Of a stretch of 24,000 nucleotides of DNA, positions 1 through 24,000 are shown in pieces. Source of the stretch: an uncultured Clostridia bacterium (GTDB lineage Bacteria > Bacillota > Clostridia > Lachnospirales > CAG-274); contig CAJTVH010000029.1 in assembly GCA_910579745.1 (NCBI GenBank), forward strand, positions 10,438 through 34,437, written 5' to 3'. The notes beneath the pieces are model-generated. The model saw only the letters and a list, made by a program, of their open reading frames with translations, made no database searches and had not been told where the DNA came from. A program made the position numbers and the translations under genes. Each line of letters begins with the position of its first letter. Positions within the stretch are counted from its first letter, which is position 1.

Positions 1-1828
1 CTTTTGAAACCTTTCCATTTTCAAAGGCAAATATCATATATCCCGAATAATCCGTAGTAGCTGTAATATATATAATATTCTCATCTTCCTCCATATCAAT
101 AATATTCGCTAAATATTCACCAAGACTGCTTGCTTTACATTCCGATAAATCATAAATTTTTGTTTTATATACATTAAACCTATCGGAAAATAAAAGTAAA
201 TCCATTTTGTTTGAGGCCTCAATTTCCATAACCATTTCATCATCCTCTTTAAGTTTCTGTTCTGAGGCTGACCTTAAAGAAGCGGCTGTTATTTTTTTTA
301 AATAATTATGTTTTGTAAGAAATAATTTAACTTGATAATCCTGAATAAATACCTCTTCCGAAAACTCCTTTATATTTTCCTTATAAATAATATCTGTTTT
401 TCTTGGCTTTCCATATTTTTTAGAAATCTCTTTAAGTTCATCATAAATAATATCTTTAATAAGAGATTCGCTTTCTTTAATTTCCTCAAGCTTTTTGATT
501 TCCTCTGAAAGTTTTTTTCTCTCATCTGCTTTTGCCAAAAGATACTCTTTATTAAGATTTCTAAGTTTTATTTCCGCTATAAATTCAGCTTGAACTCTGT
601 CAATATTAAATCCTGCCATAAGATTCGGAATAACCATTTTATCTTCTTCGGTATCACGAATTATTTTTATAGCTTTATCAATATCAACAAGAATTTTAGC
701 GAGACCTGATAAAAGATGATATTTTTCATTTTTCCTGTTCAAATCAAAAACAATTTGTCTCTTCATACATTTAATACGAAAAGCCAGCCATTCTCTTAAA
801 ATTTCTTTGATGCCAATAACTCTTGGATTTCCATTAATAAGTATATTAAAATTACAGTTAAAACTGTCGCGAAGAGGAGTCATATTAAAAAGTTTATGCA
901 TAAGCATATCAGGGTCCGTGTTTCGTTTAATATCTATAGCTATTTTAAGACCGTTAAGGTCTGTTTCATTTCTTATATCATTTATTTCTTTAAGTTTATT
1001 TAATTTCACAAGACTAATTATTTTATCGATAATCACTTCGATATTGGTAGTATATGGTATTTCATAAACCTCAATGAGTCCATTTTTTTTATCATACCTA
1101 TATTTAGATCGAACTTTAAAGCTTCCCCTACCCGTATTATATATTTTTTCAATTTCCTTCTCATCATAAATAAGCTCTCCGCCAGTTGAGAAATCAGGAG
1201 CTTTTAAATATTTTTTTAAATCAACGTCCTCGTTTCTTATAAAAGCTGACGTCGCGGCACATACCTCTTTTAAATTAAAACTGCATAAAGAGCTTGCCAT
1301 ACCTACGGCGATACCAAGATTTGAAGTAACAAGAATATTGGGAAAAGTAGTAGGAAATAATATGGGCTCTTTCAAAGAACCATCGTAGTTATCAATAAAA
1401 TCAACCGTATCTTTATCAATGTTCTTAAAAATCTCATTGCAAATCCCGTCAAGTCTTACCTCTGTATATCTTGACGCGGCATATGCCATATCTCTTGAAT
1501 ATTGCTTTCCGAAATTTCCCTTTGAATCAATAAATGGATGTAAAAGAGCGTCGTTTCCCCTGGTAAGTCTGACAAGTGTTTCATAAATAGCGCTGTCACC
1601 GTGAGGATTAAGTTTCATTGTTTGTCCGACAACATTTGTGGATTTTGTTCTTGACGAATTAAGAAGACCCATTTTATACATAGTATAAAGAAGCTTTCTA
1701 TGGGCCGGTTTAAATCCATCAATTTCGGGAATCGCTCTTGAAACAATCACACTCATTGTATATGGCATATAATTTAGCTCAAGAGTATCTGTTATATTTT
1801 GTTCAATAATATTTTTTTCATCGGCCAT
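1..1828 (-). CDS. Type IIA DNA topoisomerase subunit A (GyrA/ParC family, probably the topo IV-like paralogue). First ~609 codons only; the 3' end lies beyond the window start.
   Basis: Absent from the ORF track because it has no stop inside the window. My translation from ATG 1828..1826 reads MADEKNIIEQNITDTLELNYMPYTMSVIVSRAIPEIDGFKPAHRKLLYTMYKMGLL...MKLNPHGDSAIYETLVRLTRGNDALLHPFIDSKGNFGKQYSRDMAYAASRYTEVRL, which carries the active-site RYTE tyrosine motif. Further on it reads DFIDNYDGSLKEPILFPTTFPNILVTSNLGIAVGMA. The frame is still open at base 2 (...FENGKVSK). GGAG lies 8 nt upstream of the ATG, and the ATG is 12 nt after the stop of the subunit B gene. Confidence 0.9.
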   Translation of the reverse strand, partial: MADEKNIIEQNITDTLELNYMPYTMSVIVSRAIPEIDGFKPAHRKLLYTMYKMGLLNSSRTKSTNVVGQTMKLNPHGDSAIYETLVRLTRGNDALLHPFIDSKGNFGKQYSRDMAYAASRYTEVRLDGICNEIFKNIDKDTVDFIDNYDGSLKEPILFPTTFPNILVTSNLGIAVGMASSLCSFNLKEVCAATSAFIRNEDVDLKKYLKAPDFSTGGELIYDEKEIEKIYNTGRGSFKVRSKYRYDKKNGLIEVYEIPYTTNIEVIIDKIISLVKLNKLKEINDIRNETDLNGLKIAIDIKRNTDPDMLMHKLFNMTPLRDSFNCNFNILINGNPRVIGIKEILREWLAFRIKCMKRQIVFDLNRKNEKYHLLSGLAKILVDIDKAIKIIRDTEEDKMVIPNLMAGFNIDRVQAEFIAEIKLRNLNKEYLLAKADERKKLSEEIKKLEEIKESESLIKDIIYDELKEISKKYGKPRKTDIIYKENIKEFSEEVFIQDYQVKLFLTKHNYLKKITAASLRSASEQKLKEDDEMVMEIEASNKMDLLLFSDRFNVYKTKIYDLSECKASSLGEYLANIIDMEEDENIIYITATTDYSGYMIFAFENGKVSK

Positions 1829-1840
1829 AAAATTTACTCC

Positions 1841-3817
1841 TTAACTCATTTCGCTTAAATCAATATACTTATATCCGAATTTTTCAATAAAATCTTTTCT
1901 CCCTTGTAAATTGTCCCCGAGAAGCAAATCAAACATACGCTGAGTTTTCTCAACATCCTCCGGCATAACAAGAATAAGCTTTCTTGTCTCAGGATTCATC
2001 GTTGTCTGCCACATCATCTCTGGCTCATTCTCACCAAGACCTTTAGAACGCTGAATATCATATTTGCCTTTAATTTTTTTAAGAACATCGGCCTTTTCTT
2101 TTTCTGAGTAAACAAAATACGTTTTTTTGCCACTGTTTATTTCATATAAGGGCGACTCGGCAATAAAGACCTTTTTCTTTCTTATTAAAGTTGGAGCGAG
2201 ACAATAAATCATAGTAAGCAGTAAAGCCCTTATTTGAAATCCATCGACATCGGCATCCGTACATATAATAATTTTGCTCCATCTAAGTTGGGAAATATCA
2301 AAAGAATTAAGGTCTTTATTATGTTTTGACTTTATCTCAACTCCACAGCCTATAACTCTTAATAAATCAATAATAATATCGCTTTTAAAAATTTTTTCAT
2401 AATTCGCTTTAAGACAATTAAGAATTTTACCTCTTATGGGCATAATTCCCTGAAATTCAGCGTCTCTGCCCATCATACAGGAGCCAAGAGCGGAATCGCC
2501 TTCCACAATATACAATTCACGCCTTGTAATGTCTTTTGTTCGACAATTCACGAATTTCTCAACACGATTATTCATATCTATATTACCGGTAAGTTTCTTT
2601 TTAATATTGATTCGGGTTTTCTCCGCTGTTTCTCGGCTTCTTTTGTTTACAATAACTTGATTAGCTATTTTTTCCGCTTCGGATTTATTCTCAATAAAAT
2701 AAATCTCAAGCCGTTTTTTTAGATAATCCGTAATCGCTTCTTGAATAAATTTATTAGTAATTGACTTTTTAGTTTGATTTTCATAACTTGTAACGGTTGA
2801 AAAAGAATTTATAATAAGAACAAGACTATCCTCAATATCGGAATAAATTATTTTTTTTTCGTCTTTTTTATAAATCTCGTTATTTTTCAAATAATTGTCA
2901 ACAGCGTAGACAAAGGCCGACCTAACCGCTTTGTCAGGAGAACCTCCATATTCAAGATAACTTGAATTATGATAATACTCAATAGTATTTTTTTCGTTGG
3001 AAAAGCAAAAAGCAACCTCAAATTTAAGTTTATATTCAGGTTTATCTTCTCTGTCACGGCCTTTTGTCTCATTTTCATAATATTGAATATCTGTAAGCCC
3101 ATTTTCACCAATAATCTCATTGATATAATCTTTGATTCCGTTTTCATAGCAATATGTAAACGTTTCCTCGCTCTCCTCATCAAAAATCTCAAAAATCAAT
3201 CCTTTGTTGACTATAGCTTGTCTTTTTAAAGTATCTCTATAATAAGAAAGAGGTATATTTATATCGGTAAAAACTTCTCTGTCCGGTTTCCAATAAATAT
3301 AAGTTCCCGTTCCTGTGTCATCAGTTTCTTCCTTTATAAGTCCCCCGACATTCTCTCCCCTCTCAAAATTAATACGATATTTAAAACCGTCTCGCACAAC
3401 AATAACTTCCATAAACTCAGAACTGTATTGAGTGGAACAAAGTCCGAGACCGTTAAGACCAAGACTAAATTCATAATTTGTGCCTGAATTATTAAGATAT
3501 TTCCCTCCGGCGTATAACTCGCAGAAAAGAAGTTCCCAGTTATACTTTTCCTCTTTCTGGTTATAATCCACGGGTATTCCCCTGCCATAATCTCTAACAG
3601 TTATCGACATATCTTTATGACGAATAACCTCAATTTTATTTCCAAACCCCTCTCTCGCCTCATCAATAGAGTTTGAAAGTATCTCAAACACTGAGTGCTG
3701 ACAGCCCTCAAGACCGTCAGAGCCAAAAATAACAGAAGGCCTTAAACGTACTCTGTCAGCGCCTTTAAGTGATGTAATACTTTCGTTATCATAAGATATG
3801 TTATTTTTATCTTCCAC
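1841..3817 (-). CDS. Type IIA DNA topoisomerase subunit B (GyrB/ParE family, ATP-hydrolysing; probably the topo IV-like paralogue)
   Basis: 658-aa ORF with GTG start at 3817 and GGAGGTG 7 nt upstream. Motifs seen: GHKL ATPase N-terminus (FEILSNSIDEAREGFG), LGLNGLGL lid, Toprim motifs (YIVEGDSALGS, PIRGKILN) and the acidic cluster IICTDADVDGFQI. It sits immediately upstream of the subunit A gene in the usual B-then-A order. Confidence 0.92.
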   Translation of the reverse strand: MEDKNNISYDNESITSLKGADRVRLRPSVIFGSDGLEGCQHSVFEILSNSIDEAREGFGNKIEVIRHKDMSITVRDYGRGIPVDYNQKEEKYNWELLFCELYAGGKYLNNSGTNYEFSLGLNGLGLCSTQYSSEFMEVIVVRDGFKYRINFERGENVGGLIKEETDDTGTGTYIYWKPDREVFTDINIPLSYYRDTLKRQAIVNKGLIFEIFDEESEETFTYCYENGIKDYINEIIGENGLTDIQYYENETKGRDREDKPEYKLKFEVAFCFSNEKNTIEYYHNSSYLEYGGSPDKAVRSAFVYAVDNYLKNNEIYKKDEKKIIYSDIEDSLVLIINSFSTVTSYENQTKKSITNKFIQEAITDYLKKRLEIYFIENKSEAEKIANQVIVNKRSRETAEKTRINIKKKLTGNIDMNNRVEKFVNCRTKDITRRELYIVEGDSALGSCMMGRDAEFQGIMPIRGKILNCLKANYEKIFKSDIIIDLLRVIGCGVEIKSKHNKDLNSFDISQLRWSKIIICTDADVDGFQIRALLLTMIYCLAPTLIRKKKVFIAESPLYEINSGKKTYFVYSEKEKADVLKKIKGKYDIQRSKGLGENEPEMMWQTTMNPETRKLILVMPEDVEKTQRMFDLLLGDNLQGRKDFIEKFGYKYIDLSEMS

Positions 3818-3958
3818 AATTAAACACCTCCAATGACAAAAACACTTATTTTAACGCTAATATATAATAAAATAATTTTTCTATTCTATATATTATTCCT
3901 ATATTTTTACTCAATATTAAACAGTATTTTACATATTCTAAATCGCGTTTACATAAGT

Positions 3959-3986
3959 AGTATATGTCAACTCGATTTATAGTCAA
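3959..3986 (-). promoter_or_regulatory. Candidate sigma-A promoter for the topoisomerase operon
   Basis: The minus strand reads TTGACT (3986..3981), a 16-nt spacer, then TATACT (3964..3959). This is about 140 nt upstream of the GTG start. Confidence 0.45.
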
Positions 3987-4010
3987 AACACTTAAAAATA
4001 AACAAGTTCA

Positions 4011-4185
4011 GTGGCGCAAAATCATTTTCGTTTCGTTAGTGTAAGTCGGTATAGGCTCCGGCTACGCCCTCCTTCCGCCGCCTTGCGAAAATAATTTTTA
4101 TCTCGCTTCCTTTTGTCCATTTTCAGGTGCTTTGACTAACGGCAGACTTGCTTATGTTAAAACAAATCTGCCATTTTTCTGTTTG
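4011..4185. ncRNA. Unassigned G+C-rich, helix-forming island (candidate structured RNA; strand unresolved)
   Basis: The core 4046..4087 (tcggtataggctccggctacgccctccttccgccgccttgcg) is far more G+C-rich than the surrounding intergenic DNA. Three complementary pairs are visible: 4018..4030 (AAAATCATTTTCG) with 4086..4098 (CGAAAATAATTTT); 4034..4040 with 4135..4141; and the hairpin 4141..4150 with 4163..4172. No ORF with a usable RBS is present. The island lies upstream of, not inside, the predicted topoisomerase promoter. Confidence 0.3.
4141..4185 (+). terminator. Intrinsic-terminator-like hairpin plus T-run (plus-strand sense)
   Basis: GGCAGACTTG, a 12-nt loop, CAAATCTGCC, then ATTTTTCTGTTTG. 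The T-run exists only in the plus-strand sense. The single C.A mismatch in the stem becomes a G.U pair if read on the minus strand. It lies 30 nt beyond the stop of the minus-strand acyltransferase pseudogene. Confidence 0.45.
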
Positions 4186-4203
4186 TATCACAGTCTCTTT
4201 AAA

Positions 4204-5237
4204 TTATTCTCTTAAAAATAAAGGTATTTTTTTTATAAACATAGACAATAGCAATGATATTAAATAAATTATCATCGTTATAAACGGAACAGAAATTAAA
4301 GGATTAAAACTATATAGAAAAAAACTTATTTCTTCTGGTACAATTTTTATTACAGCGTGATGAATCAAATATATCCCAAGAGTATATTTAGCTATACTCA
4401 TAAATATATTTTTTAAACTTTTAGGCAATTTAAAATCATATTTGAAAAACAAAAAAAACAGATGACGTTATCATTGTTGTATTTATATTTCCATATCCCC
4501 ATAAAGTTCCATTTAACGTTCCCGTGTTTTTTGATAAATAATATGTGCCTAAAACTGTTACCATAACAGATAGCGTACCTAAAATATATATTATTTTTCT
4601 TTTGTTTTTTGATATTTCTTTCACGGAAAAATAATATCCCAAAAGAAAATATCCAGAATATCCTGATATTAATAAATTTAATATCCTTTGATAATTTCAT
4701 TAGTATTAAACGCTGAAATTACACAGCTTGATATAAGCCATATAATTAAAATATATTCTACTATTTTTATTTTCTCACATATGAGACGATATATTGGTAC
4801 AGCGATATAAAAAGCGAGCAGCTGTAACAAAAATCCCATATGATACTCACCTTTTGCCCAATTAGTAAAAAAGATGTTAAGAATTTCAGTAGTGTCTTTA
4901 TTATCTGATATTAAAGGAACAATGTTTATAAAAGCGTAAATAAAAGACCATATAACAAATATTAAAAGTATTTTAAGAAAGTGTTTTTTAAAAAATTTTG
5001 TTATCCCAAATTCTTTATTAGGATTCAAAATTAGCGCGCCGGAAACCATATAAAAAAATTTACAGGAAATCTTACAGAAGATGCCCACATAATTAAATAC
5101 TTCCAAGAATCGTTATTAATATCTTTTACATAAGGCGCGCACACGTGAATCATTATTACAAAAAACGCGGAAAAAACTCTCAAATATTCAATATATTCTA
5201 TTTTAGATATTCTTGAAGTATTTAAAGCGTTTCTCAT
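4204..5237 (-). pseudogene. Acyltransferase family 3 (OatA/OafA-like membrane acyltransferase), disrupted by at least 3 frameshifts
   Basis: Consecutive minus-strand ORF pieces in three frames read as one protein of about 345 aa: ...RISKIEYIEYLRVFSAFFVIMIHV... / ...KFFYMVSGALILNPNK... / ...LISGYSGYFLLGYYFSVKEIS... / ...YTLGIYLIHHAVIKI... Shift 1 is inside the A7 run 5052..5058; one extra base would give VRFPVNFFYMVSGAL. Shift 2 is near 4680..4700. Shift 3 is in the A5/A8 runs 4445..4458. The likely original start is ATG 5237, with AAGAGGAA upstream. Confidence 0.8.
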
Positions 5238-5264
5238 ATATCTATTCCTCTTAACTATATTCAA

Positions 5265-6839
5265 TTATTTATTTTTAGCGCGTTCAACATTTATTTTTCT
5301 ATTTTTTATTTTTTTACCTTTCATTCCTTTTAATACATCTTTTACATATTTTTTAGGAACGTCAACAAATGTAAAATCATCATATATATCAATATGCCCC
5401 AGAGATTTTCCCGGAATACCCGATTCTCCCGCTATAGCGCCAACAATATCTTTCGCTCGGACTTTTTTATTTTTTCCGATATTAATAAACACCCGAACCA
5501 TTTTCTCTGTATCCGTGAAAGTATCCTCGAAATCTATATCCTCGCTGTCCTCGTCATATAAATTCATTTTCAAAAGAGCCGCTGCAATATCAATAGACGA
5601 TATGTCCTCGTTCATCATTTTCTCAACAAGATTTATATATTTTGAGAGATGATTTTCTTCTATTACTGCTTTAATTTTTTCTATAAAAGAGTTTGTTTTC
5701 GCCTCTTCTATGTCCGTTAAAGACGGAAGTTTTCCTAAATGAATTTTAGCTTTTGTAAATTTCATTATATCACGAAGTTTATATATTTCACGTCCCACAA
5801 CAAAACTAAACGCTTTACCTGTTTTTCCGGCTCGACCTGTACGTCCTATTCTATGAACATAATACTCCTCATCTTGTGGAAGGTCGTAATTTATTACTAT
5901 GTCAACGTCGTCAACATCAATACCTCTTGCCGCCACATCTGTAGCGACAAGTATCTCTATAGTTCTGTTTCTAAATTTTTTCATTACCGTATCACGTTGA
6001 ATTTGTTTTAAATCCCCGTGAAGTCCCTCGGCGAAATATCCTCTTCCCTGTAATTGCTCAACAAGGTCGTCAACTCTTTTTTTAGTATTGCAAAATATTA
6101 TTGAGAGTTCAGGATTATACATATCTATAATTCTTGAAGTCGCCTCAAGCTTTGTTTTTTCCTTAATTTCAAAATAAGTTTGCTCAATATTAGGAACAGT
6201 AAGCTCTTTTCTCGCTACTTTTATATGCTCAGGATTTTTTTGAAATTTTTTTGTAATCTCAATTATCTCAGGAGGCATGGTCGCCGAAAATAAAACTGTC
6301 TGTCTTTCTTCAGGCATTTTTTCAAGAATAGTTTCAATATCCTCACGAAATCCCATATCAAGCATTTCGTCGGCCTCATCAAGAACAACTAATTTAACGC
6401 TGTCCATTTTTATGGTATGTCTTCTCATATGGTCCATTATTCTGCCCGGAGTGCCTACAATTACTTGTATGCCTTTTTTAAGAGCGAATATCTGCCTATC
6501 TATAGGCTGACCTCCGTATATAGGCAAAGTTTTGATACTATCCTTATATTTTAAAAGTTTTCTAAACTCTTCGCATATTTGAATAGCGAGTTCTCTTGTA
6601 GGCGATAATATTACCGCTTGAAGCCGCTTATCATCAGGATTTATCATTTCAATACAAGGAATTCCAAAAGCCGCCGTTTTACCCGTTCCTGTTTGCGACT
6701 GGCCGATTATATCTTTTCCCATCATCACTTTTTCTATCGCCTGTGACTGAATAGGGGTCGCTTCTTCAAATCCCATGTCTTTTACGGCATTAATAATCTC
6801 ATAGGATAAATTCATTTCCTCAAAAGTTAAATTTGACAT
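5265..6839 (-). CDS. DEAD-box ATP-dependent RNA helicase with a C-terminal DbpA-type RNA-binding domain
   Basis: Motifs seen: Q-motif/GFEEATPIQ, motif I GQSQTGTGKT, Ia PTRELA, II VLDEADEM, III SAT, VI HRIGRTGRAG. The C-terminal segment RVFINIGKNKKVRAKDIVGAIAGESGI...IDIYDDFTFVDVP is typical of the DbpA RBD. I prefer ATG 6839 (AAAGGA 7 nt upstream) over the TTG at 6842 used by the ORF track. Confidence 0.93.
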   Translation of the reverse strand: MSNLTFEEMNLSYEIINAVKDMGFEEATPIQSQAIEKVMMGKDIIGQSQTGTGKTAAFGIPCIEMINPDDKRLQAVILSPTRELAIQICEEFRKLLKYKDSIKTLPIYGGQPIDRQIFALKKGIQVIVGTPGRIMDHMRRHTIKMDSVKLVVLDEADEMLDMGFREDIETILEKMPEERQTVLFSATMPPEIIEITKKFQKNPEHIKVARKELTVPNIEQTYFEIKEKTKLEATSRIIDMYNPELSIIFCNTKKRVDDLVEQLQGRGYFAEGLHGDLKQIQRDTVMKKFRNRTIEILVATDVAARGIDVDDVDIVINYDLPQDEEYYVHRIGRTGRAGKTGKAFSFVVGREIYKLRDIMKFTKAKIHLGKLPSLTDIEEAKTNSFIEKIKAVIEENHLSKYINLVEKMMNEDISSIDIAAALLKMNLYDEDSEDIDFEDTFTDTEKMVRVFINIGKNKKVRAKDIVGAIAGESGIPGKSLGHIDIYDDFTFVDVPKKYVKDVLKGMKGKKIKNRKINVERAKNK

Positions 6840-7349
6840 CAATATTTCCTTTCTTGTACAAACAAAAGTTAATTTATATAATTATAAGACAAAATTTTAT
6901 AGTTAATAAAAACATTTACAAATATGGCAAGCCACTCATTTTATTTAATTAAAAGAGATTGTTCTATACTAAAAAAGAAGCTCATAATTAAAACGCTCAT
7001 AAGATATACTATAACAAGATATAGAGAAAATTGCAAGAAATATATTTTTATTTTATAAAAAATATATTTGCTGCAACTTTTAGATTTATAATAAAAATAC
7101 TTTTATTGACTATTCAAAATCACCTTTACTATGTAAAATATAATAATGACCAAATTAAGGATTTTCAGGTACATTTTAATAAAAAATTATTTTATATGAA
7201 TTATTTTACGTTATATCTAAAAATTATTTTCCAATATTTTTAAATATAAAATATTTTTTATTTCCACTGTAAAATTCTTATAATCAAACAAAGTTGATAT
7301 AAATTTGGTTATACACCGCAAAATTTTATTAGGAGGAATTAAATAAACT

Positions 7350-8186
7350 ATGCTAAGTGTTTTTGAGATTTTAAAAGTTATTTTTTTAGGAATTGTGGAA
7401 GGAATTACAGAGTGGCTCCCAATAAGCAGTACAGGACATATGTTGCTTGTCGATGAGTATTTAAATATAAAAATGACCCCTGAGTTTAAAGATATGTTTA
7501 TTTATGTAATTCAGCTTGGAGCGATTTTGGCCGTTGTAATTCTTTTTTGGGAAAAAATATTTCCTTTTCAGACAAAAGATAAAACTAAGCCGATAATAAG
7601 AAAAGATGTGTTCAGTATGTGGTTTAAAGTTGTTGTCGCTTGTATTCCTGGCGCTTTAGTAACAATTTTATTCGACGACTATATAGAACAACATTTAGGA
7701 ACACCAGCCATTATCGCGGCGGCGCTTATTTTCTATGGTTTCGCTTTTATTATTATTGAAATATGGAATAAAAGACGTGCTCCTAAAATCAAAACAGTAG
7801 ATGATATGACATATTTAACAGCTCTTCTTATCGGTTTATTTCAAGTTTTATCGATAATTCCCGGAACCTCACGCTCAGGGGCCACAATTATCGGGGCTCT
7901 TGTAATAGGAGTTTCAAGAATCGCGGCGGCGGAATTTACTTTTTATTTAGCTATACCAGTTATGATTGGTATGAGCGCTTTAAAACTTTTAAAATACATA
8001 TTGGACGGCGGCGTTTTTTCCGGCGGAGAAGTATGTATAATGTCAATAGGAACTCTTGTCGCGTTTTTAGTTTCCGTATTTGTAATAAAATTTTTAATGA
8101 GTTATATTAAAAAACATGATTTCAAAGTTTTTGGAGTATATAGGATTATATTAGGTGTAATCGTCCTTATACTTTTAAATTTTTAA
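7350..8186 (+). CDS. uppP: Undecaprenyl-diphosphate phosphatase (UppP/BacA)
   Basis: 278-aa polytopic membrane protein with the family signatures GIVEGITEWLPISSTGHM and PGTSRSGATI. AGGAGG lies upstream. Confidence 0.95.
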   Translation: MLSVFEILKVIFLGIVEGITEWLPISSTGHMLLVDEYLNIKMTPEFKDMFIYVIQLGAILAVVILFWEKIFPFQTKDKTKPIIRKDVFSMWFKVVVACIPGALVTILFDDYIEQHLGTPAIIAAALIFYGFAFIIIEIWNKRRAPKIKTVDDMTYLTALLIGLFQVLSIIPGTSRSGATIIGALVIGVSRIAAAEFTFYLAIPVMIGMSALKLLKYILDGGVFSGGEVCIMSIGTLVAFLVSVFVIKFLMSYIKKHDFKVFGVYRIILGVIVLILLNF

Positions 8187-8241
8187 AATAAATACTATCA
8201 CTAATTTTAAAAATTTTTATTAAAGAAAGGTTTATTATTTT

Positions 8242-9675
8242 ATGGTTGAAATTTTAAAAAAATATTTTCGAGTATCTGAACAGCATTCTACCGTAAAAAA
8301 TGAAATCATAGCGGGAATTACAAATTACTTTACAGTAATTTATCTTGTTCTTCTAGTTCCCGAAATTCTTATTGGGATTTTTCCAGAGGCTATAGGTACA
8401 AACGGAGAGCTTATAGGAAATAAAATTATTTATGACGGCGTAACCGTAAACGGAATGCTGGTAATTTTAACGGCGGCGTCATTTATAGCCGCCGGTATAG
8501 GAACTCTTTTAATTGGTATTTTCATAAATGTTCCCTTCGCTCAGGGGCCAAGTTTAGCGGTGGGAACATTTGTCACTTATACCGTATGTGTAAACTTTGG
8601 CTATACTTTTAACCAGGCTTTGGCTATTATTTTTATAGCGGGAATATGCTTTTTTATACTATCTGTCTGCGGACTTGAGGAAAAACTGCACAGAGCTATT
8701 CCAAACAACATAAAATTCGCCGTCACAGCGGGAATAGGCTTGTTTATAGCGTATACAGGACTCGAAAAAGCCCATATTATACACATTGACGAAAATTCCA
8801 AAATAAGTTTATTTAATATAGTCGATTTTCAAAGCGTATATACAAGAGACGCGCTTTTAACACTTGTTGGAATTGTCTTAATTGTTATTTTAATAAAAAA
8901 AGGGGTTCACGGAGCGATTTTCGTCGGAAAAATTTTATGTATTATTCTCGCTCTTCCCCTTGGTTTAATAAAAACAGTTGAATTTGAAAAATTCGAATAC
9001 TCACTTGATTTGTCAAAAACATTTTTCAGCCTTGACTTTTCGGCTTTAATCGATACAACAAGTTTTTCAAGAGGAATATTTTCTCTTACAACAATTATTA
9101 TACTTGTTTTTTCCATCTGTATAATGGATATTTTTGAAACGATGAGCACTTTCATCGCCACAAAAAATTTTATAAAGGTAAGTAATGATAAAAGCAATGT
9201 TACAAAAAAAGCCCCAAGAATTCTTGAGATTGATTCTATAAGCACATGTATTGGGGCTTTGGTCGGTTCCAGTACAATTTCAACCTATGTTGAAAGTACC
9301 ACCGGAGTTGTTGAGGGAGGTCGAACAGGACTTACAGCAGTCGTTACCGGAATTTTATTTTTAATTTCAGTTTTTTTCTCACCTTTTGTCTCAATTATCC
9401 CTTCTTCCGCTACGGCGACAACTTTAATTATGGCGGGAATAATAATGATAAATGTTATAAAATATATTAATTTTGAAGATGTTGCCGAAGCTGTGCCAGC
9501 TTTTTTTACTTTCTTTATAATACCTATAACAAAAAGTTTAATTATAGGTATTTCTTTTGGTATAATATTTTATGTTATTATTAATATATGTATCGGAAAA
9601 AGAAAAAAAATAAAAAATCCTCTTTATATTTTAGCCATATTATTTATTATAATATTAATGCTTATACCCCGATAA
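8242..9675 (+). CDS. NCS2 family permease (AzgA/PbuG-like adenine/guanine/hypoxanthine permease)
   Basis: 477-aa multi-TM protein. The N-terminus FRVSEQHSTVKNEIIAGITNYFTVIYLVLLVPEIL matches the COG2252-type nucleobase permease start. It lies 55 nt downstream of uppP, so there is no room for a purine riboswitch. Confidence 0.88.
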   Translation: MVEILKKYFRVSEQHSTVKNEIIAGITNYFTVIYLVLLVPEILIGIFPEAIGTNGELIGNKIIYDGVTVNGMLVILTAASFIAAGIGTLLIGIFINVPFAQGPSLAVGTFVTYTVCVNFGYTFNQALAIIFIAGICFFILSVCGLEEKLHRAIPNNIKFAVTAGIGLFIAYTGLEKAHIIHIDENSKISLFNIVDFQSVYTRDALLTLVGIVLIVILIKKGVHGAIFVGKILCIILALPLGLIKTVEFEKFEYSLDLSKTFFSLDFSALIDTTSFSRGIFSLTTIIILVFSICIMDIFETMSTFIATKNFIKVSNDKSNVTKKAPRILEIDSISTCIGALVGSSTISTYVESTTGVVEGGRTGLTAVVTGILFLISVFFSPFVSIIPSSATATTLIMAGIIMINVIKYINFEDVAEAVPAFFTFFIIPITKSLIIGISFGIIFYVIINICIGKRKKIKNPLYILAILFIIILMLIPR

Positions 9676-9682
9676 AAAACTT

Positions 9683-9715
9683 AGGGAAGCGTGTGTTTTA
9701 ATCATCGCTTCCCTT
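9683..9715. terminator. Hairpin between the convergent permease and prfC genes (likely bidirectional terminator)
   Basis: AGGGAAGCG (9683..9691), a 15-nt loop, then CGCTTCCCT (9707..9715). An A6 run upstream gives a T-run in the minus sense. The tail in the plus sense is A/T-rich. Confidence 0.6.
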
Positions 9716-9729
9716 AAAAATATTTATTA

Positions 9730-11313
9730 TCAAAACCGTTCTTGAACATTAAGAGCCTCAATAAGATTTATATCAGGATTTCTTTCAACAAAATTATCAA
9801 GAGTATATTGATTAGCGAAAAGTAAAACTGGACGTTCATAATGATCAAAAACAAGCGTACACCTTGAATTCTCAAAATCTTTTAAACTTTGAGGATTGTC
9901 TGTTTTTACCCATCTGGCTACATTAAAACTTAAAGGCTCCATTCTTATTTCAGAATTGTACTCATTTTTTAATCTATATTCAAACACCTCAAACTGCAAA
10001 GCCCCGACAGCTCCAAGTATTACGTCATTATATTCATTTTTATATACTTGTATAGCACCCTCCTGAGCGAGCTGGTCAACACCTTTTTGAAAATGTTTCG
10101 CTTTCATTGTGTTGACAGGACGTACACGCGTAAAAAGCTCCGGCGGAAAAGTCGGCAGAGGCTCAAAAAACAAAGGCTCTTTTTTAGTAGTCAGCGTATC
10201 GCCTATCTGATAATTTCCCGAATCATATATGCCTATTATATCGCCGGCGTAAGCCATATCAACCGTTTCACGCTCATTCGCCATCAATTGGGTAGATTGA
10301 TTTAGTTTTAAGACTTTACCTGTTCTTGAAAGAGTTACATTCATTCCTCTTTCAAATGTTCCGGAACAAATTCTTAAAAAAGCAAGTCTGTCACGGTGCG
10401 CCGGATTCATATTCGCTTGTATTTTAAATATAAAACCGCTAAAAAAATCATCTATAGGATTTACTTCACCGGTTGTTGTTTTTCTTATACCAGGAGACGG
10501 AGACATTTTTAAAAAATGTTCTAAAAATACAGTGACACCAAAATCAACAAGAGCCGTTCCAAAAAATACAGGAGAAAGTTTTCCAGCGGAAATCAATTTC
10601 ATATCAAACTCATTTCCGGCACCGTCTAAAAGTTCTATTTCACTTCTGAGATTTTTAAGGTTTTCCTCACTTAAAATCCCCTCAAGCTCAGACCCATAAA
10701 CTCCCTTTTCCCCAAGTTTTATAACCGTATCTTTTTTATAAATATAAATCTTATTCTCAAGTCGGTCATATATTCCCTCAAAAAGCTGTCCGCTGCCAAT
10801 CGGCCACGTTATAGGAACAGAAGGAAGACCTAAAGCGTTTTCAAGGTCTTCCATTAAATCAAGAGGATCCTCAGCTTGTCTATCAAGTTTATTTATAAAT
10901 GTAAAAACGGGTATTTCTCTCATACTGCAAACTTTAAATAGTTTTTTTGTTTGCGCCTCGACTCCTTTAGCGGCGTCAATTACCATAACAGCGCTGTCCA
11001 CAGAAGTTAAAATTCTATACGTATCCTCGCCGAAATCATTATGTCCAGGAGTATCCATAATTGATACTACCTTACCTTTATACTCAAACTGCATTACCGA
11101 TGATGTAACGGAAATTCCTCTTTGTTTTTCTATTTCCATCCAGTCTGAACGAGCGAACTTAGAATTTTTCACGGCTTTAACTGTTCCGGCCTCGTGAATA
11201 GCGCCTCCATGAAAAAGCAATTTTTCTGTTAAAGTTGTCTTTCCGGCGTCAGGATGTGAAATTATTCCGAAAATTCTCCTTTTATTTATTAAATCAATAT
11301 TTGGCAATAACAT
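9730..11313 (-). CDS. prfC: Peptide chain release factor 3 (translational GTPase)
   Basis: 527 aa. The N-terminus KRRIFGIISHPDAGKTTLTEKLL carries the G1 motif, followed by DTPGHNDF (G3) and NKLD (G4). Length and layout are typical of RF3. ATG 11313, with AAGGA 8 nt upstream. Confidence 0.95.
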   Translation of the reverse strand: MLLPNIDLINKRRIFGIISHPDAGKTTLTEKLLFHGGAIHEAGTVKAVKNSKFARSDWMEIEKQRGISVTSSVMQFEYKGKVVSIMDTPGHNDFGEDTYRILTSVDSAVMVIDAAKGVEAQTKKLFKVCSMREIPVFTFINKLDRQAEDPLDLMEDLENALGLPSVPITWPIGSGQLFEGIYDRLENKIYIYKKDTVIKLGEKGVYGSELEGILSEENLKNLRSEIELLDGAGNEFDMKLISAGKLSPVFFGTALVDFGVTVFLEHFLKMSPSPGIRKTTTGEVNPIDDFFSGFIFKIQANMNPAHRDRLAFLRICSGTFERGMNVTLSRTGKVLKLNQSTQLMANERETVDMAYAGDIIGIYDSGNYQIGDTLTTKKEPLFFEPLPTFPPELFTRVRPVNTMKAKHFQKGVDQLAQEGAIQVYKNEYNDVILGAVGALQFEVFEYRLKNEYNSEIRMEPLSFNVARWVKTDNPQSLKDFENSRCTLVFDHYERPVLLFANQYTLDNFVERNPDINLIEALNVQERF

Positions 11314-11328
11314 TTTTAATATCCTTTC

Positions 11329-11568
11329 TTATATATCCAATGAAAAATTCCCATAATCTATACCTTTTTCAGTTATTAGCATTTTAACTTTCTCACCTGA
11401 TTGAAAATTTATTGTAATAAAACCCTCTTTTTCAAGATTTTTTATCGCTGAATTATATTTTCTCAACATATTCGCCGATGTACTGGCAAATTTATAACTG
11501 TAATTGTCCGAACCGCATAAATACGATTGATACGCTCTTTGAAATATCTCTTTTTCAAGATTATTCAT
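11329..11568 (-). CDS. Hypothetical small protein (79 aa), co-oriented with prfC and ending 15 nt upstream of it
   Basis: ATG start with AAAGGG about 10 nt upstream. Composition is protein-like and not low-complexity (MNNLEKEIFQRAYQSYLCGSDNYSYKF...NLEKEGFITINFQSGEKVKMLITEKG). I do not recognise a family. Confidence 0.55.
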   Translation of the reverse strand: MNNLEKEIFQRAYQSYLCGSDNYSYKFASTSANMLRKYNSAIKNLEKEGFITINFQSGEKVKMLITEKGIDYGNFSLDI

Positions 11569-11785
11569 TAATTTACCGCCCTTTCAAATAAAAAATCCCA
11601 TAAATTTTTATTGACCATCTGATACCAAACGCCATTTAATCTATAGCTAAAAAGTTAGTTGCCTATCAGGATAAATTTTTAGCGTCAGAAAATTTTTTAT
11701 AAAGTGAAATAAAAAACGCTTAGTAAAAAAAATTTTCAAATAGTCCATACAAAAAAATATTTGTTTATTTTAACCAAACATCATT

Positions 11786-11814
11786 ATTATACAATGTCTA
11801 ATCAAAATAAACAA
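11786..11814 (-). promoter_or_regulatory. Candidate sigma-A promoter with an extended -10, driving the small ORF-prfC operon
   Basis: The minus strand reads TTGTTT (11814..11809), a 17-nt spacer ending in TG, then TATAAT (11791..11786); that is, TGTATAAT. This implies a leader of about 210 nt before the ATG at 11568. Confidence 0.5.
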
Positions 11815-11853
11815 GTATTTTTTTTAACACTAAAAAATTATAGTCAATAAACT

Positions 11854-11888
11854 AAAAAAAGCAGAACTTAATATAGCTCTGCTTTTTA
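11854..11888. terminator. Orphan terminator-like hairpin flanked by an A-run and a T-run, with no adjacent intact gene
   Basis: AAAAAAAGCAGAACT-taatat-AGCTCTGCTTTTTA. The stem is 6 bp, one mismatch, then 2 bp, with A7 upstream and T5 downstream, so it could act in either direction. The nearest intact genes are more than 280 nt away. Confidence 0.45.
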
Positions 11889-12744
11889 TAGGGAAAACTC
11901 ACGGTAAATAATTTGATACCTTTAATTTCAAAACTAAAATTACTTTCACAATACCCATACCGCTCAAGTCCGTTTACATCAGCTTTTATTTAAAATTTAT
12001 CAGCTATCGGATTATAAATACCTTCTCTTATAAAAACTTTCCGTTCCTCTATCAAAATATTCCCCCAAATATTTGAAAAAGTGGCATATTTATTACCATA
12101 CCGGAAGCATAATATTAATTATAAAAATTAAATAAATATACTTTTACTCTTTAAATTTAGTTTTCATAAATATTATTTATTGCTCTTCAGTAATTTTTTT
12201 CTGTACTGTCCGCAATCCACATACATTATAAGCATTATAAAAGTAATAATTATTTTGACTGACTTTTTATTTTTAATATCATATATTAAAAATATTAAGG
12301 CCATTGTCTGCTATATAAGTCTATGAATAACAGCTGTTTATTTTTGTTAATTTTCATATCATCTTAATATATTATACCGCTGTTTTCCCCACATTTTAAT
12401 AATATAATAAACTTTTACTAATTTATTATATACCTAATTAAATATATTTTTATTTTAATAACTTCAATTAAATTACTCTTATAACATTTATACCCTTAAA
12501 ACCTACTTTTTTATCGATATTATTATAGGTATTGGCTGTAACCCCATTACAGCTTTATAAATATTATGAAAATAATCTATAGAAGCCCTCCTTGACTTTT
12601 TAGCATTCAATCTTAATATATTTAGTATTATTTTCTTAAATATATACTTATTACATAAATATTAATAATTATCAGAAAATAACATAAATAAAAAAATAAA
12701 TTTATAAACCATTCCTTGCGGTTTATTTTAAAAACTCATTATTT

Positions 12745-13326
12745 TTATTTCGTGTAAATTTTTCTCTTCTTATCTTTTAAATATCCCAACAAAACCAATA
12801 CAGATGCAATAGTAACAGAACATATCAAAATATTATAGATTTTTTCCATACCTATATATTTAAAAAATATTACTGATAAAATATCAATCATTATAATTTT
12901 AGTAACTTTACTTTTATATTTTATTTTTTCTTTTTCGTCTAATCTTTTATTTTCATTATCAATAGGTGATAAAATAAGGATAACCACTATTGACGCCACA
13001 AAAAGTAACGTCAATAGTGCATTGTTATAAATAGATTGTAAATTACAAAACCCTATATATGATAATGAGACTAAATTAGAATATATAAAACATCGTATTC
13101 TTGTATTCGCGTGATAACCGCCAGAGTATCTTCTTAAAAAGATAAAAGCGACTAAAAATAATATTCCGTCCCATAAATGTCCGAAAAATAAATACAAAAT
13201 TATTTGACAAATCCAAAATAAAATATAATTAGCTAATTGGTAAAGTCCATATCTTATAAATTCTAAATTGTCATTATCGATAATTCCTTTTATTTTTAGG
13301 TTTTCTAAAAATCTATTCACAATCAC
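12745..13326 (-). CDS. agrB: Accessory gene regulator protein B (AgrB; AgrD-processing membrane endopeptidase)
   Basis: 193-aa polytopic membrane protein with the AgrB signature FLRRYSGGYHANTRIRCFIYS, in which the conserved His and Cys are 7 residues apart. GTG start at 13326, 6 nt after the agrD stop. Confidence 0.9.
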   Translation of the reverse strand: MIVNRFLENLKIKGIIDNDNLEFIRYGLYQLANYILFWICQIILYLFFGHLWDGILFLVAFIFLRRYSGGYHANTRIRCFIYSNLVSLSYIGFCNLQSIYNNALLTLLFVASIVVILILSPIDNENKRLDEKEKIKYKSKVTKIIMIDILSVIFFKYIGMEKIYNILICSVTIASVLVLLGYLKDKKRKIYTK

Positions 13327-13332
13327 TCGCTA

Positions 13333-13509
13333 TCAATCCTTTTTTAACTTTTCCGCGTTTTTAGGCAAATTAGGCTGATATAGAACATATGTACATGTTG
13401 AGTTTACCTCAGCCATTAATACCGCCATTGCCATAGACGCTAAAACACCCCCACTTTTAACCATAAGCTGCCCACTAAGATTTTGAATCTTACTTAATAT
13501 GTTTTTCAT
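13333..13509 (-). CDS. agrD: AgrD-type cyclic-lactone autoinducer peptide precursor (58 aa)
   Basis: MKNILSKIQNLSGQLMVKSGGVLASMAMAVLMAEVNSTCTYVLYQPNLPKNAEKLKKD. It has an amphipathic/hydrophobic leader, a single Cys followed by four residues (CTYVL), then a Pro-containing charged tail (YQPNLPKNAEKL). It is directly adjacent to agrB. I use the second ATG (13509), 7 nt from AAAGGAGG; the first ATG (13515) is only 1 nt from the SD. Confidence 0.8.
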   Translation of the reverse strand: MKNILSKIQNLSGQLMVKSGGVLASMAMAVLMAEVNSTCTYVLYQPNLPKNAEKLKKD

Positions 13510-13536
13510 AAACATACCTCCTTTGAATTTTTTATA

Positions 13537-13545
13537 ATTATATCA
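13537..13545 (-). promoter_or_regulatory. Extended -10 element (TGATATAAT) of the candidate agrD-agrB promoter
   Basis: The minus strand reads TGATATAAT, ending 12 nt upstream of the SD. The -35 position (TTTTAT) is poor, as expected for an activator-dependent or extended -10 promoter. Confidence 0.45.
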
Positions 13546-13570
13546 TAGTGATTTTTAGAATAAAAGTAAC

Positions 13571-13601
13571 TTGTAAAAAACAGCAATATTTTTGTAAAAA
13601 A
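13571..13601 (-). promoter_or_regulatory. Pair of 10-nt direct repeats with a 21-bp period, upstream of the agrD promoter
   Basis: TTGTAAAAAA occurs at 13571..13580 and again at 13592..13601 on the plus strand (TTTTTTACAA in the gene sense). The promoter-proximal copy ends 28 nt upstream of the -10 hexamer. Confidence 0.35.
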
Positions 13602-13703
13602 TAACATTTATATGACATAAAATTTTAAAATAACAATTATATATAATTAACTTACTTTATTATTTTAGCAAACAGAATAATAATATAAAAATAAATAATT
13701 CTA

Positions 13704-14513
13704 TTATCTTTCCATATTAATACTGACAAGCTTAGTATAAATTTTCTGCGGCAGAAATCTTTTTAAAGTTGGAAGAAATTGAAGTTTCCCCACCCTATAC
13801 CTTATTTTATCTTTATTATCCGTAGCCGCCGCGTAAATTGTTTCCGCTACTTTCTCAGCTGATGACCCTCTTTGTCCGTTCCGAATTAAAACATCGATAA
13901 CTTTGTTTGAATACTCATCGTACTCCTTTGTATTCTCATTTGAGACAACGGTTTTAGACCTGCCGTAAAAATCTGTTTTTATAACTCCAGGCTCAATAAT
14001 TTTAACTCTAATTCCAAAAGGTCTAAGTTCATACTGCAAAGCTTCTGAAAAGCCCTCAATTCCCCACTTGGAGGCATGATATAAAGATTGTATAGGCATG
14101 GCCATAAGACCGGCTATAGAAGATATATTAATAATTACACCAGATTTATTTTTTCTAAGATATGGAAGAAATTCTTTTGTCACAATCATTACACCTTTTA
14201 AATTTGTGTCAAGTTGTTGTGAAATTTGAGAATTAGTAGCGGCTTCAAAAGGACCTATAGTGTAAAATCCAGCGTTATTTATAATAACGTCAATTTTACC
14301 GAATGTCAAAATACTTTCTTTAACAGCTCTCTTTATATCATCATATTTTGTCACGTCGCATTTTAAAAGTTTAATTCCTTTAACGTTTGCAAATTCATTT
14401 TCATCTTGAGGATTACGCATAGTCGCCGCAACCTGCCACCCCTTTTCTAAAAAAAGCTTGACAGTCTCCCTGCCTATTCCAGAAGACGCTCCCGTTATAA
14501 ACATCGTTTTCAT
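13704..14513 (-). CDS. SDR family NAD(P)-dependent oxidoreductase
   Basis: 269 aa. It has the TGASSGIG cofactor motif, NNAG, and the catalytic S...YHASK triad. GGGGGA RBS upstream. Confidence 0.9.
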   Translation of the reverse strand: MKTMFITGASSGIGRETVKLFLEKGWQVAATMRNPQDENEFANVKGIKLLKCDVTKYDDIKRAVKESILTFGKIDVIINNAGFYTIGPFEAATNSQISQQLDTNLKGVMIVTKEFLPYLRKNKSGVIINISSIAGLMAMPIQSLYHASKWGIEGFSEALQYELRPFGIRVKIIEPGVIKTDFYGRSKTVVSNENTKEYDEYSNKVIDVLIRNGQRGSSAEKVAETIYAAATDNKDKIRYRVGKLQFLPTLKRFLPQKIYTKLVSINMER

Positions 14514-15196
14514 AATTTAATCCCCCAACATAATATTGTTTTTATATAAATTATATCCATAATTTTTCATCTAAAACATATAAACTTATTTTTTCATAGT
14601 CATATCAGAATTAATATAATATGAAATAAAAAATAGTAAAATAAACATATATTTTATAAAAACAAAATTACTTTTTTAAACATTTTTCTAAATTTGATTT
14701 GAAAAGCAAAGTTTGTAATTACGTTCTTTTATATTTCAAAATATCCCATTTATTTAATAAATACCACAACGTAATTTTAGTGTTTGAATCTTTTTTATCT
14801 CCTTATTAGTTCCTTTTAATCATACTGTATTTGAATTTTTACATAATAAAAGTTTAAAATTTTTAAATTATTATGAAAAAGTGTTATAAAAATTATTTTT
14901 CTTTATTCATAAAACAATTTAGTCTATATTTATAGTCAGTAAATCATAGATAAATTTTATTTTGTATAATCTTATTTTATATTTTTGTAGATAAATTTTA
15001 ATTTTTTCTACATTAACTAATTTTTATTTTCAAACACGCATTGAAATCGTTTCTATTGTAAAAATATTATTGGATAACAAATAAATCCGTAAAAAAACAG
15101 AAATGTTTAAAAAGACTGATAAATATATCTTTTGTGTTTATATCTTTATTTAATTTTTTTAAAATACTACTTCAAGTACTATATTCAAAATTAAAC

Positions 15197-15215
15197 TTTT
15201 TCAGATACGCCCTAA
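15197..15215 (-). repeat. Copy 1 of the dispersed 19-nt motif (TTAGGGCGTATCTGAAAAA in the minus sense)
   Basis: Shares the exact 13-mer GCGTATCTGAAAA with the copies at 19577..19595 and 19725..19743. Intergenic. Confidence 0.7.
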
Positions 15216-15333
15216 TAAAAAATTCATATTTGTCACCAAGTTTTAAAGTTTCTGAACAAATTTAATAATACATCAAATATTTTATAACATATTCTAAAGG
15301 AAAAATAAAATCTAAAAAAGAAAAAATTACTAC

Positions 15334-15362
15334 GATTATTTTTTTTTGTTGACGCCATAATA
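15334..15362 (+). promoter_or_regulatory. Possible forespore (sigma-G/F type) promoter for the SASP gene
   Basis: CATAATA at 15356..15362 fits the CATnnTA -10 pattern. GATTA 17 nt upstream is only a partial fit to the GnATR -35. The site is about 70 nt upstream of the SASP ATG. Confidence 0.25.
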
Positions 15363-15432
15363 TTATTGTAACCTAAAGTTACAAAACAAATAAAATAAAA
15401 ATTACTTTTTTAAATATCAGGAGGTAATAATT

Positions 15433-15669
15433 ATGTCAAACAATAATGGTTCAGGTTCAAACAGAGCAACTGTTCCCGAAGCGAGAGCGGCATTAGATCA
15501 GTTTAAATATGAGGTTGCTAATGAAATCGGTGTTCCTTTAAAACAAGGTTATAACGGTGATTTAACTTCCGCGCAAAATGGATATGTCGGCGGATATATG
15601 GTTAAAAAAATGATTGAGGCTCAGGAGAGAGAAATGGCTCAAAAAAATCAGACTCCATCTTCAAAATAA
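15433..15669 (+). CDS. Alpha/beta-type small acid-soluble spore protein (SASP)
   Basis: 78 aa with both conserved SASP blocks (ALDQFKYEVANEIGV and GGYMVKKMIE). Strong RBS: AGGAGGT 7 nt upstream of the ATG. Confidence 0.95.
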   Translation: MSNNNGSGSNRATVPEARAALDQFKYEVANEIGVPLKQGYNGDLTSAQNGYVGGYMVKKMIEAQEREMAQKNQTPSSK

Positions 15670-15716
15670 GATAAAATAATTTAATATATAAAAATGTGCT
15701 AAATATGCACAAAAAA

Positions 15717-15753
15717 CGGATATTAAAATTGATTATTTTAATATCCGTTTTTT
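15717..15753. terminator. Bidirectional intrinsic terminator shared by the SASP gene and the convergent cotJ operon
   Basis: Perfect 13-bp stem: CGGATATTAAAAT, loop tgatt, ATTTTAATATCCG. It is flanked by A6 (15711..15716) and T6 (15748..15753). Confidence 0.85.
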
Positions 15754-15844
15754 AATTTGTTTTTTATTTACAGACAAAACAAGAGAGTATTTTAATATTT
15801 TATACCAGCGTAATATCAGAGTGTTAATATAAAAACTTAATTTT

Positions 15845-16495
15845 TTATAGTTCTCTTGGCATTATAATAGATGGATTTTTTCCACATTTACAATTTTGTT
15901 TTGGCCGACAAGGCTTTGGCATTATAAACGTATGCTCTGAATCAAAATAATCCTGTACTATTCTTAACGCTTCGCCAAATCTCTGAAAATGTACTATTTC
16001 TCGTTCACGTAAAAACTTTATCGGCTCTATAACATCAGGATCGTCTGTAAGAGTTAAAATATACTCATAAGTTGAGCGCGCTTTTTGCTCTGCCGCCATA
16101 TCCTCATACAAATCTGTTCGAGGATCTCCTTTTGATTGTAAATATGAAGCTGTAAATGGTACTCCCGCAGCGCTTGATGGATAAATGCCTGTTCCGTGGT
16201 CTACGTAGTAACTATCAAAACCTTGTTTTTTTATTTGCTCAGGATCAGCATCTTCTAATAATTGCAAAACTATTGAACCTATCATCTCTAAATGAGCCAG
16301 TTCCTCGGTTCCTATATCGTTTAATACGGCTTTCGCTTGGGGAGTAACCATTGAAAAACGCTGACTTAAATAACGTAATGAGGCTCCAAGTTCTCCATCC
16401 GGACCTCCGTATTGACTTATAATTATTTTTGCGAGACCAGGATTTGTTTGTTTTATTTTAACAGGAAACTCAAGTTTTTTTTCGTAAATCCACAT
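15845..16495 (-). CDS. cotJC: Spore coat protein CotJC (manganese catalase family)
   Basis: MWIYEKKLEFPVKIKQTNPGLAKIIISQYGGPDGELGASLRYLSQRF matches the CotJC/Mn-catalase N-terminus. Di-metal ligand regions EELAHLE and REREIVH are present. I use ATG 16495 rather than the upstream GTG 16507 in the ORF track. It starts 2 nt after the cotJB stop. Confidence 0.9.
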   Translation of the reverse strand: MWIYEKKLEFPVKIKQTNPGLAKIIISQYGGPDGELGASLRYLSQRFSMVTPQAKAVLNDIGTEELAHLEMIGSIVLQLLEDADPEQIKKQGFDSYYVDHGTGIYPSSAAGVPFTASYLQSKGDPRTDLYEDMAAEQKARSTYEYILTLTDDPDVIEPIKFLREREIVHFQRFGEALRIVQDYFDSEHTFIMPKPCRPKQNCKCGKNPSIIMPREL

Positions 16496-16497
16496 TA

Positions 16498-16785
16498 TTA
16501 ATAACACTCCTTTACATTAAAATTAAAATCTCTTTTCCATGGCCATGGACAATTTATCCATTTAAACTCACAATCAGGACTCATAGATCTGAAGGAACAT
16601 AGAGGACCATACATTTCCTCAAACTCATAACGTAAAGAATCCGCTTCTTGAATAATATTGTTATATTTTTCAATAACTTCCTCATCATTTGGATGAGTGT
16701 CTAGAAAAAGATGTAAATCAACAGCGATAAAATCGAGAATACTCAGTTTTTTTAATAAAGCTTCTCTTTCACTATTTTCACACAT
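16498..16785 (-). CDS. cotJB: Spore coat protein CotJB
   Basis: 95 aa. LSILDFIAVDLHLFLDTHPNDEEVIEKYN is the characteristic CotJB block. It sits between cotJA and cotJC with 3-nt and 2-nt gaps. Confidence 0.85.
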   Translation of the reverse strand: MCENSEREALLKKLSILDFIAVDLHLFLDTHPNDEEVIEKYNNIIQEADSLRYEFEEMYGPLCSFRSMSPDCEFKWINCPWPWKRDFNFNVKECY

Positions 16786-16788
16786 AAA

Positions 16789-17022
16789 TTAACAGCCTCC
16801 TTTTTTTAAATATGGCTCAGGTTTATAAAGTTCGGGAAAAACGGTTCCCGCTAAAAAAGCTTCGCAAGGTTCTAAAAGAGAGCAGTATTTTTGAAAAGGA
16901 ACAAAGGCTCTTGCCAAATCATTACAAATAATTTTTTGCTCACATGGAATACATTTCATTTTGCCTATATCATCACAACAAGTTTTATCATAGGCGTTTT
17001 TTTTATCGCACATATTTGACAC
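16789..17022 (-). CDS. cotJA: Spore coat-associated protein CotJA
   Basis: 77 aa, Cys-rich N-terminus, then the LARAFVPFQKY...EAFLAGTVFPELYKP block typical of clostridial CotJA. GGAGGTG lies 6 nt upstream of the ATG. First gene of the cotJABC operon. Confidence 0.8.
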   Translation of the reverse strand: MSNMCDKKNAYDKTCCDDIGKMKCIPCEQKIICNDLARAFVPFQKYCSLLEPCEAFLAGTVFPELYKPEPYLKKGGC

Positions 17023-17248
17023 CTCCGAAATATTTATTGAAATCTATTGGGAAATTTGATAAATTAATCAATATTTCCTTAAGGTTCTTTATAACAAAAG
17101 TTGTAAAGAACAATCTATTAAAAGGAACCCCCTTTTTGGTTCATAGTTTATATTATTCATACATAAAATATTTGTGATTAAATGTATAGTGGAAAAGAAG
17201 ATAAAAATTTTAATTAATTGGCTGAAATGTAATTTTATTTATGCTTAA

Positions 17249-17267
17249 TTAGGAAGTATCTGAAAAA
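17249..17267 (+). repeat. Copy 2 of the dispersed 19-nt motif (TTAGGAAGTATCTGAAAAA)
   Basis: Identical to copy 1 at 17 of 19 positions. It lies in the divergent cotJA / 17336-ORF intergenic region, 69 nt upstream of the plus-strand ATG. Confidence 0.6.
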
Positions 17268-17335
17268 ATAAAAACGAATATATTTTTTATTATTATATAA
17301 AATATATCATATATGATATTCAAGCTTGGAGGTAT

Positions 17336-17917
17336 ATGATGATTAAAATAGGAATAATAGGCGATTTTTTAAAAACAGCCGGAATAATATCAAGTATTTT
17401 GGAAAAAAGTTCATTTTCTGTAAAAATAATAAATTATAAACATTTTTTTTCTATAATGCAAAGTAATATAGACTTTCTTATTATTGGAATTTGTTCTCCT
17501 TATACCTCTTCAGATTATATAAATAAACTTCAGCTTGATATACTAATAATAAATGATTCCTCACAAATTACAAATTTAACGAATCCTCCATTTTTAAGCA
17601 ACAAATTAAGCATAGTTTTATTAAATTCTGATAAATCAGAAGAAATAGAACTAAAAACAAAAACGCCGTTTTATGTAATAACTTTTGGATTTAACTCAAA
17701 CGCCACAATAACAATATCAAGCAGAGTATCAGGCGTTAATGATACTTTGCAAATATGTATACAGCGTAATTTGACAACATTACAAAACGTTAAAATTTTA
17801 GAACAAGATTTTTCAATAACTGTCAATAGTAAAAACATAGATGTAATTCTCTCAGCGATAAGCGCGGCAATACTTTCTGGTATAAGTATAGATACACTAA
17901 AAAATATGATAATTTAA
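17336..17917 (+). CDS. Hypothetical protein resembling a stand-alone, degenerate Mur-ligase central (ATPase) domain
   Basis: 193-aa ORF after GGAGGT; the second ATG at 17339 has the better spacing. By-eye similarity to the Mur ligase middle domain: IGIIGDFLKTAG vs GVTGTNGKTTT; DFLIIGICS vs d.avmEvSS; LDILIINDSS vs fdiavfTNl; VITFGFNSNATI vs vitfG...ad; NIDVILSAISAAILSGISIDTL vs NvyNalAAia.a..lGi. The P-loop is degenerate and the Mur C-terminal domain is absent. Confidence 0.6.
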   Translation: MMIKIGIIGDFLKTAGIISSILEKSSFSVKIINYKHFFSIMQSNIDFLIIGICSPYTSSDYINKLQLDILIINDSSQITNLTNPPFLSNKLSIVLLNSDKSEEIELKTKTPFYVITFGFNSNATITISSRVSGVNDTLQICIQRNLTTLQNVKILEQDFSITVNSKNIDVILSAISAAILSGISIDTLKNMII

Positions 17918-19301
17918 AAAAATATAGCTTAAAAAATAATGTAAATTAGCTATTTTGGACTTAAAGCTTTATTAGAATTATATATTCTATCAATAATATA
18001 CGGTTTTTTTATTAAAAAAGGTTTATCAGTAAATAAGATTAATAATCTTTTTTTACTTATTATAAATTTTTATATATATAGATTCAAATTATTAAATCTT
18101 AGGTGGAGCGTTTGAAATTTTTTTGTTGTTATGATGATTTGCTCGGTATACATTTACTAATGTGACCATTGTGTGTCTTAGGCGGTATATAACAAAATTC
18201 GATACAATAAAACAGTTTATAAAATACTAAATAAAATTGCTAAGTTCAGTATATTCGAAAAAAAATTTATAAAGCTTGGAACTATGGAACATAAAGAAAT
18301 TTATATAGAAATCAGTTTTTAAAAATATAAAAAGAAAAAAATACAATACTTTCAATGATATATTAAAATTTTTGATAAAAGTATAAATTAAAATTTTACA
18401 CAATGTTTAAAAATAGCATGAAATTTAAAAATATTAAATTCATATGTATCTGAAACAAGAGCTGGAAAACTTAATATTGGAAAACCTTATTCACTTTATA
18501 TGTATATGACAGATGTTTCTACAACCTTAAAAAGCCCTAAAGTAATAATATAAAAAATGATAAAATTATAGAAAAATTCAATTTAACTAATAATGTCAAT
18601 AAATGTATAATTTTTTAGATAAACCAGATACATATTATATTTATAGCGAAAAATAAAGTAGAAATATATATATTTATGAACGGGATCTTTCTTCGTTTAT
18701 TAAGTTAGATATTGAAGATTTTGTAATATAGGTTTAAGAGAATAAATCCGAAAATTTTTATGCAAACATATGTTTAAACTCAAAAAACAGAGGAGCTACA
18801 GATACTTTTATAGCTTGCTATGATATAATCTGACAGTACTTTACGGCGCTATAAACTCAATTTTCTAAAAACAAAAAAACAGCTTTGTATAAGTTATCAA
18901 TTGATAAGCATTTATAAATTTGTGCCATACAAAGATATGGAAATAAATTTGCTCAGACTTGAAGAAAATATATTTTCCCGTTTTTACCATAAATGTCTAA
19001 ACATTTAAAGTACTAAAAATCCTAAAAAAGCAAAAATAGTAAAAATAACTCATTCTATCTTAATAAGTAGTATTTATAGTTATCCATAAACAAATTTCTC
19101 TTTATTATTCCTCCAAAAAATTACGTTCAATTCTAAATTGTCGTGAAGTTTCCCAAACCCTCAAAAAAACGCAAAGTGTTCTTTTTTTAAACCACTTTAC
19201 GTCTGCTATTAATAAAAAAGTATATTGTAAAATTAGGTAAAAATCAACTTATTTTAACATTTAAAATTTATATTATTTAGTAATTTAAGAATATTTAACT
19301 T

Positions 19302-19346
19302 AAAAACTATATAATCACTATCATTTATACGATAGTGATTATATAG
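19302..19346 (-). terminator. Intrinsic terminator (minus sense) with a perfect 16-bp stem
   Basis: CTATATAATCACTATC (19307..19322), an 8-nt loop, then GATAGTGATTATATAG (19331..19346). In the minus sense it is followed by T5 (plus-strand A5 at 19302..19306). There is no T-run in the plus sense. Confidence 0.6.
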
Positions 19347-19520
19347 TGATAATTCAATTATATATAAATACTCAAGACTTTTGAATATCTTTTGTCATTT
19401 CACACTCCGCAGCAAAAAACTTTACTACTCTCCATTTCTTTTTCACTTAAACCGTATGTTCCTTTTTCTGTCAATTATCTCCATTTTCTTTTTGGTTGTT
19501 ATTGACATTTACATAGTTTA
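19302..19520 (-). ncRNA. Candidate small RNA or leader transcript ending at the 19302..19346 terminator
   Basis: A purine-rich minus-strand stretch that is more G+C-rich than its flanks. It has four GGA/GGAG motifs (plus-strand tcc at about 19405, 19431, 19460 and 19480). It also has a duplicated AAAAAGAAA(A)TGGAGA unit (19429..19443 and 19478..19493). Only mini-ORFs of 8-13 codons are present. I could not identify a convincing promoter. Confidence 0.3.
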
Positions 19521-19576
19521 ATATTCTGACTCTTTAAAATTTAGATTTACCGTTTTAATATCTTTAGACAAATCAA

Positions 19577-19743
19577 CTAAAGCGTATCTGAAAACAAAAA
19601 TACGCACAAAAAATTATAAAAAATAAAACGAAACAGAAAGGCTTTTCTGTTTAATTGAACCGTTTTCGTTTATTTTTTTATAATTTTTTGGATATTTCGC
19701 GTATATAACTGATAGTTTATGACAGTTTTCAGATACGCCCTAG
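19577..19743. repeat. 167-bp MITE-like element bounded by 19-nt inverted repeats (motif copies 4 and 5)
   Basis: The left end is CTAAAGCGTATCTGAAAAC (19577..19595). The reverse complement of the right end (19725..19743) is CTAGGGCGTATCTGAAAAC, matching at 17 of 19 positions. The interior is itself an imperfect long palindrome (AAAAAATTATAAAAAATAAAACGAAA vs TTTTCGTTTATTTTTTTATAATTTTTT) around a central hairpin. The right end overlaps the TAG stop (19740..19742) of the C_GCAxxG_C_C gene. Confidence 0.55.
19610..19652 (-). terminator. Intrinsic terminator for the C_GCAxxG_C_C/GH43/rarA gene string, carried inside the IR element
   Basis: In the minus sense: AAACAGAAA-agcc-TTTCTGTTT followed by CGTTTTATTTTTTATAATTTTTT. 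It lies about 90 nt downstream of the stop at 19740. Confidence 0.6.
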
Positions 19744-20159
19744 TTTTTTGATGTTGTTTTGAAAATAATCTCATCAACAATGTTAATCGTATCTTCTATA
19801 CACCCCTCACAAGTGCGTAAAACTTTTTTAGTATCAACACCTTTTAACTCTTTACAAATAACAGATGAATTCTTAGTTTGAAATTCTTTAACAATCTCTT
19901 TTATAATTTTATATGTATCCGCTTTTGTCGTTGTATTTTTCGTACCCACACTGTTTTTAAGTCCCGCGAGAATAACAGCTCCTGAAACAGCTCCGCACAT
20001 TCCCTGCATATTTCCAAGACCAGACCCAAACCCCTCGGATATTTTAAACATAATTTCCTCATCAATCCCAAAATCATCACTATACGCACACGCGACAGCC
20101 TGACAGCAGTTATAGCCCTTTTTACGATTTTCAATAGCTTTTTCAAATTTACTCTTCAT
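19740..20159 (-). CDS. C_GCAxxG_C_C family protein
   Basis: 139 aa with the family pattern: NCCQAV..., GMCGAVSGA (the GCAxxG motif), and later CKEL... and CEGC cysteines. Confidence 0.88.
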   Translation of the reverse strand: MKSKFEKAIENRKKGYNCCQAVACAYSDDFGIDEEIMFKISEGFGSGLGNMQGMCGAVSGAVILAGLKNSVGTKNTTTKADTYKIIKEIVKEFQTKNSSVICKELKGVDTKKVLRTCEGCIEDTINIVDEIIFKTTSKN

Positions 20160-20239
20160 TAATAATAACCCTCCAAATAAAATATAATATAAAAATAGTT
20201 TACTAAATATACATACAAGTTAATAAAAAACACAATAAT

Positions 20240-21646
20240 TTAAAATAGTTTAAAAGATATAATCTCAATAAAATTTTCGCCGACATATTTAAAAAATAAA
20301 GCGCCTATGCCATTCATAATACTAAATTCAGAGTAAACCTCAGTCCACTCATCACAATTAATATCAATAGCGCATTCCCCTACAAAATCACCTTTTTCCG
20401 AATTAGAAATAAATATTTTTCCTTTTGCTCTTCCCCTTAATTTAAAAGAAATTCCCTTAAAGTCTTTAAAATTAAAATATTTAAAACCGGCGATACAATT
20501 ATTGTGAAAATTAGTAACATATTGCTCCTCTCCTGACTCCCTGTCTTCGCCGCTTTGAGTAAGAAAAGTTTTATTTTTCTCCTTCTCTTTAGAGTTTTTA
20601 TAATTGTTAATATCCATAAGATTACATACTATATAAAAAGGATACTCTCCTTTTCCTAAAAGAGGTCTGCCATTTAATCCACAGCTTGTAGCCTCCGCTT
20701 GTTTTATATATCCGTTTTCCTCAATGAAAATAGGCTCCGCTACTCCTTGTCTGCAAAAAGAAGTTCCGTTTGTAAATCTATGATCAAAAATATAGTACTG
20801 CTCATTTATGCATATAATACCTCCATGTGTGTTTCCAACAGGATAAGCTGGATTTTCCTCAGTATGTCCGTTAATCCCTATATCTGAGGAAGAGTGTATT
20901 CTTCCTCTATATATAAAATCTCTATCTGGATATTTACTTGTACAATAATGTAATCCCGTTATTCTGGCGGAATATACAAAATAATATAAATCGCCAATTT
21001 TCCTCATAGAAGACGCCTCAAAAAATTTCGCGTTGTCAGGACAATCGTTTCTTGATAAAATAATTTTAGGCTCTGTTCTTACCGTAAGCATATCGTCTTC
21101 AAGCGTACATACATGTGCCCCAACAAAAAAACGGCCTTTAGCGTCAATTTCTTTTTTTCCGCAAAATCCAGAGTAAAGATAAATTTCACCGTCATCATCA
21201 ATAAATACACTGGGGTCAAATTGAAAATAACTACCTTTTTCAAGTCCGACAACTCTACCTTTTTTATCATGAATATCCCCGTAATACCTATATTTTCCCG
21301 CCGGCTTATCACATACCGCCACGGAAATAACCGATGAGTTAGCCACAGAATAAAATAAGTAAAACAAACCTTCTTTTCCTTGTATAACATCAGGCGCGTA
21401 TAAGATAATCTTATCTCTTATAACCCCTTGATGCTGTTCTTTTTTATAAATAACACCTTCATATTTCCAGTCTGAAACATCGCAAAGAGGAGCTGACCAG
21501 CAAACATAGTCATTCTCACAATATTCCTTACCGTTAAACTTATCATGACTTCCAAAAATATAAAGTCTGTCGTTAAAAATACGAGGTTCCCCGTCAGGAA
21601 CATATTCATAACTTGGAAGATATGGGTTGAATACCTGCTTTTTCAT
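20240..21646 (-). CDS. Glycoside hydrolase family 43 protein with a C-terminal beta-sandwich (CBM-like) region; no signal peptide
   Basis: 468 aa. The N-terminus NPYLPSYEYVPDGEPRIFNDRLYIFGSHD and the later APDV..., FDPSVFIDDDGEIYLY and FEASSMRKIGDLYYFVYS blocks are typical five-bladed propeller GH43 motifs carrying the catalytic Asp/Asp/Glu contexts. Confidence 0.88.
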   Translation of the reverse strand: MKKQVFNPYLPSYEYVPDGEPRIFNDRLYIFGSHDKFNGKEYCENDYVCWSAPLCDVSDWKYEGVIYKKEQHQGVIRDKIILYAPDVIQGKEGLFYLFYSVANSSVISVAVCDKPAGKYRYYGDIHDKKGRVVGLEKGSYFQFDPSVFIDDDGEIYLYSGFCGKKEIDAKGRFFVGAHVCTLEDDMLTVRTEPKIILSRNDCPDNAKFFEASSMRKIGDLYYFVYSARITGLHYCTSKYPDRDFIYRGRIHSSSDIGINGHTEENPAYPVGNTHGGIICINEQYYIFDHRFTNGTSFCRQGVAEPIFIEENGYIKQAEATSCGLNGRPLLGKGEYPFYIVCNLMDINNYKNSKEKEKNKTFLTQSGEDRESGEEQYVTNFHNNCIAGFKYFNFKDFKGISFKLRGRAKGKIFISNSEKGDFVGECAIDINCDEWTEVYSEFSIMNGIGALFFKYVGENFIEIISFKLF

Positions 21647-21674
21647 AATAAAATACCTCTAAACATAAATAGCT

Positions 21675-22991
21675 CTATAACTTAATAAAATTAATCCATT
21701 GTTTAATTTTTCTCTCATATCCGTTATCTGACAGAACGTAATATTTTTTATCAGCTACCTCATCAGGCAAATATTGTTGTTTAACGTAATGATTTTCATA
21801 ATCATGAGCGTATTTATACCCTGCTCCGTGTCCAAGTTTAGCGGCTCCTTTATAATGAGCGTCTTTTAAATGATTTGGAATACCTGAAGTCTGAATATTT
21901 TTAACATCGTTCATAGCCTTATCAATAGCAATAATAGCTGAATTACTTTTTGGAGCTGTCGCGACATAAGCAGCCGCCTGTGCTAAAATTATTCTGCTTT
22001 CTGGCATACCTATCATATTTACAGCCTCAAAAGCGGAAACAGCAACTTGTAAAGCTCTTGGATCAGCGTTCCCCACATCTTCTGAGGCGCATATAACAAT
22101 CCTTCGGGCAATAAACTTAATGTCTTCTCCAGCGTAAAGCATTTTCGCGAGATAATAAATAGCCGCGTCAGGGTCGCTACCTCTCATACTTTTAATAAAA
22201 GCGGAGATTGTGTCATAGTGATTATCTCCATTTTTCTCATAATTAAGAGTTCTTTTTTGAATACACTGTTGAGCGGTTGAAATATCAATAAATAATACGC
22301 CATCATCATTTCTTTCCGTCGTTAAAACAGCTAACTCAACAGCGTTTAAAGCTGTTCTCGCATCGCCGTTCGCCATGTCCGCTATAAAGTCGGATGCCTC
22401 CTCTGTCATACTCACTTTTAAAGCTCCAAAACCGTTTTCTTTATCTTCAATACAATTTTTAATTATAGTTTTTATATTATAAAAAGTAAGATGTTTAAGC
22501 TCAAAAATTACACTTCTCGACAATAAAGCCTTATTTACCTCAAAATAAGGATTTTCCGTCGTCGCGCCAATAAAAGTTAATGTTCCATCTTCGACATGTG
22601 GTAAAAGAGCGTCTTGTTGAGATTTGTTAAACCTGTGAATTTCATCAATAAAAAGAATAGATTTCTTACCTGACATTCCGAAAATATTTTTAGCGTTTTC
22701 AACAGTTTCCTTAATGTCTTTTATTCCAGCCGTTGTTGCGTTAAGCTGTACAAACTCACTTTTTGTGGAATTGGCTATTATTTTAGCGAGTGTTGTCTTA
22801 CCTGTTCCAGGAGGACCATAAAAAATAATTGAAGTAAGTTTATCAGCTTTAATCGCCCTATACAAAAGAGTATCCTTTCCTACAATATGTTCCTGCCCCA
22901 CAAATTGTTCTAAAACTTTAGGACGAATTCTTGAGGCGAGAGGCGATTCTTTTTTCATATTTTTTTGCCTTTGATACTCAAAAAGATCCAT
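21675..22991 (-). CDS. rarA: Replication-associated recombination protein A (RarA/MgsA AAA+ ATPase)
   Basis: 438 aa. LASRIRPKVLEQFVGQEHIVG, Walker A GPPGTGKTTLA, Walker B LFIDEIHRFNK, and the conserved C-terminal MgsA block HYDTISAFIKSMRGSDPDAAIYYLAKML. Confidence 0.93.
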   Translation of the reverse strand: MDLFEYQRQKNMKKESPLASRIRPKVLEQFVGQEHIVGKDTLLYRAIKADKLTSIIFYGPPGTGKTTLAKIIANSTKSEFVQLNATTAGIKDIKETVENAKNIFGMSGKKSILFIDEIHRFNKSQQDALLPHVEDGTLTFIGATTENPYFEVNKALLSRSVIFELKHLTFYNIKTIIKNCIEDKENGFGALKVSMTEEASDFIADMANGDARTALNAVELAVLTTERNDDGVLFIDISTAQQCIQKRTLNYEKNGDNHYDTISAFIKSMRGSDPDAAIYYLAKMLYAGEDIKFIARRIVICASEDVGNADPRALQVAVSAFEAVNMIGMPESRIILAQAAAYVATAPKSNSAIIAIDKAMNDVKNIQTSGIPNHLKDAHYKGAAKLGHGAGYKYAHDYENHYVKQQYLPDEVADKKYYVLSDNGYERKIKQWINFIKL

Positions 22992-23520
22992 TTATAAATC
23001 TCCCTTTAAACAGTCAAATCCCTTGGAGTGTATTTAAAAACCAAATATATAAGAAAAATTATAAAAAAGTAAAATAAACTTACAACGTGGTTATTCTACT
23101 TTTTTATATTTTTTTTAATATTTTAATGTTTAAAAAGTAAAAACAAACTTTTATACACTTTTAATAATAATTAGCGAGAATTTTTAGATACACTCTATTT
23201 AAAACTCTAATTTTTTAATAACCTTTTTACTGTATTATATCATTATTACCGAATTACCGCCAAATAACTCTACTATATAAATTTACTTAAACTTATCAAA
23301 CATGTTTATTTAAAAATTTCAGGTAAAAAAATACAATTTTTTCTATCATACCTATAAATATTAAAAATTTTTTTCTTTTGTAAATTCTATGTATTCTTAT
23401 ATTACCTATTTTTATAATCAATATTAAACCTACAATTTATTATATACTACCATAGTTTATTTTTCAATACCAAAATTTTTATACTACTAAATCTACATTC
23501 TATTTCAAAAAAATATTCAT

Positions 23521-24000
23521 TCACCTTATGCCTATAATCAACATTGTATGAATATCATTTAATCTTATTACCTTTTCAAGTTTATAATTTATTCTAAAAA
23601 ACAATTTTTCCAGTTCATCTATTGTTCGCTGTTTACCGCCTCTACACTCAACAGACAATCTTAATCCACGCATTACCGCCTCTCTTGGCTCAAACTCATT
23701 TATCAATATATCTTCGATTACTAAAAATTTAGCGTTACTACCACAATATTTAATACAATTATTTAAAATATTAAAACATTTAACATCATCAAAATCATGA
23801 AGCAAGTTCATCATTATAATATAATCATAATTATCGCTTAATAACTCTAATTTGAATATATCACCCTCTATAAAAGTAATATTTAAATTATATAAGTCTT
23901 TAAACTCGTTTCCTATTTTACATGGTATCTTAGTATCTAAAACAGAATAAGAACAGTTTTCATATCTCGACAAAAAAGCGGCACCTAACCCTCCGCTATT
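23521..24000 (-). CDS. Class I SAM-dependent (family 2 O-methyltransferase-like) methyltransferase. 3' part only; the 5' end lies beyond the window end.
   Basis: The frame stays open upstream of the track's start to base 24000, where it reads NSGGLGAAFLSRYEN (SAM motif I, GGGxG). Downstream, YDYIIMMNLLHDFDDVKCFNILNNCIKYCGSNAKFLVIEDIL matches the O-methyltransferase post-I/II/III region. Confidence 0.8.
   Translation of the reverse strand, partial: NSGGLGAAFLSRYENCSYSVLDTKIPCKIGNEFKDLYNLNITFIEGDIFKLELLSDNYDYIIMMNLLHDFDDVKCFNILNNCIKYCGSNAKFLVIEDILINEFEPREAVMRGLRLSVECRGGKQRTIDELEKLFFRINYKLEKVIRLNDIHTMLIIGIR

Follow-up and report, generated by a model that had tools for sequence, protein, structure and literature searches.

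The window, by which we mean the whole 24,000-nt stretch of DNA that was analysed, contains a SASP gene (15433-15669), cotJA of the cotJ operon (16789-17022), a 193-aa ORF at 17336 and a C_GCAxxG ORF on the minus strand (19740-20159), and has no tRNA genes. Four strong copies of the 18-mer TTAGGGCGTATCTGAAAA are present, at 15198-15215 (minus strand, no mismatches), 17249-17266 (plus, two mismatches), 19577-19594 (plus, three) and 19726-19743 (minus, one), in agreement with the first-pass annotation of this DNA, whose 19-nt coordinates include one extra flanking A. The exact 13-mer GCGTATCTGAAAA, reported there as common to three copies, indeed occurs three times in the window (15198, 19582 and 19726), and the shorter copy described at 18446-18456 is found as GTATCTGAAAC. 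The reported spacing of one copy from the ORF at 17336 and the placement of another upstream of the SASP gene (218 nt from its start) are also correct. The label 'Mur-ligase-like' for the 193-aa ORF is unsupported, as Pfam and PDB sequence searches returned nothing for it. The features are as follows.

15197-15215, minus strand: solo right-end terminus, a perfect consensus match (T-TA/GGGCGTATCTGAAAA), with no recognisable partner or MITE interior
17249-17267, plus strand: solo left-end-like terminus (T-TA/GGAAGTATCTGAAAAA, 16/18), 69 nt upstream of the 193-aa ORF
18446-18456, plus strand: core-only fragment GTATCTGAAAC without the YTA flank, with a weak 12/18 partner near 18609-18626
19577-19743, plus strand: complete MITE with its flanks, a 167-bp unit arranged as C-TA, the 161-bp element (19580-19740) and TA-G
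19580-19595, plus strand: left terminal inverted repeat AAGCGTATCTGAAAAC, with the flanking target dinucleotide TA at 19578-19579
19607-19690, no strand assigned: internal 27-bp inverted repeat in the MITE interior, 93% complementary and enclosing a small AAACAGAAA/TTTCTGTTT hairpin
19725-19740, minus strand: right terminal inverted repeat GGGCGTATCTGAAAAC, with the flanking dinucleotide TA at 19741-19742
24953-25118, 28150-28315 and 28874-29039 (window-equivalent positions, outside the window on the same contig): full MITE copies

The proposal that this recurrence exceeds chance holds, with 0.03 copies of TTAGGGCGTATCTGAAAA expected in the window and none of 100 shuffles that preserve dinucleotides yielding four; for the 10-mer core GTATCTGAAA the window has five occurrences against 0.10 expected. 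The motif was also said to be confined to intergenic DNA, and none of the four strong copies lies inside any ORF, while the only two coding-region matches to the 13-mer (8270 and 10201), each with two mismatches, are at chance level (0.88 expected). The core-only fragment at 18446-18456 may be a decayed terminus.

The copies at 19577 and 19743 are the paired inverted ends of one intact element, so that a single complete MITE explains two of the four motif occurrences. Its termini AAGCGTATCTGAAAAC and GGGCGTATCTGAAAAC match at 14 of 16 positions (family consensus GAGCG.../GGGCG...), it lacks coding capacity, with no ORF of at least 50 aa overlapping 19577-19739, and the segment 19577-19743 aligns over its full length to sister copies (nhmmer, E=5e-54). 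It folds as a long imperfect hairpin (RNA fold -58.9 kcal/mol, z=-10.4; DNA fold z=-9.8), and the internal inverted repeat, which shows up in a repeat search and in both folds, is invariant across seven copies. The copy at 19726-19743 abuts the C_GCAxxG gene, whose TAG stop codon (19740-19742, minus strand) is made up of the flanking TA and the first G of the repeat; the MITE sits in a CTAG that holds this stop codon, and the TAG is regenerated because the repeat begins with G.

Four full copies of the MITE, 92-93% identical and all intergenic, are present in the 41-kb part of the source contig that was surveyed after reconstruction from L132 and L135, where they are flanked by the C_GCAxxG gene and by genes for a heavy-metal ATPase, a methyltransferase and a peptidase. 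Three further copies of ~90% identity occur at unrelated metagenome loci, each between ORFs, and independent MAG assemblies of the species end inside MITE copies (L004-L009, L139 and L140). The modal element length is 161 bp. TA is found at both flanks of most elements, within the context Y-TA...TA-R, a pattern that fits duplication and plain TA target preference alike; among 51 partner ends unconstrained by the search pattern, a set that includes some spurious pairs, TA is at the expected position in 35 and Y before TA in 42. The pair of copies spanning 885 bp (28150-29039) was considered as a decayed IS and rejected, as each of the two is a whole MITE and the DNA between them shows no similarity to a transposase.

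The fold raises the question of whether the 167-bp unit is a structured RNA (an sRNA, terminator or attenuator) in which the motif is kept as the base of an RNA stem. The stability of the fold is very high (z about -10), the copies tend to sit just past gene 3' ends, and a T-rich run follows the inner hairpin when the unit is read on the minus strand, where it lies downstream of the C_GCAxxG gene; a terminator side effect of the MITE is plausible. As its primary identity, however, an RNA-level element, which the first-pass annotation had listed, is very unlikely. There is no Rfam match in the whole window at E<=1 apart from two chance-level eukaryotic ones, the inner hairpin was not flagged by a terminator scan, and the copies are not consistently oriented with respect to the gene upstream. 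Compensatory change is seen in 0 of 57 predicted pairs, in a comparison of seven sequences at ~90% identity that has low power, and the covariation term from these seven is unfavourable (+0.98), with variation that breaks pairs or yields wobbles. Conserved termini around unrelated interiors across genomes are moreover the signature of transposase recognition rather than of RNA.

In other Clostridia the 16-bp terminus GGGCGTATCTGAAAAC, flanked as Y-TA...TA-R, bounds transposase-bearing IS copies of 879 bp (L088), 877 bp (L069) and 845 bp (L092), and the left 35 nt of the MITE show 83-86% identity to the corresponding end of the full-length IS copies in L069 and L088. In L088, orfA (4712-5104) and orfB (5179-5538, one frame back) both match the NCBIfam model NF033580 'IS5 family transposase' (123.9 and 116.8 bits, cut-off 110), with Pfam matches to DUF4096 and DDE_Tnp_1 respectively; an AAAAAAG slippery site at the end of orfA suggests that the two are joined by programmed frameshifting. 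An IS5-family transposase adjoins the motif at 11 loci. Elements of the IS5-family IS427/IS1031 group are reported to be ~860-900 bp long, with two frameshift-joined ORFs and 17-22-bp inverted repeats (PMC3196728; PMC2516522), and elements comparable to these 845-879-bp two-ORF copies have been described (PMC3196728).

Dozens of ~161-bp MITEs whose interiors are unrelated have this terminus as well, and among the matches listed it adjoins unrelated genes in dozens of Clostridia genomes. Its range takes in Oscillospiraceae, Acutalibacteraceae, Butyricicoccus, Ruminiclostridium-like and other gut Clostridia, with one copy on a viral contig. The 161-bp length is strikingly constant among MITEs with unrelated interiors across many Clostridia genera.

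We are thus confident that what recurs is the 16-bp terminal inverted repeat of an IS5-family IS together with the flanking Y-TA, carried here by a non-autonomous 161-bp MITE: the elements have a defined repeat structure, form a multi-copy family, share their termini with transposase-bearing IS copies and have YTA/TAR flanks. A reading of the copies as REP- or BIME-like palindromic repeats, dependent on a RAYT-type enzyme or on none and not derived from an IS, would account for their being short, palindromic, intergenic and multi-copy, as REP elements are, but is scarcely credible given that their ends are identical to those of IS copies encoding a DDE IS5-family transposase, that the length of the element is fixed and its flanks are TA, that 167 bp with inverted termini of 16 bp is what one expects of a MITE and not of a REP of 20-40 nt, and that no Y1/RAYT-type gene lies near any copy examined. 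The first-pass suggestion of a 'solo MITE terminus' was right about the type of element, since an IS5-family MITE does carry the motif as its terminal inverted repeat; it fails for the paired ends at 19577 and 19743, only the other two of the four copies being solo.

Judging from the family, the IS-encoded DDE transposase would bind and cut at both inverted termini and would carry any DNA between them into Y-TA-R sites, leaving TA at each side; the MITE, having retained only the termini, would be moved in trans. We attribute the intergenic-only distribution to selection against insertions in genes and to the abundance of the YTAR target in A/T-rich spacers and stop codons.

For the solo terminus at 15197-15215, the nhmmer alignment is limited to 17 terminal nt, and nhmmer with all filters off, searching for a partner or MITE interior beside 15198 and 17249, aligned only the terminal 16-21 nt. 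Relaxed pair searches found no partner ends for either copy, and a 10/16 gapped match at ~15033-15048, tried as a partner, was judged not significant. Searches of 14514-15215 and 17249-19743 for a decayed transposase (tblastn at E<=50, blastn with word size 7) gave only noise, the MITE ends excepted. The termini at 15198-15215 and 17249-17266 are most likely leftovers of older insertions, produced by deletion or decay, and the one at 17249-17267 is probably a decayed or truncated copy.

Since these two solo copies lie in the spacers adjoining cotJA and the SASP gene, and both face outward from the block holding the SASP and cotJ genes, the motif might be taken as the binding site of a transcription regulator linked to sporulation, another of the first-pass proposals. 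This is extremely unlikely and is largely refuted. The other copies on the contig flank the C_GCAxxG, heavy-metal ATPase, methyltransferase and peptidase genes mentioned above, and among the matches listed the sequence terminates transposase-bearing IS copies and MITEs in dozens of genomes, next to genes of unrelated kinds. A comparison with related cotJ upstream regions, in line with the first-pass proposal to compare orthologous intergenic regions, found no copy, even at two mismatches, in species with 80-87% identical CotJC, and in the conspecific strain L003 a SNP falls at 15210, within the copy upstream of the SASP gene. The regulator-site and RNA-gene readings are both unsupported because related cotJ upstream regions lack the motif and the hairpin lacks compensatory changes.

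Strain comparison revealed no empty site, as the conspecific strains (99.4-100% identity) all share the insertions, and a reconstructed empty junction had no exact match in a metagenome scan. With no empty site among the conspecific strains or metagenomes scanned, we infer mobility in this lineage from the presence of copies at different loci, which speaks for past movement only. Within the 41 kb of source contig, searches turned up neither an autonomous IS nor remains of a transposase. The copies on the contig diverge by 7-8% and their termini are imperfect (AAGCG vs GGGCG), and because of these differences the family may be inactive.

The 161-bp MITE is new and unnamed, although its kind, a selfish repeat derived from an IS, is well known; a literature search found no description of it, and the 13-mer GCGTATCTGAAAA gave one unrelated primer match. 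Its main value is in annotation: the non-random recurrence of a G/C-containing sequence in the A/T-rich spacers now has an explanation, the misleading idea of a sporulation cis-element can be set aside, and attention is drawn to a cause of broken contigs in MAGs of this Clostridia species, which is mouse- or gut-associated. Through one 16-bp terminus, a large group of ~161-bp MITEs in gut Clostridia is connected with an unnamed IS of the ISLpl3-like type, a link potentially useful for IS/MITE catalogues and strain typing. The result itself raises no new biological question. A more speculative thought, which we regard as unlikely, is that the termini and hairpins have been co-opted by the host, with the stop-codon MITE and the outward solo termini bracketing the SASP-cotJ block serving as insulators, as terminators in both directions or as sites still bound by transposase. 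Separately, and as speculatively, the constant 161-bp length could reflect a geometric constraint on an IS5-type transpososome and not shared descent.

Among named elements, ISLpl3 is the nearest relative. It is 853 bp long (L150, 423-1275), with termini GGGACTGTCTGAAAAC and flanks CTA...TAA; small two-ORF IS5-family elements of this type are what we take to be the IS427 group of ISfinder. The motif-bearing IS copies (L088, L069 and L092) match it in size and in the arrangement of two ORFs with an A-run slippery site, and have a transposase of the same family (NF033580) whose C-terminal half is 61% identical, termini identical at 13 of 16 positions (GGGCGTATCTGAAAAC vs GGGACTGTCTGAAAAC) and likewise Y-TA...TA-R flanks. 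They differ in being unnamed, only ~61% identical in protein and absent from the 41 kb of source contig, and the element in the window is not an IS but a 161-bp sequence without a transposase. With REP and BIME elements the window element has in common that it is intergenic, palindromic and repeated; REPs, however, are ~20-40 nt long, have neither TA flanks nor inverted termini of the IS type and go together with RAYT (Y1) transposases; the window element differs in all these respects. The closer parallel is with IS-derived bacterial MITEs such as the Correia elements of Neisseria and RUP of Streptococcus pneumoniae. Such MITEs are ~100-300 bp long and without an ORF, with inverted termini matching an IS that acts in trans and short flanking repeats at a TA-containing target, and they occur in many intergenic copies whose hairpin-forming transcripts can affect neighbouring genes. 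RUP is linked to IS630-Spn1, and the Correia elements have no known partner IS. The window element is set apart by its parent IS family (IS5), its sequence and its host group (gut Clostridia), but resembles them in being short and ORF-less, with terminal inverted repeats that match an IS, a TA-containing target, intergenic copies and the capacity to form a hairpin.

The 18-mer TTAGGGCGTATCTGAAAA is present four times in the window against 0.03 copies expected, a count reached by none of the shuffles, and the exact 13-mer of the motif occurs three times. Its 10-mer core, GTATCTGAAA, is found five times against 0.10 expected, with a short copy at 18446 among them. The window, from a spore-forming Clostridia MAG, is A/T-rich (G+C per kb about 21-38%) and is 100% identical to positions 9918-33917 of contig CASZFW010000006.1 of GCA_949489255.1. 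None of the four strong copies lies within an ORF, and the recurrence and intergenic placing described in the first-pass annotation are thus borne out.

Copies of the 18-mer in the window, and the MITE unit
15198-15215, minus strand, copy of the 18-mer with 0 mismatches
17249-17266, plus strand, copy of the 18-mer with 2 mismatches
19577-19594, plus strand, copy of the 18-mer with 3 mismatches
19726-19743, minus strand, copy of the 18-mer with 1 mismatch
19577-19743, MITE unit, read from the sequence as C-TA / 161 bp / TA-G

The inverted copies at 19577 (plus) and 19743 (minus), 167 bp apart, are the two ends of a single unit, a MITE that lacks an ORF, contains a 27-bp inverted repeat, and folds as a single long hairpin (RNA z=-10.4, DNA z=-9.8). 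The motif had been proposed to be a solo MITE terminus, which is correct as to the MITE end and incorrect as to all copies being solo, as these two are paired ends of one element. The non-random repeat very probably represents the ends of an IS5-family MITE together with two solo remnants. The adjoining C_GCAxxG gene (19740-20159, minus strand) has its TAG stop within the CTAG occupied by the MITE, and this stop codon would have been remade after insertion from the flanking TA and the first G of the terminal repeat. Because a YTAR target covers both TAA and TAG, harmless insertion at gene ends may be favoured, judging from this single case.

Three further full-length copies, with identities of 92-93%, are present on the source contig outside the window:
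window-equivalent 24953-25118, full-length MITE copy between genes
window-equivalent 28150-28315, full-length MITE copy between genes
window-equivalent 28874-29039, full-length MITE copy between genes

A metagenome scan with a MITE-interior pattern identifies three more at unrelated loci, each between ORFs. Independent assemblies of the species terminate within MITE copies (database sequences L004-L009, L139 and L140), such that the MITE behaves as a multi-copy repeat. The 7-8% divergence among copies and their imperfect termini suggest that the family may now be inactive; no empty insertion site was found by strain comparison or metagenome scan, and the 41 kb of source contig examined contains no autonomous IS copy. 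Beside one MITE copy is a 61-bp near-perfect palindrome (window-equivalent 25194-25254; 7738-7798 of L135, which was used with L132 to rebuild the source contig), with ATPase and methyltransferase genes on either side.

That the unit is an RNA gene, or the motif an RNA-level element as first suggested, is not supported: there are no Rfam matches, compensatory change is seen in 0 of 57 pairs (a comparison of low power), the ends are kept across genomes whereas the interiors are not, and the copies are inconsistently oriented relative to upstream genes. A putative secondary terminator effect of the MITE is possible.

The reading as transposon ends is informed by a scan of public collections with the motif, in which many Clostridia genomes, although not the source genome, are among the matches listed. 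In a Huintestinicola butyrica sequence (L088) MITE-type termini bound an 879-bp element, and motif termini bound elements of 877 bp and 845 bp in two other matched sequences (L069 and L092 respectively). The L088 element carries two ORFs, orfA matching DUF4096 and orfB matching DDE_Tnp_1, both exceeding the cut-off of NCBIfam NF033580 'IS5 family transposase'; an AAAAAAG run precedes orfB, which is one frame back relative to orfA. Among the matches listed, an NF033580-type transposase adjoins the motif at at least 11 loci. At dozens of further listed loci the 16-bp ends enclose short elements, themselves MITEs, whose interiors are unrelated and G+C-richer and whose modal length is 161 bp. The left 35 nt of the MITE are 83-86% identical to the IS left end. 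An inverted-pair survey of the flanks was run without a TA requirement, with the tally taken on ends not fixed by the search pattern; these have TA in 35/51 and a preceding pyrimidine in 42/51, several spurious pairs being counted in. The 18-19-nt motif thus consists of Y, TA and a terminal inverted repeat of 15-16 nt. These data demonstrate the structure, copy family, shared termini and flanks of the MITE.

The short elements (interiors 40-50% G+C) include those in L011 (286-452), L036, L057, L075, L077, L082, L089, L096, L117 and others, and their hosts are many gut Clostridia MAGs and one IMG/VR viral contig, with many copies per genome in several (e.g. MGBC108887 and Heritagella gallinarum). 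Most matches of the degenerate pattern (TTAAAG/TTAAGG variants) in viral contigs L012-L029 are not transposon ends but a single conserved coding sequence that large phages related to one another have in common; the only viral matches resembling true element ends are in L011, L017, L021 and L023.

The solo copies fit the consensus terminus perfectly (15198-15215) or at 16/18 positions (17249-17266), and no partner terminus, MITE interior or transposase remnant was detected for either; they are rather likely to be leftovers of truncated insertions. Their proximity to the SASP gene and cotJA had raised a sporulation regulator site as an alternative, but this is contradicted by gene neighbours of other copies that have no sporulation link, by cotJ upstream regions lacking the motif in species with CotJC 80-87% identical, and by a SNP that one strain carries within the SASP-upstream copy. 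Older debris may account for the fragment at 18446 and for two weak sites, 7162-7179 (minus) and 7206-7223 (plus). Both weak sites differ from YTANNNNNTATCTGAAAA at one position; they stand 27 nt from each other within the spacer 6843-7349, arranged back-to-back as the solo copies are, and might equally be chance occurrences in A/T-rich DNA. A 41-bp mini palindrome in L135 (7489-7529, window-equivalent 25463-25503) is built from a back-to-back pair of degenerate termini, TTAAAGCGCATCTAAAAAC-AACC-GTTTTCAAATACGCTTTAA, and could be a footprint or an internally deleted element.

The 193-aa ORF at 17336-17917 (plus strand) is called in every MAG and is missing from the cotJ neighbourhoods of related species; searches of Pfam (E<=5) and of PDB sequences give no match to it, which leaves its earlier 'Mur-ligase-like' label unsupported. 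It is followed by about 1.66 kb (17918-19576; roughly 22% G+C) that is identical or nearly so across all strains and contains neither a convincing ORF nor an Rfam match. Upstream of the MITE in this ORF-poor stretch is a perfect palindrome (19306-19347; 19-bp stem, 4-nt loop) that is terminator-like on the minus strand. Elsewhere, the source MAG and several strains have an Acyl_transf_3 gene (4204-5237, minus strand) in three ORF pieces, but strain SRR11792747 has it whole, at 350 aa (L134 8561-9613); this is a pseudogene polymorphism. In the region 12745-13515 a 60-aa ORF lies immediately upstream of an AgrB gene (12745-13326, minus strand), and downstream of the gene about 1.2 kb (11569-12744) is without ORFs; no AgrD-like ORF was identified around it (11569-13515).

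In DDE insertion sequences the transposase binds both inverted termini and mobilises the DNA between them, and MITEs keep the termini alone and are mobilised in trans. We propose that an IS5-type transposase mobilises DNA bracketed by the terminus GGGCGTATCTGAAAAC, and the window-type MITE would have been moved by it in trans. The MITE family is without a name, and this kind of element is already well known. The closest annotated IS is ISLpl3 (853 bp), which has termini GGGACTGTCTGAAAAC with flanks CTA...TAA and a transposase whose C-terminal half shares 61% identity with that of the motif-bearing IS. Published elements of the IS427 and IS1031 groups of the IS5 family are of like size, with inverted repeats of 17-22 bp and a frameshifted pair of ORFs (PMC3196728; PMC2516522).

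Follow-up and report, generated by a model that had tools for sequence, protein, structure and literature searches.

A TA target-site duplication is a hallmark of the IS630/Tc1-mariner superfamily, and RUP of Streptococcus pneumoniae, which duplicates TA, is attributed to an IS630-family element. RUP and SPRITE, also from S. pneumoniae, are small non-autonomous repeats of a Firmicute, as is the element described here, but their sequences are unrelated to it, and its candidate partner belongs to the IS5 family, not to IS630 as in RUP. SPRITE is presented in a 2024 review of prokaryotic MITEs as a mobile repeat that resembles a rho-independent terminator (PMC10969869), whereas terminator-like features are seen in only about half of the present copies. 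The same review describes the Correia elements (CREE/NEMIS) of Neisseria as MITEs of about 100-160 bp with terminal repeats and a TA duplication, which occur in many copies near genes and form long hairpins on transcription (PMC10969869). The present MITE is alike in all these respects, although its sequence and hosts are unrelated. The promoter, IHF-site, and RNase III roles were shown for Correia, and the reported transcript effects are those of Correia. In contrast to Correia, a candidate autonomous partner was identified for the present MITE by its matching ends. The ERIC/IRU repeats of Enterobacteria are imperfect palindromes of about 127 bp that are transcribed, intergenic, often found at the 3' ends of genes, and affect mRNA stability, and the excerpted sections of the review do not mention an autonomous element that matches them (PMC10969869); the present MITE has a TA duplication and a matching IS.

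Among autonomous elements, the closest described relatives are those of the IS427 group (IS427, IS1248, and the ISPpa2 and ISPaes1 series). Those of Paracoccus measure 832-865 bp, end in inverted repeats of 13-21 bp, duplicate 2 bp on insertion, and have two ORFs and a frameshift motif (PMC3281130). The candidate partner described below is similar (871-895 bp, 16-bp repeats, 2-bp duplication, and two ORFs), but the IS427 group has hosts in the Proteobacteria and the present elements occur in gut Clostridia.

The type of element reported here, with its Correia-, RUP-, or ERIC-type behavior, is already familiar, whereas its sequence family appears to be undescribed. It was found in a 24,000-nucleotide stretch of DNA from an uncultured Clostridia bacterium (assembly GCA_910579745.1, contig CAJTVH010000029.1), referred to as the window. 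It is very probably a 161-bp non-autonomous MITE that was moved in trans by an IS5-family (IS427-like) transposase and landed on a TAA stop codon, where its predicted fold points to an effect on the transcript.

A 161-bp hairpin element in the window

Positions 19577-19743 of the window contain a 161-bp element with 16-bp terminal inverted repeats and a TA on each side, laid out as C-TA-AAGCGTATCTGAAAAC ... GTTTTCAGATACGCCC-TA-G (Table 1). The preliminary description, which was made from the letters of the window, had given two inverted 19-nt termini, and these are as written, with 17/19 positions matching. A repeat finder extended the outer arms to 21 nt (19575-19595 and 19725-19745, 90% complementary). 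The 14-nt core of the terminus occurs three times in the window with two or fewer mismatches, compared to 0.2 occurrences expected, and the core of the left terminus is identical to that of IS5-family elements with the same ends. An nhmmer search matched the MITE body with E = 7e-54, a value that is partly by construction since the profile included this copy and three sister copies. As the preliminary description had noted, the good termini of the window all have a TA directly before them (19578-79, 19741-42, 15215-16, and 17250-51). Its statement that the window has no transposase was also borne out, since tblastn with the partner transposases of both clades found none there.

The internal palindrome with a 9-bp hairpin and a T-run, likewise described before, is present in the folded element. 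The minus-strand transcript of 19565-19755 was predicted to form a single long hairpin of -60.3 kcal/mol, compared to -26.0 ± 3.8 for shuffled sequences (z = -9.1), and 0/200 shuffles were equally stable. Its apical stem is AAACAGAAA/TTTCTGTTT, after which the minus strand continues with CGTTTTATTTTTT.

Table 1. Positions in the window of the element, the gene that it abuts, and further copies or termini
Feature	Positions	Strand	Basis or remark
MITE body	19580..19740	n/a	161 bp; non-coding, without ORF; long imperfect hairpin
Left copy of TA target-site duplication	19578..19579		single TA in the empty site of the sister lineage
Left terminal inverted repeat AAGCGTATCTGAAAAC	19580..19595	+	family consensus GGGYGTATCTGAAAAC
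Right terminal inverted repeat GGGCGTATCTGAAAAC (minus-strand reading)	19725..19740	-	
Right copy of TA duplication	19741..19742		first two stop-codon bases of the C_GCAxxG_C_C gene
Internal 27-nt inverted repeat (19607-19633 / 19664-19690) around apical hairpin	19607..19690		arms 93% complementary
Apical 9-bp hairpin followed by U-rich run (from 19607-19630)	19631..19652	-	candidate intrinsic terminator
C_GCAxxG_C_C family gene, 3' end abuts element	19740..20159	-	ORF call, PF09719
TAG stop of C_GCAxxG_C_C gene	19740..19742	-	TA from target plus G, the end base of the element; TAA in empty allele
Decayed copy of MITE family	23018..23197		directly upstream of rarA-like gene (21675-22991, minus strand; start 22991)
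Solo terminus TTAGGGCGTATCTGAAAAA, TA-preceded	15197..15216	-	upstream of SASP gene (15434-15670)
Weaker solo terminus TTAGGAAGTATCTGAAAAA, TA-preceded	17249-17267		upstream of 193-aa ORF (17336-17917)

Insertion into the TA of a stop codon

The terminus had been said to overlap the stop codon of the C_GCAxxG_C_C gene, and it does so in a simple way: the stop is TAG (19742-19740), with its third base supplied by the element. The history of this arrangement could be read from a sister lineage. The sister contigs L108-L113 share the gene order rarA-GH43-C_GCAxxG_C_C, and their DNA is about 90% identical to L001, a contig of the same species as the window (GCA_949489255.1) that was placed by exact-protein look-up and lies in the opposite orientation. 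At the orthologous locus, the sister contigs have an empty site that reads ...AAT TA ATGGATTTG..., with the longer context CCAAATAAT TA ATGGATTTGTTC and also ACACCAAATAAT TA ATGGATTTGTTCAAAAATATTAAAGATGG. On the minus strand of the window, the filled site reads ...AAC TA(161 bp)TA GTTGATTTG..., with the longer context TCAAAAAAC TA / TA GTTGATTTGTCT and also ACATCAAAAAAC TA / TA GTTGATTTGTCTAAAGATATTAAAACGG. The flank beyond the junction is homologous and can be aligned for about 45 bp between the filled and empty lineages. The single TA of the sister lineage against TA-element-TA in the window demonstrates the TA target-site duplication, and the element at the stop codon is an insertion that occurred later than the split from the sister lineage.

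The insertion changed the stop from TAA to TAG and left the length of the protein unchanged. The closest homologue of the C_GCAxxG_C_C protein (P0001) is 96% identical, and both alleles encode 139 amino acids because the element starts with G and so rebuilds the stop. Filled and empty alleles of this kind could be used as strain markers in metagenomes.

More distant relatives, with proteins 73-75% identical, encode a C_GCAxxG_C_C protein that is five residues shorter at its end and is followed by ordinary terminators; the element was absent downstream of the orthologous gene in these relatives. The species of P0003 and P0005 have ordinary downstream regions without the element, which are too diverged for alignment of the junction. 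A related species (L105) has a plain terminator in a 98-bp spacer between the two orthologous genes. For comparison, the same gene interval in the window includes an AT-rich stretch of about 1.65 kb (17918-19576) that separates the 193-aa ORF from the element and contains no ORF longer than 60 aa. In the species of P0002, which has a 75% identical orthologue, all contigs (L101-L104) break 47-72 bp past the gene in sequence unrelated to the MITE, and a different repeat may lie at the same gene end in that species.

Further copies in the window and the species

L001 continues just past the right end of the window, where it contains three further 167-bp units within 6 kb (1121-1287, 1845-2011, and 5042-5208). 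The four full copies in the species are about 90% identical, equal in length, and located within 30 kb of each other. Together with the family of at least 90 stretches described below, these copies make the unit multi-copy. The decayed copy at 23018-23197 is also found in the sister lineage (L108) and is equally decayed there, which identifies it as an older, shared insertion. The two solo termini listed in Table 1 are probably remnants of old copies.

The short same-species contigs L004, L007, L008, and L009 break off within the element, 44-116 bp beyond the gene. Assemblers tend to break contigs at repeats. Many contigs of these metagenome-assembled genomes (MAGs) terminate within a copy, and the family is thus part of the reason why the assemblies are fragmented.

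L001 also contains a 36-bp "micro" element at 4659-4694 (4657-4696 with the TAs) composed solely of the two terminal repeats, TA-AAGCGTATTTGAAAAC-GG-TTGTTTTTAGATGCGCTT-TA. It is located 25 bp past the stop of an HMA-type P-type ATPase gene and may be the product of an internal deletion or a remnant related to excision.

A repeat family in gut Clostridia

Species-representative genomes were scanned for paired termini with the pattern TATCTGAAAAC-N(115-145)-GTTTTCAGATA, and at least 90 genome stretches matched, in dozens of Oscillospiraceae-like genomes. Among the matches listed, most hosts were uncultured Oscillospiraceae, Acutalibacteraceae, or "Firmicutes bacterium CAG:110/124/170" and one was an Enterococcus, and the core-to-core length was 149-152 in 104/108 copies, corresponding to elements of 160-161 bp. 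The scanned loci contained 98 inverted pairs of about 160 bp and a handful of good solo ends, a comparison that is biased because the loci were selected for the pair. In these pair-selected loci, the copies are inverted pairs of near-constant length with TA flanks.

The internal sequences are far more variable. At 75% identity, they separate into at least five clusters, which have a GC content of 26% to 49%; across subfamilies, GC content spans 22% to 54% and internal identity drops to about 43%. The AT-rich cluster to which the element of the window belongs was found only in its own species among the matches listed. The ends are paired in the predicted fold of 93/94 copies, with a mean z of -9.9. 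When RNAalifold was applied to a global alignment of 86 copies, only the terminal helix was recovered, and we make no claim of column-level covariation for the interior, which has diverged too far for its columns to be aligned.

Rfam gave nothing relevant for the whole window and ten loci at the gathering threshold, or for the element at E values up to 10. When the full-text literature was searched for the terminal 12-mers, the only matches were unrelated primers and GGGYGTATCTGAAAAC was not described, and nothing relevant was found in the literature on MITEs in Clostridiales or Oscillospiraceae. The 2024 review names no Clostridia examples (PMC10969869). The repeat family and its likely IS5-family driver have apparently been undescribed so far. 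The result is that the uncultured, Oscillospiraceae-like bacteria of the gut have an abundant family of repeats, with a likely driver in the IS5 family.

A shorter copy with perfect CTAGGGCGTATCTGAAAAC termini, measuring 140 bp core-to-core, is found outside the Clostridia in Candidatus Enterococcus leclercqii (L029, 96-235). The family or its IS may therefore have spread horizontally.

Target site and stop codons

The boundary of the element was profiled with 188 termini, read from outside inward, and has the family form Y-TA-GGGYGTATCTGAAAAC. Positions 1-3 of the terminal repeat are GGG (each in at least 172/188), followed by Y (T in 134, C in 43) and then G in 130 or C in 51. The remaining eleven terminal positions are those of the scan pattern TATCTGAAAAC, and their invariance is by construction. 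Outside the terminus, A is found in 173/188 and T in 174/188, preceded by a pyrimidine in 168/188 (C in 87, T in 81); farther out, the bases are random. The profile fits a 2-bp TA duplication inside a Y-TA-R target. A 4-bp YTAR duplication was considered and ruled out: position -5 is G in 175/188, whereas C and T are about equal at position -8, and a near-invariant G next to the TA would force a near-invariant C on the opposite side, where there is none. Two MITE copies (L046 and L066) have TT...TT flanks.

Next, the three reading frames upstream of 189 termini were searched for open frames of at least 100 codons. In the frame that reads the boundary as TA-G, 32/189 had a stop exactly at the boundary. 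In the frame that enters the terminal repeat, which reads GGG TGT ATC TGA and thus adds Gly-Cys-Ile before a stop, there were 17/189, and in the control frame, which crosses the terminal repeat without a stop, there were 6/189. The excess at stop codons measures target preference and selection together, as one combined figure. Many family members abut stops because TAA or TAG after a pyrimidine is itself a Y-TA-R site, and TA followed by the G of the element restores a stop, which makes the insertion neutral. These counts go part of the way to showing that stop codons are a family-wide landing site, and for the remainder we infer it. The family offers a clean case of a Y-TA-R target that makes stop codons natural, neutral landing sites.

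The counts also carry a warning for annotation, since about a quarter of the termini are located at, or no more than four codons from, the end of a long frame, where the elements recreate the stop or, when entered in the other frame, add Gly-Cys-Ile ahead of a stop. If the 17 long frames that end at the TGA of the terminal repeat (in loci from L011 to L100) are real genes, their C-termini have been replaced by ...Leu-Gly-Cys-Ile-stop.

A candidate autonomous partner of the IS5 family

A motif scan of all loci revealed, in L058, a terminus CC-TA-GGGCGTATCTGAAAAG with an ORF starting MKARRYELTDKEWELIRPLIP 90 bp on. This IS copy is truncated and located 385 bp away from a MITE. Its ORF matched Pfam DUF4096 (PF13340) with E = 8e-26, and the L058 fragments matched the NCBIfam model NF033580, "IS5 family transposase", with E = 1e-30 and 106.9 bits, just below the cut-off of 110. 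Homologues of the ORF are very abundant in gut metagenomes, where one 90% cluster comprises 2,616 sequences.

Complete copies were found in L116 and L117 (2413-3307, 895 bp), with the ends TA-GGGTGTATCTGAAAAG...GTTTTCAGATACACCC-TA. A second IS clade, of about 881 bp, is represented by L127 and has the ends TA-GGGCATATCTGAAAAC...GTTTTCAGATAGACCC-TA; its fused transposase is 49% identical to that of the first clade by alignment, and its right terminus is the right terminus of the "GGGTCTATCTGAAAAC" MITE subfamily. In each clade, the coding region is split into two overlapping ORFs, with DUF4096 followed by DDE_Tnp_1 (PF01609, with PF13586 also found on ORF B). The frame of ORF B relative to ORF A, at an A-run, differs between L116 and L127, being -1 in one clade and +1 in the other. 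This difference could be due to different recoding mechanisms or to assembly indels.

A protein-guided scan of gut metagenome contigs then yielded 43 distinct full insertions with a modal length of 894 bp. They were flanked by TA/TA in 38/43, and just beyond the TA, the left base was mostly Y and the right base mostly R. One IS copy, present in L123/L125/L126 (1916-2796), lies at a non-canonical target and is flanked by CA...CA as a direct 2-bp duplication. Size, the 2-bp duplication, and the two overlapping ORFs agree with the IS427 group, and the partner is best described as an IS5-family element that resembles that group in architecture.

Similarity between the MITE and the IS was confined by BLAST to the 16-17-bp termini. 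Since there is no similarity past the termini, we make no claim that the MITE arose from the IS by internal deletion. Apart from the truncated L058 copy, tblastn with the transposases of both clades found no transposase in the window, the 30 kb of L001, or the genome loci. No intact IS with exactly matching ends was recovered from the species of the window itself, and the matches come from related taxa. In the sister lineage, L109 (2231-2351) and L113 have a related IS-like end, TA-AGGCGTGTCTGAGAAC, 113 bp past the empty site; an ORF that begins with MAAKRYELSDEQWE comes after it, and the contigs break there. This end differs from the MITE termini at 3/16 positions, and its 29-nt sequence had 0 matches in the metagenome scan. 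It may belong to an IS5-type element of the AT-rich lineage's own.

Origin of the element

A course of events that would account for these findings starts with the DDE transposase of an IS5-family IS of about 0.9 kb, which, as the matching ends suggest, would act on the MITE in trans. The transposase is presumed to recognize the 16-bp termini GGGYGTATCTGAAAAC and would insert the element at Y-TA-R sites with duplication of the central TA. The C_GCAxxG_C_C gene was hit after the split from the sister lineage, and the element entered at the TA of its TAA stop. Transcribed as the 3' end of that gene, the element would form an imperfect hairpin of about 75 bp with an apical stem and a U-run, and by virtue of this structure the transcript would probably be terminated, stabilized, or both.

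The identification of the unit as a MITE, already proposed in the preliminary description, agrees with everything found: it is small, non-coding, and multi-copy, it has terminal repeats and a TA duplication, and an IS with matching ends exists in related taxa. The origin proposed there did not hold up. Derivation from, and mobilization by, an IS630/Tc1-mariner-family transposase is compatible with the size and the terminal inverted repeats of the element, and it was suggested by the TA duplication, yet such a duplication is not exclusive to that superfamily, as members of the IS427 group of IS5 normally duplicate 2 bp, too (PMC3281130). All full-length elements recovered with these 16-bp termini and TA duplications code for a transposase of the IS5 family (DUF4096 plus DDE_Tnp_1, with NF033580 just below its cut-off). 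An IS630-type gene was not encountered incidentally in any of the loci, and we consider an IS630 origin highly improbable.

The position at the 3' end of a gene and the hairpin with its T-run would also be expected of an elaborate terminator that belongs to this locus and never moved. This explanation is almost certainly wrong, given that at least 90 copies are found at unrelated loci in many genomes and four intact ones within 30 kb in the species, that the sister lineage has an empty site with its own AT hairpin and U-run terminator, and that a related species manages with a plain terminator in a 98-bp spacer. A unit unique to the locus and conserved in place, the outcome that the preliminary description had set against its own reading, is ruled out by the copy number and the empty site. 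A different view would be that the family is a structured repeat maintained by the host (REP/BIME- or ERIC-like), or a small-RNA family, that spread without an IS5-type transposase and whose conserved ends and fixed length would serve the structure of an RNA or of the DNA. It draws on the constant length of 160-161 bp across subfamilies whose GC content and internal identity vary so widely, on the long hairpin kept in all copies, and on an interior unrelated to the IS. Against it stand the 16-bp terminal identity with a transposase-encoding IS and the same TA duplication and Y-TA-R flanks in both, for which shared transposition is the simplest explanation, as well as the absence of an Rfam match and column-level covariation that is seen at the termini only; nor did a Y1/RAYT-type gene catch the eye in the neighborhood of the copies. 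We regard this view as improbable and favor transposition of the MITE by the IS5-family transposase.

The hairpin as a candidate terminator

The apical hairpin has a predicted energy of -8.2 kcal/mol with its extension and is followed on the minus strand by CGUUUUAUUUUUU, the U-run starting 2 nt after the stem. The 9-bp stem has only 2 G-C pairs, and for this reason it was not flagged by the built-in terminator scan, which instead flagged a hairpin of the left terminal repeat (19605-19582) followed by UUUAGUUGAU. Across the family, a lenient scan found a terminator-like site on at least one strand in 52/94 elements, compared to 22/94 shuffles, and 42/94 elements were without one. It is plausible from these predictions that the element serves as a terminator or stabilizer at the C_GCAxxG_C_C locus, a role that would not be universal in the family.

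The fixed length of 160-161 bp and the full hairpin outlast the divergence in sequence and GC content, and insertions are enriched at stop codons. On these grounds, the family could be a portable 3'-end module kept by host selection across gut Clostridia, or else the hairpin could be needed for IS5-type transposition; we offer this as a speculative and rather unlikely reading.

In the sister lineage, which lacks the element, a 16-bp AT hairpin and U-run lie about 30 nt past the stop, and the window retains the first arm of this hairpin only. Farther along in the AT-rich stretch of the window, a perfect 17-bp inverted repeat at 19306-19347 was scored by the scan as terminator-like on the minus strand.
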